DNA from: Escherichia phage DCP2
Direction: 5' to 3' (one strand)
Length of the DNA: 64,000 nucleotides
Sequence record: OR780565.1
In this document: positions 1 to 64,000 of the stretch, piece after piece
Position numbering within the stretch: the stretch's first letter is position 1
How the letters are laid out: every line of letters starts with the position of its first letter
Notes under the pieces: generated by a model
Databases searched by the model: none
The model's input: the letters and a program-made list of their open reading frames with translations, nothing else
Told to the model about the DNA's origin: nothing
Made by a program: the position numbers and the translations under genes

Positions 1-19
1 CTGACATTTAAAATCCTTT

Positions 20-35
20 GGGGCCTTGCGGCCCC
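20..35 (-). terminator. GC-rich stem-loop (ggggcc-ttgc-ggcccc) just downstream of the wac stop; no strong T-run
   Basis: Perfect 6-bp stem with 4-nt loop read directly; sits after the minus-strand stop at 39-41. Confidence 0.3.
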
Positions 36-38
36 ATG

Positions 39-1496
39 TTATGCTGGTGATAAAAAGGTAGAAAGTAGTACCCATTCGCCGTCTTTACGAACGTAAGCTT
101 GGCCATCTTTTGGAGCTTCAGGAATATAACCCGCTTCTTGTAGAGCTTGAACGCTGCTCTGTAAAGAGGATATATTGTCTTTAGCTGTATTTACTTCATG
201 CGTGACTGCCGCAATGTTAGTTTCATTCGTTTTTATAGAATTAGTTAATCCTCGTTCTTCAACAGTTGATCCGTCAGGATTATTTCCATTTATAAGTGAA
301 GTAAGTTCAATAACTTGACCTTTAATTCCTGTTCTATTATTTCCTATTTCAACTTGTATATTTTGAACATTATTGTTTAAAACTGAAACTTCTCCTTCAA
401 GCACTGAAACTTTATTTAATAGAGATCCAGAAGGAGACGGTTGTCCTCCGCTGGAGTCAGTTCCAACAATTTGATTTAACCACGAAACATTCGCTCTTAA
501 ACCAGACGAAGTGTTTTCACCAACAATTCCGTTTAAAGACTCAATAGAAGTTGTGTGATTTTTAATTTTTCCTTTAATACTAGAAGGAATATCATCTGAA
601 CCTATAGAAGTTTCAATAGCCGTTAAGCGCTGTTTAACACCTTCACTCTGATTTAATTCATTATTAATAGATTCAATGCTACTTTTGTTATTATTAATTT
701 CTGTTATTATAGAAACATTTTCTGGGTATCCAATAGAAGATTTAATTTCTGCTATATCAGAATTTATTAAAGTTTGTTTATCATCTATAGTGTTTAATCT
801 ATTATAAATATTTGGTCCAAAATCTACTGGTTTATTACCAAGTTCATCGCGTAATTTACCAACTTCAACCGTCAATGATCCTACGTCAGATTCAGTAAAT
901 TTATTTTCTAATTCACTTAAACGAATGCCTTGTGAAGATAATAATGTACTATTTGTTATTATTCTATGTTTCATTCCTGTGCTAGCATTACCAACAACAG
1001 GAAGACCGTTAATGTCTTGGCCAGAATATTGTCCTAATTCCTGTTTAATCCACAATAAATCATTTCTAATTGTTCTATAAACAGAGTTTTCTTCATCATT
1101 AAATGGACCTATATCAGCAATAATTTTGTCAACTGTATTATTAGTTCCAGTTAATATATCAGTGTGTTCACTGGTAAGTGTCTTTAAATTCGATATGTCA
1201 TTTTTATTAACACTGATCTGCGATAGTGCTTCTATATCTCCTGATACATCTAAAACTCCTTGAATTGTTTTAATATCTTTCTGTGATGTTTCAATGGCAG
1301 TTTTAAGAATTCCCACATTTTCATCAAGAACTTCGACGTTTTTAAACACGGAAACAATTGGTCTATTCATTGATCCATCATTTCCATACTTAGTACTAGC
1401 TCCTAATATTTCTTCACCATTTTTAATCCATGAAATACGTTCCTGACCTTCGTCAGGAACGCTATCAACAAAAGGTAACTCTTTTAATTCAATCAT
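39..1496 (-). CDS. wac: Fibritin (whisker/neck protein)
   Basis: 485-aa ORF; C-terminal foldon-like [27 protein letters not shown]; follows gene 12 as in T4. Confidence 0.9.
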
Positions 1497-1505
1497 TTGT
1501 AATCC

Positions 1506-3056
1506 TTAGTAATGAACTTTAATAATATAGTTTAATGATATATTCCATGGTCTAGTTTCATAACCAATTAATCCTTCACGATTAAGTGTACCATGAGCAT
1601 CTCTCGGTCCACCTAATTCAAATCCATCATTAGTGAAGTATGAAGCATTATCCCAGTCGGAATATTTTCTAGTTCCAAGATATCCTTGATAAACTGACGC
1701 GCCAAATGGGCCTTCACTTCTGTTATATTCACCCCAACCACCAGCATGTTTATGGTATGACATTTGTTGTGCCTGAACACCACCAACATGCATTCCGTCA
1801 CATCCTACGCCCAGTCTATCCTTTCCATAGCCATCTTGTCCACGTTGATTTAAAATATGACCGCCTGTGCCGGCTCCTCTGACGAAAAGACCCCGCATAT
1901 CAGGAACGCCAGGATTATTCCAATCGCCACCAAATCTTGTTCCAACTACGTTTCTATAATCAGGAAATTGGTCACCTGACACGGTTCCGCCGTGGCACAT
2001 AATCCAACCTGGAGGTGCTGAATCACCTGCAAACATCATAATAGTCCCAACCGGAACTCTTTCTGATGCATAACGTTCTGTCGCAACAGGTTGATCACCA
2101 TTTTTCCACATTCCGCCGCGCGACCAAATTCCGTTTGCTGTAAGATGGTCTAAATTTAAAGAACCATTAATAGTTTGTCCACCACGAGTATTAATTACAT
2201 CTGCGTTCCATGCTAATGCTCCAGAGCTATCACCTTCAGGGGCAATACCGGCTTGCGTCGTTAATTTTACCACTCCACGCATAGAACCGGTAGCTCCTCG
2301 ACCATTTAGTGTTTCACCTGTTACTGCAACACCACCCAAATTATTATTAATTTCAGTCTGCGTTCCTAGGCGTATAACACCCTTATATTCATGTGTTGCA
2401 ACAGAATTCATAAAGGTATACGGGGAAATTGCATATCCTTCGCGGAGAGTTCCTTGACGAATTTGTGCAACAGTAGATAATTGAACTACTCCTCTCACCG
2501 ATTCTGTTGCAGTGTCTTCTGAAGGAGCTATTTGCGAAATTAATTTTATTGCAAGTTTTTGGGTTTTTAGCGGAGTCATCGCAGTAGTATCATCAACTCC
2601 AGCCAAAGCTGCAGGTGTAGATGATATTTTAATAACCCCGTTTGATGACTCAGACGAATATCTATTTTTGAACACATCGTCAGTGTGGTATTTCAGTTTT
2701 TGTGGTGTTATTGATGAATTATTATCTGAGCCTTTTAATGTTTCTTCATTTGTTGAATAACGCGTTAAACCATATTTAGTTTCAGTAGCATTTGGATACA
2801 ATAATCTTGTTGCTAATGTAGCTGGTGTAACGATTTTAGAATTATTAGTTCCATCTAAAACCTCTTGCTCTGACGCAATCATTGCTATTCCTTTAACTTC
2901 CATAGTTGCATCAGGAATACCATTTACGCCGATATTACTTATTTTTGATAATGCAGACTGTACTGTCGTAACAGTGCCAGGAAAATTCGATCCAGTAGGA
3001 TCGAATTTAACATATTTTGATTCATTTGATACGTGCTGATATGTATTGTTACTCAT
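1506..3056 (-). CDS. 12: Short tail fibre protein gp12
   Basis: 516-aa ORF; size and synteny (11-12-wac) match T4 gp12. Confidence 0.8.
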
Positions 3057-3712
3057 GCTACTCTCTCAAAATAATAAAATACTGTAGGTTGTGTGTGACT
3101 ATCTAGCGTAACAGTTTGCGCACCTAATAATTGCCAAGTTCCATACCCAGGTTTAGAAGGAGAAATTATTTCCTGTTTGAAAGTAATTCCTTTATCAGAG
3201 TATTGTTCTAAGATATGTTCTTGGTTATCTAAATACTTAACTTGTATTTTATTTCCTATGGTAGGATGGTCTTCAAATGAATCAATTGCAATAAATTTTA
3301 CAACCATTTCCTGTAGAGCTATTCTAACGGCACTAGTAAATTCAATTGAAGTCATTCCATTAGTAGCTTTAACTGGAATACCAAACATGTTAACAATAAC
3401 TGGGTCACCTGATTTGACTGAAGTATCAGTAACAGTTCCTTCAAATGACCAATAGTCGGTTTGTTGCACGCCAGTAGGAGATACGCCGCTTATATTAACT
3501 AATACAGCTCCAACCGGTTGCTCTGCCATATTTCTAACATCATTGATAGCAGATTCTACATTCGGGTCATAAAAACCTTTTGCTATTTGTGAAATTGTTA
3601 CAGCGCCTACTGGCTGATTATTCATAACCGAAATATCATTTTTCTTAGTTCTAAAACCAAGAAAATCTGCTAAGCGGGAAATAACTCCCGCTTTATTATT
3701 AAGTAAACTCAT
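3053..3712 (-). CDS. 11: Baseplate wedge protein gp11 (short tail fibre attachment)
   Basis: ORF 3053-3730; internal Met gives 219 aa as T4 gp11; start overlaps gene 10 stop. Confidence 0.75.
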
Positions 3713-5517
3713 TATGCAATCCTTATCCAACGGTATACAGTAATAGACGGTTGAATATTACTAATATTAGTAGGAGGAGTATGTGAAGAGTTTGTTGTTG
3801 CGTAGTCTTCACGATATTTTGTATATATAGGACCAGTTTCGTCTGGGTCATATTGACAACCTCCAATAATAACTGATCCGTTTTCATCTTCAATTAAAAC
3901 TTTTTCATCAGTTTTAGTCGCAGGAAGATTTGCGTTCTCAAGTGTCACCGATGTTGTTCCAACTGTTCCACCGGCAGTATGTGAAGGATTTCCGCTAGAA
4001 TCTAAATCATTATTGTTTAAAGCAAAGTTTGGATCCGTAACATCATCATTCCATCCTACTAAAACTTGTCCTTTACCAAATAATTTCCATGAACCAAATC
4101 CCATATAAGTCACCGGATTATTTGGATTTATAGCATTTTCATAAATTGAACCTACAGGATAAATGCTATCGAAAATAGATGATATTGAATTATACGTTCT
4201 AGTATAAGAATCAACTTTTTCAACATTTGGCCAACCGATTTTATCAAAATCTGTTAAGGCTACATCACCAGTAACTTCGGTAGATGATCCTTTACTAACA
4301 TAACGGTCATCCGTTAATTCAATGATGTCATCTTTTTCTAAAAGAGTTCCTAAATCATTATTGAACCACGTTATAACGATTATATCGCCTGATTCAAATT
4401 TTCTATCAAATAAAAGACTGGTAGGTTTTCCATCTTCATATTCTATAGAATAATCTGTGTTTGATTCTTTCCATTCGCCACCAAGAGATATACATCCTTC
4501 TTGCGTATCTGAATTAGCGCCTTCGCACAAAAACAGAGGATACCCAGCTGTTCCAGCCTGTTGCTGTAAAATTCCATTAAAACGAACCTCAAGAGAATTA
4601 GGATTAATGGGTTCGCCAGGAATTAATCCAAAAGCTGAAAATGGAATTGATTTCATCGCCGATAAATCAGTAACATAAATGCTTCCTTCTAAAGAAGTCT
4701 TTGATGTTAGTTTTGAATCTAGCACTTTTATTTGGCGTCTTGTATATGAACTTCTCCATTGTGATACACCATCCATAAACGTTTCAATTTGAACAGTGTC
4801 GCCAATATTACAAGGCTGTCTTAACCTAATATTAAATCCATCAAGAGGAATTAATTCTCCTTCATTTTCCCCCGGAGAGCCAAAGTCACTGTTTTCACTA
4901 AATACATCGCCGTAATATAATTCGTTACCGCGGTGTTTTACTCTGATGTTATTGACATTATAACTAGTTCCATGGAAAACATCTAAAAAGTCAGTTTGTC
5001 CTTGAACTTCTACTAAAAATTCTTTGCGAGCTACATTACTAATATCTGAACTAATAATTTTATCAATTTGTTTGTTTTTGACATACTCCCAACGTCCTGG
5101 AGCGCAATAAACGAGCTCTAAATCACTAAATTGAATATTAATTTCAACTGACGATGACGACCCTTTAATTGTATCCCCAGAAGCAGCTACTAAAGTAACT
5201 GGATTAATGTTCCATGTTGCAAATACATCCCTAGCTCTAATTACTTTATTATAATCATTAACAGTTCCTTTAGGAAGTTGTAAAGTTACTCTTCCAGAAG
5301 AGGTATTAATAGCGTATGATTTTCCCCACTTAGCTTTTAATGTTTGACCGGATGAAGCATTATAAGTTTTCCAGGCACCGGCTGAATATGGAACATCTCC
5401 ATCGCCAAGTTCATAATAAAGTTCATCAAAGTTTTCATTTATTTTTATACCACCTTTACGCAGGTAGTCACCGGTACCATCATCAACAACATTACCGATA
5501 TTAATATTTTGTTTCAT
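3712..5517 (-). CDS. 10: Baseplate wedge protein gp10
   Basis: 601-aa ORF; size and synteny match T4 gp10. Confidence 0.8.
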
Positions 5518-6383
5518 TATTGAGCCACCCCGATTTTCTGCGTAGCGATAACTTTAACTGCTGCTCTCATACCGACAGTTGAAGAACTTATAGTCGCTGT
5601 TACATAATTTGTTTTAATACTAAATGCAATATTAGCGATTTCGTCTTCTTCAGTTTCATTCCCAACTCGCATGACAGCATATTCAGAAGAAATGACCTCT
5701 GAATTAACATTATCCACAAGAATATTTATTTCTGCTGTTTTAATTTTTCTTCCATCTATCGATTGGCACGTAACTAACAATTTAGCCATGTTATATTCAG
5801 TACGGTGAAATAGTGGAATGTCAACTGATCCAGATGTAGAAATATTCCATGTACCTTCAGCTGGTGATTCCTTTTGTCCAAACATACTTTCAATAGAATA
5901 ATTCCAAACAGATGTAGAATTATCAGATGAAATACATCGTAAAGTAACTTTACTATATGGGCTAGTTACTACCAAATTACCCGAAACGCCTTTGATTGAA
6001 TCAATAGCCTGAATTGTTAAAGGATTAGTAACTGATATTGATCCATTTGAGTTAATAAATTCAACACAGTCGCCAAGTTCGCCTTTTTCAATGATAACTT
6101 TAACACCTACAGTAGAGGTATCAATATCATGTCTAGTGCCAACTTTTACTGGAGTTGCGTACTCTGCTATAGAGTGCTTTTGATAATATCCAGTAGCATG
6201 GATAATTTGGCCATTTGCTCCAGTGCCATTTGCTACTGCCATTTTGCGCTGATCGCCAAACGCATTATAAATTGCGTTAAAATCACTATTAATTTTATTA
6301 CCACCGTCGAATAAGATATCACCAGTAGAAGCGTTACCAATTTCGCCGGTATCAATCAATTTCTTTGGTTCTTGAATGAACAT
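5517..6383 (-). CDS. 9: Baseplate wedge protein gp9 (long tail fibre socket)
   Basis: 288-aa ORF, same length as T4 gp9; synteny. Confidence 0.8.
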   Translation of the reverse strand: MFIQEPKKLIDTGEIGNASTGDILFDGGNKINSDFNAIYNAFGDQRKMAVANGTGANGQIIHATGYYQKHSIAEYATPVKVGTRHDIDTSTVGVKVIIEKGELGDCVEFINSNGSISVTNPLTIQAIDSIKGVSGNLVVTSPYSKVTLRCISSDNSTSVWNYSIESMFGQKESPAEGTWNISTSGSVDIPLFHRTEYNMAKLLVTCQSIDGRKIKTAEINILVDNVNSEVISSEYAVMRVGNETEEDEIANIAFSIKTNYVTATISSSTVGMRAAVKVIATQKIGVAQ

Positions 6384-6407
6384 AGCGGTTTCCTTATGAG
6401 TTTATAG

Positions 6408-6415
6408 TATTTATA
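6408..6415 (-). promoter_or_regulatory. Late promoter TATAAATA (minus strand) upstream of gene 9
   Basis: Reverse complement of tatttata reads TATAAATA about 25 nt upstream of the gene 9 start. Confidence 0.5.
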
Positions 6416-6420
6416 AAGAA

Positions 6421-6441
6421 AAAGGGAGCCCATGGGCTCCC
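6421..6441 (-). terminator. Rho-independent terminator after gene 8
   Basis: Palindrome gggagcccatgggctccc followed on the minus strand by a T-run. Confidence 0.6.
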
Positions 6442-6446
6442 TTAAT

Positions 6447-7451
6447 TTAAAATGTAAACAGAATATTGATTTCTTCTGTCTGATCCATTGCCATGATAAT
6501 AGGTGGCCTATTTTCCATATAAATCATTTCGCCCGAATGCCTCATTAAATCTTCTGGATCATAATAATCCTTTTCAGCTTTAACGTTTGGGTCATTTGGA
6601 TGAACTTTAGCTTCAAGAGGATTGGTGATTATTGATATTTGTCTAAATCCTTTATTTCCCGGTAATGCAGCATCAGGAAAATAAACTGAATCTAAATATG
6701 CTTTAAAACGGATAGTATTTGCCTTAACACGGTAAATTAATCCAAAATCATCTTGTTGCCAAGTGAGATTATCTTCATACCCCCATCTAGTTGGGTCTTC
6801 TTTTAATTCCTCAGGCCAAGGAACTACGATATATTCATTTGTGCATCTATTTATAGATACATCAGGCGGAATCTCAAAAAGATATTCCCAAACATATCCG
6901 TCTCCAGGTTCGATTGTTCCTTCCGCGTCTCCTCGACCTTCAGGAGGAGTCATTGACCTAACAGAAGGAGTCCATTTTCCACCTAACTTAATACATTCAT
7001 CCTTGTCAGTCAAAGATGTTATTGAGCATGTTCCTGTGTCAGGAACATCTAAACAACGATATACTAGCCATCCTGCGCCTGATTCAGTAGCATTGTAAGG
7101 AGCTGAGTTACATACTACAATATCGTTAATTCTAAATGTGTATGGATCCGGATATCTAGTATCTCCCCAATCTCTACGAGGAATAACCGCATCAAGCATA
7201 GATGGAAGAACCTTTACGGTTCCCATCATATGAGTCCACATGTCAGTTACACCCAATACAGAATCAGTTGGATAAGGTGGAGCAAAGCCCACCTCATTTT
7301 CATTTGATGACCACGGTTCTGATCTTCCAAATGTGATAAAGATAGTGTTTTTATCCGGACCACTCCCAATTGAATTATAAAAATTCAACATTTTTTCTGT
7401 TCTAAATTTTGAAGTAACTATCGCACGATAGATAACACTTGAATCATTCAT
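6447..7451 (-). CDS. 8: Baseplate wedge protein gp8
   Basis: 334-aa ORF, same length as T4 gp8; synteny. Confidence 0.8.
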   Translation of the reverse strand: MNDSSVIYRAIVTSKFRTEKMLNFYNSIGSGPDKNTIFITFGRSEPWSSNENEVGFAPPYPTDSVLGVTDMWTHMMGTVKVLPSMLDAVIPRRDWGDTRYPDPYTFRINDIVVCNSAPYNATESGAGWLVYRCLDVPDTGTCSITSLTDKDECIKLGGKWTPSVRSMTPPEGRGDAEGTIEPGDGYVWEYLFEIPPDVSINRCTNEYIVVPWPEELKEDPTRWGYEDNLTWQQDDFGLIYRVKANTIRFKAYLDSVYFPDAALPGNKGFRQISIITNPLEAKVHPNDPNVKAEKDYYDPEDLMRHSGEMIYMENRPPIIMAMDQTEEINILFTF

Positions 7452-10400
7452 CTATTTTAACCTGTGTTGGATTTTCAGGGTCTCTTGGATTTCCTATATT
7501 ATCTTTTAGACGTTTATTAACTAAATCCCTAAACTGTGCAAATGTTGTTCCAGATGCGTCAAATAGAGGACTCATTAACTTGCGTCGTTCAGAAGGCAAT
7601 TGACCTTGAAATATTGAATTACTATTTTCAGCATTATAGTCATCAGGAAGAGGATATTTTACACCAGCCATTGGGCCAGGTTCATAAATTGCTTCTCCTG
7701 TCACTGAATCATGTTCAATTTCGCCAGTTGGAGTTAATTTAGCTACTCTATCAGCATATTCAGTAGGCAATCCAGAATCCCATTTGTAGTTTTTGTATTT
7801 ATTAATTATAGTCTCTGTGTGTTTAAGAGTTAAACCAACATTAATAAACATCGTTAAAAGGGTAATTGCTATAAATCCAAATCCTACTGGATGAACAAAA
7901 CGAATAACGTCAGATTTCCAGCGAGAAGAAGGTAAATTGGATTTAATTTTCATTACATAATATGATCGGCTTCTATTAATATAGTCTATATTATTTTGAA
8001 GCAAATCCTTTCCTTTAACACCACGAATAATTTCGCCTTCAAAACTCGGAAGTCTTTCTGCTTTAACTTCTTGACCAGCAATTAATCTTCCCAAAAGATT
8101 ATGAATAGTTACGGTCCATTGCAATTTACCATTAGAATAACTTCTTTCTATATAAGTAACATTACATCTTCCTGTGGCTGTATAAATCGTTTGTCCTACC
8201 AAATCTTCAGTTAAAGAATCAGATTGAACGATTATATCGTATTCAGTACCAGCACCAGATTCAATTTCAATTTCAACTTCTTCATTATAAAGAACTTTAA
8301 AAAGAAATTTGTATGATGCTTCAATTCCTTTAGTAGAATAAAAATCATAGCTACGTGATTCAAAAAATCTTGCAACAGCATCACGTTTGTCAGCATTTAA
8401 ATAAATGTTTCTTTTATATATCTCTGACCACAAATATTCCCATGCATGCTCTTCTCGTGGATATTTGTTACGAATTAAATTTCGTAAATTGTTATACTGA
8501 GTTCCATATCCATCAGAAAGATATTGAATATATGCTTCGCAAAATGCCTCAAAATTCGAATCTTGTAGTAAATAAGAATCAGGCATCATTGTGCCAATCA
8601 ATGGTCTTAAATCAGGGTCAGCTAATCCGTGCTCTTCTTCTGGTGACCAAGGAGTCTCATGCTCTTGGTTTTGTAAAAATGCTTTTAAAAATATTCCAGT
8701 TGGCTTCCAAATTATTTCAACCGTGTCTCTCACTCGATAGTTAAAATCATAATAAGAAATTATTTCACCAGAGGATTTATAAAAAAGCATCCCAGACGCA
8801 TATTTTTTAAATCCCGTGAATTTAACGTTTGGCATTACTATAGTGCAATCGCCGTCATCCCAGTATTCATGAACTAATCTATCTGGCGATGTTTCTGGAA
8901 AATTTTCAATAACTTTAGTATATTTTAAATCTGCATAAACTACCACAGCCCTATTAGAGTTGTTTATCCAGCACCGTGTATTAGACTTTTTAGACCAGTT
9001 AAAGAATGGTTCTGCATAGTATTTCATTGGCTGAGGCGTAAAAGTTTCCCAATCAGACTTTTCATCTGCTATAAATGCCATCATATGATAATGCTTATCA
9101 GCTAACCATTCACGAGGAAATTCATATTTAACGGCACCGATTAACTGATATTTTGCTACAGTTTCAGGGTCATTAACAACGTTATCATTTAAAAATTTAA
9201 AATTACTCGAAGATAGAGAAACTAATTTACCATCAGTTGACATATTCGCATACCCAGGTTGAATACGTCTTCTTTCTTCTTCAGTGTTGCCAAAAACTCT
9301 TTTCCACGTTTTTGTGTCATGATTTAAAACATATATTCCTTTATCAGTAGAATCAATTATTTTTGACGTTCTAGGATTAGCATTTAATGTTTCAACTTCA
9401 CCGATAATAAGAGCAAAAACTTTATCACCAATAGAATCCATTTTATAGCATACTGCTTTAGGATTTCCAGTTATAGTCATTGTATCAGGTTCAAATAGCC
9501 TTTCCGAATATGTTGGAGATAATGGATCAGAATCTATAGGTGCATTACTCGTTTTTATGTATCTAACTTTGTCTCTGGCGACAACGTAAATGTAATCATC
9601 GGTGCAAGTAATAGCTTCAGCTATACGATACACGTTTGCAGGTAATGTAGCATAAGTACCAAAGATTTCAACATCAAATCCCAAATGAAGTTGATCACCA
9701 AGTTTAGCGAATGTTATGTCCTGCGAACTAAATCTGACATCATCAGCTGACCATCTAACATCAGTAGATTTGCGGCCATAGAAAATCTTGTCGTATCCTA
9801 GAACGTATGTTGTGCTCGCAGATTGGTAATATACAGTCTTAGATAAAGGATATCCTACACGGTCATTGAAGAGCTTTACAGCTTTCCAGGTTTGACCTTT
9901 ATCATTGGATACTTTAACTACAGGTTGATAACGCTCAAAAAGATATAGAATCCCTTCTGATTCCATCAAATAAACTCGATTAATATCCTTACATACTTGC
10001 TGAATAGAACCTTGTATTTCATGATACTCATTTTCACCAATAATAAAATTACTTATTGATGAAACATCAGCATATGATGGGCTGAATTGGAATGATTCAT
10101 TCATCAATGCAGCCATTATAGTATCATTATTAAAATTAACATAGTCAGAATTATTAAGAGTAAATTTTTCCTGAATGAATTTATTAGCTAATTGCATTTC
10201 AATCATGTTTTGAAATGTATAAGCGTTTGTAGCAAAAGTTTCAAACTCTTCGGTATAAATCCAATCAGACTGCTCAAAATCCTGTGCAGCTGTAGCTACT
10301 CTAATAATGTACGATGTCAATGGATTAGCATTATCAAAAAAGAAGCTGTTATTTGCAGTATATCCTAAGTTAATCCATCGGTATTGATTGCTCGGGAGAT

Positions 10401-10542
10401 TTTCCCCCGAGTTTGTTTTTGTCTCAGCGATTTCTACAAAATAGTAGAAATTAGCACCAACGTCATCCCAGCGTACTTGCACCTGATTTGCGGATAACTT
10501 GGAAATTCTGAGACTAGTGACTGAAGGTGCTTTTACTGTCAT
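7444..10542 (-). CDS. 7: Baseplate wedge protein gp7
   Basis: 1032-aa ORF, same length as T4 gp7; synteny. Confidence 0.8.
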   Translation of the reverse strand: MTVKAPSVTSLRISKLSANQVQVRWDDVGANFYYFVEIAETKTNSGENLPSNQYRWINLGYTANNSFFFDNANPLTSYIIRVATAAQDFEQSDWIYTEEFETFATNAYTFQNMIEMQLANKFIQEKFTLNNSDYVNFNNDTIMAALMNESFQFSPSYADVSSISNFIIGENEYHEIQGSIQQVCKDINRVYLMESEGILYLFERYQPVVKVSNDKGQTWKAVKLFNDRVGYPLSKTVYYQSASTTYVLGYDKIFYGRKSTDVRWSADDVRFSSQDITFAKLGDQLHLGFDVEIFGTYATLPANVYRIAEAITCTDDYIYVVARDKVRYIKTSNAPIDSDPLSPTYSERLFEPDTMTITGNPKAVCYKMDSIGDKVFALIIGEVETLNANPRTSKIIDSTDKGIYVLNHDTKTWKRVFGNTEEERRRIQPGYANMSTDGKLVSLSSSNFKFLNDNVVNDPETVAKYQLIGAVKYEFPREWLADKHYHMMAFIADEKSDWETFTPQPMKYYAEPFFNWSKKSNTRCWINNSNRAVVVYADLKYTKVIENFPETSPDRLVHEYWDDGDCTIVMPNVKFTGFKKYASGMLFYKSSGEIISYYDFNYRVRDTVEIIWKPTGIFLKAFLQNQEHETPWSPEEEHGLADPDLRPLIGTMMPDSYLLQDSNFEAFCEAYIQYLSDGYGTQYNNLRNLIRNKYPREEHAWEYLWSEIYKRNIYLNADKRDAVARFFESRSYDFYSTKGIEASYKFLFKVLYNEEVEIEIESGAGTEYDIIVQSDSLTEDLVGQTIYTATGRCNVTYIERSYSNGKLQWTVTIHNLLGRLIAGQEVKAERLPSFEGEIIRGVKGKDLLQNNIDYINRSRSYYVMKIKSNLPSSRWKSDVIRFVHPVGFGFIAITLLTMFINVGLTLKHTETIINKYKNYKWDSGLPTEYADRVAKLTPTGEIEHDSVTGEAIYEPGPMAGVKYPLPDDYNAENSNSIFQGQLPSERRKLMSPLFDASGTTFAQFRDLVNKRLKDNIGNPRDPENPTQVKIDE

Positions 10543-12521
10543 TGTGATATAGGCTCCAAATCGATAGTTAAGTATTGCGGGCGTAAATCATTTTCAAATA
10601 CAATCAGTGAACCATCACGTGTGAAAATAACATCGTCTATTGGGTCAGAATATAGTTCAATAGTCTGAACCTCAAATTTATCGGATGTTAAATTAATTTT
10701 AGCGATATTCCAATAAATCATATCAGCTGGATAATTTATTTCACCGATAACATAGTATTTGTCGCGTCCATCAGAATTTGCTAATTTATTAAAATCATTG
10801 CCTGTATATGGCTGAATGTTTTCATTTTCTGTAACATCGCCAGAAGCAAATGGACCAATAATAACTTTACCAATTCCTTTAGAATCTCGGTCTGTTGATA
10901 CTATACGAACATCATATAATACATCTTCTTCTAAACCAGTATCAGGATTTACAACCTTTCGTCCAGAATTAAATGAAAACGTATTAGATTCCATAGAACG
11001 ATCTTTTATTTGATTATTGTATTTAATACCTGCTTCAGGTGTTTTATAGAAGTTTTGTACTTCACGAACCATTTGAATAGTCGCTGATGAACCAATGACA
11101 GAATGATCTGCATCATCTACATAAGTTAACATCTTAGATTTAGCGAAAGACGAGTTAAAAATTTCTACATCTTCGGTATAATAGCGATCAATTTTATCAA
11201 TTATTTGACCTTCTAGCCACTGTTCTGATTCTTGCAGCTTATTTAAAGCATATGTGACTTTTAAATTAGTCTTAACAAAAAGATAATTAGGAGAAATAAT
11301 TGATGGTGTAATAGGAGCTAAATTATAATCTTTGAGATAATTTTTAATATCTTCACGTTGTACAGTAGTTAAATATAGTCCTGATTTAGGTTTAGCAGCA
11401 ATAAATGCATAACCGGGTTTAGTAGAATCAGTGAAAGTCTGAACCGCTTGAATAATAGAACCGAATCTTTCTGAAACAAATGTATCATAGTCGGTCGCAG
11501 TTACGCAGCGTTGCTGGGTTTCGCGTTTAATAGTACCCAATTCGCGAATACGCTCAATATCTTCTGGATCGCCACCGCCATCTGCCCCAACAAAATCTGG
11601 GTCATCGTTTGGATTTTCATTAATGTTGATGACAGTTATATTTGTTAATGTATCTGCATATGAAAATCCGACTGCGCCATTCGCATCTGCACCGTTAGTA
11701 CTGATGTACTCAATAACAATCGTAGAGTTCTGGGTAGGTTTAAGACCTCCAATATAATTAGCGGTCAATGCTCCTTCTGCCGCATTAACGGAAATCTCAC
11801 CTTCACCAAAATAAAATTCAGTATTTCCATCAATAGTTTCACGCATGTAGTAAATTGTTGATGTAGAACCAGCATGAACCATTGACTTTCTTGTCCAGTT
11901 AATCCATTCTGCTCCATCAACATACAGCTTAACTTGGTTTCTATCTATATTTTTGTCATAAATGATAATAGGTGTTAATTTATCATAAATGATTTCAGTT
12001 CTTACTATACGTCCCTGGGCTAATTTTAAACGCGGAAAATATTGGTTATTTTTATCGCGAATAGCAATAACATCTTCGGTAGATACAAAGTTATAAGGAT
12101 TAACGGAAGTATCTTTTGCATATGCTAAAAAGCGAGTACCGCGAGGAATAGTAATGTAATTTCTATTCAATGCGTCGGTGCATGTTAACATAATTTCGGT
12201 CTGCGCAGCGGATTTTGAAGTAGGTAAATATCCGTTATCTTGTGCAGCTTGAACAACTGAACTTCGTAAGTTAGCAGTACGCATAAAGCTTTCATACACA
12301 GCAGCATTACCAAACTGTTGAATGTACAGCGTATTATAAGCCAAAAGGTCGCACAGAACGTTTAATCTTGAGCCTTCAAAATCATAATCCAAAAATTCAT
12401 TTTGGCCATTAAGCCATTCAATGAGGTTTTGTTTTATTTCAGCAAATGTACCCCCGACGAATATCTCGGGAATAGCATTTGCTGTTCTTGTTAATTGATA
12501 ATTTACAGGGGTATTTGCCAT
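10539..12521 (-). CDS. 6: Baseplate wedge protein gp6
   Basis: 660-aa ORF, same length as T4 gp6; synteny. Confidence 0.8.
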   Translation of the reverse strand: MANTPVNYQLTRTANAIPEIFVGGTFAEIKQNLIEWLNGQNEFLDYDFEGSRLNVLCDLLAYNTLYIQQFGNAAVYESFMRTANLRSSVVQAAQDNGYLPTSKSAAQTEIMLTCTDALNRNYITIPRGTRFLAYAKDTSVNPYNFVSTEDVIAIRDKNNQYFPRLKLAQGRIVRTEIIYDKLTPIIIYDKNIDRNQVKLYVDGAEWINWTRKSMVHAGSTSTIYYMRETIDGNTEFYFGEGEISVNAAEGALTANYIGGLKPTQNSTIVIEYISTNGADANGAVGFSYADTLTNITVININENPNDDPDFVGADGGGDPEDIERIRELGTIKRETQQRCVTATDYDTFVSERFGSIIQAVQTFTDSTKPGYAFIAAKPKSGLYLTTVQREDIKNYLKDYNLAPITPSIISPNYLFVKTNLKVTYALNKLQESEQWLEGQIIDKIDRYYTEDVEIFNSSFAKSKMLTYVDDADHSVIGSSATIQMVREVQNFYKTPEAGIKYNNQIKDRSMESNTFSFNSGRKVVNPDTGLEEDVLYDVRIVSTDRDSKGIGKVIIGPFASGDVTENENIQPYTGNDFNKLANSDGRDKYYVIGEINYPADMIYWNIAKINLTSDKFEVQTIELYSDPIDDVIFTRDGSLIVFENDLRPQYLTIDLEPISQ

Positions 12522-12529
12522 TTTAAATC

Positions 12530-12823
12530 CTATTTAATGAATACTTTAGATGATGCCTGAGCCACAGTATCACCGCATGATATTGGATCAGCCATTTGAA
12601 CCGCTTTCTTTCCAGTGACATATACCTTAGAAGTTCTAGGTTGTGTCACTCCGCCATGTGTTTCATATGGCTTTTTAATTTCTGTATGTTCTGTAATTGG
12701 ATCACCTGCTACGAGAACAGCAATTCCTCCAGTGAATACTTTACTTTGTGTGGCATTCACAACTGTTGGAGGCCATGCTTCATGGCCAGCAGTAACACAC
12801 TTATCATAACTTAATCCTGACAT
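12530..12823 (-). CDS. 5.4: PAAR-repeat spike tip protein gp5.4
   Basis: 97-aa ORF between 5 and 6; Gly/His-rich PAAR-like composition; size matches T4 gp5.4. Confidence 0.75.
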
Positions 12824-13381
12824 CTATGACCTCTCATACACATAGCTTCTTAATTTATTAGCCCAACGACTCCAATTTCCAACTATAGTTTTTGTGTAAT
12901 TTTTAACTAGAGTTTTTCTTACTGGAGCAGGAGGATCCGTCGGTTCAGTAGTATCAGAGGATGACCTAGAATTACTGCCAGAACCTCCAGATTCACTTTG
13001 TTCTTGGTAGTCATATATTAATGTTACTTCGTAAGTGAATGTCTTCTGGAGGTTTTGAGGAGCTTTCCATAAATACAACTGAGTATCAGAATCAGTAGGA
13101 AGTTCTTCCCATGAAGCAGCAGTTTTAAATTCATCGCCTAAACGATATTTCAACGCGTCATTTCCAAATCCAAACACAGATTCATATGTTCCGTATAAGC
13201 GATTTTCTTCTACTAAAACCCCAGGAGTTTCTTCGTAACTAGTTATATTTATAGATACTAACGTTTCACCTGTTTCTAATTGAGCGGTAAAGGTGACGTC
13301 GATAGAAGAACCTTCCATGGATTCTCCTAAATCAGCGCTCATTGGAAGTATATTAGCCAATGTCAATCCTCGATCCATCAA
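12824..13381 (-). CDS. Hypothetical protein in the gene 5.1 position
   Basis: 185-aa ORF between 5 and 5.4; synteny only. Confidence 0.55.
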
Positions 13382-15080
13382 TTGTGTATTGACCAGATGA
13401 AATAGAACTCATAGATGCCATTTTTTCTGTCCAATCACCACCAACGTCCCAATCAACTGTCCCAGCAACTTTCCAAGAAAGATTTCCATTTACTGTGTTA
13501 GTTTGATTTCCTTCAACTAAAGTGGTAGCATCTCCTTTAACTGTAATGTCAGCATTACCTTCAACTACAATAGTAACATTACCTTTAACTAGGATAGTTC
13601 CATTGCCTTCAACTGTCTTAGTTTCATCGCCACGTACAAATATTGTATTGCTTCCATCTATTTGGTGAAGACGATTATCCATGTTGTAATAAATTTCTGA
13701 TCCACCGACGTTAGTCTTTTTATCACCGGCTACCAAAAAATTACCATCAGCATTTGTTATATCATACAAATTATCAACAGTTTTTCTTGTTCTTCTTCCT
13801 GACGGTGATACTTCCTCATATGTTCCAGTCGGATGAACTAATCTGTATCGTTCTTGTCCCGGGGTATCGTCAAATTCCTGAATATGACCGCTTTCAGTTT
13901 CCATTGTGTGAACATACGGATATTCACCTTTATATGAAGAAACAGGTTCTTTGAATAAAATTCTTGAATCATTCGGAATAGGAGGATCGGCCGGGTCAGA
14001 AGACTTTACTACAGTAGCAGCCATTGCTGACAAAGACCTAGCTGGCGTTTTAACTTCAATACCGTATGATTCCAAATTCCCTGTAAGAATAATCATGGTA
14101 ACACGGGATGCACGGCCTTTTGTTTGTTGATACCACAATGAATCACGACCGGCTTTATATGCTTTTTCCCAATCTCCGGCTAACATAGCAGTTAACATTG
14201 TGTTAAATTTAGCTACGCCACCAACGCCCATTTGGAATGCCATATTTTCTAACGCCATTTGACGAGAACGATTAACTGCTTTCCAAACTGGGCCAACTTT
14301 AGAATGTGATTTAATGTCACGTTGCATATCAGCCAAATCGCGTTCAAATAAAGTTACCGCTTCTTCCATTGTAATAGAACCTGGATTTCCGGTAATTTCA
14401 CGACCAACTTGTTTTGATAAAACTTTATTAATTTGAGCCATATCACGAACTGGCTGCTTTATGATAAGATGACCAATACCAATTGTCGGATATCCTTCAG
14501 TATCCCAATAAACTTTTAGTCTTAATCCTTCATCACGGCGAAGCATGTCAGCCATTGACATATTTGGATTATCATCGGTTGGAATCTCTGATAGTGGTCT
14601 ATCATCGGGATTTATTGCAGTGTCTAAGTTACTATCTTGGATAATGTTAGAAGACGAATCATATCCTACTTCTCCGCCTTGGTTTAATACATTAGTATCA
14701 TTTCCTAGACGTCTAGGATACTGTCCAGTTGGGTCAGAAAATCCTTCAAGTCTATTAGGTTTTTCGCGAACTATTCCACCATACGTGCCAAGAACAATTC
14801 CGTTAGTTTTCCATTTGTCTAAAAAATGACCATAAACTCTAGTTCCTTCTACCGGACCAGTAACGGAGCCTCCAATTCCAGACATTGCTGCAGAAGTTAT
14901 AGGTTGAATAACTGACATCCATGGTAATTTATCAGTTGGAATACCCATTACATCGCCTTGTGCTCTTTGAGGTGGATGCAGACCAACTACACGAACACGA
15001 ACACGACCTAATTTTAATGGGTCCATTCTATCTTCAACAACACCAACAAACCAATTAAGGTTATTACTTATCATTTCCAT
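13353..15080 (-). CDS. 5: Baseplate central spike gp5 with tail lysozyme domain
   Basis: 575-aa ORF; lysozyme motif LRLKVYWDTEGYPTIGIGHLI; C-terminal VxGNxT beta-helix repeats. Confidence 0.9.
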   Translation of the reverse strand: MEMISNNLNWFVGVVEDRMDPLKLGRVRVRVVGLHPPQRAQGDVMGIPTDKLPWMSVIQPITSAAMSGIGGSVTGPVEGTRVYGHFLDKWKTNGIVLGTYGGIVREKPNRLEGFSDPTGQYPRRLGNDTNVLNQGGEVGYDSSSNIIQDSNLDTAINPDDRPLSEIPTDDNPNMSMADMLRRDEGLRLKVYWDTEGYPTIGIGHLIIKQPVRDMAQINKVLSKQVGREITGNPGSITMEEAVTLFERDLADMQRDIKSHSKVGPVWKAVNRSRQMALENMAFQMGVGGVAKFNTMLTAMLAGDWEKAYKAGRDSLWYQQTKGRASRVTMIILTGNLESYGIEVKTPARSLSAMAATVVKSSDPADPPIPNDSRILFKEPVSSYKGEYPYVHTMETESGHIQEFDDTPGQERYRLVHPTGTYEEVSPSGRRTRKTVDNLYDITNADGNFLVAGDKKTNVGGSEIYYNMDNRLHQIDGSNTIFVRGDETKTVEGNGTILVKGNVTIVVEGNADITVKGDATTLVEGNQTNTVNGNLSWKVAGTVDWDVGGDWTEKMASMSSISSGQYTIDGSRIDIG

Positions 15081-15654
15081 AAGATTTCTCCATTATACGT
15101 ATAAGGTCGTTCATAAATGAATTGATGTCTGATTTTGCTATTATTTTTATTTGACGAAGTTTTTCATTTTCAAGAACAGCAGCTTCATACGTATCGACCG
15201 CAGCAAGTGCTCCTTCATATTGAGGATATTTTCTAGCTTTATCGCCTTTGTCATACCAAACATATGGATTATCATCGTATGATATTAAATTATAAAATTT
15301 TTCACCATTCTCATTCACATGATATACTATTTGGTCTCCACCTACATTTTTGTATTTTTGTATAGATGCTTGATAAGCAGCTTCTTGCGAAGTAATCCAT
15401 CCATAATACGGATCATAATTATCATTACACATCAATAAAACCCAATACAACTGTGGATTTCCATATATAGCATTTGCTAATTCTTCCGGGCGTGGTGAAC
15501 CTTTAATATAATAAGTACGTAAACGGTATCCCGCAAGAGCGCGTTTGAAATAGTCTTTATAGTTTCTAAAAATATCTGTCATAGGAATAGTCGGCGCGTT
15601 TTTATTCACCGTTTTGGCCGCATATTCAATCGGATCAAAAAATGTAAAGAGCAT
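15064..15654 (-). CDS. 53: Baseplate wedge protein gp53
   Basis: 196-aa ORF, same length as T4 gp53; immediately upstream of gene 5. Confidence 0.75.
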   Translation of the reverse strand: MLFTFFDPIEYAAKTVNKNAPTIPMTDIFRNYKDYFKRALAGYRLRTYYIKGSPRPEELANAIYGNPQLYWVLLMCNDNYDPYYGWITSQEAAYQASIQKYKNVGGDQIVYHVNENGEKFYNLISYDDNPYVWYDKGDKARKYPQYEGALAAVDTYEAAVLENEKLRQIKIIAKSDINSFMNDLIRIMEKSYGNDK

Positions 15655-15667
15655 GGGCCCTCCTGTT

Positions 15668-15675
15668 TATAAATA
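15668..15675 (+). promoter_or_regulatory. Late promoter TATAAATA for gene 4
   Basis: Exact TATAAATA about 27 nt upstream of the gene 4 ATG. Confidence 0.55.
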
Positions 15676-15682
15676 TATTATC

Positions 15683-15690
15683 TATTTATA
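15683..15690 (-). promoter_or_regulatory. Late promoter TATAAATA (minus strand) for gene 53
   Basis: tatttata on plus strand is TATAAATA on minus, about 30 nt upstream of the gene 53 start. Confidence 0.5.
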
Positions 15691-15701
15691 AGGAGAATCC
15701 A

Positions 15702-16154
15702 ATGGCATATTCTGGAAAATGGGTTCCTAAAAATATATCAAAATATAGAGGTGACCCTAAAAAAATTACGTATAGATCAAATTGGGAAAAATTCTTTTTT
15801 GAATGGTTAGATAAAAATCCAGAAATTATTGCATGGGGTAGTGAAACAGCAGTAATTCCTTATTTTTGTAATGCAGAAGGGAAAAAACGTAGATACTTCA
15901 TGGATATTTGGATGAAAGATTCTTCTGGACAAGAATTTTTTATTGAAATAAAGCCTAAAAAAGAAACACAACCACCAATTAAACCAGCACATCTAACAAC
16001 CGCAGCGAAGAAAAGATTTATGAATGAAATTTATACATATTCCGTTAATACTGACAAATGGAAAGCAGCTCAAGCTTTAGCTGAAAAGCGTGGAATAAAA
16101 TTTAGAATTTTAACAGAAGATGGATTACGAGCTCTTGGCTTTAAGGGGGCATAA
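15702..16154 (+). CDS. 4: Head completion protein gp4
   Basis: 150-aa ORF; size and position match T4 gp4. Confidence 0.75.
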
Positions 16155-16981
16155 TGGCTATTTTTCAAATAATTAATGAAAGCACTCCCCAAGTTCCAAA
16201 GGTTAAGCAATCATTAAACGAAAAGAAATGGATTCAGATAGGTCTTGAATACAAAAAGGCCAAAGCAAAAGGAATGACAGGAAAGCAATTTGCTGAAGAA
16301 AGAGGAATCAAATACTCTACGTTTACTTCGGCAATGTCAAAATATGCTTCAGGAATTAAAACAGCTGAAAAGATTCAAAATCTTGAATCAAAACCAATGA
16401 ATAAACTCAATAAGCAAGAAAGACAACTGCTTATGATAAATTCATTCAGACAAACATTGCGTGATAAAATTCGTAATGAAGGCGCAGCAATTAATAATAA
16501 AACCAGAAAGTGGTTTGCTGAAACTATTAAGCAGGTAAAAGGACATAAAGTTGTTCGCCCGCAGCCGGGACGAATATATGCTTTTGCTTATGATGCTAAA
16601 CACAAGGAAACTCTTCCTTATTGGGATAAATTTCCTTTGATAATTTACCTTGGTTTAGGTAAACATAATTTAATGTACGGATTGAACTTGCACTATATTC
16701 CACCTAAAGCTCGTCAACAGTTTCTAGAAGAGCTTTTAAAGCAATATGCAAATACACCTACTATTACTAATAAAACGAAATTGAAAATTGATTGGAGTCA
16801 AGTGAAAGGATTTAGGGGTGCAGACCAAATGATTAAGGCATATATACCTGGTAATATTATGGGTAGCCTAGTTGAAATCGCCCCGAAAGACTGGGCGAAC
16901 GTTGTGTTAATGCCACTCCAAAGCTTCTACTCCAAAGGAAAACGTTTCTCTGCAAACAAAGTTTGGAGCAATGTACGATGA
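16154..16981 (+). CDS. 2: DNA end protector protein gp2
   Basis: 275-aa basic ORF; size and position match T4 gp2. Confidence 0.75.
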
Positions 16982-17637
16982 ATTATGAAAAAATTTATAA
17001 TTCACTAATTGATAGGGCTCGCAATAGAGCCCTTACTGGATATAAAGAAAGACATCATATTATTCCGAAATGTTTAGGCGGTAGTAATGATGCTTCTAAC
17101 TTGGTTGATTTAACTCCAGAAGAGCATTATGTTGCACATCAACTATTAGTAAAAATACACCCAAATTCTTTAAAATTATCTTATGCGGCCATAAAAATGA
17201 CGGTTTCAACTAAATATGTTAGGAGAAATAATAAAGTTTATGGTTGGTTAAAAAGAAAACATGCAAATAATATTTCAAATACACAAACTGGACGAAAATA
17301 TTATAATAATGGTAAAAGATGTATAAAATTGCATGATGGAGATATAATTCCTGAGGGATTTATTTTAGGAAGAGGATGGAGTCCGACACAAGGCACAACT
17401 CATTCTAGAAAAAATGATACATTTAAAAACAAAAAGCTTCAATCTGCTTTAGCTAATAAACGGTGGGAAAAAGAAAAGAAAATAATGTTAGATAACTTTG
17501 GAGTTAGCACTATTGATGAAGCAAAGAAAATTGTTCTTGATTTTAAATCAACTTGTCATCCAAGATATTGGCGAAAGCCAACTTTAGAAAAATTTCCATT
17601 TATGACTTCTGCTCGTTTAAGAAGTCTAATAAATTAA
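16963..17637 (+). mobile_element. Free-standing HNH homing endonuclease-like gene between genes 2 and 3
   Basis: HNH motif ERHHIIPKCLGGSNDASNLVDLTPEEHYVAH; overlaps the 3' end of gene 2. Confidence 0.7.
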
Positions 17638-17743
17638 TTCTATTATCTTCCATTCTTTTCTATTGTTTGTTCTAATTGGAATTGAATGGAAGGGACTTAG
17701 ACCCATTATACCACCAACATTTATAAAGCATTATGAGGAATAT

Positions 17744-18274
17744 ATGTCACAAGCTCTGCAACAAATTTTTAACCAAGCAAATACAACTAACTTTGTAGTA
17801 TCAATACCACATAGTAATACTACATCTGCTTTTACTTTAAATGCTCAGTCAGTTCCTATTCCGGGAATTAGGATACCTGTTACTGATACCGTGACTGGGC
17901 CGTTTGGACTAGGCCGAGCACAGCGTCCAGGAGTTACATTTGAATACGACCCACTCATCGTGAGATTTATAGTTGATGAAGAGCTTAAGTCGTGGATAGG
18001 AATGTATGAATGGATGCTAGGAACTAGTAACTATCTTACAGGCGAAAATACTGCCCAAAAAACAGGTCCTGAATACATTACGCTTTACATTTTAGATAAT
18101 AGTAAAACTGAAATCGTGATGTCAATAAATTTTTATAAGCCCTGGGTTTCTGACCTGTCTGAAGTAGAATTTAGCTACACAGAAGATTCAGACCCAGCCT
18201 TAGTATGCACAGCAACGATTCCTTATACGTATTTTCAAGTAGAAAAAGATGGCAAAATTATAGCAGAAGTTTAA
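17744..18274 (+). CDS. 3: Tail completion / sheath stabiliser protein gp3
   Basis: ORF 17663-18274; internal Met gives 176 aa as T4 gp3; synteny. Confidence 0.7.
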   Translation: MSQALQQIFNQANTTNFVVSIPHSNTTSAFTLNAQSVPIPGIRIPVTDTVTGPFGLGRAQRPGVTFEYDPLIVRFIVDEELKSWIGMYEWMLGTSNYLTGENTAQKTGPEYITLYILDNSKTEIVMSINFYKPWVSDLSEVEFSYTEDSDPALVCTATIPYTYFQVEKDGKIIAEV

Positions 18275-18323
18275 TGCTTCAGTTTCATGTGTTATAATCT
18301 TAACTAAATTTGAGGAGAAACAT

Positions 18324-19048
18324 ATGAAACTAATCTTTTTAAGTGGTGTAAAGCGTAGTGGAAAAGATACTACCGCAGATTTTATCATGAATAATTATTC
18401 TGCAGTTAAATATCAACTTGCTGGTCCTATTAAAGATGCATTGGCTTATGCATGGGGTGTATTTGCAGCAAACACTGACTATCCTTGCTTAACTCGTAGA
18501 GAGTTTGAAGGAATTGACTATGATCGTGAGACTAATTTGAATTTGACTAAATTAGAAGTAATTATGATTATGGAACAAGCATTTTGCTATCTTAATGGTA
18601 AAAGCCCAATTAAAGGTGTGTTTGTTTTTGATGACGAAGGAAAAGAATCAGTTAATTTCGTAGCATTTAACAAAATTACTGACGTTATAAATAATATTGA
18701 AGATCAATGGTCAGTCCGTCGTCTGATGCAAGCCCTAGGTACGGATTTGATTGTTAATAACTTCGACCGCATGTACTGGGTAAAATTATTTGCTTTAGAT
18801 TATCTTGATAAATTTAACTCAGGTTATGATTATTATATCGTTCCTGATACCCGTCAAGATCATGAAATGGATGCGGCTAGGGCGATGGGTGCTACAGTAA
18901 TTCATGTAGTTCGTCCTGGTCAAAAATCCAATGATACACATATTACAGAAGCTGGATTGCCAATTCGTGATGGCGATTTAGTAATTACAAACGATGGTTC
19001 TCTTGAAGAACTTTTTTCTAAAATTAAAAATACACTAAAGGTACTATA

Positions 19049-19049
<1 letters not shown>
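18324..19049 (+). CDS. 1: Deoxynucleoside monophosphate kinase gp1
   Basis: 241 aa; P-loop GVKRSGKDT; N-terminus matches my recollection of T4 gp1. Confidence 0.9.
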
Positions 19050-19734
<685 letters not shown>

Positions 19735-19746
19735 TTTCACAAAGTT

Positions 19747-19776
19747 GTTTACATAGGGTTTTAGTTGTGATACTAT
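19747..19776 (+). promoter_or_regulatory. T4-type early promoter
   Basis: gtttac -35 and tgtgatactat extended -10 with about 18-nt spacing. Confidence 0.6.
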
Positions 19777-19810
19777 TACCCTATCAAAACAAAACCAAAT
19801 GGAAATCAAA

Positions 19811-20044
19811 ATGAAAACTTACCAAGAATTTATTGCTGAAACTGCTGATGTAAAAGTTGAGTTTATTTACACTGGCAAGAAAGATAAAATGGGTGAAATG
19901 CCTCATGGAGTTCTTCGTGATGCATTAGATAATTTCGGTCAACTCGCCGCAGAAGATTACGGTGATAAAATTGTTGTTACTGGTCCTGCTGCAGTTATTG
20001 AAAAATGGGCAGCAGAAAATAAATCAATTTTTCGTAAAAAATAA
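19811..20044 (+). CDS. ipI: Internal protein I-like (capsid-targeted, injected)
   Basis: N-terminal MKTYQEFIAE capsid-targeting leader; position between 57B and the tRNA region. Confidence 0.75.
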   Translation: MKTYQEFIAETADVKVEFIYTGKKDKMGEMPHGVLRDALDNFGQLAAEDYGDKIVVTGPAAVIEKWAAENKSIFRKK

Positions 20045-20075
20045 GTTTACTTTTAGATAGGGTAGTGATACTATT
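20045..20075 (+). promoter_or_regulatory. T4-type early promoter
   Basis: gtttac -35 and gtgatactat -10; shares the tgatactattaccctatc block with the 19747 and 39724 promoters. Confidence 0.6.
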
Positions 20076-20102
20076 ACCCTATCTACTACTGAGGAGAATA
20101 AA

Positions 20103-20288
20103 ATGAAACGTTGTGAATTAATTCGAAATGTTGCTATTGCAATTTCTGCTTCCGCTTTTAGTTTTTCAATGTTTGTTGGATTTATATGTGGATTATTGAC
20201 TACAGCAGAAAATGTGTTTTCACTTGTAGTAGCATTTTTAATTGGTTTAATTGCTATTGTTATGGATAAAATTTCTAAAGGTGAATAA
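20103..20288 (+). CDS. Small membrane protein
   Basis: 61-aa ORF with two hydrophobic segments; SD gaggag upstream. Confidence 0.45.
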   Translation: MKRCELIRNVAIAISASAFSFSMFVGFICGLLTTAENVFSLVVAFLIGLIAIVMDKISKGE

Positions 20289-20686
20289 TGAACGTTGAAT
20301 ATTATGTATATGCGGATTACGAAAATAATCCGTCTAAAGATGAAGATAATCGTTTAGGTGTAGATGCTTTCGATTCCCCTGCGGCGGCATGGCAATGGGT
20401 TGAAAGAACCGATATTCCTTACCGTTATATTGAAGTGGTTGACCACGCAGGAAACAAGTATCCTAAGGAAGCATATGTTGCTTCCGGGAAGGTAAATTTC
20501 CTTTTGTTTGCAGGTGATAATTATTATCCCCGTGGTGGGTATACCGATTTAATTGCTAAAGCATTCTCTGAAGATGAACTCCGTGACATTATCAAAGAAA
20601 ATGAAAACAAACCGATGGATTCTAATCGCTTTGATTGGTGGCAAATCGTAAATGCTAATACTCACACTATTGTTGATGAAGGCTGA
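20288..20686 (+). CDS. Hypothetical protein
   Basis: 132-aa ORF, ATGA-coupled to the upstream ORF. Confidence 0.5.
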   Translation: MNVEYYVYADYENNPSKDEDNRLGVDAFDSPAAAWQWVERTDIPYRYIEVVDHAGNKYPKEAYVASGKVNFLLFAGDNYYPRGGYTDLIAKAFSEDELRDIIKENENKPMDSNRFDWWQIVNANTHTIVDEG

Positions 20687-20688
20687 TA

Positions 20689-20976
20689 ATGATTCTTTAT
20701 GCGAAAGTATCATCCATTGAAAATGGATATAAATATGATCAAGACGCGGCTAAAGCTTTGATTGATGATTATGGCATTTTAACATGTTTTGAAGTTGAAA
20801 AGGTTTACATTGACCGTTCATCTTCTCAAGTTAAATTAGTGAAGGAAGAACGTAAATTTAATACAGTAAATTTTGATTTCTTTATTGAAACGGAAAAAGG
20901 TCCTCTTGAATATGATATTTTCAAGAATCCTTTGGGTCTTGAATGCATCGTAAATATGTATTATCATAAATGGTAA
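20689..20976 (+). CDS. Hypothetical protein
   Basis: 95-aa ORF immediately following the previous one. Confidence 0.5.
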   Translation: MILYAKVSSIENGYKYDQDAAKALIDDYGILTCFEVEKVYIDRSSSQVKLVKEERKFNTVNFDFFIETEKGPLEYDIFKNPLGLECIVNMYYHKW

Positions 20977-21042
20977 ATATGCTTTAAGAATTATTTGTTA
21001 TTATTAACTTATATCGCACTGATTAATACCCTCTATCATCAA

Positions 21043-21068
21043 GGGCTCTTTCCTGAGAGCCTTTGTTA
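21043..21068 (+). terminator. Rho-independent terminator-like hairpin
   Basis: ggctct-ttcctg-agagcc stem-loop followed by tttgtt. Confidence 0.4.
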
Positions 21069-21086
21069 ATAATTGGGAATCATATT

Positions 21087-21695
21087 ATGGATACTAAATT
21101 AGCTGAAATTTTTGAAGGAAAACATCCAAATTTTAGTACAGGAAAGCTGAAAGACAAAATAATAAAAGAAAATATTTTTCCATATGAGTGTGCAATTTGT
21201 AAAATTTCAAAATGGCAAAATAAGCATATTGTTCTGCAATTAGACCATATTGATGGAAATAACAAAAATCATCTTAAATCAAATTTAAGATTATTATGTC
21301 CAAATTGCCATTCGCAAACTGATACTTTTGCTGGTAAAAATATTAAAAATAATAAAAAGCGTTATAATGTTAGTGATGAAGAAATTTTAAACGCATTATT
21401 AAATTCGGCTACTATATCATCTGCAATTACTTCATTAGGTTTAAGTAAAGGCGGAAACTATAAAAGATTCATTAAAATTGCTAATGATAATAAATTATAT
21501 CATTTACTGGTAAATATTAATGAAAAGATTTTAACTGATGAAATTTACGAAGAATTAGTTAAAATCGATTATTCTAAATTTGGATGGGTTAGTAAAGCTG
21601 CTAAAATAATAGGTATAAGCCCACAAAAAGCTAGAAAATGGATAGAACGAAAATGTCCAGAATTGATAGAACAATCTTTTTCACGTAATAAATAA
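21087..21695 (+). mobile_element. Free-standing HNH homing endonuclease-like gene next to the tRNA array
   Basis: Cys-box plus HNH motif: CAICKI...LDHIDGNNKNH...NLRLLCPNCH. Confidence 0.7.
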
Positions 21696-21701
21696 TATAG
21701 A

Positions 21702-21788
21702 GCGAGAATGGTCAAATTGGTAAAGGCACAGCACTTAAAATGCTGCGGAATGATTTCCTTGTGGGTTCGAGTCCCACTTCTCGCACCA
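21702..21788 (+). tRNA. tRNA-Leu (anticodon TAA), CCA encoded
   Basis: Acceptor GCGAGAA/TTCTCGC, anticodon loop CTTAAAA, long variable arm, T-arm GGTTCGAGTCC. Confidence 0.85.
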
Positions 21789-21793
21789 AATTT

Positions 21794-21867
<74 letters not shown>

Positions 21868-21876
21868 ATTTAATTT

Positions 21877-21950
21877 ACTCCGTGTAGCTCAGTTTGGTAG
21901 AGCGCCTGATTTGGGATCAGGAGGTCCAAGGTTCAAATCCTTGTATGGAG
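21877..21950 (+). tRNA. tRNA-Pro (anticodon TGG)
   Basis: Anticodon stem-loop CCTGA-TTTGGGA-TCAGG, T-arm GGTTCAAATCC. Confidence 0.8.
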
Positions 21951-21952
21951 AC

Positions 21953-22043
21953 TGGAGGCGTGGCAGAGTGGTTTAATGCACCGGTCTTGAAAACCGGCAG
22001 TCGCTCCGGCGACTCATAGGTTCAAATCCTATCGCCTCCGCCA
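21953..22043 (+). tRNA. tRNA-Ser (anticodon TGA), CCA encoded
   Basis: Anticodon stem-loop CCGGT-CTTGAAA-ACCGG, long variable arm, T-arm GGTTCAAATCC. Confidence 0.85.
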
Positions 22044-22048
22044 GTTTT

Positions 22049-22124
22049 GCTGATTTAGCTCAGTAGGTAGAGCAACTCACTTGTAATGAGAAGGTCGGCG
22101 GTTCGATTCCGTCAATCAGCACCA
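22049..22124 (+). tRNA. tRNA-Thr (anticodon TGT), CCA encoded
   Basis: Acceptor GCTGATT/AATCAGC, anticodon loop CTTGTAA, T-arm GGTTCGATTCC. Confidence 0.85.
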
Positions 22125-22125
22125 A

Positions 22126-22200
22126 GGCCCTGTAGCTGGAAGGTTCAAGCAAGCGACTCATAATCGCCAGATGGTGGTTCAATTCCACCCAGGGCCACCA
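22126..22200 (+). tRNA. tRNA with anticodon CAT (Ile by analogy with T4, or Met), CCA encoded
   Basis: Acceptor GGCCCTG/CAGGGCC, anticodon loop CTCATAA, T-arm GGTTCAATTCC. Confidence 0.8.
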
Positions 22201-22209
22201 AATTAATTT

Positions 22210-22296
22210 GGGGAGTTATCCCGTAGAGGTAGCGGTGTGGACTGTAAATCCATTGTCATTGCGACTCGGGTGGTTCGACTCCACCACTCCCCACCA
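22210..22296 (+). tRNA. tRNA-Tyr (anticodon GTA), CCA encoded
   Basis: Acceptor GGGGAGT/ACTCCCC, anticodon loop CTGTAAA, long variable arm, T-arm GGTTCGACTCC. Confidence 0.8.
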
Positions 22297-22300
22297 ATTT

Positions 22301-22375
22301 GGATGTGTAGCTCAATGGCAGAGCGATCGCCTGTTAAGCGATTGGTTATAGGTTCGAATCCTATCACGTCCGCCA
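22301..22375 (+). tRNA. tRNA-Asn (anticodon GTT), CCA encoded
   Basis: Anticodon stem-loop TCGC-CTGTTAA-GCGA, T-arm GGTTCGAATCC. Confidence 0.85.
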
Positions 22376-22489
22376 AATTTGTGACAACTGTCACATTAAT
22401 ATCTACTTGACGCGATTATAGGGGTTGAACTGATCACTCTTCTCTTAATTTCGTGTGAAGACATCTTGATTGTTGGAGTAGGTATTAAT

Positions 22490-22565
22490 GTGGCCGTAGT
22501 TCAGTTGGTAGAACTCGAGATTGTGATTCTCGTAGTCATGGGTTCGACTCCCATCGGTCACCCCA
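22490..22565 (+). tRNA. tRNA-His (anticodon GTG), CCA encoded
   Basis: Extra 5' G pairing with discriminator C, anticodon stem-loop CGAGA-TTGTGAT-TCTCG, T-arm GGTTCGACTCC. Confidence 0.8.
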
Positions 22566-22569
22566 ATTA

Positions 22570-22645
22570 CGGGGCATAGCTCAGAAGGAAGAGCAAGGAC
22601 CTTCTAAGTCCTAGGTCGTAGGTTCGATCCCTACTGCCTCGACCA
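22570..22645 (+). tRNA. tRNA-Arg (anticodon TCT), CCA encoded
   Basis: Anticodon stem-loop GGAC-CTTCTAA-GTCC, T-arm GGTTCGATCCC. Confidence 0.85.
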
Positions 22646-22663
22646 ATTATAAGTGAGGAAAAT

Positions 22664-23014
22664 ATGAAAGGTAATGTTTATTTAGTAGTTCATGATTTAA
22701 CATTCTATTTTAATCATAATGATACTGTTATTTCTGAACGTGTAATTAATTTGCTTTATCAGCATGCAGATTATGTTTATGTCGAAAACGAATATGGTCA
22801 TTGGCAATTTCTCAAAAATCGTTCATTTGGTTTAGATGGTTACGAATATTTTGATCGTAAAGACCTTTTAGATACAATTCCGTTATCTACACAATATCAA
22901 AATCATAAGTCTTTACATAAATGCCGGCTAATTCGAAATGCTGAATCCGCGTATGAAGCAATTGATTTGTGGCGTAAACGCCGTGAATATATTGATTCTT
23001 TAAAAGAATATTAA
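22664..23014 (+). CDS. Hypothetical protein
   Basis: 116-aa ORF with SD gaggaaaat upstream, directly after tRNA-Arg. Confidence 0.5.
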   Translation: MKGNVYLVVHDLTFYFNHNDTVISERVINLLYQHADYVYVENEYGHWQFLKNRSFGLDGYEYFDRKDLLDTIPLSTQYQNHKSLHKCRLIRNAESAYEAIDLWRKRREYIDSLKEY

Positions 23015-23178
23015 GAAACCGGGTCGCTACCGGTAAGTCGTCGGACTGATGTTCCCTGGAGTATAGTTTCCTCCCACAGTTTTACTGTGTTCTGGCTCTT
23101 TACTATCACAGCAGAAACGGCGCACCGAATTATCGATTCGAGGAAATATCTTTGCCGTAAGCCGAGTAGCGTTTTTGA

Positions 23179-23270
23179 CGGAACGTTCGGATATGGTCGA
23201 GATATGGCCTTTTAAAAATATTGAGTAGCGTCAACTACTTAATAACCGGGTTCGAATCCCGGCGTTTCGT
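23179..23270 (+). ncRNA. Candidate tRNA-like structured RNA in a GC-rich non-coding stretch
   Basis: Canonical T-arm CCGGG-TTCGAAT-CCCGG; flanks CGGAACG/CGTTTCG can form a 7-bp acceptor stem; no clean D or anticodon arm found. Confidence 0.25.
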
Positions 23271-23322
23271 ACAAACACTTGCCTTAGCAGGTGGAACCCC
23301 GACAAGGTTGCCGCAAGGCTTA

Positions 23323-23349
23323 GCCCCGACCGAAAGGTTGGGGCTTTTT
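23323..23349 (+). terminator. Rho-independent terminator
   Basis: gccccgacc-gaaa-ggttggggc hairpin followed by ttttt; identical copy at 23880-23906. Confidence 0.7.
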
Positions 23350-23351
23350 GG

Positions 23352-23359
23352 TATAAATA
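23352..23359 (+). promoter_or_regulatory. Late promoter TATAAATA upstream of an internal-protein-like gene
   Basis: Exact TATAAATA 39 nt upstream of the ATG at 23398. Confidence 0.5.
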
Positions 23360-23397
23360 TTAGTATATTAAATCTACAAATTAAAACAGGAAATAAG

Positions 23398-23871
23398 ATG
23401 AAATCATATACTCAATTTTTAAATGAAGCGGTGTTAAATGAAGCATCTAGCACCGAAATTCAAGCTGTTGCAAAAGCTGCCATTGCCGCGGGTAAATATT
23501 CCTATAAAGATGCTTCTGATGAATCGCGATTCCAGTTTGCACGCGACATGAAAGCGGAAGGATTTACGGGAAATGCAGTTAGTATGGCCTGGAAAAGTTT
23601 AGTTGCTACTGGCGCTGCTTTTGCAAAGGCTTCGGGTAAACCTGCTCCTAAAGCAGATCCTAAAGCGGCACAAGAAAAAAATATCGTTAAAGGAATTATC
23701 GCTAAATATGAAGCTATCCTTAAAGAGCTTTTAGTAATCAAAACCGAAGGCCAAAAGTTAGCCCGTGCTTATAGTTTCAAAGATAATCCACATGTTCACT
23801 CTCTTGAGTATGTTGAAGACATCCAAAAAATTATTAAAGACCGCATTTGGTCTGCTAAACAAATCAAATGA
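23398..23871 (+). CDS. Internal-protein-like capsid-targeted protein
   Basis: Starts MKSYTQFLNEA (capsid-targeting leader pattern); the ORF-track start at 23221 is rejected. Confidence 0.6.
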   Translation: MKSYTQFLNEAVLNEASSTEIQAVAKAAIAAGKYSYKDASDESRFQFARDMKAEGFTGNAVSMAWKSLVATGAAFAKASGKPAPKADPKAAQEKNIVKGIIAKYEAILKELLVIKTEGQKLARAYSFKDNPHVHSLEYVEDIQKIIKDRIWSAKQIK

Positions 23872-23879
23872 CATTCTTA

Positions 23880-23906
23880 GCCCCGACCGAAAGGTTGGGG
23901 CTTTTT
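23880..23906 (+). terminator. Rho-independent terminator (second copy)
   Basis: Same gccccgacc-gaaa-ggttggggc-ttttt element as at 23323. Confidence 0.7.
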
Positions 23907-23996
23907 AGTTTGAATCACTCGGATAACGCTGTTACGGATAGTAACAAAGTAATAAATAATTAATAACCAACCGATAAATTATTTCAAGGATTTTAA

Positions 23997-24560
23997 ATGA
24001 AAACCTATGCCGAATTTTTAACCGAAGCAGCAAAATTACCATCTGAAGCAGATCTTACTAAAGTATTCTTCCAATTGGACCCAAAAGACCGCGGCGATTT
24101 TCTTAAGTGGAAAGCTAAAGCTATTGAAATGTACAACATCGATAATAGTTCTTTTACAATGAGTCAAGAAAATAAATTCAATAAAGCATTTTTCAAAATT
24201 TCTAAGAAATTGGCATCTGGCGCTCAGGTTCCTAAATCTGTGTTAGCTACTCCTGAACGCGCACCTGTTAAAATTTCTAAGAATATGTTCGACACTAAAA
24301 AATACGTTAATGCTTTGAATAAAGCTCTTGATGCATTGGATGATGCAAAGAAGGCAGCCCGCGATCTTCAAGACGTGTACACCGATTTTGACCGCAAAAC
24401 TAAAGGTTCTATTTCAAATAGCGAACGCAATAGTGTAAGTGTTTATTCTGATAGCCTTGATGTTCTTGGCGATGCGTATACTGAAATTAAAAATCGTATT
24501 AACACTGCATCTAAGCTAAAAGCTGCTGCAGAAGCTATAATAAGTAAACTAGGTAAATAA
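23997..24560 (+). CDS. Internal-protein-like capsid-targeted protein
   Basis: Starts MKTYAEFLTEA; 187 aa, Lys/Ala-rich. Confidence 0.6.
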   Translation: MKTYAEFLTEAAKLPSEADLTKVFFQLDPKDRGDFLKWKAKAIEMYNIDNSSFTMSQENKFNKAFFKISKKLASGAQVPKSVLATPERAPVKISKNMFDTKKYVNALNKALDALDDAKKAARDLQDVYTDFDRKTKGSISNSERNSVSVYSDSLDVLGDAYTEIKNRINTASKLKAAAEAIISKLGK

Positions 24561-24568
24561 TTTTAAAT

Positions 24569-24594
24569 CCCTATCTAAATGATAGGGCTTTTTG
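24569..24594 (+). terminator. Rho-independent terminator
   Basis: ccctatc-taaat-gataggg hairpin followed by ctttttgg. Confidence 0.65.
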
Positions 24595-24716
24595 GTATCT
24601 AGGCCTTTCTGGACCTCTCTAGGCATCATTTAGTTTATACCCTTTATAATATATTATCCTATCCTTTAATTGCCCATCCCTGCCCTAGAATTCCCTAAAA
24701 ATTTTTTCACAAAACT

Positions 24717-24746
24717 GTTTACATCTCTGTTCTTCCATGGTACTAT
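24717..24746 (+). promoter_or_regulatory. T4-type early promoter
   Basis: gtttac -35 and tggtactatac extended -10. Confidence 0.6.
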
Positions 24747-24789
24747 ACAACTATCAACTACTGATACAGAAAACAACTTGGAGAATGAA

Positions 24790-25053
24790 ATGGATAATTA
24801 CGGCGAACTGTTCAACTTCTTTATGAAATGCGTTTCAGAAGATTTCGGTCGTACAGTGAATGATATTAAAGTTATCGGTCCTGATCATCCGATGTTTGAA
24901 ACTTACGCAGTAATGGGTAATGAAGACGGTCAGTGGTATACTGTAAAAGTTGTGATTAATATGTTCACAGCAGAAGGTTATGTTAAACTGTCTTCTAAAG
25001 TTTACCATGATAACGACGAAATCGCAGAAGAATATTTCAATAATATGAAATAA
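24790..25053 (+). CDS. Hypothetical protein
   Basis: 87-aa ORF from an internal Met downstream of the promoter; SD ggagaatgaa. Confidence 0.45.
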   Translation: MDNYGELFNFFMKCVSEDFGRTVNDIKVIGPDHPMFETYAVMGNEDGQWYTVKVVINMFTAEGYVKLSSKVYHDNDEIAEEYFNNMK

Positions 25054-25154
25054 GTTTACGCAGGCTCATGATTGAGATATTATGAGCCTATAATTTGACG
25101 ATAGAGTATTATACTCCTACGGATTTTAAATCTCAATTAACCTAAGGAAATACT

Positions 25155-25748
25155 ATGAACACACTGAAGAAAATTGTTGAGTTTATTCGCACTAAACTTG
25201 GTTCTGCTATGGCTAAAAATCTATCTGTCGAAGAACAGTATACTGCTGCAGCAGCAAAACTACTTGATAAAATTAAAGATCTAAAAACTGCTTCTGTTAA
25301 ATCTATTAACGAAGAAAAACGTATTCGTGAACTTGTTATCGAAAAGAATCGACAGGCCGAATCAAAAGAGCGTGAAATTCGTAAACTTCTTTCCGAAGGC
25401 CAAGATGTAACAATGCATGCTAAACTCGGTTTACTATATCGTCGAACAGCTGAGCAGTTGACTACTAAGGCTGACGGTTATGCTGAAATGCGAATTGAAA
25501 TCGCCAAGAAAGTAGTTGAGTTAGATGATGCTCGTCAAGAACTTGCGGTTAAATTGGAATATATCCGTGAAACTCGTGCAGCAAATGCCCTTGGAATTAG
25601 TACTGCCGATGATGTAGTTGAAATTGCAGCACTGACTAAGGTTGATATTGAAGATACCCTTGCTCGAGTTGAAACCTTTAACGGTAATATTTCTGGGGTT
25701 GAAACTACCTCTGCCGATGTTCAGGAATACATTAATTCTCTGAAATAA
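25155..25748 (+). CDS. Coiled-coil protein
   Basis: 197-aa ORF, largely heptad-like charged/Ala-rich sequence; SD aaggaaat upstream. Confidence 0.5.
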
Positions 25749-25752
25749 TGAT

Positions 25753-25770
25753 AAGGGGCTTCGGCCCCTT
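25753..25770 (+). terminator. C(UUCG)G tetraloop hairpin, weak U-tract
   Basis: aaggggc-ttcg-gcccctt read directly. Confidence 0.4.
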
Positions 25771-25789
25771 ATACTTGGAGTAAATAGGA

Positions 25790-26404
25790 ATGAAAATGAA
25801 AATGCAAAGTGATTTCAATTCAATGTTTGAAGAGTTCCAAAGACAGGTTGATGTTCCAGACCAATTACTAAATGCTCTTAAACGCATGGCAGAAGGACGT
25901 AATTACTATTGGGGGTCTTCATATGAAACTGATGAAAGCCTTTCCGGAAGATTTTCTAGAGGTAAAAAGTCTTTAATACGTCCTGGAATACTTATTAACA
26001 GTATTGAATCAATTCATTTATTAACATGTGATTTTGACGTTGAATTTACTGATTTTGTTTCTCCTGAATGGACGGTCTGTTATTTAAACGACGATTATGA
26101 TTATCTTGGCGTTTATAGTTTAAGTGATGCACGGTTTAAACGTAATTTACAAAAGTCAAATTTATTTTATATTGATACTACGGTAAAATTTCAGGGCAAG
26201 AAATATTTCTTTACTCTTATAGTTGATTCTGAAACGAAGCATGAGAATAAACGTATTCTTAGTAAAAAGAATATCTTAACTATTGTTGATGATCTTTTTG
26301 ATAAATTCGTAGAAAATCCCAATTTTGAAAGCGATTTATTACTAGAAAAATTTGTTAAGGAATGTAGAGAATATGTCAAAACCATCACTATACCTTCCAA
26401 GTAA
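25790..26404 (+). CDS. Hypothetical protein, first member of a C-terminal F-V-x-E-C-R motif family
   Basis: 204-aa ORF ending EKFVKECREYVK... Confidence 0.5.
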   Translation: MKMKMQSDFNSMFEEFQRQVDVPDQLLNALKRMAEGRNYYWGSSYETDESLSGRFSRGKKSLIRPGILINSIESIHLLTCDFDVEFTDFVSPEWTVCYLNDDYDYLGVYSLSDARFKRNLQKSNLFYIDTTVKFQGKKYFFTLIVDSETKHENKRILSKKNILTIVDDLFDKFVENPNFESDLLLEKFVKECREYVKTITIPSK

Positions 26405-26765
26405 ACCGTTGAAGTATGAATTAAAGCGCCAGCTAATTCCTACTGATGTATTAGTAGGTCCTGTGACAGCTGTATCATTTATAATCCTAATGATTATTGG
26501 AATAGTTATAGATGTTACTACTGATATTGAATCAGACGCAGTATTTCTGTTAGTATTAATTCTTCCATTAGTAGTTCCATTTTTATTAGTACCTGTAAAT
26601 TGGGTAGGATACTGGTATCAAGGAAGACATTATCGTAAACGCGTACGCGAATGGAAAGCTCAGTGTAAAAAGATTAAAAAGGAACATCAGCTTAAACTTG
26701 CTGCGTATGAATTTAATGAAATTATGAAATTTGTTAAGGAATCACGATGCAAAAGCCAAAACTAA
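26373..26765 (+). CDS. Small membrane protein (family member)
   Basis: Internal Met start; two hydrophobic helices; C-terminal KFVKESRCK. Confidence 0.5.
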   Translation: MSKPSLYLPSKPLKYELKRQLIPTDVLVGPVTAVSFIILMIIGIVIDVTTDIESDAVFLLVLILPLVVPFLLVPVNWVGYWYQGRHYRKRVREWKAQCKKIKKEHQLKLAAYEFNEIMKFVKESRCKSQN

Positions 26766-27109
26766 ATAAAGTCAAATATTCGTTTCCAGAGGCACTATTA
26801 ATTCTTGCCATATCAGCATTTGCAGCTCTTGCAGGTAGTCTTATTGGATTAATGATTGACTGTCTTATTTTAAACATCGACGGCACAGTAAATATAACAG
26901 AAGTTTGGAGTGAGCTTTGTTATACTAAAATTATTTCATTGTTTTCATTCTTTGGTATCATTTTATATTTTCATTATGATAATTTTAAAATAAATTGGCA
27001 AAGAAAAAAGGATTACAAAATACAATTAAAAGAATATAATAACTACATGTCTTATATTGAAAAAGAATCAATGGAAGAGTTTGTGAGTGATTGCAGGAAA
27101 ATTAAATGA
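26747..27109 (+). CDS. Small membrane protein (family member)
   Basis: 120 aa; two hydrophobic helices; C-terminal EFVSDCRKIK. Confidence 0.5.
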   Translation: MQKPKLNKVKYSFPEALLILAISAFAALAGSLIGLMIDCLILNIDGTVNITEVWSELCYTKIISLFSFFGIILYFHYDNFKINWQRKKDYKIQLKEYNNYMSYIEKESMEEFVSDCRKIK

Positions 27110-27594
27110 TTTTAAAAACTCGCTGGTATGATTTAGATGATGGAGATGATGGCATTCCAGTTGATAGAGTTGATTGGAATGGCTGTTCCGAAGATATGAA
27201 AAATTTGTTGATTAGGGAGTTTAGAATGGGATATCAAGTAGTTAAGCCATCTACTGTAACAGACGATAAATTCGTTTGTATTCAAAACGGTCGTGCTAAG
27301 TTAACGAACGCTGAATGGTTTACGGATAAGAATATGCTTCTGTGGTATATCATTAGTCTTCCTGCGTCATCATTCGTATTTTACTTCTTTGGAAAAAATC
27401 CAATGGACAGAATAGGAGATTGGGCTCTTTGTACTATATTTGTTAATATTTTTACTGCAGCAATATTATCCGGAATATGGTGTGTGTTCATTGAAATGCC
27501 ATGGCGGTTACGCAGACAACAAAAGATTTTTGATGAAAAGAAATATGCTCAAAATTTAAATAACTTTATCACTGAATGCAGGAAATTAAAATGA
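27106..27594 (+). CDS. Small membrane protein (family member)
   Basis: 162 aa; hydrophobic helices; C-terminal NFITECRKLK; ATGA coupling to nudE. Confidence 0.5.
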   Translation: MILKTRWYDLDDGDDGIPVDRVDWNGCSEDMKNLLIREFRMGYQVVKPSTVTDDKFVCIQNGRAKLTNAEWFTDKNMLLWYIISLPASSFVFYFFGKNPMDRIGDWALCTIFVNIFTAAILSGIWCVFIEMPWRLRRQQKIFDEKKYAQNLNNFITECRKLK

Positions 27595-28031
27595 AAACAT
27601 TATCAGCTGGTATTATCTTTATGACAGAAGATAAAGATTTATTTATGGGACGAGTTACCGGTTCTCGTAAACCTGGAATGATTGCACATCGCTGGGATAT
27701 TCCAAAGGGGCGTGTAGAAAGTTCTGATTTGAATGCACTGGAAGCTGCAAAAAGAGAATGCTCAGAAGAGACTGGTTTTATCGATTATAATCCAGACCTT
27801 CTAGAAGACTTAGGTGTATTTAAATATTCTAGTAATAAAGACTTACAGTTATTTTATTATACGATTCCAGTAGAGCATGAGATGTTTAGAAATTGCCATT
27901 GCGAGTCTTATTTTGAAAATAAAGATGGCGTTATGATTCCAGAGATGGATGCTTTTGCTCTTATTCCTCGTACTCAGTGGCAATATGTGATGGGTCCTTC
28001 ACTTTACCGAATAATGAACAGCCTCTTTTAA
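27591..28031 (+). CDS. nudE: Nudix hydrolase NudE
   Basis: Nudix box GRVESSDLNALEAAKRECSEETGF; position immediately upstream of e. Confidence 0.85.
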   Translation: MKTLSAGIIFMTEDKDLFMGRVTGSRKPGMIAHRWDIPKGRVESSDLNALEAAKRECSEETGFIDYNPDLLEDLGVFKYSSNKDLQLFYYTIPVEHEMFRNCHCESYFENKDGVMIPEMDAFALIPRTQWQYVMGPSLYRIMNSLF

Positions 28032-28834
<803 letters not shown>

Positions 28835-28835
28835 T

Positions 28836-28866
28836 GTTTACTTCCTCCAAGGACTTTGATACTATA
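28836..28866 (+). promoter_or_regulatory. T4-type early promoter upstream of denV
   Basis: gtttac -35 and tgatactatac -10. Confidence 0.55.
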
Positions 28867-28892
28867 CATTCATCAACTACTTGGAGGAAATT

Positions 28893-29309
28893 ATGACTCG
28901 TATCAATTTAACACTTGTTTCTGAACTGACCGATCAACATCTTATGGCTGAGTATCGTGAATTGCCACGTGTTTTTGGTATAGTTCGTAAGCATGTGGCA
29001 AACGGTAAGCGCGCTAAAGATTTTAAAATATCTTCTAAATTTATTTTAGGTTCTGGTCATGTTACTTTCTTTTACGATAAGTTAGAATTTTTGCGAAAGC
29101 GTCAATCGGACATTATAACGGAATGCTTAAAACGCGGGTTCAGTATAAAAGATACTGAAGTTCCTGACATCAGCGATATTCCAGTAGAATGGAAAAATGA
29201 TTATAATCCATGCAAATCAGCTATTAAGTTGAGTCAACAACGACTCGATGAAAAAATTTTAATGAAGCCACACTGGTATAAGTATTACGGCAAAAATATT
29301 TACATTTAA
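28893..29309 (+). CDS. denV: Endonuclease V (pyrimidine-dimer DNA glycosylase)
   Basis: 138 aa from [29 protein letters not shown]; matches my recollection of T4 endo V. Confidence 0.9.
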
Positions 29310-29454
29310 ATAACATGGGAATAACCTGGACCTCATGATTCTATGAGGGATTCCCGCCAACCTGTAATAAGGTCGAGCCCAAGTGCGGTAATGGGTAAAT
29401 ACAGAAATGGACAATTCATGCGCCATGGAATGGCCCAAATTTAGAGAGAATAAA

Positions 29455-29994
29455 ATGAGAACATTTTTAACTGGTCCTTATCTATCCCTGATGAATGCTT
29501 TTACACACCATTCTGATGCTAGAGTAGAAGAAATTTGTAAAAACGAATATATCCCACCATTTGAAGACTTACTTAAGCAGTATTGCACACTTCGACTAGA
29601 CGGTGGACGTCAATCCGGTAAATCAACTGCTGTGACTAACTTTGCTGCTAATTGGCTGTATGACGGTGGAACAGTTATTGTTCTTTCTAATACTTCAGCT
29701 TACGCTAAAATTTCTGCAGGCCACATTAAAAAAGAATTTTCTCGTTATTCTAGTGATGATATTCGATTCCGCTTATTTACTGATTCTGTCCGTAGTTTTA
29801 TCGGTAATAAAGGAAGCAAGTTCAGAGGTTTATCTCTTTCGCGAATTTTGTATATAATCGATGAGCCTGTTAAATCTCCTGATATGGATAAAATTTACGA
29901 TATTCATATTGAAACTGTGCAACACTGCTGTAATAGTAAATGCTGCATTGGCGGTATTACTCGTCCGCAGTTTTTCGTAATTGGAATGCAATGA
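29455..29994 (+). CDS. Small P-loop NTPase-like protein
   Basis: Walker A GGRQSGKST, Walker B-like LYIIDEP; internal Met with SD gagaga. Confidence 0.5.
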   Translation: MRTFLTGPYLSLMNAFTHHSDARVEEICKNEYIPPFEDLLKQYCTLRLDGGRQSGKSTAVTNFAANWLYDGGTVIVLSNTSAYAKISAGHIKKEFSRYSSDDIRFRLFTDSVRSFIGNKGSKFRGLSLSRILYIIDEPVKSPDMDKIYDIHIETVQHCCNSKCCIGGITRPQFFVIGMQ

Positions 29995-30320
29995 TGACAG
30001 ATACGCAACTTTTCGAATATCTTTATTTTTCGCCAAAAACTATTAAAAATAAATTGGTGAATCATTTTGAAATTTTGGCAAATAACAACGTCTTGAGCGA
30101 ATTTTATCCCAAGCAATACAAATTACAAAAAGGTGTATTCAAAGGATGCAGAGTTTTGTGCACTGCTCCTAATGCAAGATTAATGAATAAAATTCCATAT
30201 TTTACCATGGAATTTATTGATGGACCATTTAAAGGATTAATTACTCAAAGTTTAATGGCATATGATTCTGAGCCATTTTTAATTAAAGAACAGTCTTGGA
30301 TAAATTTATTTTCTAATTGA
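29991..30320 (+). CDS. Hypothetical protein
   Basis: About 109-aa ORF, ATGA-coupled to the upstream gene. Confidence 0.4.
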   Translation: MMTDTQLFEYLYFSPKTIKNKLVNHFEILANNNVLSEFYPKQYKLQKGVFKGCRVLCTAPNARLMNKIPYFTMEFIDGPFKGLITQSLMAYDSEPFLIKEQSWINLFSN

Positions 30321-30326
30321 GGTTAT

Positions 30327-30689
30327 ATGAAAGCATATCAAATTCTTGAAGGCACGCATAAAGGTACTATTTATTTTGAAGATGGTATTCAAGCACGAAT
30401 TATTGTCTCTAAAACCTTTAAAGAGGACTCTTTTGTAGACCCGGAAATTTTTTACGGTTTGCATGCCCGCGAAATTGAAATTGAAACACAACCTACAGTT
30501 AAAATTGAAGGTGGTCAGCACCTGAACGTTAACGTTCTGCGTCGCGAAACTCTGGAAGATGCAGTTAAGCATCCGGAAAAATATCCGCAGCTGACCATCC
30601 GTGTATCCGGTTATGCAGTTCGCTTTAACTCTCTGACTCCGGAACAGCAGCGCGACGTTATCGCTCGTACCTTTACTGAGAGCTTGTAA
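30327..30689 (+). CDS. Autonomous glycyl-radical cofactor (GrcA/YfiD-like)
   Basis: C-terminal [29 protein letters not shown] glycyl-radical motif; 3' half has host-like GC and codon usage. Confidence 0.8.
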
Positions 30690-30910
30690 TGGCAAAGATA
30701 ATTATTGAAGGTTCTGAAGATGTGCTAAATGCTTTCGCCGAATGGTTTAGTAATTCAGGCGAACAGCAATTTAATGAAGCATGGAACATGGGTGATATTA
30801 ATGGAATTTATCCTACGACAGAAATTTCTGTTCAGGGATATGGCATTCATGAACCTATTCGTTTAGTTGAATATGATTTGGGAACAGGTGAGGAAGTAAA
30901 ATATGATTGA
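30689..30910 (+). CDS. Hypothetical protein
   Basis: 73-aa acidic ORF, coupled to neighbours. Confidence 0.4.
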   Translation: MAKIIIEGSEDVLNAFAEWFSNSGEQQFNEAWNMGDINGIYPTTEISVQGYGIHEPIRLVEYDLGTGEEVKYD

Positions 30911-31169
30911 AGACATTAAAGGTTATAAGCCACATACTGAAGAGAAAATCGGTAAAGTGAATGCTATCAAAGACGCTGAAGTTCGTTTAGGACTTATCTT
31001 TGATGCTTTATACGATGAATTCTGGGAAGCACTAGATAATTGTGAAGACTGTGAATTCGCAAAGAATTATTCCGAAAGTCTCGATCAGTTAACTATTGCT
31101 AAAACGAAGCTTAAAGAAGCCAGTATGTGGGCTTGTCGTGCTGTGTTCCAACCAGAGGAAAAATATTAA
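30903..31169 (+). CDS. Hypothetical protein in the vs.4 position (possible Acb2-family candidate)
   Basis: 88-aa ORF, fifth ORF after denV and second before regB; assignment by position only. Confidence 0.4.
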
Positions 31170-31447
31170 TGGCTCAATTAAGCGCAGGGTTTGGTTATGA
31201 GTATTATACTGCCCCTCGTCGTGTATCTGTCGCTCCTAAGAAAATTCAAAGTCTTGATGACTTCCAAGAAGTAGTCCGTAAAGCTTTCCAGGACTACGCA
31301 CGTTATCTTAAAGAAGATTCACAGGACTGTCTCGAAGAAGATGAAATTGCTTACTATGAGCAGCGTCTTGAACAGCTTAAAAACCTACATGAGGTTCGTG
31401 CAGAAGTTACAAAGTCTATGAATAAATTGATTAGATTTAAAGAATAA
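31169..31447 (+). CDS. Hypothetical protein
   Basis: ORF from internal Met ([13 protein letters not shown]...), overlapping the upstream stop. Confidence 0.45.
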
Positions 31448-31449
31448 CT

Positions 31450-31479
31450 GTTTACTTTTCCTCTTGACTGTGGTATAAT
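31450..31479 (+). promoter_or_regulatory. T4-type early promoter upstream of regB
   Basis: gtttac -35 and tggtataat extended -10. Confidence 0.65.
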
Positions 31480-31506
31480 TTTTCTATCAGTTAAGAGGAG
31501 AATAAC

Positions 31507-31968
31507 ATGACTATCAACACAGAAGTTTTTATCCGTCGAAATAAGCTTCGTCGTCACTTTGAGTCGGAGTTTCGTCAAATTAACAATGAGATTCGTGAGG
31601 CATCAAAAGCAGCAGGGGTCTCATCGTTTCATCTAAAATATTCTCAGCATCTTCTTGATCGTGCAATTCAACGGGAGATTGATGAGACATATGTTTTTGA
31701 ATTATTCCATAAAATAAAAGACCATGTTTTAGAAGTTAATGAATTCCTGAGTATGCCTCCGCGTCCTGACATTGACGAGGATTTTATTGATGGGGTTGAA
31801 TATCGTCCTGGGCGTTTAGAAATCACCGATGGAAATCTTTGGCTTGGATTTACAGTTTGTAAACCTAATGCGAAGTTCAAAGACCCGTCACTTCAGTGCA
31901 GGATGGCAATTATCAATAGTCGTCGTTTACCAGGAAAGGCTTCTAAAGCAGTAATTAAAACTCAATGA
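31507..31968 (+). CDS. regB: Endoribonuclease RegB
   Basis: 153 aa, same length as T4 RegB; synteny vs-regB-vs.x. Confidence 0.8.
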   Translation: MTINTEVFIRRNKLRRHFESEFRQINNEIREASKAAGVSSFHLKYSQHLLDRAIQREIDETYVFELFHKIKDHVLEVNEFLSMPPRPDIDEDFIDGVEYRPGRLEITDGNLWLGFTVCKPNAKFKDPSLQCRMAIINSRRLPGKASKAVIKTQ

Positions 31969-31975
31969 GGTAAGC

Positions 31976-32521
31976 ATGAGAAAAGCACTACTCGCTGGTC
32001 TATTGGCCATTTCAATGATGGCACATAGCTCCGAGCATACTTTCAGTAATGTCCAACTCGATAACATGCGTTACGCGTATCAATTCGGGGAACAATTTTC
32101 TAAGGATGGAAAATATAAAACACACAAAAACATCCATAAGAGCGGATTGGGTCATATAATGGCTGCTATTTTGTGGCAAGAAAGCTCTGCCGGAGTTAAT
32201 TTAAAATCTAAACCAAAGCATCATGCCTATGGAATGTTCCAAAATTATTTGCCAACTATGCGAGCAAGAGTTAAGGAACTTGGTTATAATATGACCGATG
32301 CCGAAATAAAAAGAATGTTGAATAAACGGTCCAATTCAGCTTCCTGGGCGTACATTGAACTTTCTTATTGGTTAAATATACATAAGGGTGATATAAGAAA
32401 AGCAATATCATCTTATAATTCGGGATGGAATGTTAAAGCAGGTTCTAAATATGCTTCTGAAGTCCTAGAAAAGGCTAATTACCTTAAAAATAATAAACTT
32501 TTGGAAATAGTAAATGACTAA
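31976..32521 (+). CDS. Secreted lytic transglycosylase-like protein
   Basis: N-terminal signal peptide; ILWQESS and YGMFQ motifs resembling SLT-family catalytic E-S and GLMQ. Confidence 0.55.
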   Translation: MRKALLAGLLAISMMAHSSEHTFSNVQLDNMRYAYQFGEQFSKDGKYKTHKNIHKSGLGHIMAAILWQESSAGVNLKSKPKHHAYGMFQNYLPTMRARVKELGYNMTDAEIKRMLNKRSNSASWAYIELSYWLNIHKGDIRKAISSYNSGWNVKAGSKYASEVLEKANYLKNNKLLEIVND

Positions 32522-32855
32522 AATTTTGGTTTTATGTATAGGATTAATTTCATTTTCTGTGTTAGCAGATACATCATATACTGAAATTAGAGAGTATGTA
32601 AACCGTACTGCAGCGGATTATTGCGGGAAAAATAAAGCATGCCAAGCTGAATTTGCGCAGAAATTAATATATGCATATAAAGACGGAGAAAGAGATAAAT
32701 CAAGCAGATACAAAAACGATACATTATTAAAACGATATGCTAAAAAGTGGAATACCTTAGAATGTTCAGTTGCGGAGGAGAAAGATAAAGCCGCTTGTCA
32801 TTCAATGGTTGACCGTTTGGTAGATTCTTATAATCGAGGATTGAGTACTAGATGA
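32514..32855 (+). CDS. Secreted protein in the vs (valyl-tRNA synthetase modifier) position
   Basis: 113 aa with signal-peptide-like N-terminus; by position only. Confidence 0.45.
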   Translation: MTKILVLCIGLISFSVLADTSYTEIREYVNRTAADYCGKNKACQAEFAQKLIYAYKDGERDKSSRYKNDTLLKRYAKKWNTLECSVAEEKDKAACHSMVDRLVDSYNRGLSTR

Positions 32856-33319
32856 TTGTAAAATATATCAAGGGCGATATTGTCGCCCTTTTCGCTGAAG
32901 GTAAAAATATTGCGCATGGATGCAATTGTTTTCATACTATGGGTTCAGGCGTAGCGGGTCAATTAACCAAAGCTTTCCCTAAAATTTTGGAAGCTGATAA
33001 ATTACAGACTGAATGGGGTGATGTAACTAAACTCGGTTCTTACTCAGTCTATGAAAAATACTTTAGGACTCATAAAGCGTATTGCTTCAACCTTTATACT
33101 CAATTTCAACCAGGGCCAAATTTTGAGTATTCCGCTTTAATGAATTGTATGTTAGAATTAAATGAGTTTGGTGAAAATAAACTGATTAAACCTACAATCT
33201 ATATGCCTAGGATTGGTGCAGGCATAGGTAAAGGGAACTGGGATATTATTGAGGGGATTTTAGATACATATTCCTCTAAATTAGAAATTGTGATTGTTGA
33301 TTGGGAACCGTTATTATGA
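32852..33319 (+). CDS. Macro-domain protein (ADP-ribose binding/processing candidate)
   Basis: GDIVALFAEGKNIAHGCNCFHTMGSGVAGQL and PRIGAGIGKG resemble macro-domain signature motifs. Confidence 0.55.
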   Translation: MIVKYIKGDIVALFAEGKNIAHGCNCFHTMGSGVAGQLTKAFPKILEADKLQTEWGDVTKLGSYSVYEKYFRTHKAYCFNLYTQFQPGPNFEYSALMNCMLELNEFGENKLIKPTIYMPRIGAGIGKGNWDIIEGILDTYSSKLEIVIVDWEPLL

Positions 33320-33528
33320 ATATACATTATCCACATCCATATGACCCAAAGAATAAGGTAGTAATTATTCGTCAATGGGAACGCATTTGCCGTACTAAAT
33401 GTCCAATTAATAGTCCGCATGATGTAGATAAAGACTACATTGGAACATTCGTTGAATATACCTTTATTGATAAGAAAGGTCGTAAACAGCATGTAGAAGA
33501 ATACTGCTTAAAGGTTACATGGTTATGA
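33301..33528 (+). CDS. Hypothetical protein
   Basis: 75-aa ORF. Confidence 0.4.
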   Translation: MGTVIMNIHYPHPYDPKNKVVIIRQWERICRTKCPINSPHDVDKDYIGTFVEYTFIDKKGRKQHVEEYCLKVTWL

Positions 33529-33731
33529 GCCAAACTAGTATTCTTAAAAATGCCCATTGTGAAAAGTGTAAATGGCCAGTTGTTTTTGCTTTATGCAACG
33601 ATGAAATGGCTTGTGATTTCGATTATTGGTGCTATTGTTCTAATAAAGGATGCATCAATCATAAAGGTGAAGGATTTTATTCGGGATTTTATCCTTATCC
33701 AGATTTCGTTAAAGAAGGTAAACCGAAATGA
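33519..33731 (+). CDS. Cysteine-rich small protein
   Basis: 70 aa with C-x2-C and multiple Cys/His; probable zinc binding. Confidence 0.4.
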   Translation: MVMSQTSILKNAHCEKCKWPVVFALCNDEMACDFDYWCYCSNKGCINHKGEGFYSGFYPYPDFVKEGKPK

Positions 33732-33901
33732 ATAGTTTTGAGTTACAGTATGAAGTGTTACGTGAGCTTGATAATTTAATTGAACTCGCTGTCAATAAAG
33801 GTTTTGCCATTGGAATCGGTCAAAAAGATACTGGTCATTTAACTATGGAAATATTTAAGCAAAAGCGAATTATTTTAAAACTCCTGGAAATTAATATATG
33901 A
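33728..33901 (+). CDS. Small hypothetical protein (below ORF-track cutoff)
   Basis: 57-aa ORF with ATGA overlaps at both ends (found by reading the sequence). Confidence 0.35.
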   Translation: MNSFELQYEVLRELDNLIELAVNKGFAIGIGQKDTGHLTMEIFKQKRIILKLLEINI

Positions 33902-34083
33902 GTCTGAGTAAAGAACAAAAAGATAAATTGTTTGAGCTTATCCATGAACTTCTAGATGAGCATACAGAAGCAAACACCTTTTATGATGAATACGGCCCGC
34001 TATCTCCCGAACAGCAAGAAGAATTTGCTGATCGGTTTGATAAGAAAGAAAACGAATTAATAGCTTATGTGAATATGCTTTAA
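33898..34083 (+). CDS. Hypothetical acidic protein
   Basis: 61-aa ORF directly upstream of tk. Confidence 0.4.
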   Translation: MSLSKEQKDKLFELIHELLDEHTEANTFYDEYGPLSPEQQEEFADRFDKKENELIAYVNML

Positions 34084-34092
34084 GAAGGTGAT

Positions 34093-34674
34093 ATGGCGAG
34101 TTTAATTTTTACTTACGCAGCAATGAATGCTGGAAAATCTGCTTCTCTTTTGACTGCTGCACATAATTATAAAGAACGCGGAATGGGTGTATTAGTTCTT
34201 AAGCCTGCTATTGATACTCGCGATTCTGTCTGTGAAGTCGTTTCTCGCATTGGAATTAAGCAGGAAGCGAATATTATTACGGATGATATGGATATTTTTG
34301 AGTTCTATAAATGGGCTGAAGCACAAAAAGATATTCATTGTGTATTTGTAGATGAAGCTCAGTTTTTAAAAACTGAACAGGTGCATCAATTAAGTCGAAT
34401 TGTTGATACATATAATGTTCCTGTTATGGCTTATGGGCTAAGGACTGATTTCGCTGGAAAATTATTTGAAGGTTCTAAAGAACTTTTGGCGATTGCAGAT
34501 AAACTTATTGAACTAAAGGCAGTTTGTCATTGTGGTAAAAAAGCTATTATGACAGCTCGATTAATGGAAGATGGAACACCAGTTAAAGAAGGTAATCAAA
34601 TCTGTATTGGTGATGAAATTTATGTTTCTTTGTGTAGAAAACATTGGAACGAATTAACTAAAAAGCTCGGTTAG
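34093..34674 (+). CDS. tk: Thymidine kinase
   Basis: 193 aa; P-loop AMNAGKS; C-x2-C zinc motifs; size matches T4 Tk. Confidence 0.9.
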   Translation: MASLIFTYAAMNAGKSASLLTAAHNYKERGMGVLVLKPAIDTRDSVCEVVSRIGIKQEANIITDDMDIFEFYKWAEAQKDIHCVFVDEAQFLKTEQVHQLSRIVDTYNVPVMAYGLRTDFAGKLFEGSKELLAIADKLIELKAVCHCGKKAIMTARLMEDGTPVKEGNQICIGDEIYVSLCRKHWNELTKKLG

Positions 34675-34683
34675 TGCAAAAGT

Positions 34684-34691
34684 TATAAATA
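34684..34691 (+). promoter_or_regulatory. Late promoter TATAAATA
   Basis: Exact TATAAATA 26 nt upstream of the ATG at 34717. Confidence 0.4.
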
Positions 34692-34716
34692 GGTTTATCT
34701 AACTAAAGGGGTATAT

Positions 34717-34929
34717 ATGCTACAATTAACTGAAAAGCAACTTCGCAATCTTACTGTTCTTCAATTAGATGAAATTCGTAGGGAAGTTGGAAATATCATT
34801 TCAGCTTTGCGTCGAGAAGTATCACTCAACCAATCTCCGGCAGACTATACTAGATTGCGAAATTTTGAAAAATACCTTGATAAAGTTAAGGCCGTGCATC
34901 GGCATAAAGTAAATACAGGACAAAAATGA
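34717..34929 (+). CDS. Hypothetical protein in the rI.1 position
   Basis: 70-aa ORF between tk and rI. Confidence 0.4.
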
Positions 34930-34941
34930 TAGGAGGCCTTT

Positions 34942-35235
34942 ATGGCCTTAAAAGCAACGGCACTATTTGCCATGCTAGGATTAGCGTTTGCTTTATCTCC
35001 ACCAATTGAAGCGAATGTCGATCCTCATTTTGATAAATTTATGGAATCTGGTATTAGACACGTTTATATGCTTTTTGAAAATAAAAGCGTAGAATCATCT
35101 GAACAGTTCTATAGTTTTATGCGAACGACTTATAAAAATGACCCGTGCTCTTCCGATTTTGAATGTATAGAGCGAGGCGCGGAGATGGCACAATCATACG
35201 CTAGAATTATGAACATTAAATTGGAGACTGAATGA
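34942..35235 (+). CDS. rI: Lysis inhibition regulator rI
   Basis: 97 aa with N-terminal signal-anchor; sequence matches my recollection of T4 RI. Confidence 0.8.
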   Translation: MALKATALFAMLGLAFALSPPIEANVDPHFDKFMESGIRHVYMLFENKSVESSEQFYSFMRTTYKNDPCSSDFECIERGAEMAQSYARIMNIKLETE

Positions 35236-35618
35236 AATTCAGCGACTTTTCACAAAGTGGAAAACCTTCAAAGGCAGATGAATACTTAGGTTTATTAATG
35301 GCTGCACAAGCTTATTTTCATTCTGCGCATTTTGAAACTAAAAGTTATGCTAGACACAAAGCATACGATTTTATTTTCTCTGAGTTGCCAGATTTGATTG
35401 ATAAATTTGGTGAGCAATATTTGGGGTATTCTGGTAGAAAATACACGCCTTCTATTCCAGATGCCAGTAAACTTCCTACCGACACAATTAAAATGATTGA
35501 TCGCATACTAGACCAATCTAACAGCATTTATAAAGAAATGCCTCCAGCCATTCAAAGCACGATAGATGATATTACTGGGATGTTTTACCAGAGTAAATAT
35601 CTTCTTTCCCTCGAATAA
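35232..35618 (+). CDS. Hypothetical protein in the rI.-1 position
   Basis: 128-aa ORF, ATGA-coupled to rI. Confidence 0.5.
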
Positions 35619-35622
35619 CATT

Positions 35623-35646
35623 AGTCTCCTTCGGGAGACTTTTTTC
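35623..35646 (+). terminator. Rho-independent terminator
   Basis: agtctcc-ttcg-ggagact hairpin followed by tttttt. Confidence 0.7.
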
Positions 35647-35655
35647 ATTTTACCG

Positions 35656-35685
35656 GTTTACTTTCCATTTGAGCTGTGATACTAT
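35656..35685 (+). promoter_or_regulatory. T4-type early promoter
   Basis: gtttac -35 and gtgatactatac -10. Confidence 0.6.
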
Positions 35686-35713
35686 ACAACTATCGGATAA
35701 AGAGGAGAACATC

Positions 35714-35902
35714 ATGAAAATTGAAGCACTTAATCAAGAAGGAAATATCTACGTCATCATTAATGGTGATTTTTTCGTCGACATGGATGAAGTTACTAGT
35801 GAAGAACTTGTAGAACTTCTTAAGAAACGTTATGATATGTGTGATGAAGCTGCAACTCATATGGCGTGTGCAATATTCTCTCTTTCATATGTGGTGGAAT
35901 AA
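35714..35902 (+). CDS. Hypothetical protein
   Basis: 62-aa ORF from internal Met with SD aagaggag. Confidence 0.4.
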
Positions 35903-36105
35903 TGACTAGAATTGAACAAGCAGATAAAATTAAAGAATTGGTAGCTTTAATTCGCAAAGCAGATGAGGAACTTAGTGACTTTGCTTGGTTTTCGGCAGGC
36001 ATTGCAAATAAAGGTATTGAAAAATTTGAAGCTAAAGTTGATAATGCTTTAGAAGCGTTAGATATGTTTCTTGATGAAATTATCGATCATAATACGAGAG
36101 TTTAA
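35902..36105 (+). CDS. Hypothetical protein
   Basis: 67-aa ORF (MTRIEQADK...), start overlapping the upstream stop. Confidence 0.4.
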   Translation: MTRIEQADKIKELVALIRKADEELSDFAWFSAGIANKGIEKFEAKVDNALEALDMFLDEIIDHNTRV

Positions 36106-36107
36106 TT

Positions 36108-36302
36108 ATGCTAACACGTGAACAGTTTGAAAAAATTATTAAATTAGCACGTGATATTGAAATAGATTCATACCAATTAGCAGTTGAGCATTGTGAAGGA
36201 TATTCATACGACGGTATAGAAGCAGCTAAAAAGGATTTGGATAAATCCAAAGCTAAGTTAGTTCAATATCTTGAAATGATTAGGTGGAATAATGAAAACT
36301 GA
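36108..36302 (+). CDS. Hypothetical protein
   Basis: 64-aa ORF. Confidence 0.4.
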   Translation: MLTREQFEKIIKLARDIEIDSYQLAVEHCEGYSYDGIEAAKKDLDKSKAKLVQYLEMIRWNNEN

Positions 36303-36465
36303 AAAGCAGATGTTTTTAATGAAGCTAATTGAAGAATATGCTAATGCAGTTTCTGACTATGAGTATTCTGCTCGGGAAAGAGGTACAGCTTTCGCAAAGG
36401 AAGAAATGAAAATCATGGTTGATGCTCACACAAAGCTTCAGAATTTTATTGAAAACGTCATTTAA
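36292..36465 (+). CDS. Small hypothetical protein (below ORF-track cutoff)
   Basis: 57-aa ORF MKTEKQMFLMKLIEEYANAV... overlapping the upstream stop. Confidence 0.35.
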   Translation: MKTEKQMFLMKLIEEYANAVSDYEYSARERGTAFAKEEMKIMVDAHTKLQNFIENVI

Positions 36466-36467
36466 TG

Positions 36468-36497
36468 GTTTACAAGTTGGCAAGATTATGATATAGT
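36468..36497 (+). promoter_or_regulatory. T4-type early promoter overlapped by an inverted repeat
   Basis: gtttac -35 and tatagt -10; inverted repeat caagatta/taatcttg at 36481-36504 spans the -10. Confidence 0.55.
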
Positions 36498-36656
36498 AAT
36501 CTTGTCAACTGCCAAGGAGAAGAGAATGAAAGTTTTGTTTGTTGTGTATGTGATGATTCAATATAATTATCCAATGTTTACTTATAATCTGGTGAACAAC
36601 ATTATTGATATTATTCAAAGGAGTATGTAATTGTGGGTGAGTCGAAGAGAATCAAT

Positions 36657-37190
36657 ATGAAACGATTAGTATTAGAAGTTAGTCCGCTTTTTGGTGAATT
36701 AGCTATAGAAAAAGTAAATAATATGTATCGTTTGACACAAGAAGACGATATGCTATATTTTACGCCTAGTGAAATCATTCATTTAACCCAAATTGAATAT
36801 CCTTATACTGATAAAATAGTAAGCATCAATGATGAGCACAAAATTCATTTTTATTCTTCATGCCCAGGATTTAATATTAAAAGTGAGTCAATGTGTTTAT
36901 CAGTTATCCATTGGGATAGTTTTATAGATAAGATTAAATATTTTTATTATTCTAATGAAAGAAAACATAGTTTAAAATGGCTCAAAAATTGCAATGCTAT
37001 TATTACTAACGCTTGCAATCAGAATGATGAAACTGTTTTAAACGTATCAAAATGCTATGAAGATGGTGATGTCTTAACTATTCGTCAAATTGATGATTTT
37101 CGATCGTATATTGTCACATTTACCAAAGACGAAGCTATTGCGCTAAAGACTTATCTCGATTCTGTCATTCCAACTATGATTTCAAAGTGA
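36657..37190 (+). CDS. Hypothetical protein (paralogue A)
   Basis: About 177 aa from ATG with SD; C-terminus TIRQIDDFRSYIVTFTKDEAIALKTYLDSVIPTM is paralogous to the next ORF. Confidence 0.5.
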   Translation: MKRLVLEVSPLFGELAIEKVNNMYRLTQEDDMLYFTPSEIIHLTQIEYPYTDKIVSINDEHKIHFYSSCPGFNIKSESMCLSVIHWDSFIDKIKYFYYSNERKHSLKWLKNCNAIITNACNQNDETVLNVSKCYEDGDVLTIRQIDDFRSYIVTFTKDEAIALKTYLDSVIPTMISK

Positions 37191-37196
37191 GGAAAT

Positions 37197-37718
37197 ATGT
37201 TTATTTCAAGTGGAAGTGGTTTAATTCGTGTTGAATTTAAAAATGACATCTTCCTTATTCAAGGAGATGATATTATTAAAATGAGTTATGATGAAATTAA
37301 GAAAATTTGTAATGCTCTTGAAAGTCATGGAAAAGTGAACGCTGTTATTGATATTGGTGATTTATGGGTGACACTTTATGAAGTATCCGAAGGATTTAAT
37401 ATTGAAGATGAAAACAACATCTTAGCTATTGATAAAAGAAGCGATTTGTTTGATGTGTTAAAAGTTTATGAACAGTCAAACGGTGGAAGAAAAGCCGTAT
37501 TGATTTATCAAAAACCGCATTCATGTGGAACTGCTTCAATCATTTCAAATATTGAAGATGAAACTGATACTTATATGTGTGTTTTGAAAGCTGGCCGTGA
37601 CCGTCATCCGGATTTTATTTCTATTCGTCAAAACAATGAAGAAATTTCATTATCAAAATCAGAAGCTGAAGCTATGATTAAGTATTTAACAACTGTTACA
37701 CCTTCAATGAAAGGATAA
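37197..37718 (+). CDS. Hypothetical protein (paralogue B)
   Basis: 173 aa; C-terminus ISIRQNNEEISLSKSEAEAMIKYLTTVTPSM. Confidence 0.5.
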   Translation: MFISSGSGLIRVEFKNDIFLIQGDDIIKMSYDEIKKICNALESHGKVNAVIDIGDLWVTLYEVSEGFNIEDENNILAIDKRSDLFDVLKVYEQSNGGRKAVLIYQKPHSCGTASIISNIEDETDTYMCVLKAGRDRHPDFISIRQNNEEISLSKSEAEAMIKYLTTVTPSMKG

Positions 37719-37720
37719 TT

Positions 37721-38182
37721 ATGATTATTAATGAAAACTCTTGGCACTATAAATTATTCAAACTGTTTAACGACGAATGGAAACGACCTAAGACACTGTG
37801 TGCATACTTTTGGTCTATTGTTATCCCTACATTTTTCGTTTCTTTTTTCGGATGTACTATACTCGCAGGTCTAACTATCATCTGTGCAGAAATCATACAG
37901 AAATGGCTTATTTTTGGTAGTTTATGGACTCTTATTCCATCAGCATTTGTACTTGCCATTTTGCTTGTTTTACTTATTATCGGTTCATTTGTTATTCCTG
38001 CACAACTGCGTGAAAAATATAAAGATTATAAATGGAAAAAGGATTATGCTTTACACGTAGAAAATATTGATAGGGCGTATAAAGGTTTACCTCCTATTCA
38101 ACCCAAGAAATCTATTATCGTCGAATTTTTAAAAGCTCGTAAAGCTAAAGTATGTCCTGTTATTGAATATAAGGCTGAATGA
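37721..38182 (+). CDS. Polytopic small membrane protein
   Basis: 153 aa with about three hydrophobic helices; basic C-terminal tail. Confidence 0.5.
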   Translation: MIINENSWHYKLFKLFNDEWKRPKTLCAYFWSIVIPTFFVSFFGCTILAGLTIICAEIIQKWLIFGSLWTLIPSAFVLAILLVLLIIGSFVIPAQLREKYKDYKWKKDYALHVENIDRAYKGLPPIQPKKSIIVEFLKARKAKVCPVIEYKAE

Positions 38183-39192
38183 TGAAAACAGTAATGAAAA
38201 GCTATTTTGGTAGTCATCTTTATGGAACTTCTACTCCAGAATCTGATGTAGATTTTAAAGAAATCTTTGTTCCTCCTGCTCGCGATATTCTTATCGGAAA
38301 TGTTAAAGAGCATATGAGTAAAAACACTAACAACACATCATCTAAAAACACTAAAGATGATATTGACCACGAATTGTATAGTCTTAAATATTTCTTTAAA
38401 TTAGCAGCAGATGGTGAAACTGTAGCGTTAGATATGCTTCACACTCCACCTGAGTTAGTGGTTAAATCTGATTTGCCTGATGTGTGGAAGTTTATTCAAG
38501 ACAACCGTTCTCGTTTTTATACGACTAACATGAAATCCTATTTAGGATATGTCCGTAAGCAAGCTTCTAAATACGGCGTTAAGGGTTCTCGTTTGGCTGC
38601 ATTACGTGATGTATTGAAAGTAGTTAATCAAATCCCTGAGAAATGGGTTGATTACCAAGAAGATGGTTCTATTAAGCAGCGTCGTACTAAAGTTGAAGAT
38701 ATTAAGCATCGTCTTCCAGAAAACGAATTCTGTGAATGGGTGTTCCATAATCATGAGAAAACAGGCCCACAGACGTTCTACACAGTGTTGGGTCGTAAAT
38801 ATCAGACAACGCTTTCTCTTATTGAGCTTAAGCAGTCACTGAACAAATTAGATGCTGAATACGGTGAACGTGCTCGTAAGGCCGAAGCCAATGAAGGTAT
38901 TGACTGGAAAGCTCTGAGTCATGCTTGCCGTGGTGGACTCCAACTATTGGAAATTTACAAAACTGGTGACTTGGTTTATCCACTCCAAGATGCTCCATTT
39001 ATTCTCGACGTGAAGTTGGGTAAACATCCATTTAAAACGGTTCAAGAGTTTTTGGAAGATGTGGTCGATCAAGTAGAAGCAGCATCTACTGAAGCTTCTA
39101 AGAACGGTATGCAGCAAAAAGTAGACATGGGTTTTTGGGATGACTTCCTTGAGAGGGTTTATCTTGAAAACCACCGAAGTTATTATAAATGA
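38179..39192 (+). CDS. Pol-beta-superfamily nucleotidyltransferase-fold protein
   Basis: N-terminal F-G-S-x10-D-V-D-F fits hG[GS]x9-13Dh[DE]h; helical C-terminal region; ATGA overlap with the membrane ORF. Confidence 0.5.
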   Translation: MMKTVMKSYFGSHLYGTSTPESDVDFKEIFVPPARDILIGNVKEHMSKNTNNTSSKNTKDDIDHELYSLKYFFKLAADGETVALDMLHTPPELVVKSDLPDVWKFIQDNRSRFYTTNMKSYLGYVRKQASKYGVKGSRLAALRDVLKVVNQIPEKWVDYQEDGSIKQRRTKVEDIKHRLPENEFCEWVFHNHEKTGPQTFYTVLGRKYQTTLSLIELKQSLNKLDAEYGERARKAEANEGIDWKALSHACRGGLQLLEIYKTGDLVYPLQDAPFILDVKLGKHPFKTVQEFLEDVVDQVEAASTEASKNGMQQKVDMGFWDDFLERVYLENHRSYYK

Positions 39193-39194
39193 TA

Positions 39195-39220
39195 GGGAGC
39201 CTTCGGGCTCCCTTTTTTTA
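39195..39220 (+). terminator. Rho-independent terminator
   Basis: gggagc-cttc-gggctccc hairpin followed by ttttttt. Confidence 0.75.
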
Positions 39221-39243
39221 TTTCAAAAATTTTTCACAAAATT

Positions 39244-39273
39244 GTTTACAAGCATAAAGCTTTATGGTACTAT
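39244..39273 (+). promoter_or_regulatory. T4-type early promoter
   Basis: gtttac -35 and tggtactatac -10. Confidence 0.6.
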
Positions 39274-39310
39274 ACAACTATCAAAACAAACACTTAAACG
39301 GAAAAACAAA

Positions 39311-39460
39311 ATGAAAATTACACCAATTGAAGTAAAAAAGTTGATTGACACAGAAGAAATTTCAGAGTGTTTTGAAAGTTTCTTAGAAGATGCAACTGAA
39401 GATAATGCAGTTTATCTCGCTCAGAAAATTATCGAAACTTATTTGGAGAAGAATCAATGA
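39311..39460 (+). CDS. Small acidic hypothetical protein
   Basis: 49-aa ORF downstream of the promoter, coupled to the next ORF. Confidence 0.35.
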   Translation: MKITPIEVKKLIDTEEISECFESFLEDATEDNAVYLAQKIIETYLEKNQ

Positions 39461-39720
39461 CAGTTTACGTAGATGTTTTAATGAATCATGGATGGAAACT
39501 TCGCGGTCATCCAACTAAAAATTGTCATATGTTCACTGATGGAGATATTGAAGAGCTTCATGAAATGGCAGAAGCAATAGGAATGAAACGTTCTTGGTTT
39601 CAAGATAAACGCATTAAACATTATGACTTACACGCTCGCCGACGCCAAAAAGCTGTAGAACTTGGAGCTGTAGAAGTATCTCGCCGTGAAGCAGTAAAAA
39701 TTTGGCGAACGTTAAAATAA
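39457..39720 (+). CDS. Hypothetical basic protein
   Basis: 87-aa ORF MTVYVDVLMNHGWKLRGHPTKNCHMFTDGDIEELHEMAEAIGMKRSWFQ...; no CxxC, so not the thioredoxin. Confidence 0.45.
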   Translation: MTVYVDVLMNHGWKLRGHPTKNCHMFTDGDIEELHEMAEAIGMKRSWFQDKRIKHYDLHARRRQKAVELGAVEVSRREAVKIWRTLK

Positions 39721-39723
39721 ATT

Positions 39724-39753
39724 GTTTACAGAAGGGTAGTAGTGTGATACTAT
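39724..39753 (+). promoter_or_regulatory. T4-type early promoter
   Basis: gtttac -35 and gtgatactat -10. Confidence 0.6.
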
Positions 39754-39789
39754 TACCCTATCAAAACAAATGTGAGATTGGAGAATAAA

Positions 39790-40758
39790 ATGAAAACTGT
39801 AACTATCAATAAGGGTATCTACTTCGGTAAAGAAATCTCTGGAACTTTTGAGCTCTTAGGTGAATGGTTCCCAGATAATGCTCCGGTAGATGCACAAGGA
39901 GATGGTAAAGTTTTTGTTGAAATTGACGGTAAGCGTCGCGGTGTTTGGGTTTACAAATCAGACATTTCATATGATGGTGTAAAAGTTGAAGAAGTTAAAG
40001 AATCATATGAAGATATGAAAACCCGCATTAATAAAAGATTTAATGTTATGGGAATGATGACGAATGGTATTATTAATGGAAATATTCGTTCATTAATTAT
40101 CTCTGGCGCAGCAGGTATTGGTAAAACGTATTCTTTAGATAAAGCTTTAAATAAAGCAAATGATATTGGATACATTGAATATAAAAGCATTAATGGTAAA
40201 ATCTCTGGTATTGGTCTTTATGAGCAGCTTTGGAATAATCGTGAAGAGAATTCTGTCCTTTTGATTGATGATGTGGATGTTTTCTCTGATATGGACATTC
40301 TTAATCTTCTGAAAGCTGCTCTGGACACTGGAGAGACCCGTAAAGTCTGCTGGAGCACCGCATCTTCTTACTTAGAAGAAAAAGGCATTGAGCGTGAGTT
40401 TGAATTTAAAGGAACGATTGTTTTTATCACAAACGTTGACATTGACCGCGAATTAGACCGTGGTACTAAACTTGCTCCACATTTACAAGCATTAGTGTCC
40501 CGCTCGGTTTATTTGGATTTGGGTGTTCACACTAATGAAGAAATTATGGTCAGGGTTGAAGATGTTATTCTTTCAACTGACATGATGCAAAAGCGCGGTC
40601 TTTCTGATGAAGAAACTTATAAAGCATTATCATGGATGAAAGTTAATGTTAATCGTTTACGCAATGTTTCACTGCGTACTGCTCTTTATCTTGCTGACTT
40701 TATTATGACCGACAAAAACGGTTGGGAAGAAATTGCTGAGGTTACTCTTCTGAAATAA
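39790..40758 (+). CDS. P-loop ATPase
   Basis: Walker A GAAGIGKT, Walker B VLLIDDVD; about 322 aa. Confidence 0.55.
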   Translation: MKTVTINKGIYFGKEISGTFELLGEWFPDNAPVDAQGDGKVFVEIDGKRRGVWVYKSDISYDGVKVEEVKESYEDMKTRINKRFNVMGMMTNGIINGNIRSLIISGAAGIGKTYSLDKALNKANDIGYIEYKSINGKISGIGLYEQLWNNREENSVLLIDDVDVFSDMDILNLLKAALDTGETRKVCWSTASSYLEEKGIEREFEFKGTIVFITNVDIDRELDRGTKLAPHLQALVSRSVYLDLGVHTNEEIMVRVEDVILSTDMMQKRGLSDEETYKALSWMKVNVNRLRNVSLRTALYLADFIMTDKNGWEEIAEVTLLK

Positions 40759-40847
40759 TTCATAAGAGGACTTCTATGACAAAAAGGCAGTTCAGAAATA
40801 GATTATATGGACTGCCATTAAAAAGATAACTAGAATTAAACTGGTGA

Positions 40848-41162
40848 ATGGAGGTAATGATGTTATACTCAAAGGCTCGTGAAATTTACGAAACTAAAAT
40901 TAAAGAAGCAGTATTTCAATTCGCAACGACAATGCGATGGACAAATGACTGGGAGTATTCAAAAAATCATAAGAAGCCCATGGTGACAAGAAAGGCTCAT
41001 ATGTTAGTGTTAATAGACCGTGAGCAGATTAAAGCCCGAGAAGCCCTCCAGAATCACAAAAAGGCTGCCTTTGAATGGTTTATGGATAACACTGCTCCTG
41101 AGACCAAGAAAGCGGTAAGTGCATGGTTCAGTGGAAAAAATTGTGAAAGAAGTTTCTTTTAG
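40848..41162 (+). CDS. Hypothetical protein
   Basis: About 100-aa ORF; exact start uncertain. Confidence 0.4.
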   Translation: MEVMMLYSKAREIYETKIKEAVFQFATTMRWTNDWEYSKNHKKPMVTRKAHMLVLIDREQIKAREALQNHKKAAFEWFMDNTAPETKKAVSAWFSGKNCERSFF

Positions 41163-41164
41163 TG

Positions 41165-41194
41165 GTTTACAAGACTGTTCCTCTGTGGTATTAT
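41165..41194 (+). promoter_or_regulatory. T4-type early promoter
   Basis: gtttac -35 and tggtattat -10; SD ggagg downstream. Confidence 0.6.
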
Positions 41195-41222
41195 TACCCT
41201 ATCAACTACGGAGGAACAGAAA

Positions 41223-41750
41223 ATGAACGCTAAAGATATTTTCAACTTAGTAAATTATAACGATGGTAAATTTAAATCTGAAGCACAAAGCAAGTTCTTT
41301 AATGACATCTCAATCGGAGGTGAAATCACGGTTGATGGAGGACAAATTTACAAATCCCGTTGGAATTGGATCGTTATTATCGATGAGATTGGTATTGTAG
41401 AAATTTACAAGAATACGAATAAAAATCGTACATTACACTGGTCTCGTGATACTAATGAACAGTACAAAAAGGATAAAGCATCTAAATTATCTCGTGTAAC
41501 TCAAGAAGATATTGAGTTCATCAAGAAAGATATTTTGATGTATGATAACTTAATTGCTGAAGAGCAAGCTGTTATTGATAAATTTGATGAGATTAAAGCT
41601 TCTCGTGAAATTCCTGATTTTATGAAAGAATCAGTAAATGAACGATACACTCTCATTTCAGAGCGTATTGAAACTTACAAAAAGCAAAGAGCTGAACGCC
41701 AAAATACTCTTCGGAAGTTTGAAGAACGGTTAAAGACGGTACTCGCATAA
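41223..41750 (+). CDS. Hypothetical protein
   Basis: 175-aa ORF with charged C-terminal helical region. Confidence 0.45.
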   Translation: MNAKDIFNLVNYNDGKFKSEAQSKFFNDISIGGEITVDGGQIYKSRWNWIVIIDEIGIVEIYKNTNKNRTLHWSRDTNEQYKKDKASKLSRVTQEDIEFIKKDILMYDNLIAEEQAVIDKFDEIKASREIPDFMKESVNERYTLISERIETYKKQRAERQNTLRKFEERLKTVLA

Positions 41751-41754
41751 CCGC

Positions 41755-41784
41755 TTTATACCAAGGATGGTATAATGGTTCTAA
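41755..41784 (+). promoter_or_regulatory. Possible early promoter (weaker match)
   Basis: gcttta -35-like and aaggatggtataat extended -10. Confidence 0.35.
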
Positions 41785-41805
41785 GCCCTTTTAATTGAGA
41801 TTATT

Positions 41806-42210
41806 ATGAAACAGTTGATAATTAAAAGATTGAATTTATTGATATGTTGTTTATGTATAATAATTGCATATGGTTATTATGCTATTAATGATTATATGCA
41901 TTATAAAGATTATGATGTTACTGTAGTTAATACCTTTACAGGAACTCAAGGAAAGGGGTCTAGTTTATCGTTTATTGCTGTATATGAACTCAAAGACGGT
42001 TATAGATTTAGTGAATATATTTCCCCAGAGATGTATTCTTCAATAGAAAAAGGTGATAATATTACTGTAAGTTTACGTCCTTTCGACGTAAAACAGACAT
42101 TGTTTGATAATATTGTTTGGTTCTTTGGAATGGTATTAGTTCAATCTGTGTGTGGTGCTTATATAGTCTGTTCCATCTTATTCTGTATATTTAGTAAAAT
42201 TGAAAATTGA
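41806..42210 (+). CDS. Small membrane protein
   Basis: 134 aa with N- and C-terminal hydrophobic helices. Confidence 0.45.
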   Translation: MKQLIIKRLNLLICCLCIIIAYGYYAINDYMHYKDYDVTVVNTFTGTQGKGSSLSFIAVYELKDGYRFSEYISPEMYSSIEKGDNITVSLRPFDVKQTLFDNIVWFFGMVLVQSVCGAYIVCSILFCIFSKIEN

Positions 42211-43109
42211 GTGAGGAAAATATGTCAGTAGTAATTAATAATGTCAATGCAGTAATTAAATCTTTAGTTAATAAAAAATTAAATGAATGGACTGTACTTC
42301 GTCGTGGAGAGCCAGATAAATTTTTTCATAGATTTAACCCAACTTTGGATTTGAATGTTATTGACAGAGATGTTCATGCTGAAATTTTAGATAAATTTAA
42401 AGTTGATATTGGGTTTGGATTAGATAAACATTTGCAACGAACAAACGGATCTGGAATGGGTTTATCTAATCGCATCATGAAAGCCCTTAATAAAATTGGA
42501 GCGTTGTCTCGTATTAATGCGAGTGAAATCCTTCGCAATTATAATAAAGGATATGACCTTTATGGTCGACTAATGCCGAAATTATCATTTGACCAAATGA
42601 TTGCGGATTTGTGGGAAAATCAACGACGATTATTAGCATTAGGCGCTCGATTAGCTAAAGGTCTAGATAAACAAATGATTTTTAAGACCAATAATACAGA
42701 AGACCTTAAATGCTTTAAATTTAGTACTCGTGGAGATGATTATTACATCAGAGCTCGCTCTACAGATTATGTTAATATGGGGCATCATCTCTGTTTAGCT
42801 TTTGAAGTTTTAAAAGAAGCCGGAACATTAGAATATGTGTCTGGTGCTAAATGTCCGATTGGTTCAAATTGCATTTTAATTTATCGCCCAGATGAATCCA
42901 GTTCAACTAAATTACCTACAAAACCTGTACCAGTTCGCAGTAATGAAAAACATTCTGAACAAATTGCTTATTTTAATAAGCAGATTGAAGAGCTAAATAT
43001 TTCTATTCAGCAATATGATGATGAAATTTTCAGACTATCTGGATTGAGTAGTAAAGCTAAATCTGAGCGTGAAAAATTAATTAAAATCGTTGATTTACTT
43101 AAATCTTAA
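42207..43109 (+). CDS. Hypothetical protein with C-terminal coiled coil (family member 1)
   Basis: 300-aa ORF; C-terminal about 45 aa heptad-like. Confidence 0.45.
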   Translation: MSEENMSVVINNVNAVIKSLVNKKLNEWTVLRRGEPDKFFHRFNPTLDLNVIDRDVHAEILDKFKVDIGFGLDKHLQRTNGSGMGLSNRIMKALNKIGALSRINASEILRNYNKGYDLYGRLMPKLSFDQMIADLWENQRRLLALGARLAKGLDKQMIFKTNNTEDLKCFKFSTRGDDYYIRARSTDYVNMGHHLCLAFEVLKEAGTLEYVSGAKCPIGSNCILIYRPDESSSTKLPTKPVPVRSNEKHSEQIAYFNKQIEELNISIQQYDDEIFRLSGLSSKAKSEREKLIKIVDLLKS

Positions 43110-43117
43110 GGAACACC

Positions 43118-44146
43118 ATGAAAACTCGTTCTCAAATTGAAGATATGGTTCGTAATGCCAGCTATACTCGTGATGTTATGACATTTTTGTGTGAAAATAA
43201 TTTAGACCCTGATAAAGTTAATCGTGTTATTCATCACTTTAAGTATACGAATAGCAGTGAATGGGTGCGTAATTTTAGTAAAGCAGGGTATATTACGCAA
43301 ATGACGGCTCGTGAGCAGCTCACCGATTTCTGTAAAACTATTGATTATAAAAATCCTTTGATTGTTCAAGGCGTTGGTCAAAGTAAGGTCGATTTATCAT
43401 CTGGATTTTTCAATCCAAATCATTATCGTATTGAATGGAGATTTATTGCTCTGTTCCGTAGACAATTAAAGCAAATTTTATCAACTGCGAGTCGATTAAA
43501 AGGTTCTGATATTAACTTAAAGAATCTGAAATTTGATGGTTATACTCTTCAGATGGAAGTAAGACCGTTAAAAGAAAATAATAGAACTGCACGAATTAGC
43601 TTTAAGCCTAATACTAAAAATTCTCTTTCAATTTGTGAATGTCTTAAATCACAGCTGACAGAAGCATTTAAGTATATGGATGTTGTTGCTGCTGTTCAAT
43701 CTAAGATTTTACCTCGTTTTGAGCGAAATTGGGAACATACAACAACATATGAACTTGATATGATCGTTTCATTTAAATATGAATTTTTGAGAAAGGATGA
43801 AATTGTTCAAGAGAAAAAGCAGGAAGTGCAAGATACCTTAAATTTAAATTTATCCAATTACTTATCAAACGATCCTAAATGTTGGATGTACAGTTCAAGT
43901 AACATAGATGCATGTAAACTTAATAAAGTGAGTTTTCTTCCTACTGAAAATTCAAATTTTAAACCTGTAGAAAAATGGCACGCTGATGCGATTGAAAAGT
44001 CTCTTAAGGCAGTAGATGATGAACTCGTTAAAGCGACCAATGAAATGCTAGAAGCTGAAAAGGCGTTAGAACAAGCTCAGTCAAGGGTTCAAAATCTGAC
44101 AAAGCAACGTTCTAAACTGAACAATGCACTAAATGCACTGAACTAG
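43118..44146 (+). CDS. Hypothetical protein with C-terminal coiled coil (family member 2)
   Basis: 342 aa, begins MKTR; C-terminal coiled coil ending NALNALN. Confidence 0.45.
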   Translation: MKTRSQIEDMVRNASYTRDVMTFLCENNLDPDKVNRVIHHFKYTNSSEWVRNFSKAGYITQMTAREQLTDFCKTIDYKNPLIVQGVGQSKVDLSSGFFNPNHYRIEWRFIALFRRQLKQILSTASRLKGSDINLKNLKFDGYTLQMEVRPLKENNRTARISFKPNTKNSLSICECLKSQLTEAFKYMDVVAAVQSKILPRFERNWEHTTTYELDMIVSFKYEFLRKDEIVQEKKQEVQDTLNLNLSNYLSNDPKCWMYSSSNIDACKLNKVSFLPTENSNFKPVEKWHADAIEKSLKAVDDELVKATNEMLEAEKALEQAQSRVQNLTKQRSKLNNALNALN

Positions 44147-44175
44147 TTTACTTTACCACAAGGATGTGGTATAAT
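44146..44175 (+). promoter_or_regulatory. T4-type early promoter
   Basis: gtttac -35 and tgtggtataat extended -10. Confidence 0.65.
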
Positions 44176-44203
44176 GTTCTTACTTTCTACTGAGGAGATT
44201 AAT

Positions 44204-45205
44204 ATGACTCGTAACGAATATATCAAATCATTCAATAGTGTTATTGATGATAAAGTTAAACCTATGTCTAGTCAGAATAGCGTTATTTCCATTATCAATC
44301 AATGGCTCAATAATATTGATGTAAGCATTGTTTCTTCCAGCAAATTTATTCATGAAGTTCATAAAATTTCTAGTCGCGAAGATAAAGATGATATTAAGGA
44401 AACCTTTAAAGGTTCTCGTCTTCTTTCATATTTAGTTAATCAGGATATTCTTGGTAAATTTGGGAAAGAAATTAAACGAACTAAAGATGTAGTAGGATAT
44501 AATTGGTTCGGTGATGTTAATTCTTATCATCTTAATAATAAAGAAGACCCTGAGAATATTTTTACTCGTCGTTGGATTAGTAATTTCAGACTTTTCAAAG
44601 GACAGATTCTAAAATCAGCTTCTAAATTATGTTATGGCGATTATCGTCAAATTCATCCTTTGGCTTCTGATATGATTATCATAAAAGAATATGAACTTGA
44701 TAAAAATAAAGTATCTATTTTTGTGAATTATGGATTTTTTACACCAGAAACTAACCAAAAGAATATTAATAAATTTTTCTCAATTGCTAGCACTATAACT
44801 CGTCAATTAGAGACCGCATTACTTTGTATGGAAACAGTAGAAAATATTCATACATATCCTTTTAAGAATATATGCGGTTGGGAAGGATATAAACTCGTAA
44901 TTAGCCTTCGTGAAGTGAAATGTGCTTATTCACCTACTGATAAAGAAATTTACCAACAAAAATGTGATGAAATTGTGAATACTCCTAAAGAAGAAACTAC
45001 CCTTGAGGAACTAATGGAATGTCTTGATGATTCACCTGAACCGATAGAAATTCGTCCAGAAGTTATTGCATTAGAAAAAGCTTATAAAGAAGCTCTAGAA
45101 ATTTCTAATAAAGCGCAGAAAGAATATGAACAGGCTAAAAGGATTTGGGAAGAATCTGTTAATCGCCTGGATCGTCTTGAACAAGCTTTACAGTTAATTA
45201 AGTAA
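44204..45205 (+). CDS. Hypothetical protein with C-terminal coiled coil (family member 3)
   Basis: Internal Met start with SD gaggag; C-terminal coiled coil ending LEQALQLIK. Confidence 0.45.
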   Translation: MTRNEYIKSFNSVIDDKVKPMSSQNSVISIINQWLNNIDVSIVSSSKFIHEVHKISSREDKDDIKETFKGSRLLSYLVNQDILGKFGKEIKRTKDVVGYNWFGDVNSYHLNNKEDPENIFTRRWISNFRLFKGQILKSASKLCYGDYRQIHPLASDMIIIKEYELDKNKVSIFVNYGFFTPETNQKNINKFFSIASTITRQLETALLCMETVENIHTYPFKNICGWEGYKLVISLREVKCAYSPTDKEIYQQKCDEIVNTPKEETTLEELMECLDDSPEPIEIRPEVIALEKAYKEALEISNKAQKEYEQAKRIWEESVNRLDRLEQALQLIK

Positions 45206-45257
45206 TTTAAAGCCAAGGATGGCTCGGAGTATAAATCATTAACCAAGTGAGAAGAAC

Positions 45258-46187
45258 ATGAAAACTCGTAAACATTATATTGATTATTTTGATAGTCTTA
45301 TTACTAAACACCGTAATTATCAGATTGGGCACAGAGCAGTAATCAATAATATTCTTCGTGATTTCTTTCAATATGTTGGCCAGGAAAATCATATCTGTAA
45401 AGATACTCAAAACGCTTATTCTCATTCGTTAGGCAATTTGCTTCAATGGTTTAAACGTTCTCGTCTGTTATCTTCTACTGTAGCTAGTGATAACATTAAA
45501 AACTTTATGAAGCCGAGCTTCATTAAATCTGCGACATCTATAACCGATTTGGTTGAATTTACTATTGTTAACGATGTTAAAAAGACCCATTTGGCTGATT
45601 GGTTATCTACCATTCCTGAAACTAAATTTGCTGATAAATTCGCTTGTCAATTCAATGACCAAGTGAATATGCTTTTTAAGCATGCTCGTAAACTATTTAC
45701 CGCGGGCGATGACCGTACAAATACAGTTCATGTTAAGGACTGGGTTATTGCTGATGAAGTAACACACAAGCCAGGTGGTTCATCAGTATTAATTAATATC
45801 CAGGTTCCTTATTATTACTCACGTAATCTCGGCACCATGACAGCTAGAGAAATTAATAAGCATAACAAAACTATTCGTTCGTTGTCTTATAAACTCTGCA
45901 CGATGGTGGAGATGATGGACGTAGTGGAAATGTATGACGAAACCGAAGATAATGGTTCAATGTTATACAGTTCACGCATTCTAATTAAACTGAAGAACCC
46001 TAATACATATAAGCCAGTTGTAAAAGAACCTAAAGTAGAAAAGATTGATAACTTGCGCGAAGAACGTGAATATCTCAATGCTCGTTTGATTGAAGTTGAA
46101 GTCCAGATTGCCGAACATACCAAATTGTTAAAAGCTCTTAATGCAAAAGCAAATGGTTTACGTAATGCTATTGAGGTATTGAAATGA
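45258..46187 (+). CDS. Hypothetical protein with C-terminal coiled coil (family member 4)
   Basis: 309 aa, begins MKTR; C-terminal coiled coil ending LRNAIEVLK. Confidence 0.45.
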   Translation: MKTRKHYIDYFDSLITKHRNYQIGHRAVINNILRDFFQYVGQENHICKDTQNAYSHSLGNLLQWFKRSRLLSSTVASDNIKNFMKPSFIKSATSITDLVEFTIVNDVKKTHLADWLSTIPETKFADKFACQFNDQVNMLFKHARKLFTAGDDRTNTVHVKDWVIADEVTHKPGGSSVLINIQVPYYYSRNLGTMTAREINKHNKTIRSLSYKLCTMVEMMDVVEMYDETEDNGSMLYSSRILIKLKNPNTYKPVVKEPKVEKIDNLREEREYLNARLIEVEVQIAEHTKLLKALNAKANGLRNAIEVLK

Positions 46188-46501
46188 AAAAGCGTCTATT
46201 AGAAGATATTGCAGCTTCAAGTAATTCCAGTCTAATTAAAATCATTATGGCTGGTGAAGAAGACGATCTGGAAATGCGTGGAAAGATTCATGGCTGTGAC
46301 GATCTAGACTTTAAACCTCCTGCTTGGGATGCCATTATGGTTATGGTTGAACGCCGCGAAAGGGCTTCTAAGAATGTTCCGAACTGCCCAAAATGTGGTA
46401 CTGAACAGGTCCAATTGATTAACTGGCGTAAACCAGAGCTTGAATATAAATGTCGTCATTGCAAACACCGATTTAACCGAGAAGAAAATGACCAAGCGTA
46501 A
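46184..46501 (+). CDS. Zinc-ribbon protein
   Basis: 105 aa; C-terminal CPKCG...CRHCKH motif. Confidence 0.4.
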
Positions 46502-46730
46502 AGAATATATGGAGGCTGCTGAAAAGGCAGTCCGTGAATTAGCAATAGCTTATTATAATGAACATGGTAAATTTCCTGATAGATACAGCGTGCTTAAATC
46601 TGCTTTAACTCGTTCATATAAAAATATGCTATCAGAAGTAAGTGATATTATATACAAACATAAAGAACAAACGGGCCAAAGTCTTGATTACGACGAGACT
46701 TTTAAACAAGTACTAGGAATTAAGGAATAA
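46488..46730 (+). CDS. Hypothetical protein
   Basis: About 80-aa ORF from an internal Met. Confidence 0.4.
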
Positions 46731-46731
46731 T

Positions 46732-46995
46732 ATGTTTAAAGTATATGGTTATGATAGCAACATCCACAAATGTGTGTATTGCGATAATGCAAAACGTCTT
46801 TTGACTGTGAAGAAACAGCCGTTTGAATTTATCAACATTATGCCGGAAAAAGGTGTTTTTGATGATGAGAAAATCGCTGAGCTTCTGACTAAACTGGGTC
46901 GTGATACTCAAATCGGATTGACGATGCCTCAGGTATTTGCTCCTGACGGAAGTCATATTGGTGGATTTGACCAATTGCGGGAATACTTTAAATGA
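46732..46995 (+). CDS. nrdC: Thioredoxin/glutaredoxin NrdC
   Basis: 87 aa; CVYC redox motif; matches my recollection of T4 NrdC. Confidence 0.9.
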   Translation: MFKVYGYDSNIHKCVYCDNAKRLLTVKKQPFEFINIMPEKGVFDDEKIAELLTKLGRDTQIGLTMPQVFAPDGSHIGGFDQLREYFK

Positions 46996-47207
46996 TGCTT
47001 GAAGGAACTGATTATATCCATGACTACCGCGGAAGCGCGGTATATGTAGGTGATGAGGTTGCAGTTTATTATGGATATGGAACTTTGATGACAGCAAAGG
47101 TTATTCAAATTAAAAATAATCGTGCTAAACTCGAAGTTTATTATTCTAATGGTGAAAAGTCTATTTCTAAGTGGAAATACGGCGATTGTATGGTCAAACT
47201 GGGGTAA
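46992..47207 (+). CDS. Hypothetical protein in the 49.3 position
   Basis: 71-aa ORF coupled to nrdC. Confidence 0.4.
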   Translation: MMLEGTDYIHDYRGSAVYVGDEVAVYYGYGTLMTAKVIQIKNNRAKLEVYYSNGEKSISKWKYGDCMVKLG

Positions 47208-47209
47208 AT

Positions 47210-47380
47210 ATGATTTACGATATTAATGTAGCAAGAACTCCATCAATGGTTACTATTCCAGCTGAAGAATTAGATCGTCTTCATAAAATTGAAGAACTTC
47301 TTTGGGAAATTGAATCTGATTTGCCATCAGGACTAGAATCCTGGATTGATTATGAAGAACTTAATAAGCTTCGGGGTTAA
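47210..47380 (+). CDS. Hypothetical protein in the 49.2 position
   Basis: 56-aa ORF from an internal Met. Confidence 0.35.
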   Translation: MIYDINVARTPSMVTIPAEELDRLHKIEELLWEIESDLPSGLESWIDYEELNKLRG

Positions 47381-47502
47381 ACCTTGGTGGGCGGTTAGAT
47401 GGGAAACTGTAGAGCCAGAGCCGGAAGAACCGGTTTACACTGATGAAGAAACAGTATATAATGAACCTACAATAAATGACTTAATTGATATGGAGATGGG
47501 AC

Positions 47503-47988
47503 ATGATTACAGTAGATAAGTGGTTTAGAATTAATCGTGTTGATACAGGGCTATGTAATTACTGGCCGGAACTTAGTGCAGGTACTGTCTTTAAAGTTCG
47601 TGAACTTGCAAAAGAATGCGAAGATGATATAGAACCTGATACTGGAATTATTGAAATTGAACTTTCCGACGGAAAGATTATTAACATCTATGATAAGCCA
47701 ATTACATACTGGTGTTTGTGGAATACTGAATCCGTTGAAAATGGCGAAATTGAAGAAGTTGTAGAGAGAACTAGCCAAGATGTTCAGAAGCCTAAAGCCG
47801 CTTTTCAAGGTGAACGTATTTCATACGCATTAGCTAAATTAGCTGCGCAAGAAAATAACGATGGCTATGAAGGTAACCTGATGCAAGCTGCCGCAGAGTA
47901 CATTGAATGGCTTGAAACTCAAATTTCTTTTTCTGACCAAAAGATTCGGCAATATAAGCGATTGCATCAAATGTTTTACAATACTTGA
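47503..47988 (+). CDS. pin: Probable host-protease inhibitor Pin
   Basis: 161 aa from internal Met, same length as T4 Pin; position between nrdC and 49. Confidence 0.5.
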   Translation: MITVDKWFRINRVDTGLCNYWPELSAGTVFKVRELAKECEDDIEPDTGIIEIELSDGKIINIYDKPITYWCLWNTESVENGEIEEVVERTSQDVQKPKAAFQGERISYALAKLAAQENNDGYEGNLMQAAAEYIEWLETQISFSDQKIRQYKRLHQMFYNT

Positions 47989-48199
47989 AAAAACTCAAAA
48001 TTCTTTTTCTGACAGGACATTTTAATGAAAACCGAATTGGTTTATACTGAAAAGTTAAATGGCGGTAAGGTTTGGAAACTTTTTATTAAAGGACATTCTA
48101 CGGACCCTCATATGACCACTTGCGTAGGAACCTATTCTCGTCCTACTAAAAAGATGATTCGACAGTATAAACGATTGCATCGAATGTTTTACAATACTT
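47914..48199 (+). repeat. Direct duplication of the pin 3' end flanking an inserted segment
   Basis: R1 47914-47937 vs 47989-48012; R2 47941-47986 vs 48151-48199 (about 85-95 percent identical). Confidence 0.7.
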
Positions 48200-48201
48200 A
48201 A
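48025..48201 (+). CDS. Small protein with duplicated Pin C-terminus (49.1 position)
   Basis: 58-aa ORF; C-terminal IRQYKRLHRMFYNT duplicates the Pin C-terminus. Confidence 0.4.
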   Translation: MKTELVYTEKLNGGKVWKLFIKGHSTDPHMTTCVGTYSRPTKKMIRQYKRLHRMFYNT

Positions 48202-48243
48202 AAATAATAAATACCCTTATCTATTTAAGGTAAGGGTTTTATT

Positions 48244-48717
48244 ATGTTATTGACTGGCAAATTATATAAAGAAGAAAAACAGAAATTTTATGATGCGCAA
48301 AACGGTAAATGCTTAATTTGCCAACGAGAACTAAATCCTGATGTTCAAGCTAATCATCTTGATCATGACCATGAATTAAATGGACCAAAAGCAGGAAAGG
48401 TACGTGGATTGCTTTGTAATCTATGCAATGCCGCAGAAGGTCAAATGAAGCATAAATTTAATCGTTCTGGCTTAAAGGGACAAGGTGTTGATTATCTTGA
48501 ATGGTTAGAAAATTTACTTACTTATTTAAAATCCGATTACACCCAAAATAATATTCACCCTAACTTTGTTGGAGATAAATCAAAGGAATTTTCTCGTTTA
48601 GGAAAAGAGGAAATGATGGCCGAGATGCTTCAAAGAGGATTTGAATATAATGAATCTGACACTAAAACACAATTAATAGCTTCATTTAAGAAGCAGCTTA
48701 GAAAGAGTTTAAAATGA
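48244..48717 (+). CDS. 49: Endonuclease VII (Holliday junction resolvase)
   Basis: 157 aa; MLLTGKLYKEEKQKFYDAQNGKCLICQREL... matches my recollection of T4 endo VII. Confidence 0.9.
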   Translation: MLLTGKLYKEEKQKFYDAQNGKCLICQRELNPDVQANHLDHDHELNGPKAGKVRGLLCNLCNAAEGQMKHKFNRSGLKGQGVDYLEWLENLLTYLKSDYTQNNIHPNFVGDKSKEFSRLGKEEMMAEMLQRGFEYNESDTKTQLIASFKKQLRKSLK

Positions 48718-50531
48718 CAATTGAAAAAGAAATTGAAGGATTGATTCATAAAACTAATAAAGACCTTTTGAACGAGAATGCTAATAAAGATTCTCGTGTT
48801 TTTCCAACTCAACGGGACCTTATGGCTGGTATTGTGTCTAAACACATTGCCAAAAATATGGTCCCGTCTTTTATTATGAAAGCGCATGAAAGCGGAATTA
48901 TTCATTTTCATGATATTGATTATTCCCCTGCTCTTCCATTTACTAATTGCTGTTTAGTAGATTTAAAAGGAATGCTTGAGAACGGATTTAAGCTTGGTAA
49001 TGCGCAGATTGAAACTCCTAAATCAATTGGCGTTGCTACTGCAATTATGGCACAAATTACTGCGCAAGTTGCTTCCCATCAATATGGCGGAACGACTTTT
49101 GCTAATGTAGATAAAGTACTTTCTCCTTATGTTAAACGCACCTATGCAAAACATATTGAGGATGCAGAAAAATGGCAAATCGCTGATGCGTTGAATTACG
49201 CCCAGTCTAAAACAGAAAAAGACGTATACGATGCATTTCAAGCTTATGAATATGAAGTAAACACTCTCTTTAGTTCAAACGGACAAACGCCTTTTGTAAC
49301 AATTACATTTGGTACGGGAACTGACTGGACTGAACGAATGATTCAGAAAGCAATTCTGAAAAATCGTATTAAAGGTCTTGGTCGTGATGGGATAACTCCT
49401 ATTTTCCCTAAGCTTGTTATGTTCGTTGAAGAAGGTGTTAATCTTTATAAAGACGATCCGAACTATGATATTAAGCAGCTTGCTCTAGAGTGTGCAAGCA
49501 AAAGGATGTATCCTGATATTATTTCAGCTAAGAACAATAAAGCTATCACCGGCTCATCTATTCCTGTTTCTCCAATGGGTTGCCGCAGTTTCTTGAGCGC
49601 GTGGAAAGATTCAACCGGTAATGAAATTCTTGATGGACGTAATAATCTTGGTGTTGTAACACTGAATCTTCCTCGTATTGCGTTGGATTCTTATATTGGA
49701 ACACAGTTCAATGAACAGAAATTTACTGAATTGTTCAATGAGCGAATGGATTTATGTTTTGAAGCTTTGATGTGTAGAATTAGTTCCTTAAAAGGAGTTA
49801 AAGCGACTGTTGCTCCTATTCTTTACCAAGAAGGTGCATTCGGGGTTCGTCTTAAACCTGATGACGACATAATTGAGTTATTTAAAAACGGTAGAAGTTC
49901 AGTGTCTTTAGGATACATTGGTATTCATGAATTGAATATTCTTGTCGGTCGTGATATTGGACAAGAAATTTTAACTAAAATGAATGCTCGTCTTAAACAG
50001 TGGGCTGAAAGAACTGGGTTTGCTTTTAGTTTGTATTCGACTCCTGCTGAAAACCTTTGTTATCGCTTCTGTAAACTTGATACAAAAAAATATGGAAGTG
50101 TAAAAGATGTTACCGATAAAGGATGGTACACTAACAGTTTCCATGTTTCAGTAGAAGAAAATATTACTCCGTTTGAAAAGATTTCTCGCGAAGCCCCATA
50201 TCATTTCATTGCGACAGGTGGTCACATTTCTTATGTTGAACTTCCTGATATGAAAAATAACCTAAAAGGTCTTGAGGCTGTCTGGGATTATGCTGCACAA
50301 CATTTAGATTATTTTGGTGTTAACATGCCAGTAGATAAATGTTTTACGTGTGGAAGTACCCATGAAATGACTCCTACTGAAAACGGGTTTGTTTGTTCTA
50401 TTTGTGGAGAAACTGATCCTAAAAAGATGAACACAATAAGAAGAACTTGTGGTTATTTGGGAAATCCGAACGAACGTGGATTTAATCTCGGCAAAAATAA
50501 AGAAATCATGCATAGGGTTAAACACCAATGA
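48714..50531 (+). CDS. nrdD: Anaerobic ribonucleotide reductase large subunit (uninterrupted)
   Basis: 605 aa; C-terminal Cys cluster and glycyl-radical region RRTCGYLG; no intron. Confidence 0.9.
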   Translation: MTIEKEIEGLIHKTNKDLLNENANKDSRVFPTQRDLMAGIVSKHIAKNMVPSFIMKAHESGIIHFHDIDYSPALPFTNCCLVDLKGMLENGFKLGNAQIETPKSIGVATAIMAQITAQVASHQYGGTTFANVDKVLSPYVKRTYAKHIEDAEKWQIADALNYAQSKTEKDVYDAFQAYEYEVNTLFSSNGQTPFVTITFGTGTDWTERMIQKAILKNRIKGLGRDGITPIFPKLVMFVEEGVNLYKDDPNYDIKQLALECASKRMYPDIISAKNNKAITGSSIPVSPMGCRSFLSAWKDSTGNEILDGRNNLGVVTLNLPRIALDSYIGTQFNEQKFTELFNERMDLCFEALMCRISSLKGVKATVAPILYQEGAFGVRLKPDDDIIELFKNGRSSVSLGYIGIHELNILVGRDIGQEILTKMNARLKQWAERTGFAFSLYSTPAENLCYRFCKLDTKKYGSVKDVTDKGWYTNSFHVSVEENITPFEKISREAPYHFIATGGHISYVELPDMKNNLKGLEAVWDYAAQHLDYFGVNMPVDKCFTCGSTHEMTPTENGFVCSICGETDPKKMNTIRRTCGYLGNPNERGFNLGKNKEIMHRVKHQ

Positions 50532-50998
50532 ATTATGATAGATTTTATCCTTGCGATTTTGTGAATGGCCCTGGATGCAGGGTCGTTCTTTTCGTTACAG
50601 GTTGTTTGCATAAATGTGAAGGGTGTTATAATAAATCAACATGGAACGCTAGAAATGGCGTTCCATTCACTGGTGAAACGCTAGAACAATTAATTGAATG
50701 TTTGAATAATGATTATATAGAAGGATTAACTATAACTGGAGGAGACCCTCTTTATCCTGATAACCGAGATGTTGTTCATTGCATTGTTCAAACAGTAAAA
50801 AATCTTTATCCAAATAAAAGCATTTGGTTGTGGACAGGGTACAAGTTTGAAGATATTAAACAACTAGAAATGCTTAAATATGTTGATGTTATTATTGATG
50901 GGAAGTATGAGAAAAATCTTCCGACCAAAAAGCTGTGGCGAGGTTCAGATAATCAGCGACTTTGGTCAAATACCGATGGGGTGTGGAAACATGATTAA
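50528..50998 (+). CDS. nrdG: Anaerobic RNR activase (radical SAM)
   Basis: 156 aa; Cys cluster CLHKCEGC; ATGA-coupled to nrdD. Confidence 0.85.
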   Translation: MNYDRFYPCDFVNGPGCRVVLFVTGCLHKCEGCYNKSTWNARNGVPFTGETLEQLIECLNNDYIEGLTITGGDPLYPDNRDVVHCIVQTVKNLYPNKSIWLWTGYKFEDIKQLEMLKYVDVIIDGKYEKNLPTKKLWRGSDNQRLWSNTDGVWKHD

Positions 50999-51116
50999 AC
51001 TGAATTATATTATTGATACTATAAATGATATGATTTTTCATTTTGGTCCAGAATTTTATTCACAGTATAGTTTAGTACTTATCAATGCTTGGTTAATCAA
51101 TTAAAGGTAAAGGTAA

Positions 51117-51329
51117 ATGTATAAATTTCGTAAAGGTTTAGCTGATTTTCTTACAACTGTAACGTTCTTTTTGTTTATGGCAGTTGGTGCTATTTTTCTT
51201 ATTCCTTTTATTGCTATATTTTTCGTGATTAGTTTGATTTCTCCAGAAAAAGGCTTATCTTCTAGCGAGTTCAATGAGCGTCTGGATAAAATTACTAACA
51301 AGCTGAATGCTGCTCTTAGTAAGGAATAG
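51117..51329 (+). CDS. Small membrane protein
   Basis: 70-aa ORF with two hydrophobic helices. Confidence 0.4.
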   Translation: MYKFRKGLADFLTTVTFFLFMAVGAIFLIPFIAIFFVISLISPEKGLSSSEFNERLDKITNKLNAALSKE

Positions 51330-51331
51330 TT

Positions 51332-51640
51332 GTGAAACAAAACAAGATTGAAGTCTATGGAATTCCAGATGAAGTAGGTCGTTGTCCTGGATGTCAATCA
51401 GTTACAAAACTTCTAAAGGAGCTCAATGCTCCTTTTACTTTCTATAAAGTTCTTACAAATAATGGTAAGATTGAGTATGATCGTCCGCTGATTGTATCTC
51501 TTGCTAAACGCGCTGGATTCACATCTCTTAACATTCGTTATCCAGTCATTTTCATCAATGATTCTAGACAAAAGAACATTAAACACTTCAAAGAAACTCT
51601 CATTTCACTTGGATATGATAGAGATATCATAGAAGACTAA
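51332..51640 (+). CDS. nrdH: Glutaredoxin-like protein NrdH
   Basis: 102 aa; CPGC redox motif; apparent GTG start. Confidence 0.7.
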   Translation: MKQNKIEVYGIPDEVGRCPGCQSVTKLLKELNAPFTFYKVLTNNGKIEYDRPLIVSLAKRAGFTSLNIRYPVIFINDSRQKNIKHFKETLISLGYDRDIIED

Positions 51641-51644
51641 GACG

Positions 51645-51668
51645 GGCCCTCTGGGCCTTTCTTTCTCA
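51645..51668 (+). terminator. Rho-independent terminator
   Basis: ggccc-tct-gggcc hairpin followed by tttctttct. Confidence 0.5.
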
Positions 51669-51737
51669 CATTCTGTATATTAACCATTCTAACTATCATT
51701 CACTTCTTATCATTCCCTAAAATAATTTTCACAAAGT

Positions 51738-51767
51738 TGTTTACAACAAGTTCAAACTGTGGTATTA
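51738..51767 (+). promoter_or_regulatory. T4-type early promoter
   Basis: gtttac -35 and tgtggtattat -10. Confidence 0.6.
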
Positions 51768-51798
51768 TTAACATATGAATTGCCTTTGAGGAATTGAT

Positions 51799-51981
51799 AT
51801 GGTTGTGGTTGATAAAGAAATTAAAAAGGGACAATATTATTTTATTAATGGTAATGTTGTTCGTGTTACTTACGTAAACGGTTTTGAAGTTTATTATCTT
51901 ATACTTAAGTTACATAAACAGATGATTTGTGACCGTGCTGTATTTAGTTCAGTTGCTAAGGAAATTAAACTCCATGGGTAA
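51799..51981 (+). CDS. Hypothetical protein
   Basis: 60-aa ORF with SD gaggaa. Confidence 0.35.
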   Translation: MVVVDKEIKKGQYYFINGNVVRVTYVNGFEVYYLILKLHKQMICDRAVFSSVAKEIKLHG

Positions 51982-52267
51982 AACGTATCGTCGTAAAGAC
52001 TTGAAAGTTCGTGATTATGACTATTTCGGAAAGCGTAAAGCTCCTGATGGTGTAAGTCATAAAGATATGGTCGAAAACATTTTTCGCTCAGATAAATGGC
52101 GTAGAATGAAAGGCATTGATTCAGAAGTTAAAGATGAGCTAAATCGCCAATTACGTGGTGAAGTAAGAAAGTTGAAAAAATCAGTTTACATTGACGATGA
52201 TTTTGATTATAATATTTCTCAACGAGTTGCTAAACGTAAATCAAACGAGTGCTATCGTTACAGCTGA
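51974..52267 (+). CDS. Hypothetical basic protein
   Basis: About 97-aa ORF from internal Met. Confidence 0.4.
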   Translation: MGKTYRRKDLKVRDYDYFGKRKAPDGVSHKDMVENIFRSDKWRRMKGIDSEVKDELNRQLRGEVRKLKKSVYIDDDFDYNISQRVAKRKSNECYRYS

Positions 52268-52274
52268 GGAAAAT

Positions 52275-52406
52275 ATGAATATCAAACGAATGCTTTTTAA
52301 GCAAGGGCTATATACTTTAAATGCTACTCCAAAAGGCGATACAACTAAGTGGTCAGTAAATGACTGGATTAAATTTATTGATGAAAATGGTAATTGGGAA
52401 ATTTAA
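52275..52406 (+). CDS. Small hypothetical protein
   Basis: 43-aa ORF with SD gaggaaaat. Confidence 0.3.
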   Translation: MNIKRMLFKQGLYTLNATPKGDTTKWSVNDWIKFIDENGNWEI

Positions 52407-52607
52407 ATGAATCCTGAATCTAAATTATCGCAGCGAATTGCTGAAGAACGCGCCAAATTTTTCCAGAACATGAAACACAATGGTATTGAGGATGAAGTTT
52501 TTCTAAATTGGTTCTGGAATAATAAGTATGCAGCATGTGAAGGAGCTTTGTCATTGTCAGTCGCAATGATGTACGAAGGCTGGAAGGGTGCCAAAAAGTT
52601 TAGCTAA
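52407..52607 (+). CDS. Hypothetical protein
   Basis: 66-aa ORF ending at a terminator hairpin. Confidence 0.4.
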   Translation: MNPESKLSQRIAEERAKFFQNMKHNGIEDEVFLNWFWNNKYAACEGALSLSVAMMYEGWKGAKKFS

Positions 52608-52625
52608 GGGCTTCGGCCCTTTTTG
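52607..52625 (+). terminator. Rho-independent terminator with UUCG tetraloop
   Basis: agggc-ttcg-gccct followed by ttttt. Confidence 0.7.
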
Positions 52626-52659
52626 GATAATAAAATTTTAATGTAATTGAGGATAATGT

Positions 52660-52986
52660 ATGACTATTCAAATTAAAAACGCCATCAATTCTTATGCATA
52701 TGATAAAGTAGTTTCTTTGCTAGAAAAAGGCGATATTGTAACTCCTCAAATTTTGGATAAATGGGAAAAAGAGCTTCATCAGACGATGAAACAGAATGAT
52801 CAGAAAATTGGACGAAATACTATCCGTGAATTGTTGGTTCAATATATCTTGTCTGAATTTGACGTTAAAGCTTTTGGTGTAGAATCTAAAGCTTATCAAA
52901 AGCATGAAATTTCTGATAAAACTATTCGTCGTATGAAAAATCAACGCAAGAAAAAATTTGCTGATCTGAAAATTGCTAAGGTATGA
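52660..52986 (+). CDS. Hypothetical protein
   Basis: 108-aa ORF with SD gaggataat. Confidence 0.45.
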   Translation: MTIQIKNAINSYAYDKVVSLLEKGDIVTPQILDKWEKELHQTMKQNDQKIGRNTIRELLVQYILSEFDVKAFGVESKAYQKHEISDKTIRRMKNQRKKKFADLKIAKV

Positions 52987-53204
52987 ATATGAACGAAGCT
53001 CTTATTAACGATTTGCGTCTTTCCGGATATGAAGTAAATACAAACGGCATTGGTTTAACTCAAATTGAAGGAAACGGATTCATCCTTGAGTATGAATTTA
53101 GCCAATGGTGGTTGTATGCTAATTACGGCAAACTGATTGAATATGTCGATCAATTTGATTCACTAGATGCAGCTCTTGAAGCGGCTAACTTAATGAATGC
53201 GTGA
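52983..53204 (+). CDS. Hypothetical protein
   Basis: 73-aa acidic ORF, ATGA-coupled. Confidence 0.4.
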   Translation: MNMNEALINDLRLSGYEVNTNGIGLTQIEGNGFILEYEFSQWWLYANYGKLIEYVDQFDSLDAALEAANLMNA

Positions 53205-53286
53205 AATTGATTCATCCTCTATGCTTTAAGATAGATCTTCAAATATTATGATATAATAGATCTATGAATTGAGCTAAGAGGTGAAA

Positions 53287-53844
53287 ATGTCAGAAACTAA
53301 GCCTAAATATAATTACGTAAACAATAAAGAGCTTTTACAAGCTATTATTGATTGGAAAACAGAATTAGCAAATAATAAAGACCCAAATAAAGTAGTTCGT
53401 CAGAATGATACTATCGGATTAGCCATTATGCTTATTGCAGAAGGCTTATCTAAACGTTTCAACTTTTCAGGATACACCCAGTCTTGGAAACAAGAAATGA
53501 TTGCAGATGGTATAGAAGCTTCTATTAAGGGGCTTCATAATTTTGATGAAACGAAATATAAAAACCCACATGCATATATAACTCAAGCTTGTTTTAATGC
53601 ATTCGTCCAACGTATTAAAAAAGAACGTAAGGAAGTTGCAAAGAAATATAGTTACTTCGTTCACAATGTCTATGACAGTCGTGACGACGATATGGTTGCG
53701 TTAGTAGATGAAACTTTTATTCAAGACATCTACGATAAAATGACGCATTACGAAGAATCAACCTATAGAACACCAGGGGCTGAAAAGAAAAGTGTTGTAG
53801 ACGATTCTCCTAGTTTGGATTTTTTATATGAGGCTAACGATTAA
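53287..53844 (+). CDS. 55: Late-transcription sigma factor gp55
   Basis: 185 aa from [23 protein letters not shown]; matches my recollection of T4 gp55. Confidence 0.9.
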
Positions 53845-54046
53845 CCTCTCCGGATTCTTGGAAGAAATACCTGAAGTTGAAGCTATTCCCTATTTACTTA
53901 AAATGTATCTCAGGGAAGTTTTAGCTCTTGACATTGATATTGATCCAGAAAATCCGTATGATACCGCTTTTAAATCTAATGGTGTAGAATTAAACTATCG
54001 GTATCATTTAACAGATGATGATTTTTATTTTATATTAGAGAAATAA
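53828..54046 (+). CDS. Hypothetical protein
   Basis: 72-aa ORF. Confidence 0.4.
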
Positions 54047-54047
54047 T

Positions 54048-54365
54048 ATGACTGATAAACCCGAAATTAATGATGAAGTGGAAAAGCTTATTTCTTCTAT
54101 TGAAGAAAAGAACCGTCTTGAAGCAGAAAGAAAAGCAAATAAGTTATTGTCTAAAAACAAACGCGAACTGAATCGTCTTTATAAGCACGCTCAGATCGCA
54201 GCTGAAAATAATAATTTTGCTCAATACGAATATGCTATCAAGAAAAGTCGGGATATTCTAAAACAGCCATATAACGATGAACTCATTAGTATTCTTTGGA
54301 AGACTACTAGATCGCAGATTGAGGATATGATTGATGCTTACACACGTAAAATTCAAGCGTCTTAA
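54048..54365 (+). CDS. Hypothetical coiled-coil protein
   Basis: 105-aa ORF. Confidence 0.4.
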   Translation: MTDKPEINDEVEKLISSIEEKNRLEAERKANKLLSKNKRELNRLYKHAQIAAENNNFAQYEYAIKKSRDILKQPYNDELISILWKTTRSQIEDMIDAYTRKIQAS

Positions 54366-54780
54366 AATTAATGCAGGATTTACTGAATCTCTGAATGGTC
54401 ATCTTTGTGTGAAAATTTCTGAAAAAGAATACCATGATAGTTCAATTAAAGAAGTTAATCCTCCTATTGTAAGAGCAGACCCTAATATGAAAGTGTGGGT
54501 TGATTCTTATCAAGTCAAAAAATGGTGGCAACTGTGAAAGATGAACACCCAGACTTCTGAAATAGATTATAATAAAATTCGTTCCTCTAAAGAGGAAATG
54601 ATGAGACGCTTTAAAGAGTCTCATGATAAAGCTAAAGCAGAAGGAACTATAAAATATAAGCGCATAAAATTTAAAAGTTCTAACGAGCCTCTGTATGGCG
54701 TATTATGTGGATAGGAGCTTCGGCTCCTATATTGCTTTATAAATTTTTGGTAAAATAAACCAAAACAAAGAGGATATTAA

Positions 54781-55983
54781 ATGAAAGTATGTATTTTTAT
54801 GGCTCGAGGTCTTGAAGGTTGCGGTGTAACTAAATTTTCTCTTGAGCAGCGTGATTGGTTTATTAAAAATGGTCATGAAGTAACTTTGGTTTATGCTAAA
54901 GATAAATCATTTACCCGTAATTGCGCGCATGATTATAAGTCATTTTCAATTCCAGTTTTATTGGCAAAAGAATACGATAAAACACTTAAGCTGGTAAATG
55001 ATTGTGATATTCTAATTATCAATTCAGTTCCTGCTACTTCAGTAGAAGAAGACACAATTAATAACTATAAAAAAATTATTGATAACATTAAACCTTCGGT
55101 TCGTGTTGTAGTTTATCAACATGACCATTCTTCTCTTTCTTTACGTCGAAATTTGGGATTAGAAGAAACTGTTCGTCGAGCTGATGTTATTTTTAGCCAT
55201 TCTGATAATGGTGATTTTAATAAAGTTTTAATGAAAGAATGGTATCCGGAAACTGTTTCTTTGTTTGATGATATTGAAGAAGCACCGACCGTATATAACT
55301 TTCAGCCTCCTATGGATATTGCGAAGGTTCGATCAACCTACTGGAAAGATGTTTCTGAAATTAACATGAATATCAACCGTTGGATTGGTCGTACTACTAC
55401 ATGGAAAGGCTTTTATCAGATGTTTGATTTTCATGAAAAACATCTTAAACCTGCGGGATTGAGTACTATTATGGAAGGTCTGGAACGTTCTCCAGCGTTC
55501 ATTCCTATTAAAGAAAAAGGAATTCCATACGAGTATTATCGTCTTCATCAAGTAGACCAAATTAAAATTGCTCCTAATTTGCCAACGCAAATTCTCGATC
55601 GTTATGTAAATAGCGAAATGCTTGAACGCATGAGTAAATCCGGATTTGGTTATCAGCTGAGTAAATTAGATAAAAAATATCTACAACGTTCTTTAGAATA
55701 TACTCATCTCGAGCTTGGTGCATGTGGAACAATTCCGGTATTTTGGAAATCTACGGGCGAAAATTTAAAATTCCGTGTTGATAACACTCCATTAATTTCT
55801 CATGATAGCGGTATCGTTTGGTTTGATGAAAATGACATGGAATCAACATTTGAACGTATTAAAGAACTGTCATCTGATCGAGCTCTTTATGACCGTGAAC
55901 GTGAAAAAGCTTATGAATTTTTGTATCAGCATCAAGATTCAAGCTTCTGCTTTAAAGAACAGTTTGACATTATTACAAAATAA
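54781..55983 (+). CDS. a-gt: DNA alpha-glucosyltransferase
   Basis: 400 aa, same length as T4 alpha-GT; N-terminus CIFMARGLEGCGVTKFSLEQRDWF. Confidence 0.9.
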   Translation: MKVCIFMARGLEGCGVTKFSLEQRDWFIKNGHEVTLVYAKDKSFTRNCAHDYKSFSIPVLLAKEYDKTLKLVNDCDILIINSVPATSVEEDTINNYKKIIDNIKPSVRVVVYQHDHSSLSLRRNLGLEETVRRADVIFSHSDNGDFNKVLMKEWYPETVSLFDDIEEAPTVYNFQPPMDIAKVRSTYWKDVSEINMNINRWIGRTTTWKGFYQMFDFHEKHLKPAGLSTIMEGLERSPAFIPIKEKGIPYEYYRLHQVDQIKIAPNLPTQILDRYVNSEMLERMSKSGFGYQLSKLDKKYLQRSLEYTHLELGACGTIPVFWKSTGENLKFRVDNTPLISHDSGIVWFDENDMESTFERIKELSSDRALYDREREKAYEFLYQHQDSSFCFKEQFDIITK

Positions 55984-56000
55984 AGGGCTTCGGCCCTTTA
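55982..56000 (+). terminator. UUCG-tetraloop hairpin, weak U-tract
   Basis: aaagggc-ttcg-gcccttt. Confidence 0.45.
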
Positions 56001-56159
56001 GCTTTATACGGAGTTTGATATAATGATATTTCTTGGATATGTGATACTTTTTCTTGCATTTTATCTATTTGCTAGAGCATGTTGGATTGGGTTCTTTAGC
56101 ACTCCAGATGGATTTATTTCAATAATTTTATTTTGCATTTCAATGACGGTTCTTGATAT

Positions 56160-57179
56160 ATGAAAATTTTAAATTTAGGTGATTGGCATTTAGGCGTTAA
56201 AGCTGATGATGAGTGGATTCAATCAATCCAGTTGGATGGAATTAAGCAAGCGATAGAATATTCTAAGAAAAACGGAATTACTACATGGATTCAATACGGC
56301 GATATTTTTGATGTGCGAAAAGCAATCACACATAAAACTATGGAGTTCGCCCGTGAAATAGTTCAAATGCTTGATGATGCTGGTATTACCCTGCATACTG
56401 TTGTAGGAAACCATGATATGCACTTTAAAAATACTTTAACTCCAAATGCTTCTACTGAGCTTTTGGCTAAATATCCTAATGTTAAAGTATATGATAAGCC
56501 TACTACAGTAGATTTTGACGGATGTTTGATTGATTTAATTCCTTGGATGTGCGAAGAAAATACTGGTGAAATTCTTGAACACATCAAAACTTCATCTGCT
56601 TCTTTTTGTGTTGGTCACTGGGAACTGAATGGATTTTATTTTTATAAAGGAATGAAATCTCACGGCCTTGAACCTGATTTCCTTAAGACTTATAAAGAAG
56701 TGTGGTCTGGTCACTTCCATACTATCTCTGAGGCTGCTAACGTCAGATATATTGGGACACCATGGACACTAACTGCAGGTGACGAGAATGACCCTCGCGG
56801 GTTCTGGATGTTTGATACAGAAACAGAACGAATGGAATTTATTCCAAACAACACTACCTGGCATCGTCGAATTCATTATCCATTTAAGGGAAAAATTGAC
56901 TATAAAGATTTTACAAATCTGTCAGTACGTGTTATAGTAACTGAGGTAGACAAAAATCTGACAAAGTTCGAATCTGAACTAGAAAAAGTTGTGCATTCAT
57001 TACGAGTTGTGTCAAAGATTGATAACTCTGTCGAGTCAGATGATAGTGAAGAAGTTGAAGTTCAATCTCTTCAGACGTTGATGGAAGAATACATTAATGC
57101 AATTCCAGACATCACTGATTCTGACCGTGAAGCACTTATTCAATATGCAAATCAGTTATATGTAGAGGCAACACAATGA
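56160..57179 (+). CDS. 47: Recombination endonuclease subunit gp47 (Mre11-like)
   Basis: 339 aa; phosphoesterase motifs GDWH and GNHD; size as T4 gp47. Confidence 0.9.
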   Translation: MKILNLGDWHLGVKADDEWIQSIQLDGIKQAIEYSKKNGITTWIQYGDIFDVRKAITHKTMEFAREIVQMLDDAGITLHTVVGNHDMHFKNTLTPNASTELLAKYPNVKVYDKPTTVDFDGCLIDLIPWMCEENTGEILEHIKTSSASFCVGHWELNGFYFYKGMKSHGLEPDFLKTYKEVWSGHFHTISEAANVRYIGTPWTLTAGDENDPRGFWMFDTETERMEFIPNNTTWHRRIHYPFKGKIDYKDFTNLSVRVIVTEVDKNLTKFESELEKVVHSLRVVSKIDNSVESDDSEEVEVQSLQTLMEEYINAIPDITDSDREALIQYANQLYVEATQ

Positions 57180-57439
57180 CTTTTGATGAATTTAAAAATG
57201 TTATGATGAGTCAGCATTTTGAATGCGAAGTAAAAGATGATATTGGGCATAAAGAAATTATTGAATACTGGTTTGAACCACTAGAGGTTGAAGATAATTG
57301 TATTAAAAAGGTCACGGTCTGCACTGACTGGGCTGTATCTTTTAACTTCAACATTTTAGATAATGACACACCTAAATCATTACAAGATATGGCTGTATCT
57401 TGTATTAAGGATGCATACTGTGAAGTTTTCGACATTTGA
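57176..57439 (+). CDS. Hypothetical protein in the 46.2 position
   Basis: 87-aa ORF, ATGA-coupled to gene 47. Confidence 0.4.
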   Translation: MTFDEFKNVMMSQHFECEVKDDIGHKEIIEYWFEPLEVEDNCIKKVTVCTDWAVSFNFNILDNDTPKSLQDMAVSCIKDAYCEVFDI

Positions 57440-57626
57440 CATTAACGATGAATTCATAGCAAATATTGATTACACCGAAGAAGATTCTAGATATGTTGGA
57501 ATAATTTATATCACATCAAAAGCAGCACAAGGTGTTGTTTGCATGGCTGAATTTGATGAATACTTTTTAGATTATGATGATATGATAGAATGGTCTAAAA
57601 GATACATTAAAAGGAATCTTTTGTGA
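57411..57626 (+). CDS. Hypothetical protein in the 46.1 position
   Basis: About 71-aa ORF from internal Met; coupled to gene 46. Confidence 0.35.
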   Translation: MHTVKFSTFDINDEFIANIDYTEEDSRYVGIIYITSKAAQGVVCMAEFDEYFLDYDDMIEWSKRYIKRNLL

Positions 57627-59305
57627 AGAATTTTAAACTAAACCGAGTTAGGTATCAAAATATAATGTCAGTAGGCGGAAATCCTATTGACATTCAACTA
57701 GATAAGGTTCAAAAAACTCTTATCACTGGACGAAATGGCGGTGGTAAGTCTACTATGTTAGAAGCCATCACATTTGGGCTTTTTGGCAAGCCATTTCGTG
57801 ATGTAAAGAAAGGTCAATTAATAAACAGCACAAATAAGAAAGAACTTTTAGTTGAACTGTGGATGGAATATGATGAGAAAAAGTACTATATCAAAAGAGG
57901 ACAAAAACCAAACGTTTTCGAAATCACCGTTAACGGTACACGTCTTAATGAATCTGCCAGCAGTAAAGATTTCCAAGCAGAATTTGAACAGCTTATCGGA
58001 ATGTCATACGCCAGTTTCAAACAGATCGTCGTACTCGGCACGGCTGGATATACCCCTTTTATGGGCCTATCCACTCCTGCAAGAAGAAAACTTGTCGAAG
58101 ACCTGCTCGAGGTAGGAACATTAGCTGAAATGGATAAGCTTAATAAAGCACTAATACGTGAATTAAATTCACAAAACCAAGTGCTTGATGTTAAAAAAGA
58201 TAGTATTATCCAACAAATTAAAATATATAACGATAATGTTGAACGACAGAAAAAATTGTCTGGTGACAACCTTACTCGTCTACAGAATATGTATGACGAT
58301 TTGGCAAAGGAAGCTAGAACGCTAAAATCGGAAATAGAAGAAGCTAATGAAAGATTAGTTAATATTGTTTTGGATGAAGACCCGACTGATGCATTTAATA
58401 AAATCGGCCAAGAAGCATTTTTAATTAAATCAAAAATTGACTCGTATAATAAAGTCATTAATATGTATCACGAAGGTGGATTATGTCCAACCTGTTTGTC
58501 ACAATTAAGTTCCGGTGATAAAGTTGTTTCTAAAATTAAAGATAAAGTTTCTGAATGCACGCATTCGTTTGAACAGCTTTCAACACACCGTGATAATTTA
58601 AAAGTTCTTGTTGACGAATACCGAGACAATATTAAAACCCAGCAGACGCTGGCAAATGATATTCGCAATAAAAAGCAATCCTTAATCACGACGGTAGATA
58701 AAGCTAAAAAAGTTAAAGCGGCTATAGAAAAAGCATCATCTGAGTTTATTGACCATGCTGATGAAATAGCACTGCTTCAAGAAGAACTTGATAAAATTGT
58801 TAAGACAAAAACTAATTTAGTAATGGAAAAATACCACAGAGGAATTTTGACTGACATGCTCAAAGATTCTGGTATTAAAGGTGCTATTATTAAAAAGTAC
58901 ATTCCATTATTTAATAAGCAGATTAACCATTATCTTAAAATAATGGAAGCGGATTATGTGTTTACATTAGATGAAGAATTTAATGAGACAATTAAATCCC
59001 GTGGTCGTGAAGATTTTAGTTATGCTTCATTTAGTCAAGGCGAAAAAGCACGAATTGATATTGCTCTTTTATTTACTTGGCGTGATATTGCTGAAAAAGT
59101 TTCAGGTGTTAAAATAAACACATTAATTCTTGATGAAGTTTTTGATTCAGCAACTGATGTTGAAGGTGTAAAAGCTATTTCAACTATTTTAGATAGTTTA
59201 AAAAATACTAATGTTTTTGTTATTTCGCATAGAGACCATGATCCGCAAGCATATGGTCAGCATCTTCAAATGAAGAAAGTTGGTCGGTTTACTGTAATGG
59301 TTTAA
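57623..59305 (+). CDS. 46: Recombination endonuclease subunit gp46 (Rad50/SbcC-like ATPase)
   Basis: 560 aa; Walker A GRNGGGKST, central coiled coil with CPTC zinc hook, C-terminal signature/D-loop. Confidence 0.9.
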   Translation: MKNFKLNRVRYQNIMSVGGNPIDIQLDKVQKTLITGRNGGGKSTMLEAITFGLFGKPFRDVKKGQLINSTNKKELLVELWMEYDEKKYYIKRGQKPNVFEITVNGTRLNESASSKDFQAEFEQLIGMSYASFKQIVVLGTAGYTPFMGLSTPARRKLVEDLLEVGTLAEMDKLNKALIRELNSQNQVLDVKKDSIIQQIKIYNDNVERQKKLSGDNLTRLQNMYDDLAKEARTLKSEIEEANERLVNIVLDEDPTDAFNKIGQEAFLIKSKIDSYNKVINMYHEGGLCPTCLSQLSSGDKVVSKIKDKVSECTHSFEQLSTHRDNLKVLVDEYRDNIKTQQTLANDIRNKKQSLITTVDKAKKVKAAIEKASSEFIDHADEIALLQEELDKIVKTKTNLVMEKYHRGILTDMLKDSGIKGAIIKKYIPLFNKQINHYLKIMEADYVFTLDEEFNETIKSRGREDFSYASFSQGEKARIDIALLFTWRDIAEKVSGVKINTLILDEVFDSATDVEGVKAISTILDSLKNTNVFVISHRDHDPQAYGQHLQMKKVGRFTVMV

Positions 59306-59360
59306 TTTATAAGAGATTATGCTTTAATTTATTAGAGTATAATCTCTATGGAGGAAAAAC

Positions 59361-59549
59361 ATGGAATATTCAACTGGACAGCATCTATTAACTATTCCTG
59401 AAATAAAACGATATATTCTGAGAAATAATTTTTCTAATGAAGAGCATATAGTTACTGAATCTATGCTTAAGAATGCATTTAAATCAGAATATACGAAAAT
59501 AATGTCCAACAGAAATGAAGCTTGGACTGTTACTGATTATTATGACTAA
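59361..59549 (+). CDS. Hypothetical protein in the 45.2 position
   Basis: 62-aa ORF with SD ggagga. Confidence 0.4.
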   Translation: MEYSTGQHLLTIPEIKRYILRNNFSNEEHIVTESMLKNAFKSEYTKIMSNRNEAWTVTDYYD

Positions 59550-59558
59550 AGGTGTATT

Positions 59559-59948
59559 ATGACTAAAATTACTGTGAATTATACTGTTGATGTAAAAGAT
59601 ATTCAGCCAAAACACGTGCGTTCTGAATCAAATCCGCAAAACCAAAATAAAATTCGTCGAGCATGGGTTTTGTCTCTTTCTGATAACGCGATGGAAGTTA
59701 TTCAGAATAAAATTAAATCTGCACCTGCTCGTCATGCGTATTATGAAGCTATCGATCGTGAAGTGAGTGATAAATGGATTGAACTAATGCGCAAACATAC
59801 GACAGAATCTCTAAATGCTGGTGCTAAATTTATTATGACTTCATGTGGTGAACGCCTTGAAGACGATTATTGTGGTAATGCAGATGAACGTCTAATTGTT
59901 GCTGCTCAAATTGTTGCTGAAACAATTGCTGCTGATTTTAATCGTTAA
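59559..59948 (+). CDS. rpbA: RNA polymerase binding protein RpbA
   Basis: 129-aa ORF; size and position immediately upstream of gene 45. Confidence 0.6.
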
Positions 59949-60003
59949 TTGCTTTATTAAATTAGTTATAAAATTAAATCTCATTTGAATTGAAGGAAAT
60001 TAC

Positions 60004-60690
60004 ATGAAACTGTCTAAAGATACTACTGCTCTGCTTAAAAATTTCGCTACTATTAACTCCGGTATTATGCTTAAATCCGGTCAATTTATTATGACTCGCG
60101 CGGTTAATGGTACTACTTATGCGGAAGCAAATATTTCTGACACTATTGATTTTGATGTAGCAATTTACGATTTGAACGGTTTTCTCGGTATTCTGTCCCT
60201 AGTTAATGATGATGCAGAAATTTCCCAGTCAGAAGATGGAAATATTAAAATTGCTGATGCTCGTTCAACAATTTTTTGGCCAGCAGCTGATCCGAGTACA
60301 GTAGTTGCTCCTAATAAACCAATTCCATTCCCAGTAGCATCTGTTGTTACTGAAATTAAAGCTGAAGACCTTCAACAGCTGTTGCGTGTATCTCGCGGTC
60401 TGCAGATTGATACAATTGCTATCACAGTAAAAGAAGGTAAAATCGTAATTAACGGTTTTAATAAAGTAGAAGATTCTGCTTTGACCCGTGTTAAATATTC
60501 TTTGACTCTTGGTGATTATGATGGTGAAAATACATTTAATTTCATTATCAATATGGCAAATATGAAAATGCAACCAGGAAATTATAAACTTCTGCTCTGG
60601 GCAAAAGGTAAACAAGGTGCTGCTAAATTTGAAGGTGAACATGCGAATTATGTAGTAGCTCTTGAAGCTGATTCTACCCACGACTTTTAA
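60004..60690 (+). CDS. 45: Sliding clamp gp45
   Basis: 228 aa, same length as T4 gp45; matches my recollection of the T4 sequence. Confidence 0.9.
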   Translation: MKLSKDTTALLKNFATINSGIMLKSGQFIMTRAVNGTTYAEANISDTIDFDVAIYDLNGFLGILSLVNDDAEISQSEDGNIKIADARSTIFWPAADPSTVVAPNKPIPFPVASVVTEIKAEDLQQLLRVSRGLQIDTIAITVKEGKIVINGFNKVEDSALTRVKYSLTLGDYDGENTFNFIINMANMKMQPGNYKLLLWAKGKQGAAKFEGEHANYVVALEADSTHDF

Positions 60691-60692
60691 TA

Positions 60693-60712
60693 GAGGGCTT
60701 CGGCCCTTTATA
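60693..60712 (+). terminator. UUCG-tetraloop hairpin terminator
   Basis: agggc-ttcg-gccct followed by ttataattt. Confidence 0.55.
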
Positions 60713-60741
60713 ATTTACACTAAAACTTGAATGAGGAAATT

Positions 60742-61701
60742 ATGATTACTGTAAATGAAAAAGAACACATTCTTGAACAGAAATATCGTCCATCTACTAT
60801 CGATGAATGTATTCTTCCCGCCTTTGATAAAGAAACCTTTAAATCTATTACAAGTAAAGGTAAGATTCCACATATTATTCTTCATTCTCCTTCTCCAGGA
60901 ACAGGTAAAACAACCGTAGCAAAAGCATTGTGTCATGATGTAAATGCTGATATGATGTTTGTGAATGGGTCAGATTGTAAAATTGATTTCGTTCGCGGTC
61001 CTTTGACCAATTTTGCTAGTGCAGCTTCATTTGATGGTCGTCAAAAAGTAATTGTTATTGATGAATTTGACCGCTCAGGGTTAGCAGAGTCTCAGCGACA
61101 TCTTCGTTCCTTTATGGAAGCTTATAGTTCAAACTGTAGTATTATTATTACTGCTAACAATATTGATGGTATTATTAAACCGCTTCAGTCACGCTGCCGA
61201 GTTATTACGTTCGGTCAACCGACCGATGAAGATAAAATTGAAATGATGAAGCAGATGATTCGTCGATTGACTGAAATCTGTAAGCATGAAGGAATTGCTA
61301 TAGCTGATATGAAAGTTGTAGCAGCTTTGGTTAAAAAGAATTTTCCTGATTTTCGTAAAACTATTGGTGAGCTCGATAGTTATTCATCTAAAGGTGTTTT
61401 GGATGCTGGTATTTTATCACTGGTTACTAACGATCGTGGTGCTATTGATGATGTTCTTGAATCTCTCAAAAATAAAGATGTTAAACAGCTCAGAGCTTTA
61501 GCACCAAAATATGCAGCTGATTATTCGTGGTTCGTAGGTAAACTTGCCGAAGAAATTTATACACGCGTAACTCCGCAAAGTATTATTCGTATGTATGAAA
61601 TTGTTGGTGAAAATAACCAGTATCATGGAATTGCGGCTAATACGGAATTACATTTAGCATATCTTTTCATTCAATTGGCATGCGAAATGCAGTGGAAGTG
61701 A
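60742..61701 (+). CDS. 44: Clamp loader large subunit gp44
   Basis: 319 aa from [17 protein letters not shown]; Walker [11 protein letters not shown]. Confidence 0.9.
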
Positions 61702-61702
61702 T

Positions 61703-62266
61703 ATGAGCTTATTTGAAGATGATATTCAATTAAACGAGCATCAAGTTGCTTGGTATTCAAAAGATTGGACAGCTGTCCAATCTGCTGCTGATTCTTTTAA
61801 AGAAAAAGCTGAAAATGAGTTTTTTGAAATAATTGGAGCTATTAATAATAAAACTAAATGCTCTATTGCTCAAAAAGATTATTCAAAATACATGGTTGAG
61901 AATGCATTATCACAATTTCCTGAGTGCATGCCAGCTGTATATGCTATGAATTTAATTGGATCAGGTTTAAGCGATGAAGCCCATTTTAATTATCTGATGG
62001 CTGCTGTTCCTCGTGGTAAAAGATATGGTAAATGGGCAAAACTGGTTGAAGATTCTACCGAAGTATTGATTATTAAGTTACTTGCTAAGCGGTATCAAGT
62101 TAATACAAATGATGCAATTAACTATAAATCAATTCTTACTAAAAATGGAAAACTTCCTTTAGTATTAAAAGAACTAAAAGGTTTAGTCACGGATGATTTT
62201 TTGAAAGAAGTGACTAAGAACGTAAAAGAACAGAAACAACTCAAAAAACTAGCATTGGAATGGTAA
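61703..62266 (+). CDS. 62: Clamp loader small subunit gp62
   Basis: 187 aa, same length as T4 gp62; synteny 44-62-regA. Confidence 0.85.
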
Positions 62267-62267
62267 A

Positions 62268-62636
62268 ATGATTGAAATTACTCTTAAAAAACCTGAAGAT
62301 TTTCTGAAAGTAAAAGAAACCTTGACTCGTATGGGAATTGCTAATAATAAAGATAAAGTTCTGTATCAGTCCTGCCACATTCTTCAGAAAAAAGGACTAT
62401 ACTATATCGTTCATTTTAAAGAAATGCTTCGTATGGATGGTCGCCAAGTTGAAATGACAGAAGAAGATGAAGTTCGTCGTGATTCAATTGCATGGCTGTT
62501 AGAAGATTGGGGACTGATTGAAATCGCTCCCGGTCAAAGAACTTTTATGAAAGATTTAACTAATAACTTCCGAGTTATTTCTTTTAAACAAAAACATGAA
62601 TGGAAACTCGTTCCTAAATATACGATTGGTAATTAA
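62268..62636 (+). CDS. regA: Translational repressor RegA
   Basis: 122 aa; matches my recollection of T4 RegA. Confidence 0.9.
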   Translation: MIEITLKKPEDFLKVKETLTRMGIANNKDKVLYQSCHILQKKGLYYIVHFKEMLRMDGRQVEMTEEDEVRRDSIAWLLEDWGLIEIAPGQRTFMKDLTNNFRVISFKQKHEWKLVPKYTIGN

Positions 62637-62638
62637 GC

Positions 62639-62660
62639 AAGGGGCTTCGGCCCCTTATTT
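62639..62660 (+). terminator. UUCG-tetraloop hairpin terminator
   Basis: aaggggc-ttcg-gcccctt followed by atttgg. Confidence 0.55.
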
Positions 62661-62714
62661 GGAGTATAATATATCAAGAGCCTAATAACTCGGGCTATAA
62701 ACTAAGGAATATCT

Positions 62715-64000
62715 ATGAAAGAATTTTATATCTCTATTGAAACAGTCGGAAATAGCATTGTTGAACGTTATATTGATGAAAATGGAAAGGAACGTACTCG
62801 CGAAGTAGAATATCTTCCGACTATGTTTAGACATTGTAAGGAAGAATCAAAATACAAAGACATTTACGGTAAAAACTGCGCTCCTCAAAAATTTCCATCA
62901 ATGAAAGATGCACGAGATTGGATGAAGCGAATGGAAGACATCGGTCTCGAAGCTCTTGGTATGAACGATTTTAAACTCGCTTATATCAGTGATACATATG
63001 GTTCAGAAATTGTTTATGACCGAAAATTTGTTCGTGTAGCTAACTGTGACATTGAGGTTACTGGCGATAAATTTCCTGACCCAATGAAAGCAGAATATGA
63101 AATTGATGCTATCACTCATTATGATTCAATTGACGACCGTTTTTACGTATTTGATTTGTTGAATTCAATGTACGGTTCAGTATCAAAATGGGATGCAAAG
63201 TTAGCTGCTAAGCTTGACTGTGAAGGTGGTGATGAAGTTCCTCAAGAAATTCTTGACCGAGTAATTTATATGCCATTCGATAATGAGCGTGATATGCTCA
63301 TGGAATATATTAATCTCTGGGAACAGAAACGACCTGCTATTTTTACTGGTTGGAATATTGAGGGATTTGACGTTCCGTATATCATGAATCGTGTTAAAAT
63401 GGTTCTCGGTGAACGTAGTATGAAACGCTTCTCTCCAATCGGTCGAGTAAAATCTAAACTAATTCAAAATATGTACGGTAGCAAAGAAATTTATTCTATT
63501 GATGGCGTATCTATTCTTGATTATTTAGATTTGTACAAAAAATTCGCATTTACTAATTTGCCATCATTCTCTTTGGAATCAGTTGCTCAGCACGAAACCA
63601 AAAAAGGTAAATTGCCGTACGATGGTCCTATTAATAAACTTCGTGAGACTAATCATCAACGATACATTAGTTATAACATCATTGACGTAGAATCAGTTCA
63701 AGCAATTGATAAAATTCGTGGGTTTATCGATCTAGTTTTAAGTATGTCTTATTACGCTAAAATGCCTTTTTCTGGTGTAATGAGTCCTATTAAAACTTGG
63801 GATGCTATTATTTTTAACTCACTGAAAGGTGAACATAAGGTTATTCCTCAACAAGGTTCGCACGTTAAACAGAGTTTTCCAGGTGCATTTGTATTTGAAC
63901 CTAAACCGATTGCTCGTCGATACATTATGAGTTTTGACTTGACGTCTCTGTATCCTAGCATTATTCGTCAGGTTAACATTAGTCCTGAGACTATTCGTGG
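62715..64000 (+). CDS. 43: DNA polymerase gp43, N-terminal part (truncated by window end)
   Basis: ORF starts MKEFYISIETVGNSIVERYIDENGKERTRE and includes the exonuclease FDIE motif region; runs off the window. Confidence 0.9.
   Translation, partial: MKEFYISIETVGNSIVERYIDENGKERTREVEYLPTMFRHCKEESKYKDIYGKNCAPQKFPSMKDARDWMKRMEDIGLEALGMNDFKLAYISDTYGSEIVYDRKFVRVANCDIEVTGDKFPDPMKAEYEIDAITHYDSIDDRFYVFDLLNSMYGSVSKWDAKLAAKLDCEGGDEVPQEILDRVIYMPFDNERDMLMEYINLWEQKRPAIFTGWNIEGFDVPYIMNRVKMVLGERSMKRFSPIGRVKSKLIQNMYGSKEIYSIDGVSILDYLDLYKKFAFTNLPSFSLESVAQHETKKGKLPYDGPINKLRETNHQRYISYNIIDVESVQAIDKIRGFIDLVLSMSYYAKMPFSGVMSPIKTWDAIIFNSLKGEHKVIPQQGSHVKQSFPGAFVFEPKPIARRYIMSFDLTSLYPSIIRQVNISPETIR

Follow-up and report, generated by a model that had tools for sequence, protein, structure and literature searches.

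The window analysed here, a stretch of 64,000 nucleotides from Escherichia phage DCP2 (OR780565.1), contains a T4-type late gene cluster in which gene 5 and gene 53 lie on the minus strand and are followed on the plus strand by genes 4 and 2, an additional open reading frame (ORF), and genes 3, 1, 57A and 57B. An earlier note on this DNA had described an ORF of 224 aa with an HNH motif between genes 2 and 3, which was recovered in the ORF listing of the window at 16963..17637 (plus strand) with a TTG start. The features of this locus are as follows, carriers and non-carriers being phages with and without the additional gene.

15668..15675, plus strand: upstream of gene 4, exact match to the late-promoter consensus TATAAATA; the annotation of fPS-2 has a late promoter at the corresponding position
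16154..16981, plus strand: gene 2, DNA end protector gp2 (PHROG 429, E 4e-80; RB32 and T4 annotation)
16918..16933, plus strand: divergent patch in gene 2, QSFYS against QQFVS in T4, with 10 substitutions in 16 nt relative to T4; found in 8 of 8 sampled carriers
16963..16981, plus strand: element-supplied gene 2 tail, GTT TGG AGC AAT GTA CGA TGA, where the native tail reads GTC TGG TCA AAT ATC TAA
16978..17637, plus strand: putative homing endonuclease gene of the Mob family, 219 aa (PHROG 655, tblastn, structure model, Foldseek)
17014..17033, plus strand: predicted hairpin AGGGCTC GCAATA GAGCCCT inside the coding sequence, -13.5 kcal/mol, starting 36 nt after the ATG
17047..17139, plus strand: HNH catalytic motif ERHHIIPKCLGGSNDASNLVDLTPEEHYVAH, residues 24-54, of the form ERHH...N...EH...H, with invariant residues in the alignment
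17622..17637, plus strand: endonuclease gene 3' end, AAGTCTAATAAATTAA, which by comparison with empty alleles retains the displaced native gene 2 tail in degenerate form
17638..17743, plus strand: native intergenic region between genes 2 and 3, 106 nt, near-identical in carriers and non-carriers and left unchanged by the insertion
17646-17693, plus strand: stem-loop in this intergenic region (fold prediction)
17744..18274, plus strand: gene 3, tail tube terminator or sheath stabiliser gp3, 176 aa (Pfam PF06841, Phage_T4_gp19, E 1.5e-12; PHROG 45; annotations)

The end of gene 2 in the window reads AAAGTT TGG AGC AAT GTA CGA TGA ATT ATG. The TTG at 16963 is merely the first possible start after a stop codon, a mechanical ORF start, and was set aside in favour of the ATG at 16978-16980, which overlaps the gene 2 stop codon (TGA, 16979-16981) as ATGA and is preceded by GGAG at 16965-16968, 9 nt upstream. 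A start of this type is used in all annotated relatives (RB32, SF2-1, HY03 and fPS-2), and the same ATG with its 4-nt ATGA overlap is annotated for RB32ORF146c ("similar to mobB"). From this likely start the gene comprises 219 aa (16978-17637), so that the overlap with gene 2 reported earlier is real and its length is 4 nt instead of the 19 nt then given. The product of gene 2 is 275 aa long in the window allele in comparison to 274 aa in T4, and a search of the window found no paralogues of the endonuclease gene.

Protein family and predicted structure

The ORF product matched PHROG 655 'homing endonuclease' (E 9e-59) and had 2445 relatives at E<=1e-20 in a large protein database, indicating that the ORF is not a chance occurrence. 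About 24 clusters of these relatives matched over the full length and the others over the N-terminal half only. The window copy is itself full length and its protein is 100% identical to six others, including those of SF2-1, JE01 and OES_C-1/2/3. A tblastn search against phage genomes identified five places in T4, of which mobB was the best match (45% identity over the first 114 aa, E 1e-22), as well as mobE of RB7. The N-terminal domain is thus homologous to MobA-E of T4, and residues past ~115 were conserved only among orthologues associated with gene 2.

An AlphaFold model built on 34 relatives (mean pLDDT 90.3) predicted two domains, an N-terminal HNH domain (~1-130) and a helical C-terminal domain (152-218) distinct from it, with a low-confidence stretch at ~131-155 that presumably acts as a flexible linker to a C-terminal domain presumed to bind DNA. 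In the model the HNH core is formed by a strand at 24-27, a strand at 42-45 and a helix at 47-60 (pLDDT ~95), and this strand-strand-helix core holds the catalytic residues, with H26, H27, N41, H50 and H54 invariant across the 34 relatives. Foldseek matched the model to MobB (E 3.4e-11) and MobC (E 1.3e-6) among viral models, and among PDB entries its best matches were HNH domains, weakly (prob 0.91, E 0.34). A profile of the orthologues searched against solved structures also aligned the motif weakly to HNH domains (E 0.024-0.5), with no significant sequence match to I-HmuI.

Curated Pfam thresholds were missed by both HNH_5 (17.8 bits, cut-off 27.5) and HNH (16.5 bits, cut-off 21.4), six of seven orthologues matched PF01844 only at E>=0.0009, and NCBIfam returned only a sub-threshold match to an IscB HNH model. 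The family is too divergent for the Pfam HNH models, and its membership in the HNH superfamily therefore rests on the motif, the model and the homology to Mob proteins. Taken from sequence and model, the gene product is a predicted two-domain HNH protein of the Mob family with putative nuclease activity.

Distribution, junction anatomy and evidence of movement

Carriage of the gene among close relatives was assessed in three groups, Tequatrovirus, Dhakavirus and Lazarusvirus-like phages. A 2.3-kb query across genes 2 to 3 matched 512 Tequatrovirus phage records, of which 36 (~7%) carried the endonuclease gene in full, the others matching in two pieces at 71% coverage; T4 has the empty allele. 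The empty Tequatrovirus alleles show an exact gap of 659 nt and an untouched 106-nt region before gene 3, so that a simple indel of this length, at the end of gene 2, separates carriers from non-carriers. The gene was also present in 11 of 58 matching Dhakavirus records and in 5 of 57 matching records of Lazarusvirus-like Acinetobacter phages, with flanks 97-99% identical between carriers and non-carriers. An IMG/VR scan with gp2 returned 53 loci with zero Tequatrovirus carriers and was informative only for empty alleles and distant genera.

Decayed copies were found alongside the intact ones. A 1-nt deletion and the resulting frameshift split the ORF in FL23 and FL44, CT01 has an in-frame deletion of 162 codons by which the HNH motif is gone, Manna has lost the stop so that the ORF continues in frame into gene 3, and a metagenomic copy (L073) has a stop at codon 79. 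Comparison of the gene 2-3 junction across relatives, which the earlier note had suggested as a check on its claim of an optional insertion, showed a plus/minus polymorphism with T4 among the empty alleles; the carrier counts in the three groups, the precise boundaries and the decayed copies all bear this claim out.

The element is free-standing and lies in no intron. Rfam models, including those of group I introns, gave zero matches in 15600-18400, empty and occupied alleles differ by a simple indel, and the gene has its own start overlapping the gene 2 stop; an intein is excluded because the reading frame differs from that of gene 2.

In the three genera for which both alleles were read, the conserved K-V-W codons of gene 2 (AAR GTN TGG) are directly followed by the insertion point, beyond which the codons differ between alleles as follows.

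Tequatrovirus gp2 tail: carriers TGG AGC AAT GTA CGA TGA; native TGG TCA AAT ATC TAA
Dhakavirus gp2 tail: carriers TGGAAGAAGGCATAATG; native TGGAAGAATTCATAA
Lazarusvirus gp2 tail: carriers TGGAAGAGATGA; native TGGAAGAACTGA

The replacement tail also contains the GGAG and the ATG of the endonuclease gene; in Tequatrovirus the change of the serine codon from TCA to AGC makes the GGAG, and CGATGA makes the ATG. Replacement of the gp2 tail is tolerated, as the residues beyond K-V-W vary freely between genera. At the other end of the element, the displaced native tail is retained as the 3' end of the endonuclease gene, whose TAA is, on comparison with empty alleles, best read as the ancestral gene 2 stop. 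The exact native GTCAAATATCTAA is kept at this end in Manna (which reads AAGTCAAATATCTAA), GAAGAACTGA of the Lazarusvirus gene 2 tail is kept in Konradin, and the Lazarusvirus endonuclease ORF ends in TTGAAGAACTGA, the window's AAGTCTAATAAATTAA being more degenerate. With the displaced tail at the 3' end and the new tail at the 5' end, imperfect copies of the gene 2 tail lie on both sides of the element. This anatomy argues for an element of intragenic origin rather than a strictly intergenic one; the position between genes 2 and 3 given earlier is correct as to gene order, and the insertion itself lies inside the last codons of gene 2. For annotators, the gene begins at the ATGA overlap and its carriage alters the gp2 C-terminus.

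Direct indications of transfer came from mosaic junctions. In Konradin, a Lazarusvirus, identity to the empty Lazarusvirus Apostate is 98-100% along gene 2 and resumes at that level with the first base past the endonuclease gene, whereas the last ~55 nt of gene 2 and the entire endonuclease gene are 96-100% identical to the Hadassahvirus Morttis, whose flanks are otherwise far more diverged. The left crossover was placed at L065 1944-1950 and the right one inside the 8-nt TTGAAGAA, which is common to the 3' end of the donor endonuclease gene and the recipient gp2 tail. Konradin is thus a clear mosaic, a cross-genus acquisition with a one-sided co-conversion tract comprising ~55 nt of gene 2.

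A comparison of eight Tequatrovirus carriers with five non-carriers over 15700-18300 gave 140 variable columns and five fixed differences, all at 16963-16973. The gene 2 patch at 16918-16933, shared by the sampled carriers, was found in about 15 of about 467 non-carrier records by a short-query search and is probably a co-converted donor tract that travels with the endonuclease gene. In Dhakavirus, QL01 and LHE83 showed no substitutions over the 1180 nt upstream or over the 430 nt that follow the gene, and five within the last 93 nt of gene 2. Comparative evidence of co-conversion was thus obtained from Konradin, from the Tequatrovirus patch and from the last 93 nt of gene 2 in Dhakavirus, and the earlier proposal of a mobile element is supported by comparison through the Konradin mosaic and the tight linkage of the patch to the gene.

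Age, selection and alternative explanations

Our tblastn search at E<=1e-40 identified 76 records with full-length orthologues (51-100% identity); all 60 matches listed from these records adjoin the DNA end protector gene 2 and nearly all overlap its annotation. Locus-by-locus inspection placed full-length orthologues immediately downstream of gene 2 in at least 12 genera of the Straboviridae, with loci confirmed in Moonvirus, Dhakavirus, a VR25-type phage, Winklervirus, Kanagawavirus, Karamvirus, Roskildevirus, Gualtarvirus, Muldoonvirus, Lazarusvirus, Hadassahvirus and one metagenomic contig. In the seven genera for which the junction was read the start overlaps or abuts the gene 2 stop (ATGA, TAATG or a 1-nt spacer), and at the remaining loci the annotated coordinates show a 1- or 4-nt overlap with gene 2. 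Identity between genera was 50-73% aa for the endonuclease in comparison to 45-78% for gp4, gp2 and gp3; this similar divergence indicates that the association with the gene 2 locus is old, and much of the history of the endonuclease may have been vertical descent with loss rather than frequent invasion. The dN/dS values ranged from 0.05 to 0.27 in every comparison, in both protein halves and even for near-identical copies, showing that the endonuclease protein is under purifying selection.

These results could also be explained by an ancient resident gene of the gene 2-3 locus that descends vertically, has been lost repeatedly, no longer homes and is kept for a benefit to the phage such as the exclusion of competitors or another nuclease role. 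The occupation of a single site by orthologues in at least 12 genera, which belong to two subfamilies, their divergence near that of the flanking essential genes and the strong purifying selection would all be expected of such a gene. We nevertheless consider this explanation unlikely, as the empty alleles have an intact and different native gp2 tail and are thus not deletion scars, a degenerate copy of the native tail persists where the endonuclease gene ends, the gene is present in only ~7% of Tequatrovirus records and is tightly linked to the 16-nt patch in gene 2, and Konradin shows a recent cross-genus acquisition with a co-converted tract.

Alternatively, the gene may be a dead and decaying endonuclease that persists since its deletion would harm the gene 2 end or gene 3 expression, an idea that accommodates the decayed copies of FL23/FL44, CT01 and L073 and the fact that an element-supplied gp2 tail and stop would disfavour imprecise deletion. 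It is made very improbable by the low dN/dS, which holds even among near-identical copies, by the invariant catalytic residues of the 34 relatives, and by the condition of the Tequatrovirus copies: 33 of the 36 near-identical ones were without sign of damage in the search tables (the exceptions being FL23, FL44 and Manna), the five that were read were intact, and the full-length window copy is identical to six others. Least probable of all, and rejected here as the gene is dispensable, is a packaging-associated HNH protein similar to the terminase helpers of HK97-like phages. The gene does adjoin the head-completion genes 4 and 2 and late expression is expected, yet it is absent from T4 and from ~93% of Tequatrovirus records, and its relatives in both sequence and fold are Mob homing endonucleases. 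To our knowledge, T4-type packaging uses no HNH helper factor.

We therefore regard it as likely, with good though not full confidence, that the ORF encodes a homing endonuclease of the Mob (HNH) family and constitutes a free-standing gene in the tail of gene 2, with the expression, spread and immunity proposed below. This reading builds on the observed family and anatomy of the gene, its optional distribution, its decay states, the purifying selection on it and the co-conversion or mosaic tracts.

Expression, proposed homing cycle and relation to known systems

Between the late-promoter match at 15668-15675 and the endonuclease gene there were zero further occurrences of TATAAATA, and no late promoter of its own was thus found for the gene. 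A transcript of gene 4, gene 2 and the endonuclease gene probably starts at this upstream promoter, and the endonuclease gene is probably promoterless by analogy with mobE. It would accordingly be transcribed late with genes 4 and 2, and its translation would be coupled to that of gene 2 via the ATGA overlap; the start/stop overlap with gene 2 is kept in all genera, which suggests such translational coupling.

The GC-rich hairpin in the early coding sequence had a z-score of -2.9 relative to dinucleotide shuffles and was found at the equivalent place in 15 of 15 orthologues, with differing arm sequences and, in some genera, a shifted codon register. For 11 of the 15 orthologues, synonymous shuffles in which the protein was kept were as stable as the observed sequence in <=3.6% of trials; in 72 other Mob-like genes used as a control the median shuffle fraction was 0.35 and 25% of genes reached 0.05. 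The hairpin is thus not a by-product of the encoded RAxxRAL peptide, since synonymous shuffles rarely recreate it, nor is it general to Mob genes, given that only 25% of the 72 others were at p<=0.05. A canonical intrinsic terminator was likewise rejected in the window, where the hairpin is without a U-run (T-run in the DNA) and was missed by a terminator scan. Column-wise covariation of the stem was modest to weak, as its register shifts between genera. By analogy, the hairpin probably acts as an attenuator or roadblock that holds endonuclease expression down.

The remaining steps, which concern nuclease activity and the position of the cut, are proposed as follows. In a mixed infection the protein would nick or cut the allele that lacks the endonuclease gene, in or close to the gene 2 3' end, with the nick or break on empty alleles falling within ~55 bp of the insertion point TGG|TCAAATATC, and recombinational repair from the carrier genome would copy in the gene together with a short stretch of gene 2. 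Gene 2 would be spared because the element brings a substitute gp2 tail and stop, its own frame ending in the displaced native tail and stop. Carriers would be immune through the insertion and the recoded tail, which break up the recognition site; carriers and non-carriers share all but the tail (and in some lineages a further ~50 nt before it), so self-immunity would depend on the junction or on this short tract.

A target in the gene 2-3 junction region of empty phages, as the earlier note had supposed, is plausible. A cut within gene 2, as far as about 55 bp upstream, fits the one-sided left tract of ~50 nt seen in three genera, and a break at the gp2 tail itself fits the microhomology joins in Konradin and Manna. 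The left tract boundary falls consistently near -48 to -55, which may reflect the position of the cut or no more than the nearest well-conserved sequence in which a crossover could take place. Our literature search found no experimental work on cleavage, nicking or inheritance of the gene-2-associated endonuclease.

Several known systems can be compared with this element. T4 MobE, encoded between nrdA and nrdB, is likewise a free-standing and promoterless member of the Mob family that depends on an upstream gene, and a hairpin lies early in both coding sequences, 27 nt past the AUG in mobE and 36 nt past it in the window gene. They differ in the C-terminal domain, in the target gene (nrdB in comparison to the gene 2 proposed here), in the window hairpin being without a U-tract and in the position of the window element inside the end of a coding sequence, overlapping its stop. 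The mobE hairpin is a weak terminator that stops 30-50% of transcripts, and the MobE target in nrdB lies ~120 nt from the insertion, with nicking shown by experiment and flanking markers co-converted (PMC2790892). T4 MobB, at the alpha-gt / alpha-gt.2 locus, is the closest T4 paralogue by sequence and predicted fold, although the similarity is mainly in the HNH domain and the genomic position differs; the target of MobB itself is unknown (PMC2988022).

I-TevI and I-HmuI share with the window protein the layout of catalytic domain, linker and DNA-binding domain, which for the latter is predicted, and they offer a model for self-immunity through disruption of the recognition site by the insertion, which is proposed for the window gene. 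Both are intron-encoded, in contrast to the window element, and I-TevI is a GIY-YIG enzyme. In Aeromonas phage Aeh1 the translation of mobE is tightly regulated and NrdA is split into two polypeptides that reassemble; the window element differs in causing no split, as it displaces and replaces only the last three gp2 codons. In both cases a Mob-type gene lies inside a coding sequence with the host function preserved, Aeh1 mobE being within nrdA (cited in PMC2988022).

The window gene is an ordinary member of the Mob family and has been annotated in public genomes since the RB32 genome (2006), where the entry reads 'similar to mobB; not conserved from T4 position'. Petrov et al. counted two mob-like HNH genes in RB32 (PMC2993671), and the gene-2-associated endonuclease is unmentioned in the review of T4 mobile elements (PMC2988022). 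One more Mob gene is in itself unsurprising, and its interest to specialists lies in its site fidelity, the self-supplied gp2 tail, the lineage-specific hairpin and the cross-genus transfer. In T4-like phages, mosaicism and marker exclusion are well known to arise from homing endonuclease genes. The Mob enzymes are, as far as we know, the least characterised of the T4 endonucleases, and a target mapped in gene 2 would extend the data on them by one case.

More tentatively, and at slightly less than even confidence, these findings may be read as the record of a site-faithful lineage resident in the last codons of gene 2 from a time before Tevenvirinae and Twarogvirinae split. It would have passed through cycles of homing, decay and re-invasion that included jumps between genera, with the replacement tail doubling as the site where its translation begins, the former tail and stop of the host gene forming its end, and a lineage-specific hairpin tuning its expression. 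The locus offers a clean natural system of one endonuclease and one site across a whole phage family, for which occupied, decayed and empty alleles are available, so that target co-evolution, the length of co-conversion tracts and a cost-minimising anatomy become directly testable. If this reading is true, the element would represent a third way, beside introns and inteins, for a gene to stay harmless inside a host gene.

Candidate structures at the endonuclease gene and late-promoter motifs

Two candidate RNA structures were located next to the Mob-family HNH endonuclease gene, one at its start codon and the other in the native intergenic region between genes 2 and 3. Two exact late-promoter motifs lie farther upstream.

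15668-15675, + strand, late-promoter motif, TATAAATA
15683-15690, - strand, late-promoter motif, TATAAATA
16979-17004, AU-rich hairpin around the endonuclease start codon, TGAATTATGAA AAAA TTTATAATTCA, -7.8 kcal/mol
17646-17693, long intergenic stem-loop, CTTCCATTC... / ...GAATGGAAG, fold of -17.4 kcal/mol

The start-codon hairpin has a counterpart in Winklervirus X20 and none in the other genera compared, and it could limit independent initiation and so enforce coupling of the endonuclease to gene 2. The intergenic stem-loop, whose first base is 10 nt past the TAA, is common to genomes with and without the endonuclease gene, and a similar long-range stem seems to be present in Dhakavirus. This stem-loop may represent a 3' structure of the gene 2 mRNA or a regulator of gene 3. 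The two promoter motifs lie back to back in the 47 nt that separate gene 53 from gene 4, and presumably serve the two units as their divergent late promoters.

Altered, distant and paralogous endonuclease copies

Decayed or otherwise altered copies of the endonuclease gene and a distant orthologue were recovered from the relatives' loci (L-numbers).

FL23, L059 2379-3037, 1-nt deletion at window 17157
Manna, L060 2379-3674, stop lost
CT01, L061 2379-2552, in-frame 486-nt deletion, window 17017-17502
Metagenomic T4-like contig, L073 2501-3184, orthologue immediately 3' of gene 2

The deletion of FL23 was also found in FL44. Stop loss in Manna produced an endonuclease-gp3 fusion (432-aa ORF). 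In CT01 the left end of the deletion falls within an arm of the hairpin in the endonuclease coding sequence, and the HNH motif is lost. The 1-nt changes among these copies could conceivably reflect sequencing error. The metagenomic contig is distant (gp2 44% identical); its orthologous ORF is only 78 codons long before a stop at codon 79, with the hairpin shifted ~15 nt downstream.

A paralogue was also observed at another locus in other Tequatrovirus genomes, such as MN895435 (teqhal) at 7397-7678. Its 66–69% identity to the window endonuclease is limited to the first 94 residues, a pattern of sequence similarity that suggests the same HNH module with a different C-terminal domain.

Polymorphism and endonuclease genes of the late cluster

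Tequatrovirus genomes are polymorphic for two 12-nt indels, both of them unlinked to the endonuclease gene.

18637-18648, gene 1 (dNMP kinase), 241 vs 237 aa
~19266, gene 57A, 76 vs 80 aa

A minority of endonuclease-free Tequatrovirus genomes (SP21535, L002 2312-2400, and ~14 more records) combine the carrier-type gene 2 patch, the divergent 16-nt stretch, with a native T4-type tail. These genomes could retain an ancestral haplotype, could be recombinants inside the 29 nt separating the patch from the junction, or could be products of loss.

Other endonuclease genes occupy nearby junctions in this late cluster.

Konradin, L065 518-1168, gene 4 / gene 2 junction
Providencia phage PSTRCR_121, L066 86-757, upstream of gene 4

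In several Lazarusvirus genomes, Seg-like genes are additionally annotated close to gene 1. The 53|4-2-3-1 late cluster looks like a hot spot for endonuclease genes.

Follow-up and report, generated by a model that had tools for sequence, protein, structure and literature searches.

The HNH Gene and Its Product

The window, that is, the whole 64,000-nt stretch analysed here (OR780565.1, Escherichia phage DCP2), belongs to a Tequatrovirus, a T4-like phage, and its positions 20000-23200 share 99.1% identity with Shigella phage S2_01 and 97.7% with Escherichia phage ACG-C40. Directly upstream of its tRNA genes lies an ORF of the homing-endonuclease type (21087-21695, + strand), which encodes 202 amino acids plus a stop and contains the motifs CAIC (residues 35-38), LDHIDGNNKNH (52-62) and NLRLLCPNCH (66-75). 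Alignment of homologue N-termini places the start at the ATG at 21087 and not at the upstream TTG at 21063. The stop codon, which ends at 21695, is followed by TATAGA (21696-21701) and then by tRNA-Leu(UAA), which begins at 21702. The ORF with its cysteine box and HNH motif, and the 6-nt gap between it and the first tRNA gene, were both recovered as the initial annotation had described them.

The catalytic core with its zinc site, of the HNH (His-Me finger) type, spans 21174-21320 (+) and comprises C35, C38, H54, N66, C71, C74 and H75, which preserve the pattern CxxC…DH…N…CxxCH intact and are invariant in an alignment of 37 homologues. The predicted structure (pLDDT 90.9) contains the beta-beta-alpha core that defines the HNH/His-Me finger fold. 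By this conservation, the seven residues are assigned to a zinc-stabilised H-N-H core, and the protein is a predicted nuclease. Family searches agree: PHROG 14736 (“HNH endonuclease”) matches the protein end to end (E = 5e-124) and a further PHROG HNH family matches with E = 2.5e-29, while the Pfam HNH family PF01844 scores below threshold (17.3 bits vs. a gathering cut-off of 21.4), although relatives of the protein carry precomputed PF01844 matches. The family-domain search returned no GIY-YIG match, and a scan of IMG/VR for protein relatives yielded pattern matches only, with no relative confirmed.

Two helical modules follow the core. The middle module (21369-21491, +), defined by alignment and of the VSDEEIL…GL..GGNYxR type, contains helices at residues 97-134 with high pLDDT and is a predicted DNA-binding helix bundle; it has no match among curated families, and in relatives it stands at the N- or the C-terminal end. 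The C-terminal module, IDYSKFGWVSKAAKIIGISPQKARKWI (21558-21656, +), is of the helix-turn-helix type, with sub-threshold Pfam helix-turn-helix matches over residues 164-192 and helices at 167-189, and is conserved in relatives, including F-TflIV of phage T5. The alignment shows the order of the two modules to be shuffled among relatives. The addition of two helix-turn-helix-type modules in a shuffled arrangement is usual in site-specific homing enzymes. BLASTP aligns the protein to T5 F-TflIV (hegA) with 35% identity over 170 aa (E = 2e-22), and tblastn covers 84% of the query, which identifies F-TflIV, by sequence, as the closest characterised relative. Many records already annotate the gene as “HNH endonuclease,” and several GenBank records name it after F-TflIV.

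The Operon Leader

The tRNA operon has a promoter-like site of the middle (MotA-box) type at 20980-21004 (+), which consists of TGCTTTA (20980-20986), a 12-nt spacer and TATTAT (20999-21004). It lies upstream of the inserted DNA, is common to phages without the HNH gene, and a matching 27 nt in phage Lutter is annotated “promoter.” We take the site to fit the T4 middle-promoter consensus and regard it as a putative promoter. Directly before the HNH ORF the promoter-like sequence TATAAATA is absent, though it is present there in many relatives.

Between this site and the ORF, the leader contains a stable hairpin (21040-21065, +) with an 11-bp stem (-16.3 kcal/mol, z = -4.5, with 0 of 200 shuffles folding as well). 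The initial annotation had described a terminator-like hairpin before the ORF. The hairpin itself is confirmed, but a simple terminator scan does not call it, because the T-run that follows (TTTGTTAATAATT) is weak. With loop variants it occurs in T4, in Yersinia phage ZN18 and in all carrier phages, and since T4 and other phages without the HNH gene also have it, the hairpin belongs to the leader of the tRNA operon and was rejected as a part of the endonuclease cassette.

A Cassette in Place of tRNA-Gln

The flanks of the HNH gene in the window are 99.7% identical to those in ZN18, in which the same slot is occupied by tRNA-Gln(UUG) directly abutting tRNA-Leu; in T4 the slot likewise holds tRNA-Gln next to tRNA-Leu. 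Alignment with these two phages delimits a 619-bp cassette (21083-21701, +) that stands in place of tRNA-Gln nucleotides 10-74, with tRNA-Leu unaltered. Of tRNA-Gln there remains a 9-nt 5' remnant, TGGGAATCA, at 21074-21082 (+), corresponding to TGGGAATTA in the intact genes. The GGGA of this remnant, located 7 nt ahead of the start codon, is the probable ribosome-binding site of the HNH ORF. The junctions (TTGGGAAT[T/C]A|TATTATG) are identical in all nine Tequatrovirus carrier loci examined, and the G+C content of the cassette is 25.2%, compared with 34.9% for the whole window.

An Rfam search of 20500-24200 found only tRNAs, with no group I intron, leader or other match at E <= 0.1. As the 3' part of tRNA-Gln is absent, the HNH gene does not lie inside a split gene; it is free-standing, being neither intron- nor intein-borne. 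The tRNA array that follows (21702-22645, +; ARAGORN and Rfam) contains ten genes, in the order Leu, Gly, Pro, Ser, Thr, Met(CAU), Tyr, Asn, His and Arg. The presence of the HNH gene coincides exactly with the absence of a single tRNA gene, tRNA-Gln. The initial annotation had taken the different endonuclease type and the altered tRNA content of this region as signs of endonuclease-driven reshuffling, but the HNH gene accounts for the loss of tRNA-Gln only; the Tyr, Asn and His differences from T4 lie at the segB site. No description of the replacement of tRNA-Gln was found in the literature searched.

Distribution, Divergence and Selection

The whole HNH gene is present in 63 of 50,697 phage records, in one copy each and with 98.4-99.7% nucleotide identity, and the intact Trna.2/tRNA-Gln/tRNA-Leu site in 446, so that its frequency at the locus is about 12%. 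Most close relatives, T4 included, do not have it. A universally present gene with a conserved flank had been named at the outset as the observation that would count against an endonuclease-driven history, and the contrast of 63 records with 446 that retain tRNA-Gln shows that the gene is not of this kind. Comparison of T-even tRNA regions, which had been proposed as a check, finds a patchy gene occupying the tRNA-Gln slot.

The gene has diverged less than its surroundings. In four of five genome pairs that compare the window with other carriers, synonymous divergence is 0.017-0.077 for the HNH gene, as against 0.09-0.18 for Trna.2, 0.55-0.62 for Trna.3 and 0.10-0.25 for the downstream ORF beyond the array, which places the HNH gene 1.2- to 36-fold below the flanking genes. 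The exception is the closest pair (the window and ACG-C40), with zero synonymous divergence in the upstream genes Trna.4 and Trna.3 and 0.060 in the HNH gene. Trna.3 occurs as two allele types that are 70% identical, each of which is found in both carriers and non-carriers.

Among eight 609-bp alleles compared, the segregating sites in the HNH ORF number 17 synonymous and 3 non-synonymous (binomial P = 3e-10 against neutrality), and in all nine Tequatrovirus copies that were translated the reading frame is intact. Judged by these substitution counts, the ORF is under purifying selection, with its function retained. The patchy distribution, the low divergence, the AT-richness and the selection together are consistent with a functional endonuclease gene that recently passed horizontally between diverged Tequatroviruses.

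Haplotypes of the hairpin loop, about 30 bp upstream, are common to carriers and non-carriers, which implies that co-conversion tracts are very short or were erased by later recombination. Co-conversion tracts were uninformative as a guide to the cleavage site, as the tRNA genes on the right side are ~100% conserved everywhere and the haplotypes on the left are shuffled within 30 bp of the junction.

Homologues in the tRNA Clusters of Other Phages

The protein has roughly 5,500 homologues. The relatives used to survey genomic context were picked by similarity and sequence length, and not by context. In 13 of 14 independent contexts the homologue lies in or beside a tRNA cluster, its stop codon often 1-9 nt from a tRNA gene or overlapping it; in the 14th the sequence ends too near the homologue for the tRNA neighbourhood to be judged. 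The Klebsiella-phage relative (68% identity) is located 14 nt after an intact tRNA-Gln and, compared with the non-carrier Klebsiella phage VAC36, replaces tRNA-Asn. Two Erwinia-phage-like contigs (58% identity) show the same synteny, with tRNAs that start 220-515 nt downstream. In three metagenomic phages (41-45% identity) the stop shares nucleotides with tRNA-Lys or precedes tRNA-Asp by 6 nt. The homologue lies 23 nt after tRNA-Ile2 in T5 (hegA), 65 nt after tRNA-Leu in jumbo phage SE_PL, 9 nt before tRNA-Gly in Bacillus phage Chewbecca, and between tRNA-His and tRNA-Ser in Karamvirus EnA02 (gaps of 19 nt and 1 nt). Edwardsiella phage PEi20 has a decayed, unannotated HNH remnant (1501-1617 of the compared locus segment) in a 468-nt gap between tRNA-Leu and tRNA-Met. 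Of three more distant members, the first precedes tRNA-Leu(UAA) by 6 nt and the second overlaps a tRNA gene of that type; in the third, the tRNAs begin ~525 nt downstream. The F-TflIV-related HNH clade habitually resides in phage tRNA clusters.

Other Endonuclease-Type Genes in the T-even tRNA Locus

The HNH gene is not the only gene of its kind at this locus. In T4, segB occupies the slots of the Tyr, Asn and His tRNAs, which the DCP2 window has. Phage BP32 carries both segB and the HNH gene; its SegB (3758-4423 of the compared segment) is flanked by tRNA-Tyr and tRNA-Arg and takes the place of tRNA-Asn, the 114-nt spacer and tRNA-His. In PBM-1, a chimeric endonuclease (3328-3936 of the compared segment) replaces tRNA-Pro and ends 6 nt before tRNA-Ser; its GIY-YIG domain is 82% identical to residues 1-117 of T4 SegB, and is followed by a different C-terminus that contains NUMOD3 and a helix-turn-helix. 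In OE5505, a 160-aa ORF (3592-4074 of the compared segment) replaces tRNA-Thr and leaves its first 13 nt, a layout equal to that of the HNH gene and tRNA-Gln; the ORF has no family match, and its C-terminus is helix-turn-helix-like (…INVSHTQARKFL…). The seg cassettes of BP32 and PBM-1 have an identical 41-nt leader, which follows CCAATTTA at the 3' ends of two different tRNAs. This arrangement suggests that tRNA ends and spacers, being repeated, act as landing homology.

Endonuclease-driven reshuffling of the tRNA locus, as the initial annotation had proposed, is thereby well supported in comparative terms: in addition to the exchange of tRNA-Gln for the HNH gene, other endonuclease-type genes replace tRNA-Pro, tRNA-Thr and the segment from tRNA-Asn to tRNA-His.

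Two closer relationships were considered and rejected. The HNH gene is not a direct replacement of SegB, which is located in a different slot and co-occurs with it in BP32. A helix-turn-helix shared with the SegB chimera of PBM-1 (24 aa, E = 2e-4 in a single comparison) was judged too weak a match, and comparison of the HNH protein with T4 SegB, DNA-binding domain included, found no similarity.

Variation of other kinds was also observed. Shigella phage CT01 (OK018184.1) has a tandem duplication of the Leu-Gly-Pro-Ser-Thr-Met block (1672-2746 of the compared segment), giving 16 tRNA genes, which resembles the SegB-driven amplifications that have been described (PMC13096335). Phage teqhad has an extra 171-aa ORF between Trna.2 and the HNH gene (1886-2401 of the compared segment), absent in the window and with no Pfam match.

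Comparison With Characterized Systems

F-TflIV (hegA) is cited as an HNH site-specific endonuclease of the T5 tRNA gene region (Akulenko et al., 2004, as cited in PMC2330249 and PMC5714182). The DCP2 protein is homologous to it over the HNH core and the C-terminal helix-turn-helix, and both genes are free-standing in tRNA clusters (23 nt after tRNA-Ile2 in T5 and 6 nt before tRNA-Leu in DCP2). However, the hegA product is 227 aa long, has an N-terminal LuxR-type helix-turn-helix and is without the middle GGNYxR module, and T5 belongs to a different virus family. The two genes are not orthologues, and the T5 target and cleavage chemistry are not transferable to DCP2.

T4 SegB shares the locus. 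Like the HNH gene, segB is free-standing, embedded among tRNA genes and co-oriented with them (PMC2330249; PMC13096335), its presence is polymorphic among T-even phages, and tRNA genes are missing where it sits. The folds are unrelated (GIY-YIG vs. HNH), and SegB is located between tRNA-Ile or tRNA-Tyr and tRNA-Arg, as opposed to the Gln slot. For SegB both activity and homing have been demonstrated, whereas for the DCP2 HNH gene both are predicted. SegB recognizes the conserved T-psi-C motif of tRNA genes (PMC2330249; PMC13096335), and by analogy this is a plausible model for how the HNH family might find tRNA arrays.

The Mob-type HNH enzymes of T4 and SegH/Hef are likewise products of free-standing phage homing genes, which undergo intronless homing with co-conversion of the flanks (PMC2988022). 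SegH and Hef replace mobC and mobE in T4 relatives, and the same intergenic slots hold different endonuclease genes (PMC2988022; Sandegren et al., 2005, as cited in PMC13096335). The Mob proteins belong to HNH subfamilies other than that of the DCP2 protein, and the mob, segH and hef genes sit between protein-coding genes and replace none, whereas the DCP2 HNH gene deletes a tRNA gene. By contrast with terminase-associated HNH proteins, the DCP2 gene is neither beside terminase genes nor universal in its lineage.

Proposed Homing and Alternative Explanations

The ORF is, in our view, probably a free-standing gene for an HNH homing endonuclease of the clade that includes T5 F-TflIV, residing in the tRNA-Gln slot that heads the T-even tRNA operon. 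Probably without a promoter of its own, the gene would be transcribed from the middle promoter of the operon as the 5' segment of the tRNA precursor and translated from the ribosome-binding site that the tRNA-Gln remnant provides, and cleavage by RNase P at tRNA-Leu would free the mRNA and set its 3' end. In a mixed infection, the enzyme would nick or cut the allele without the HNH gene, in or near tRNA-Gln or the Gln-Leu junction, and recombinational repair off the carrier genome would convert the tRNA-Gln allele into the HNH allele. The carrier genome would be immune owing to the deletion of the target, and the price for the phage would be the loss of one dispensable tRNA. By analogy, intronless homing is the most likely mechanism, as it has been shown for SegB in the same tRNA region (PMC2330249) and for other free-standing endonucleases of T4 (PMC2988022).

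The deletion of tRNA-Gln in carriers points to this gene or to the Gln-Leu junction as the target. The idea is weakened by the Klebsiella-phage orthologue, which keeps tRNA-Gln and replaces tRNA-Asn, and this retention, together with the shuffling of the left haplotypes within ~30 bp, makes a generic tRNA-gene target possible, similar to the T-psi-C motif of SegB. In a wider and tentative reading, which we regard as rather unlikely, the clade would recognize a generic feature of tRNA genes and hop between array slots of unrelated phages, replacing one tRNA each time (Gln here, Asn in the Klebsiella phage), and its breaks in the repetitive array may also drive the loss, duplication or amplification of tRNA genes against tRNA-cleaving defences.

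Other explanations compete with homing or complement it. The recombination of T-even phages alone could shuffle the alleles, and strong purifying selection on a gene at a frequency of only ~12% could mean that the gene benefits the phage. The nuclease might be kept for such a benefit, either to exclude the tRNA-region markers of competitors or because SegB-like breaks drive tRNA duplication, loss or amplification against tRNA-cleaving defences, a reading that is compatible with homing and that we hold to be distinctly unlikely. In its favour, SegB drives the amplification of tRNA-Tyr to escape Septu, and the authors ask whether HNH endonucleases act in the same way (PMC13096335); the targets of retron Eco2 include the host tRNA-Gln (PMC12916289); and the tandem duplication in CT01 is a natural example affecting the tRNA block from Leu to Met. 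CT01, however, has an intact tRNA-Gln and no ORF of the size of the HNH gene at the slot, none of the nine carrier loci examined shows a duplication, and carriage of the gene removes a tRNA and adds none.

Very improbable, in our assessment, is an old vertical resident, lost on many occasions and replaced again by tRNA-Gln through recombination, that is now immobile and possibly inactive. The divergent orthologues (58-68% identity) in the same syntenic neighbourhood of other T4-like genera would suit such a history, as would the decayed remnant in PEi20; it accords poorly with a synonymous divergence below that of the flanks in four of five pairs, with a single junction and at least 98.4% identity across all Tequatrovirus copies, with the intact ORFs and the rarity of non-synonymous changes, and with the replacement of different tRNA genes by orthologues in different genera. 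That the protein has a role other than homing, whether in packaging together with terminase or as a repair enzyme or resolvase, is scarcely credible: HNH domains perform such tasks in other phages, for example in HK97 gp74 (PMC10448857), but no terminase genes are nearby, the neighbours being Trna.2-4 and tRNAs, and the protein has two predicted helix-turn-helix-type modules, as is typical of site-specific homing enzymes. Nor can the function be essential, since most close relatives live without the gene.

Significance

Phage tRNA arrays are now seen as counter-defence loci, and SegB has been shown to remodel them (PMC13096335). The same study leaves the question whether HNH endonucleases also remodel tRNA arrays, and the DCP2 HNH gene sits in the same locus. 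With at least four different endonuclease-type genes, each replacing a different tRNA gene, such exchanges explain much of the variation in T-even tRNA content. If the family does target tRNA genes generically, it would represent a second, independent nuclease lineage specialized on tRNA arrays, and if HNH breaks remodel the arrays, they would provide an HNH-type counterpart of the recently described SegB mechanism. The gene is also present in the public model phage BASEL Bas37/KarlGJung, and with tRNA-Gln as the natural “empty” allele, experiments can directly address its homing, its recognition of a target and its influence on the tRNA repertoire.

Other Features of the Window

The initial annotation had counted the tRNA-locus gene as the second HNH gene, and another HNH ORF is indeed located upstream, at about 16978-17637 (+), in the stretch 16963-17637. 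It carries the motif …ERHHIIPK…GGSNDASNLVDLTPEEHYVAH…, has 30% G+C and belongs to a different HNH subfamily. Compared with phage KarlGJung, the window has a 668-bp insertion (16967-17634) here, placed between the gp2 and gp3 homologues, and the ORF lies within it. A phmmer search within the window found no paralogue of the tRNA-locus HNH protein, and the upstream ORF is not detectably related to it.

The 114-nt spacer between tRNA-Asn and tRNA-His (22376-22489, +) matches neither a tRNA nor any Rfam family and is predicted to fold stably (-32.7 kcal/mol, z = -4.4, a stability reached by 0 of 200 shuffles). Homologues are present in 355 phage records from several T4-like genera, almost always unannotated, and each of the five copies from other genera that were checked for context lies directly 5' of tRNA-His. 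Across six copies, the 14-bp closing stem keeps its pairing, with compensatory changes at three pairs. The spacer is therefore a candidate for an undescribed structured RNA or a leader of tRNA-His.

Beyond the array, 23015-23260 (+) is homologous to rnaD and rnaC of T4 (89% identity), the stable RNAs called “species 2 and 1.” In T4, rnaD and rnaC directly follow tRNA-Arg, whereas in DCP2 a 116-aa ORF (22664-23014, +), for which no Pfam match was found, intervenes. Two more insertions relative to KarlGJung are located at 28552-28834 and 39285-39777, the second of which holds an 87-aa ORF (39457-39720).

Follow-up and report, generated by a model that had tools for sequence, protein, structure and literature searches.

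By its sequence and its place at the tail of a tRNA operon, a GC-rich stretch in the Escherichia phage DCP2 very likely encodes the local copies of two small stable RNAs of phage T4, rnaD and rnaC, the latter combining a tRNA-like top half with a body that is probably closed by a kissing loop. The stretch covers positions 23,015 to 23,322 of the window, the whole 64,000 nucleotides of DCP2 DNA (OR780565.1) that were analysed. Judged on sequence, it is the DCP2 version of T4 rnaD (species 2 RNA) and rnaC (species 1 RNA), a known feature and no new element. The T4 species 1 and 2 RNAs have been recognised since the 1970s. As a genome feature the pair is a rediscovery, ordinary for a T4-like genome and annotated in the T4 reference. 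The remaining interest lies in the structural model of rnaC and in its function; rnaC and rnaD are among the oldest phage RNAs without an assigned function. The comparative model of rnaC (acceptor stem, junction, kissing loop and tRNA slot), for which phages that naturally lack rnaC and carry only rnaD form part of the basis, makes the question of function directly testable.

Identity and setting of the two RNAs

A BLAST search with positions 23000–23360 matched 808 phage records, nearly all of them T4-like; the RB59 record names rnaD and rnaC at the place of the match. The T4 reference (NC_000866) lists "rnaD, small stable RNA, species 2" and "rnaC, species 1" after tRNA-Arg and before a terminator, and the original record of the tRNA region (X03016) carries the labels "species 2 RNA", "species 1 RNA" and a potential terminator. 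The window coordinates of both RNAs (Table 1) were transferred from NC_000866 via alignment. The window copy of rnaC is identical to that of T4 at 138 of 139 nt, with one base different, and it scores 167.5 bits (E = 4e-39) against covariance model R1, which equals the score of T4's own copy. Strand, gene order and predicted fold are the same, and there is no meaningful difference between the two phages in rnaC. The match to T4 rnaD has an nhmmer E-value of 9e-14: the 5' ~48 nt and the 3' ~30 nt are nearly identical, and rnaD occupies the same place beside rnaC, but in the central hairpin the DCP2 sequence differs from that of T4 and is shorter (116 vs 119 nt). DCP2 is also unlike T4 in having a 116-aa ORF between tRNA-Arg and rnaD and a tRNA set of the T2/RB3 type. 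Because rnaD overlaps the stop codon (23012–23014) of this ORF (22664–23014), its 5' end in DCP2 cannot come from 3' processing of tRNA-Arg.

RNAC and RNAD derive from the tRNA region, with biological roles called unknown (PMC3014915), and their function is so described in papers of 2010, 2022 and 2025 (PMC3014915, PMC9697503, PMC12685909). The operon transcript crosses the tRNA cluster and stops after the species I gene (PMC2330249). During T4 infection both RNAs accumulate late, and a northern blot confirms RNAC (PMC9697503); one oligo of the published probe is identical to window positions 23133–23190. The original prediction, made from the letters alone, had named the lack of a stable transcript as evidence against a structured RNA, and for the T4 copy such a transcript is documented (PMC9697503). 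That prediction took the stretch for a tRNA-like non-coding RNA, a processing substrate or a decayed tRNA. The first two descriptions were right in kind for a part of the stretch, which does lie in a tRNA operon, but there are two RNAs here, not one. It had also mentioned, to the point, that T4 encodes two small stable RNAs in its tRNA region, but did not recognise the stretch as rnaD and rnaC.

The unusual composition that had drawn attention to the stretch is real: G+C is 0.455–0.46 over 23000–23300, against 0.29–0.34 in the upstream ORF and 0.38–0.41 downstream, and stands at the same level as in the tRNA cluster (0.43–0.53). Between the stop codon at 23014 and the terminator, the only ORFs are of 32–42 aa, together with a TTG-started frame from 23221 that had been read, correctly, as an upstream extension of the gene with its ATG at 23398. 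That the stretch encodes protein, either in a small ORF at 23087–23215 or in this 5' extension, has a negligible probability. The 42-aa ORF and the extension both exist, but the former covers the lineage-variable centre of rnaD and the spacer between rnaD and rnaC, and homologues differ from one another by compensatory substitutions in pairs and by indels of one nucleotide. As for the extension, a terminator and a T4 late-promoter motif (TATAAATA at 23352, after the terminator) stand before the ATG at 23398, and phrog_2280 matches the gene from this ATG, at residue 1. The terminator had been expected just after the stretch, and an intrinsic terminator was indeed found there, called at 23322–23345, and its position agrees with that of the potential terminator in X03016. 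The gene order is tRNA cluster, rnaD, rnaC and terminator, with rnaC distal as in T4. The two RNAs form the last part of the tRNA operon transcript, from which they would then be cut as stable structured RNAs.

Table 1. Positions in the window of the rnaD and rnaC homologues, their structural parts and the neighbouring operon features
Feature	Position	Strand	Remarks
Upstream cluster, ten tRNA genes	21702–22645	+	shares transcription unit with rnaD and rnaC
rnaD homologue (T4 species 2 RNA)	23011–23126	+	mapped from NC_000866 71053–71171
rnaC homologue (T4 species 1 RNA)	23133–23271	+	NC_000866 boundaries (70908–71046)
rnaC with X03016 boundaries	23134–23270	+	137 nt, acceptor nucleotide 1 to discriminator U
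Acceptor stem, 5' strand CGAUUCG	23134–23140	+	predicted 7-bp pairing with CGUUUCG 23263–23269
Long arm	23141–23210	+	~26 bp broken by bulges; terminal loop UUGACG 23175–23180
Putative kissing loop 1, UUGACG	23175–23180	+	complementary to loop 2, CGUCAA 23229–23234
Hairpin 2	23219–23244	+	10-bp stem, 6-nt loop CGUCAA 23229–23234
T-arm CCGGG-UUCGAAU-CCCGG	23246–23262	+	5-bp stem, canonical T-loop; runs straight into acceptor 3' strand
Acceptor 3' strand CGUUUCG and discriminator U	23263–23270	+	genome continues ACAA
Trailer hairpin CACUUGC-CUUA-GCAGGUG	23276–23293	+	from whole-region fold; between rnaC and terminator
Intrinsic terminator of the tRNA/stable-RNA operon	23322–23350	+	10-bp stem, GAAA loop, U run

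For rnaD, 14 homologues were aligned and compared. It starts with a hairpin, P1 (23018–23034), followed by a closing stem, P2 (23037–23043 with 23118–23125). The homologues conserve ~48 nt at the 5' end and ~30 nt at the 3' end, whereas the sequence in between is exchanged from lineage to lineage. P1 covaries; the central hairpin, P3, varies in sequence and length and covaries at its base. The closing stem (GUCGUCG/CGGCGCAC) and the internal-loop core (AAGUCGUCGRACUGANGUUCCCUG ... UCACAGCNGAARCGGCGCA) are both invariant, and by itself rnaD folds no better than shuffled sequences (z = -0.19). rnaD is modelled as a module of its own, with P1 and P3 as its hairpins, the second of them variable, and with a closing stem and core whose invariance leaves no covariation signal. 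It occurs without rnaC in Dhakavirus VR5, Yersinia phage P8 and Vequintavirinae phage A7_1, which argues that the two RNAs are independent modules; in VR5 and A7_1 it follows directly after a tRNA. VR5 lacks rnaC cleanly: its rnaD is followed directly by the trailer hairpin and terminator that the phages share, so that rnaC is dispensable in nature.

Some apparent likenesses of rnaD were considered and rejected. Its core (CUGAUG ... GAAAC) was examined as a hammerhead or k-turn, but has no stem I, no cleavage site and no match to an Rfam ribozyme. P1 was weighed as a T-arm mimic, its stem having 5 bp and its loop (GUCGCUA) 7 nt, but a tRNA minihelix would need it on the other side of the closing stem. 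A pairing of the rnaD loop with UAGCG in rnaC spans only 5 nt, is not kept in rnaD variants and was treated as chance.

The fold of rnaC and its tRNA-like top half

Homologues of rnaC were collected from GenBank (Tequatro-, Mosig-, Kanagawa-, Winkler-, Teguna-, Moon-, Karam-, Gelderland- and Marfavirus, and unclassified Straboviridae) and from IMG/VR and metagenome contigs. A covariance model made from seven of them recovered all copies at E <= 5e-17; the resulting alignment (A7) covers at least ten genera with its 36 copies, of which 34 are distinct sequences. Its consensus folds around a four-way junction that joins an acceptor stem, the long arm (~26 bp), a hairpin of 10 bp and a T-arm. In A7, 93.3% of the cells are standard pairs, against 35–46% when the partners are slid, and compensatory change is found in 36 of the 53 pairs; none of 500 shuffles reached the observed values. 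An earlier alignment of 19 sequences gave a similar covariation result. The window copy folds at z = -4.56 relative to shuffles, and single-sequence folding of 12 of the 34 distinct homologues gives the same architecture in 10, divergent ones included, but not in the other two (L008 and L131). The length of the homologues is 142–146 nt throughout, even where the sequence of the arm has become unrecognisably different. A fold that is maintained by compensatory changes over at least ten genera points to purifying selection and thus to a functional RNA. The comparison across related phages that had been proposed at the outset therefore came out in favour of a structured RNA, with a conserved four-way junction in the 34 distinct homologues; the conserved structure whose absence was to count against the proposal is present among homologous loci.

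In the acceptor stem, pairs 2 and 3 covary (G-C/A-U), and the centre has two U.U mismatches in most phages. Tegunavirus has U-A and C-G at these two positions, and Yersinia phage MHG19, read by eye, has C-G and U.G. The long arm begins with a 3-bp junction helix (AGG 23141–43 with CCU 23208–10), the CCU being preceded by an unpaired GG (23206–07). Past this helix, all 22 pairs of the arm vary, 20 of them in a compensatory manner, and its distal helix (model positions 40–43/50–53) is 99.3% paired, with compensatory change in all four pairs. A linker of 10 nt, rich in A and U, connects the long arm to hairpin 2, where X03016 marks a "pot. stem-loop structure" and where 9 of the 10 stem pairs show compensatory change. 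One unpaired nucleotide separates hairpin 2 from the T-arm, the stem of which is 100% paired in A7, with two covarying pairs.

The T-arm had been placed exactly by the original prediction, and it sits at the 3' end of rnaC. The acceptor stem had not: its 5' strand was given as CGGAACG (23179–85), paired with 23263–69. These segments do pair in this one sequence, but over the 34 homologues only 81.9% of cells are paired, against a shuffle mean of 84.1%, with a single compensatory cell, and CGGAACG belongs instead to a hairpin within the long arm, of which it forms the 3' strand. The partner of 23263–69 that covariation supports is 23134–40.

How much of a tRNA is there in rnaC? Within the 64-kb window, GGTTCGAATCC with at most one mismatch occurs eight times, against 0.63 expected; seven of the eight copies lie inside called tRNAs, and the eighth is the T-arm of rnaC. 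The 7-bp acceptor stem and the adjoining 5-bp T-stem with its T-loop are present and both covary. There is no cloverleaf, since the consensus has a long arm and a hairpin with a 6-nt loop, and neither a D arm nor an anticodon arm. The species 1 feature of X03016 (4741–4877) corresponds to model positions 3–139, which begin at the first base of the acceptor stem and end at the discriminator U, and thus species 1 has the ends of a tRNA without CCA, acceptor nucleotide 1 and the discriminator. No CCA is encoded after the discriminator of DCP2 rnaC (ACAA follows), and among the rnaC copies it is found only in Marfavirus. In six genera (Karam-, Kanagawa-, Moon-, Gelderland-, Winkler- and Tegunavirus), the preceding tRNA stops 6–7 nt ahead of nucleotide 1 of rnaC, and the following tRNA begins 6–12 nt past the discriminator; with this tRNA-like spacing on either side, rnaC occupies a tRNA slot in the phage arrays.

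From the slot and the tRNA-like ends we infer that rnaC is excised by the tRNA-processing enzymes of the host. RNase P would cut the 5' end, and the 3' end would be trimmed, possibly with subsequent addition of CCA. The classical T4 papers reportedly describe a mature species 1 RNA of 140 nt, a precursor called "p2Sp1" and cleavage of the long arm by RNase III, with which this proposal is consistent. A possible elbow contact involves the unpaired GG before the CCU, which co-occurs with the T-loop UUCGAAU; in three sequences from two genera the dinucleotide is CG instead, and the T-loop is UGCAUSC. As far as these sequences go, the co-variation hints at a contact like that between the D-loop and T-loop at the elbow of tRNA.

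The same features could be expected of a decayed tRNA gene, carried neutrally in the tRNA cluster: there is a canonical T-arm and an acceptor stem with no D or anticodon arm, annotation pipelines label rnaC as tRNA-OTHER, tRNA-Lys or tRNA-Phe, and there is a weak, 17-bit match to tRNA-Sec. Such a pseudogene, which was among the readings first offered, is highly improbable. It is contradicted by the 36 compensatory pairs in at least ten genera and by the steady length of rnaC, its co-evolving loops and the accumulation of the T4 copy as a stable RNA (PMC9697503).

A less extreme alternative is that rnaC acts in cis, as a module for folding, processing or 3' protection that aids the neighbouring tRNAs and has no role once it has been excised. 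Without exception it lies inside a tRNA array or closes one, spaced like a tRNA, and in T4 and in the window it is the last structured RNA ahead of the terminator. On the other hand, rnaC of Karam-, Moon-, Gelderland- and Winklervirus has tRNAs on both sides and is not at the 3' end, VR5 retains its tRNAs and rnaD without rnaC, and a co-evolving kissing loop together with a long arm of fixed length exceeds what a processing signal needs. We regard a purely cis-acting role as unlikely.

Two further ways of reading rnaC as a tRNA were rejected. Hairpin 2 does not mimic an anticodon arm (with GUC as the anticodon), since its loop sequence shifts together with loop 1 in three lineages; the pairing is conserved, not an anticodon. 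Nor does rnaC appear to have an aminoacylation identity: the stem carries no known set of E. coli acceptor-stem identity elements (no G3:U70, no G-1, and a U73 outside a Gly or Cys context).

Complementary loops in the body of rnaC

The loops of the long arm and of hairpin 2 are exact reverse complements of each other, with all six pairs 100% paired in the 34 distinct sequences. Three of the six positions change, in three lineages, and each change is matched on the opposite side. Most phages have UUGACG in loop 1 and CGUCAA in loop 2; the combination is UUGAUG/CAUCAA in Tegunavirus, UUGGCG/CGCCAA in Marfavirus and UUAGCG/CGCUAA in Yersinia phage MHG19. Complementary loops that covary in this manner indicate a kissing loop, so far as can be read from aligned sequences. 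A first pattern scan of IMG/VR for further loop haplotypes returned mostly chance matches. A stricter pattern gave 43 IMG/VR stretches (of 36 loci newly fetched, the covariance model confirmed 10) and 18 metagenome stretches (13 confirmed); this search of IMG/VR and metagenomes found no further loop haplotype and no rnaC outside the T4-like phages of Enterobacterales hosts.

Judged by helix lengths, intramolecular closure of rnaC by the kissing loop looks possible. A putative closure stack would comprise hairpin 2 (10 bp), the kissing helix (6) and the distal helix (6), together ~22 bp, and the remaining ~20 bp of the long arm could run back alongside it, following a bulge in the 5' strand whose position is conserved. 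Closed in this way, the body of rnaC would be a compact, nuclease-resistant fold of two stacks.

Kissing complexes are known from several systems, including ColE1 RNA I/II, TAR-TAR*, HIV DIS and ROOL/GOLLD, among which TAR-TAR* likewise has two hairpin loops with full 6-nt Watson-Crick complementarity; in rnaC, both loops are in one small, tRNA-like RNA. Kissing loops also hold together the assemblies of ROOL and GOLLD, large RNAs associated with phages. Similarly, the rnaC loops might pair between molecules, giving head-to-tail dimers or higher assemblies. The covariation of loop 1 with loop 2 suits pairing between molecules as well as pairing within one, and the abundance of T4 RNAC late in infection (PMC9697503) was counted in favour of multimers. 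However, the helix counts (a stack of ~22 bp, a return of ~20 bp and a bulge at the turn) suggest that a single molecule could close, and pairing inside one molecule is entropically favoured. Assembly of this kind is accordingly given a low probability, and closure within one molecule is preferred.

The loops also bear on whether rnaC could be a trans-acting sRNA that base-pairs with host or phage mRNAs, through the single-stranded linker (UUUUAAAAAUA) or through the loops themselves. RNAC and RNAD have been termed "small regulatory RNAs" (PMC9697503), and the AAAAU of the linker is invariant. This role is nevertheless very unlikely because the rnaC loops track each other and not a fixed external target; in addition, the linker is low-complexity A/U sequence, and the T-arm and acceptor features would be left unexplained.

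Related RNA families and a possible role

ARAGORN called ten tRNAs in the window, none of them in the stretch of rnaD and rnaC, and no tmRNA. At gathering scores, Rfam likewise found only the ten tRNAs in the window. At E <= 10 over 22600–23450, there was no match of RF00005, tmRNA or RF02553 over rnaC; the best match over the T-arm was to tRNA-Sec (23178–23270), at 17 bits against a gathering score of 47, and its alignment relies on the non-conserved pairing of 23179–85 with 23263–69. Four loci with divergent homologues, searched at E <= 1, gave nothing over rnaC. No Rfam family thus matches rnaC or rnaD in these searches, and the Rfam scan that the original prediction had suggested for the region returned no family over rnaC beyond the 17-bit tRNA-Sec alignment.

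Likenesses can nonetheless be drawn to three kinds of RNA. With canonical tRNA (RF00005), rnaC shares the 7-bp acceptor stem on a 5-bp T-stem, the UUCGAAU loop, the ends at nucleotide 1 and the discriminator, the slot in the array and possibly a contact of the GG with the T-loop at the elbow. It differs in lacking a D stem-loop and an anticodon arm, in being 137 nt long vs ~76, in its two U.U mismatches in the acceptor stem and in having no encoded CCA. Like tmRNA, it places the top half of a tRNA (acceptor stem and T-arm) on a body that is not tRNA-like, but that body is a kissing-loop pair in rnaC and a P2 helix with an mRNA-like domain in tmRNA; rnaC has no tag reading frame, none of the tmRNA pseudoknots and no G3:U70. 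YrlA is said to carry a tRNA-mimicking module, as described by Chen et al. in 2014. The YrlA or Y RNA-like RNAs (RF02553), some of them encoded by phages, resemble rnaC as non-coding RNAs with tRNA mimicry of the T-arm and acceptor type. In YrlA, however, the tRNA-like part lies inside the molecule and the two ends make up the stem that binds Ro, whereas the ends of rnaC are the acceptor stem.

Why would a phage maintain such an RNA? The likeliest answer, though put forward tentatively, is that rnaC mimics the top half of a tRNA and thereby occupies or diverts a factor that binds the acceptor end or the elbow of tRNAs. Candidates for this factor would be an enzyme with which the host processes or modifies its RNAs, or a defence nuclease that attacks tRNAs. 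Such a role would depend on the host and be dispensable on laboratory hosts. A convergent SNP arose in rnaD during adaptation of the T4-like phage BW-1 to E. coli ECOR34 (PMC12685909), and this change and the absence of rnaC from VR5 were counted as indirect support for a host-dependent role. More speculatively, and with a lower probability again, rnaC might be the founder of a class of phage tRNA mimics that has not been described before. Such mimics would set a genuine tRNA top half, elbow included, on a body that the co-evolving kissing loop closes or multimerises, and would act as decoys or sponges for a reader of the acceptor end or elbow. Examples of the targets would be a tRNA-targeting anti-phage nuclease, a nucleotidyltransferase toxin, RNase P or the CCA-adding enzyme. 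If true, this would explain why rnaC is dispensable in laboratory hosts and yet conserved across the T4-like phages of enterobacteria.

Several GenBank records mislabel rnaC, either under the tRNA names already mentioned ("tRNA-OTHER", "tRNA-Lys" or "tRNA-Phe") or by overlaying hypothetical proteins. Curated covariance models, for which the comparative model would be a basis, would mend this mis-annotation of rnaC.

Loss and spread of the stable RNAs

The stable RNAs rnaC and rnaD (homologues of T4 species 1 and species 2 RNA) are not inseparable. In the Dhakavirus VR5 (phage vB_EcoM-VR5), comparison with window 23095-23365 shows that rnaD is still followed by the trailer hairpin and terminator, while rnaC is cleanly absent from the interval between rnaD and the trailer. 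This locus is an rnaC deletion occurring in nature. An rnaD-like RNA with an identical invariant core is also found in Escherichia phage A7_1, a member of the Vequintavirinae that is not T4-like, where it lies immediately 3' of a tRNA-Met; rnaD is therefore a mobile module in itself. (A more divergent copy occurs in Marfavirus phages.)

Most T4-like GenBank records annotate neither RNA. In others, annotation pipelines have mislabelled rnaC as "tRNA-OTHER", "tRNA-Lys" or "tRNA-Phe", or have annotated hypothetical proteins across rnaC and rnaD; the tabulated examples are accompanied by many further records.

Features of the DCP2 window and of related loci
Feature	Position	Remarks
HNH homing-endonuclease ORF	window 21063-21695	phrog_14736, E = 6e-124
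tRNA-Tyr	window 22210-22296	
tRNA-Asn/tRNA-His spacer	window 22376-22489	114 nt
116-aa ORF	window 22664-23014	phrog_3355, function unassigned
Terminator plus flank, copies 1 and 2	window 23319-23358; 23876-23915	93% identity
Terminator plus flank, third copy	window 24563-24602	weaker
Paralogous gene pair	window 23398-23871; 23997-24560	both phrog_2280, function unassigned
VR5 locus	L135 1201-1440	
A7_1 rnaD-like RNA	L137 1201-1304	
Marfavirus rnaD copy	L131, about 2003-2082	
Mis-annotation examples	NC_054920 69609-69704; OQ599310 158266-158359; OK210076 56863-56938	

Organization of the tRNA array

At the site where T4 has tRNA-Gln, DCP2 has the HNH homing-endonuclease ORF, which ends 6 nt upstream of tRNA-Leu, and no tRNA-Gln, intact or remnant, was detectable within the 64-kb window. 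In T4, tRNA-Arg abuts rnaD, whereas in DCP2 the two are separated by the 116-aa ORF, whose counterpart at the equivalent RB69 position is RB69ORF150c. The stop codon of this ORF overlaps the position of the rnaD 5' end, and DCP2 must therefore generate that end differently than T4. Within the array, nine of the tRNAs reach 59-74 bits against RF00005; tRNA-Tyr falls far short of this, with only 30.3 bits (gathering score 29).

Shuffled versions of the tRNA-Asn/tRNA-His spacer fold far less well than the spacer itself (z = -4.36). Its conservation extends to 355 phage records, among them those of Klebsiella and Enterobacter T4-likes, which are about 82% identical. At loci with inspected flanks, the homologues adjoin tRNA-His on its 5' side. 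RNAalifold gives a 17-bp closing stem, the 3' strand of which extends into tRNA-His bases 1-3 (GUG), and five pairs show compensatory change. Rfam yielded no family for the spacer at gathering score; it could be a leader of tRNA-His or a further structured RNA beside rnaC and rnaD.

The repeated terminator

The terminator and its flank recur behind the two paralogous phrog_2280 genes, and gene plus terminator looks like a duplicated cassette.

Follow-up and report, generated by a model that had tools for sequence, protein, structure and literature searches.

Organization of the ORF-A/ORF-B locus

The window analyzed here is a stretch of 64 kb from the Escherichia phage DCP2 (sequence record OR780565.1). 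It contains two tandem genes, here named ORF-A and ORF-B, which form a cassette of about 1.24 kb placed exactly 3' of the terminator of the tRNA/rnaC operon. The features of the locus are given below, with arrows marking cleavage sites as predicted from the leader sequences.

23133..23271, plus strand: rnaC-like stable RNA at the end of the tRNA operon, 99.3% identical to rnaC of T4 (139 nt)
23322..23349, plus strand: tRNA/rnaC operon terminator, copy 1 of a repeat (10-bp stem, GAAA loop, T5)
23341..23354, plus strand: left 14-nt boundary repeat GGGCTTTTTGGTAT, directly after which T4 and the window part
23352..23359, plus strand: T4-type late promoter TATAAATA, 38 nt 5' of the ORF-A start, sharing bases with the end of the terminator tail
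23398..23871, plus strand: ORF-A, 157-aa precursor (phrog_2280, E 2e-60; AF2 model, pLDDT 75)
23398..23442, plus strand: ORF-A propeptide MKSYTQFLNE↓AVLNE↓A with two gp21-type sites, after Glu10 and Glu15
23879..23906, plus strand: terminator after ORF-A, copy 2 of the repeat, identical to copy 1 over 31 nt
23951..23958, plus strand: AATAAATA, 7/8 match to the late promoter, 5' of ORF-B, of doubtful function
23997..24560, plus strand: ORF-B, 187-aa precursor (phrog_2280, E 2e-53; AF2 model, pLDDT 58, low)
23997-24026, plus strand: ORF-B propeptide MKTYAEFLTE↓A, codons 1-10
24569..24593, plus strand: terminator after ORF-B, with a different 7-bp stem and the same tail
24585..24598, plus strand: right 14-nt boundary repeat GGGCTTTTTGGTAT, where the sequence shared with T4 (CTAGGCC..., toward e.8) restarts

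The gene starts proposed in an earlier note on this DNA were found as described, with ORF-A beginning at an ATG at 23398 (157 aa, N-terminus MKSYTQFLNEA) and ORF-B at an ATG at 23997 (187 aa, N-terminus MKTYAEFLTEA). Both start codons are preceded by an AGGA-type ribosome-binding site at a distance of 6-7 nt. A 216-aa, TTG-initiated version of ORF-A returned by the ORF finder runs across rnaC and the terminator and was therefore rejected as an artefact. No Rfam family covers the rnaC-like RNA at 23133..23271.

Leader sequences of ORF-A and ORF-B

The N-terminal leader of T4 IPIII has been characterized experimentally, and its positions 4 and 7 were found to matter for head targeting and positions 8 and 10 for cleavage by the prohead protease gp21 (PMC9026906). 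The claim that ORF-A and ORF-B carry such capsid-targeting leaders is borne out at these positions, as both retain the aromatic residue at position 4 (Y4), Phe at position 7 (F7), and L/I-x-Glu at positions 8-10 followed by Ala. According to the rules from PMC9026906, the gp21 motif is L8-N-E10↓A in ORF-A, with a second site at L13-N-E15↓A, and L8-T-E10↓A in ORF-B. The leader MKTYQEFIAE↓A, which the earlier note had ascribed to all three T4 internal proteins, applies to IPII and IPIII but not to IPI, which has the longer leader MKTFKEFTSTTTPVSTITE↓A.

The leader pattern was scored as MK.[YF].[EQ]F..[ET]. In a six-frame translation of the 64-kb window it has four matches. In the complete, near-identical genome of phage ZN18, which is 100% identical across the cassette region, the pattern is found in five ORFs, compared to 0.005 per genome expected from 200 shuffles. 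Identity across the cassette is likewise 100% in HP3 and in the BASEL phages Bas35 WilhelmHis and Paracelsus. Two of the three remaining leader-pattern ORFs of ZN18 are annotated as internal virion or head proteins. A 54-aa ORF adjoining the primase gene in the early-gene region of ZN18 also begins with MKTYKEFIKE, so the leader motif is not restricted to proven head proteins.

Leader-bearing genes are also present at the two classical internal-protein loci of the window:

19811..20044, plus strand: 77-aa gene at the classical ipI locus, MKTYQEFIAE↓T; phrog_8111, 'internal virion protein'
28553..28834, plus strand: 93-aa gene at the classical e-denV locus, 10-residue leader↓SILNE↓A; phrog_3499

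The 77-aa gene equals T6 'Ip6' in size and position. The start codon of the 93-aa gene overlaps the stop codon of the lysozyme gene e, and its product is called 'internal head protein' in many records. Both genes thus belong to already recognized internal-protein families.

Among homologues of ORF-A and ORF-B, the codons of the leader vary, with ACA/ACC/ACG/ACT at position 3, TAT/TAC at position 4, TTT/TTC at position 7, and ATC/ATT/TTA/TTG at position 8. Despite these synonymous changes, the amino-acid determinants are kept across homologues from several genera. In distant genera the DNA has diverged and the pattern aromatic-4, F/I-7, L/I-x-E↓A/S is still present. Despite their wide divergence, members from Karam-, Kanagawa-, Winkler-, Marfa-, and Dhakavirus as well as from Klebsiella phages all retain the leader, along with a single [LIVM]-x-E↓A/S/Q site or two of them. 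Between ORF-A and ORF-B themselves, the DNA comprising the ribosome-binding site and the leader is 74% identical over 42 nt.

Promoters and terminators

The exact sequence noted 5' of ORF-A is present as the late promoter TATAAATA at 23352-23359, and it occurs only 8 times on the plus strand of the 64-kb window. It is found in exact form in 8/10 ORF-A homologues and in 2/2 of the 205-aa homologues from Dhakavirus. Of five genera at a greater distance, two have the exact sequence and three the form (G/C)ATAAATA. The first gene of the locus has a late promoter in all family members examined, with at most one mismatch. ORF-B has no exact late promoter upstream and sits behind a strong terminator, which weakens the case for this gene; the near-match AATAAATA is kept at 4/4 ORF-B loci examined.

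Each gene is followed by a hairpin-plus-T-run terminator, as had been noted. The hairpin at 23322, which had been counted with them, follows neither gene and ends the upstream tRNA/rnaC operon; in T4, the same hairpin is located after rnaC. The two copies of the repeated terminator are identical over 31 nt (23319-23349 and 23876-23906), and this stretch contains the 27-nt element described earlier. In total, six terminator-like sites were detected in the 2.6 kb scanned, compared to 2.0 +/- 1.4 in shuffled sequences.

Properties of the predicted proteins

In the AF2 model, ORF-A consists of a small helical N-domain, a Pro/Ala/Lys-rich linker, and a C-terminal helical hairpin, and the propeptide coincides with a low-confidence segment. 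The same three-part layout is found in ORF-B. The predicted mature form of ORF-A, cut at Glu10, has a mass of about 16.0 kDa, a pI of 9.5, and a Lys content of 13.6%; the respective values for ORF-B are about 19.6 kDa, 9.5, and 14.7%. The net charge of the mature forms is +7 for ORF-A and +9 for ORF-B. Basic charge and a Pro/Ala/Lys-rich linker are also compatible with plain DNA binding.

BLASTP between the two proteins aligns the leader alone, and a recent close duplication was rejected as their origin. A leaderless profile comparison of ORF-A and ORF-B was weak (Prob 11%) before distant members were included. With leaders removed and distant members added, hhalign indicated that the C-terminal domains are homologous (Prob 91%, E 1e-6). 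ORF-A and ORF-B are old paralogues with a common C-terminal domain.

The earlier note had regarded the mature parts as new cargo. In agreement with this, they have no detectable similarity to T4 Ip1-3, as BLASTP and tblastn aligned only the leader and the PHROGs differ. The two proteins are also not orthologues of characterized internal proteins, since their cargo is unlike that of Ip1-3 and they bear no Ip name in genomes in which Ip4, 5, 7, and 9 are named. Searches against Pfam and NCBIfam returned only sub-threshold noise, and the PDB sequence search gave no match. Foldseek with the ORF-A model returned nothing at E <= 0.001 from the PDB and only the protein's own family from BFVD, while the ORF-B model (pLDDT 58) was too weak for a fold search. 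Thus, neither the PDB sequence search nor Foldseek against PDB and BFVD revealed a likeness in fold or sequence to IPI* or another known inhibitor. This is compatible with an inhibitor function, because the known internal proteins are mutually unrelated.

Family distribution and allelic states

PHROG 2280, which is labelled "unknown function", matches ORF-A (E 2.3e-60), ORF-B (2e-53), and the 205-aa Dhakavirus protein encoded at the same site (6e-60) from end to end. The C-terminal helical domain is common to ORF-A, ORF-B, and proteins of 195-218 aa that no fewer than six further T4-like genera encode at this site. In the 201-218-aa members, the Pro/Ala/Lys-rich linker comprises about 50 residues of (A/P)K repeats. 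The locus also shows domain-swap polymorphism. Proteins of Klebsiella and Yersinia phages join an A-type N-domain to a B-type C-domain.

Identity of at least 95% was found in 345 of 511 records for ORF-A and in 163 of 164 for ORF-B. The family occurs in more than 500 sequenced T-even genomes, to which about 144 records with the 205-aa branch are added. These counts rest on the GenBank phage collection, as IMG/VR contributed 10 related loci only. Members are annotated as hypothetical throughout. The ORF-A orthologue RB32ORF133c bears no Ip name, though Ip4, 5, 7, and 9 are named in the same genome. ZN18 and the window encode no homologue of the Ip1-3 cargo. A role of ORF-A and ORF-B as replacements of ipII and ipIII was rejected, because a comparison of 15 loci showed ORF-A occurring freely together with IPII- or IPIII-type genes and no anticorrelation.

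A comparison of the locus across T-even genomes, which had been proposed as a check, revealed three allelic states. The site is empty in T4, T2, and T6, some phages have ORF-A alone, and the window has ORF-A and ORF-B. In T4, the empty site reads GGTAT|CTAAG. In phages with ORF-A alone, copy 2 of the terminator is followed by GGTATCTAGG, as in T4. Either GGGCTTTTTGGTAT or the repeated terminator marks the borders of the allelic states, and the RB32 annotation describes the locus as 'flanked by 34 bp imperfect direct repeat'. As judged from these sequences, the presence/absence polymorphism with short flanking repeats matches the known behaviour of ip genes. The rnaC-e.8 interval would be a third, polymorphic internal-protein locus beside the two known from T4.

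Virion association

Association of the family with virions is supported by one published proteome. Protein g140 of phage fD1 is an ORF-A orthologue with 98% identity, and it passed the strict threshold for virion-associated proteins in LC-MS/MS (PMC8309999, Table S3; dataset PXD026812). Processing by gp21 would leave AVLNEASSTEIQAVAK or ASSTEIQAVAK at its N-terminus. The fD1 proteome is permissive, with 113 of 277 gene products being particle-associated, including denV, nudE, and lysozyme e (PMC8309999), so the detection of g140 raises the odds of packaging modestly only. Further virion proteomes were found neither in the fPS-2 paper nor in usable form by other literature searches. The annotation of ZN18 includes a head maturation protease and head scaffolding proteins. 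Taken with the leader determinants, packaging of ORF-A and ORF-B is likely.

Comparison with known internal proteins

Since 2025, injected internal proteins have come to be regarded as one of the main means by which T-even phages resist restriction. Ip1, Ip2, and Ip3 are inhibitors of GmrSD enzymes, with a different enzyme for each (PMC12373910), and Bas37_0260 inhibits McrBC (HIDEN-SEQ preprint, bioRxiv 10.1101/2025.11.20.689424), which extends the leader-bearing class from GmrSD to other type IV systems. For ip4-10, Silas et al. found no GmrSD target; thus, the leader is no guarantee of a target in the GmrSD family.

ORF-A and ORF-B resemble T4 IPII and IPIII in the 10-residue leader of the MKTY.EF(I/L).E↓A form with the same functional positions and in their basic, lysine-rich mature forms of similar size (19.6 kDa for ORF-B, 20.4 kDa for IPIII). 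Furthermore, both pairs are non-essential cassette genes in the polymorphic region near e and nudE. In contrast to IPII and IPIII, which are encoded at e-denV, ORF-A and ORF-B lie at rnaC-e.8, are unrelated to them in sequence past the leader, and, in the case of ORF-A, probably have a second cleavage site. Only a late promoter can be recognized at the ORF-A/ORF-B locus, in contrast to the early-type promoters (GTTTAC...TAnnAT) that precede T4 ipII and ipIII.

Polymorphic internal proteins Ip4-Ip10 of T-even phages were reportedly described by Repoila and coworkers in EMBO J in 1994 (cited in PMC3012670 and PMC12373910). The concept is the same for ORF-A and ORF-B, namely small ORFs that have no more than the leader in common with otherwise unrelated internal proteins. 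The RB32 annotation notes point to further parallels, namely hyperplastic loci, conserved or repeated flanking blocks, and swapping among phages. Ip4-Ip10 are encoded at the T4-defined loci 57B-trna.4 and e-denV, whereas ORF-A and ORF-B are at a third one, which is empty in T2, T4, and T6. The comparison is based on the annotation of T2, T6, and RB32, and ORF-A and ORF-B are set apart from Ip8 and Ip10 by annotation and locus, not by sequence. Bas37_0260 is likewise a relative of Ip1-3 by its leader only and was found outside T4. In contrast to ORF-A and ORF-B, which are candidates from sequence, it is encoded at the ipI locus, has an unrelated mature part, and owes its functional assignment to genetic evidence.

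Internal proteins have so far been catalogued (Ip1-10, "two Ip loci") from loci defined in T4, to which a third is now added. While the internal-protein PHROGs 8111, 3499, 7857, 5341, 4363, and 3155 are labelled as such, PHROG 2280 has no functional label. The probably capsid-targeted family at the third locus is real and was previously unrecognized, but it represents no new kind of system or principle.

Proposed function and alternative explanations

The combination of a leader tag with a widespread "hypothetical" family at a third site makes ORF-A and ORF-B new candidates for injected anti-defence proteins. The favoured reading, to which a probability of about 70% is assigned, is that they are diverged paralogues of an unnamed family of head-packaged internal proteins of T-even phages, which are injected and most likely act against nucleases. 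Transcription would occur late from the TATAAATA promoter abutting the tRNA-operon terminator, with ORF-B being reached through read-through or its own weak promoter. Guided by the 10-residue leader, both precursors would enter the prohead scaffolding core, where gp21 would cleave them behind Glu10 at L-x-E↓A; for ORF-A, a second cut behind Glu15 is probable. The products would be the basic, lysine-rich mature proteins (about 16 and 19.6 kDa), which would be retained in the head with the DNA and ejected with it into the next host. There, each protein would most likely bind and block one host nuclease attacking modified T-even DNA, be it a type IV restriction enzyme or a comparable defence system, and the divergent N-terminal domain may be the source of target specificity. 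Anatomy, distribution of the family, cassette structure, and leader determinants are directly shown by the sequences; transport into the prohead, leader cleavage, and ejection are inferred, and the anti-defence activity is an analogy to Ip1, Ip2, Ip3, and Bas37_0260. An anti-restriction role would be plausible; for the last step alone, the blocking of one particular nuclease by each protein, the chances are judged slightly below even.

IPII and IPIII have classically been viewed as general DNA-associated head proteins. A similar role of ORF-A and ORF-B, which would be packaged via the leader without a specific anti-defence target and would serve in charge neutralization, condensation, ejection help, or non-specific protection, is somewhat unlikely but has several points in its favour. 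It would fit the basic mature forms (pI 9.5, net +7 and +9, 14-15% Lys) and the growth of the linker to about 50 residues of (A/P)K repeats in 201-218-aa members, and lysines of internal proteins touch DNA phosphates in T4 heads according to NMR work cited in PMC3012670. Unlike a fast-evolving inhibitor, the family keeps its synteny in many genera of Tevenvirinae, and within Tequatrovirus most members share at least 95% identity; with such conservation and a locus occupied across genera, a general role fits as well as an arms-race effector. However, T2, T4, and T6 are fully viable without the family, which thus cannot be needed as a structural component. For Ip2 and Ip3, too, a general DNA-associated role was once argued, before they proved to be specific GmrSD inhibitors (PMC12373910). 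In its presence/absence and domain-swap polymorphism, the locus resembles accessory anti-defence cassettes.

The shared 5' end could also be a recombination footprint, that is a DNA module of initiation signals and first codons, in which case ORF-A and ORF-B would not be internal proteins but cytoplasmic late products. The likeness of their 5' regions in DNA (74%, 42 nt) and the MKTYKEFIKE start of the 54-aa primase-adjacent ORF of ZN18 would agree with this. It is nevertheless very improbable, as the leader residues are constant while codons 3, 4, 7, and 8 vary, and as the leader pattern outlasts DNA divergence in distant genera. In addition, the 10-residue T4 leader by itself is sufficient to package foreign proteins (PMC9026906), and the fD1 orthologue of ORF-A co-purifies with virions.

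A broader reading, which is unlikely in its full extent, would regard PHROG 2280 as ancestral among the injected internal proteins of the T-even subfamily and as the most widely conserved of them, having escaped notice owing to its chance loss from T2, T4, and T6. Its modular members would use the common C-terminal hairpin and linker for association with the head or DNA and exchangeable N-domains (ORF-A type and ORF-B/205-aa type) for specificity. They would counter a non-GmrSD defence, and their absence might contribute to the narrow host range of laboratory T-even phages on wild strains. If this is true, the target would be a defence class outside the GmrSD enzymes assigned to Ip1-3.

The third locus and its family offer testable candidates for orphan defence-counter-defence pairs and are relevant when T4-like phages are selected or engineered for therapy. 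For comparison, isogenic-like variants occur in nature in which the site is empty or is occupied by ORF-A alone or by ORF-A and ORF-B.

Organization and distribution of the cassette

The window belongs to a T4-like phage (genus Tequatrovirus), and its + strand corresponds to the T4 early direction. The genes follow the order 57B, ipI locus, trna.4-.2, an HNH-type ORF, ten tRNAs, a 116-aa ORF, rnaD/rnaC, ORF-A, ORF-B, e.8, e.6, e.5 ... nudE, e and denV. ORF-A and ORF-B, two adjoining genes with the N-terminal capsid-targeting leader of T4-type internal proteins, have the start positions and N-termini reported in the earlier note (slashes mark gp21-type cleavage sites):

19811-20044, +, leader-bearing ORF of 77 aa, MKTYQEFIAE/T, at the ipI locus, replacing T4 ipI
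21702-22645, +, ten tRNAs (ARAGORN)
23133-23271, +, rnaC, 99.3% identity to T4 rnaC
23398-23871, +, ORF-A, 157 aa, start MKSYTQFLNEA
23997-24560, +, ORF-B, 187 aa, start MKTYAEFLTEA
24790, e.8
28553-28834, +, leader-bearing ORF of 93 aa, ten residues (letters not shown), then /SILNE/A, at the e-denV locus

The 1.7 kb around ORF-A and ORF-B are 100% identical in more than 20 GenBank phages, including D5505, DalCa, ZN18 and the BASEL phages Paracelsus and WilhelmHis; over 12 kb, the window has a best match of 97.8% in the phage collection and no exact one. Thus, the DCP2 genome is a mosaic.

After the rnaC terminator, T4 reads ...GGGGCTTTTTGGTAT/CTAAGCC... (slash, junction), with e.8 starting 307 nt past the rnaC motif. 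After the same terminator, the window reads GGTAT/AAATA, which creates a late promoter containing the exact TATAAATA (23352-23359) already reported ahead of ORF-A. ORF-A, a second terminator copy, ORF-B and a third terminator follow; the tail of the latter is again GGGCTTTTTGGTAT/CTAGGCC, where T4-like sequence picks up. These junctions, together with a 14-nt direct repeat at both ends (23341-23354 and 24585-24598), define the two-gene unit as a cassette of ~1.24 kb. The hairpin-plus-T-run sites described earlier are present at three positions (23322, 23879, 24569), but the first terminates the tRNA/rnaC operon and belongs to neither ORF. The element shared by the first two, thought to be 27 nt long, is identical over 31 nt.

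The comparison of T-even genomes proposed in the earlier note reveals three allelic states. T4 has an empty site, and no gene lies there in T2 or T6 either. ORF-A alone lies between two terminator copies in fD1, RB32 and L005, a further compared locus; the window, ZN18 and phiE142 carry ORF-A plus ORF-B. RB32 ORF133c, which is ORF-A, is annotated as "flanked by 34 bp imperfect direct repeat", yet as hypothetical; Ip4, Ip5, Ip7 and Ip9 were named by the annotators of that genome. The GenBank phage collection, a single collection in which near-identical genomes are over-represented, holds 596 records with e.8, 511 with ORF-A, 164 with ORF-B and 144 with a 205-aa relative; among the matches displayed, they are always "hypothetical protein" or unannotated.

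Only the two ends of rnaD (from 23014, +) are kept (23014-23051 and 23105-23126), while its middle differs, and the 116-aa ORF (PHROG 3355; 22664-23014, +) is an insertion between tRNA-Arg and rnaD. Rfam holds no family for the stable RNAs rnaC and rnaD. The HNH-type homing-endonuclease-like ORF (210 aa; 21063-21695, +) ends 6 nt upstream of tRNA-Leu and stands at the tRNA-Gln position of T4 and D5505; neither ARAGORN nor blastn finds a tRNA-Gln in the window. The conserved e.6 homologue (197 aa; 25155-25748, +) is called "host specificity protein" in several GenBank records.

Capsid-targeting leaders

Four matches to the leader pattern lie in the window and five in the complete ZN18 genome (identical over the cassette), compared with an expectation per genome of 0.005 from 200 shuffles and 0.006 from amino-acid frequencies. 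Packaging of T4 IPIII needs no more than the first 10 residues, of which residues 4 and 7 serve targeting and residues 8 and 10 processing by gp21, whose motif is L/I-x-E (PMC9026906). Y4, F7, L8 and E10, followed by Ala, are retained in both ORF-A and ORF-B. ORF-A has a second gp21-type site, VLNE/A, at Glu15, as does the 93-aa internal protein with ILNE/A. The leader MKTYQEFIAE was wrongly attributed to T4 IPI, whose leader differs and has 19 residues. Leaders of relatives from Karamvirus (PG7, PS49), Kanagawavirus, Winklervirus, Marfavirus, Dhakavirus (JS98, IME08) and Klebsiella and Yersinia phages, e.g., MLNFKEFITE...MITE/A and MKFKEFLAE/A, invariably have [LIVM]-x-E at their end, with A, S or Q as the next residue.

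Outside the window, ZN18 gp118 (54 aa; L015:22991-23155, -), located beside the primase gene in an early-gene region, begins MKTYKEFIKED and matches the capsid-targeting sequence well. Either gp118 is a very small internal protein that has escaped recognition, or its start indicates a motif not confined to head proteins.

Predicted mature proteins and family

As the earlier note supposed, the cargo is new: mature ORF-A and ORF-B do not resemble T4 Ip1, Ip2 or Ip3, and no homologues of these three cargos are found anywhere in the ZN18 genome. ORF-A, ORF-B and the Dhakavirus 205-aa protein of the same site all have end-to-end matches to PHROG 2280 ("unknown function"). The window's two remaining leader-bearing genes belong to PHROGs labelled internal virion or head protein, and these two are named in RefSeq ZN18; ORF-A and ORF-B are not. 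Searches of PDB, BFVD, Pfam and NCBIfam by fold or sequence gave no informative match.

In the AlphaFold model of ORF-A (pLDDT 75), the leader is disordered and is followed by a small helical N-domain (18-75), a Pro/Ala/Lys-rich linker and a helical hairpin at the C-terminus (88-154); the poor, low-confidence model of ORF-B (pLDDT 58) has the same layout. With leaders removed, the C-terminal hairpins align in profile comparison (Prob 91%, E 1e-6). ORF-B is related over its full length to 204-205-aa proteins, and P0010 and P0009 from Klebsiella and Yersinia phages link an ORF-A-type N-domain with a C-domain of the 205-aa type. Judged from these alignments, the family is therefore built from modules, with ORF-A and ORF-B as old paralogues. 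The predicted mature forms (16.0 kDa for ORF-A, 19.6 kDa for ORF-B; pI 9.5; 14-15% Lys) closely resemble T4 IPII and IPIII in mass, pI and Lys content.

In distant T4-like genera, represented by Kosakonia 305, Marfa, PG7, PS49 and CHI14 (L021-L025; ~1480-2160 of each), the family member lies directly 3' of the tRNA cluster, and its linker has grown to ~50 residues of Ala/Pro/Lys repeats resembling a histone-H1-like DNA-binding tail.

Promoters and expression

TATAAATA precedes the first gene of the locus, directly 3' of the terminator hairpin, in eight of ten ORF-A homologues and in both 205-aa Dhakavirus homologues. Of the five more distant genera, two have it exact and three have (G/C)ATAAATA. 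At the two classical loci, the ip genes have upstream early-type promoters (GTTTAC...TAnnAT) or are translationally coupled to e; promoters are classed here by what is generally known for T4. Upstream of ORF-B there is only AATAAATA, and the strong second terminator lies ahead of it. As far as the sequence indicates, ORF-B expression is the weakest link of the explanation proposed here.

Probable packaging and possible function

Most likely (probability roughly 0.7), ORF-A and ORF-B would be expressed late, enter the prohead core by means of their leaders, be cut by gp21 after Glu10 and, in ORF-A, also after Glu15, and be retained with the DNA and co-injected. In Yersinia phage fD1, which has ORF-A alone as g140 (98% identity), g140 exceeded the strict particle-associated threshold in virion LC-MS/MS by Skurnik et al., as did the Ip1 and Ip4 orthologues g146 and g129 (PMC8309999). 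This dataset is permissive, with 113 of 277 gene products scored, including denV, nudE and lysozyme e (PMC8309999), so that the detection is supportive rather than decisive for ORF-A packaging. The e.6 homologue of fD1, g137, was also scored particle-associated (PMC8309999).

It is very improbable that the leader is a meaningless footprint of recombination. Position 8, left free in the search pattern, is I or L in 43 of 45 distinct leader coding sequences from the collected loci, and codons vary synonymously at positions 3, 4, 7 and 8, which points to selection acting on the leader peptide and not on mere DNA homology. The main rival, a general DNA-associated role of the packaged proteins, is rather unlikely. 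It is favored by the basic charge of the mature proteins, their Pro/Ala/Lys-rich linker and their high conservation; against it stand what became of Ip2 and Ip3 and the fact that T2, T4 and T6 dispense with the PHROG 2280 family completely. As a further step, ORF-A and ORF-B may, by analogy, specifically inhibit a type IV or similar nuclease of the host, the anti-restriction activity suggested in the earlier note; this is given slightly less than an even chance.

Relation to known internal proteins

Since Repoila et al. 1994 (cited in PMC3012670), T-even phages have been known to encode diverse unrelated proteins with only the capsid-targeting sequence in common. According to Silas et al. 2025, Ip1, Ip2 and Ip3 each inhibit one distinct GmrSD type IV enzyme; ip4-10 were tested and targets not found, and the authors refer to "the two Ip loci" (PMC12373910). 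In a 2025 preprint, Bas37_0260, a leader-bearing protein of the ipI locus, is described as an McrBC inhibitor (10.1101/2025.11.20.689424). ORF-A and ORF-B appear to fit this class in every testable respect. In contrast to the known proteins and their two loci, they occupy a third locus, empty in T2, T4 and T6, are part of a family conserved in several genera and have a predicted late promoter only. Thus, they are in effect a new family and locus within the known internal-protein class.

At the classical loci of the window, the 93-aa ORF and lysozyme gene e overlap by their start and stop codons (ATGA), an arrangement suggestive of translational coupling. The 93-aa ORF is ~48% identical to 'Ip5' of T2, PP01 and AR1, where 'Ip5' is at the other classical locus; D5505 lacks it, and e adjoins denV there. 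The 77-aa ORF corresponds in size and position to T6 'Ip6' and has a GTTTAC...TAnnAT early-type promoter without TATAAATA.
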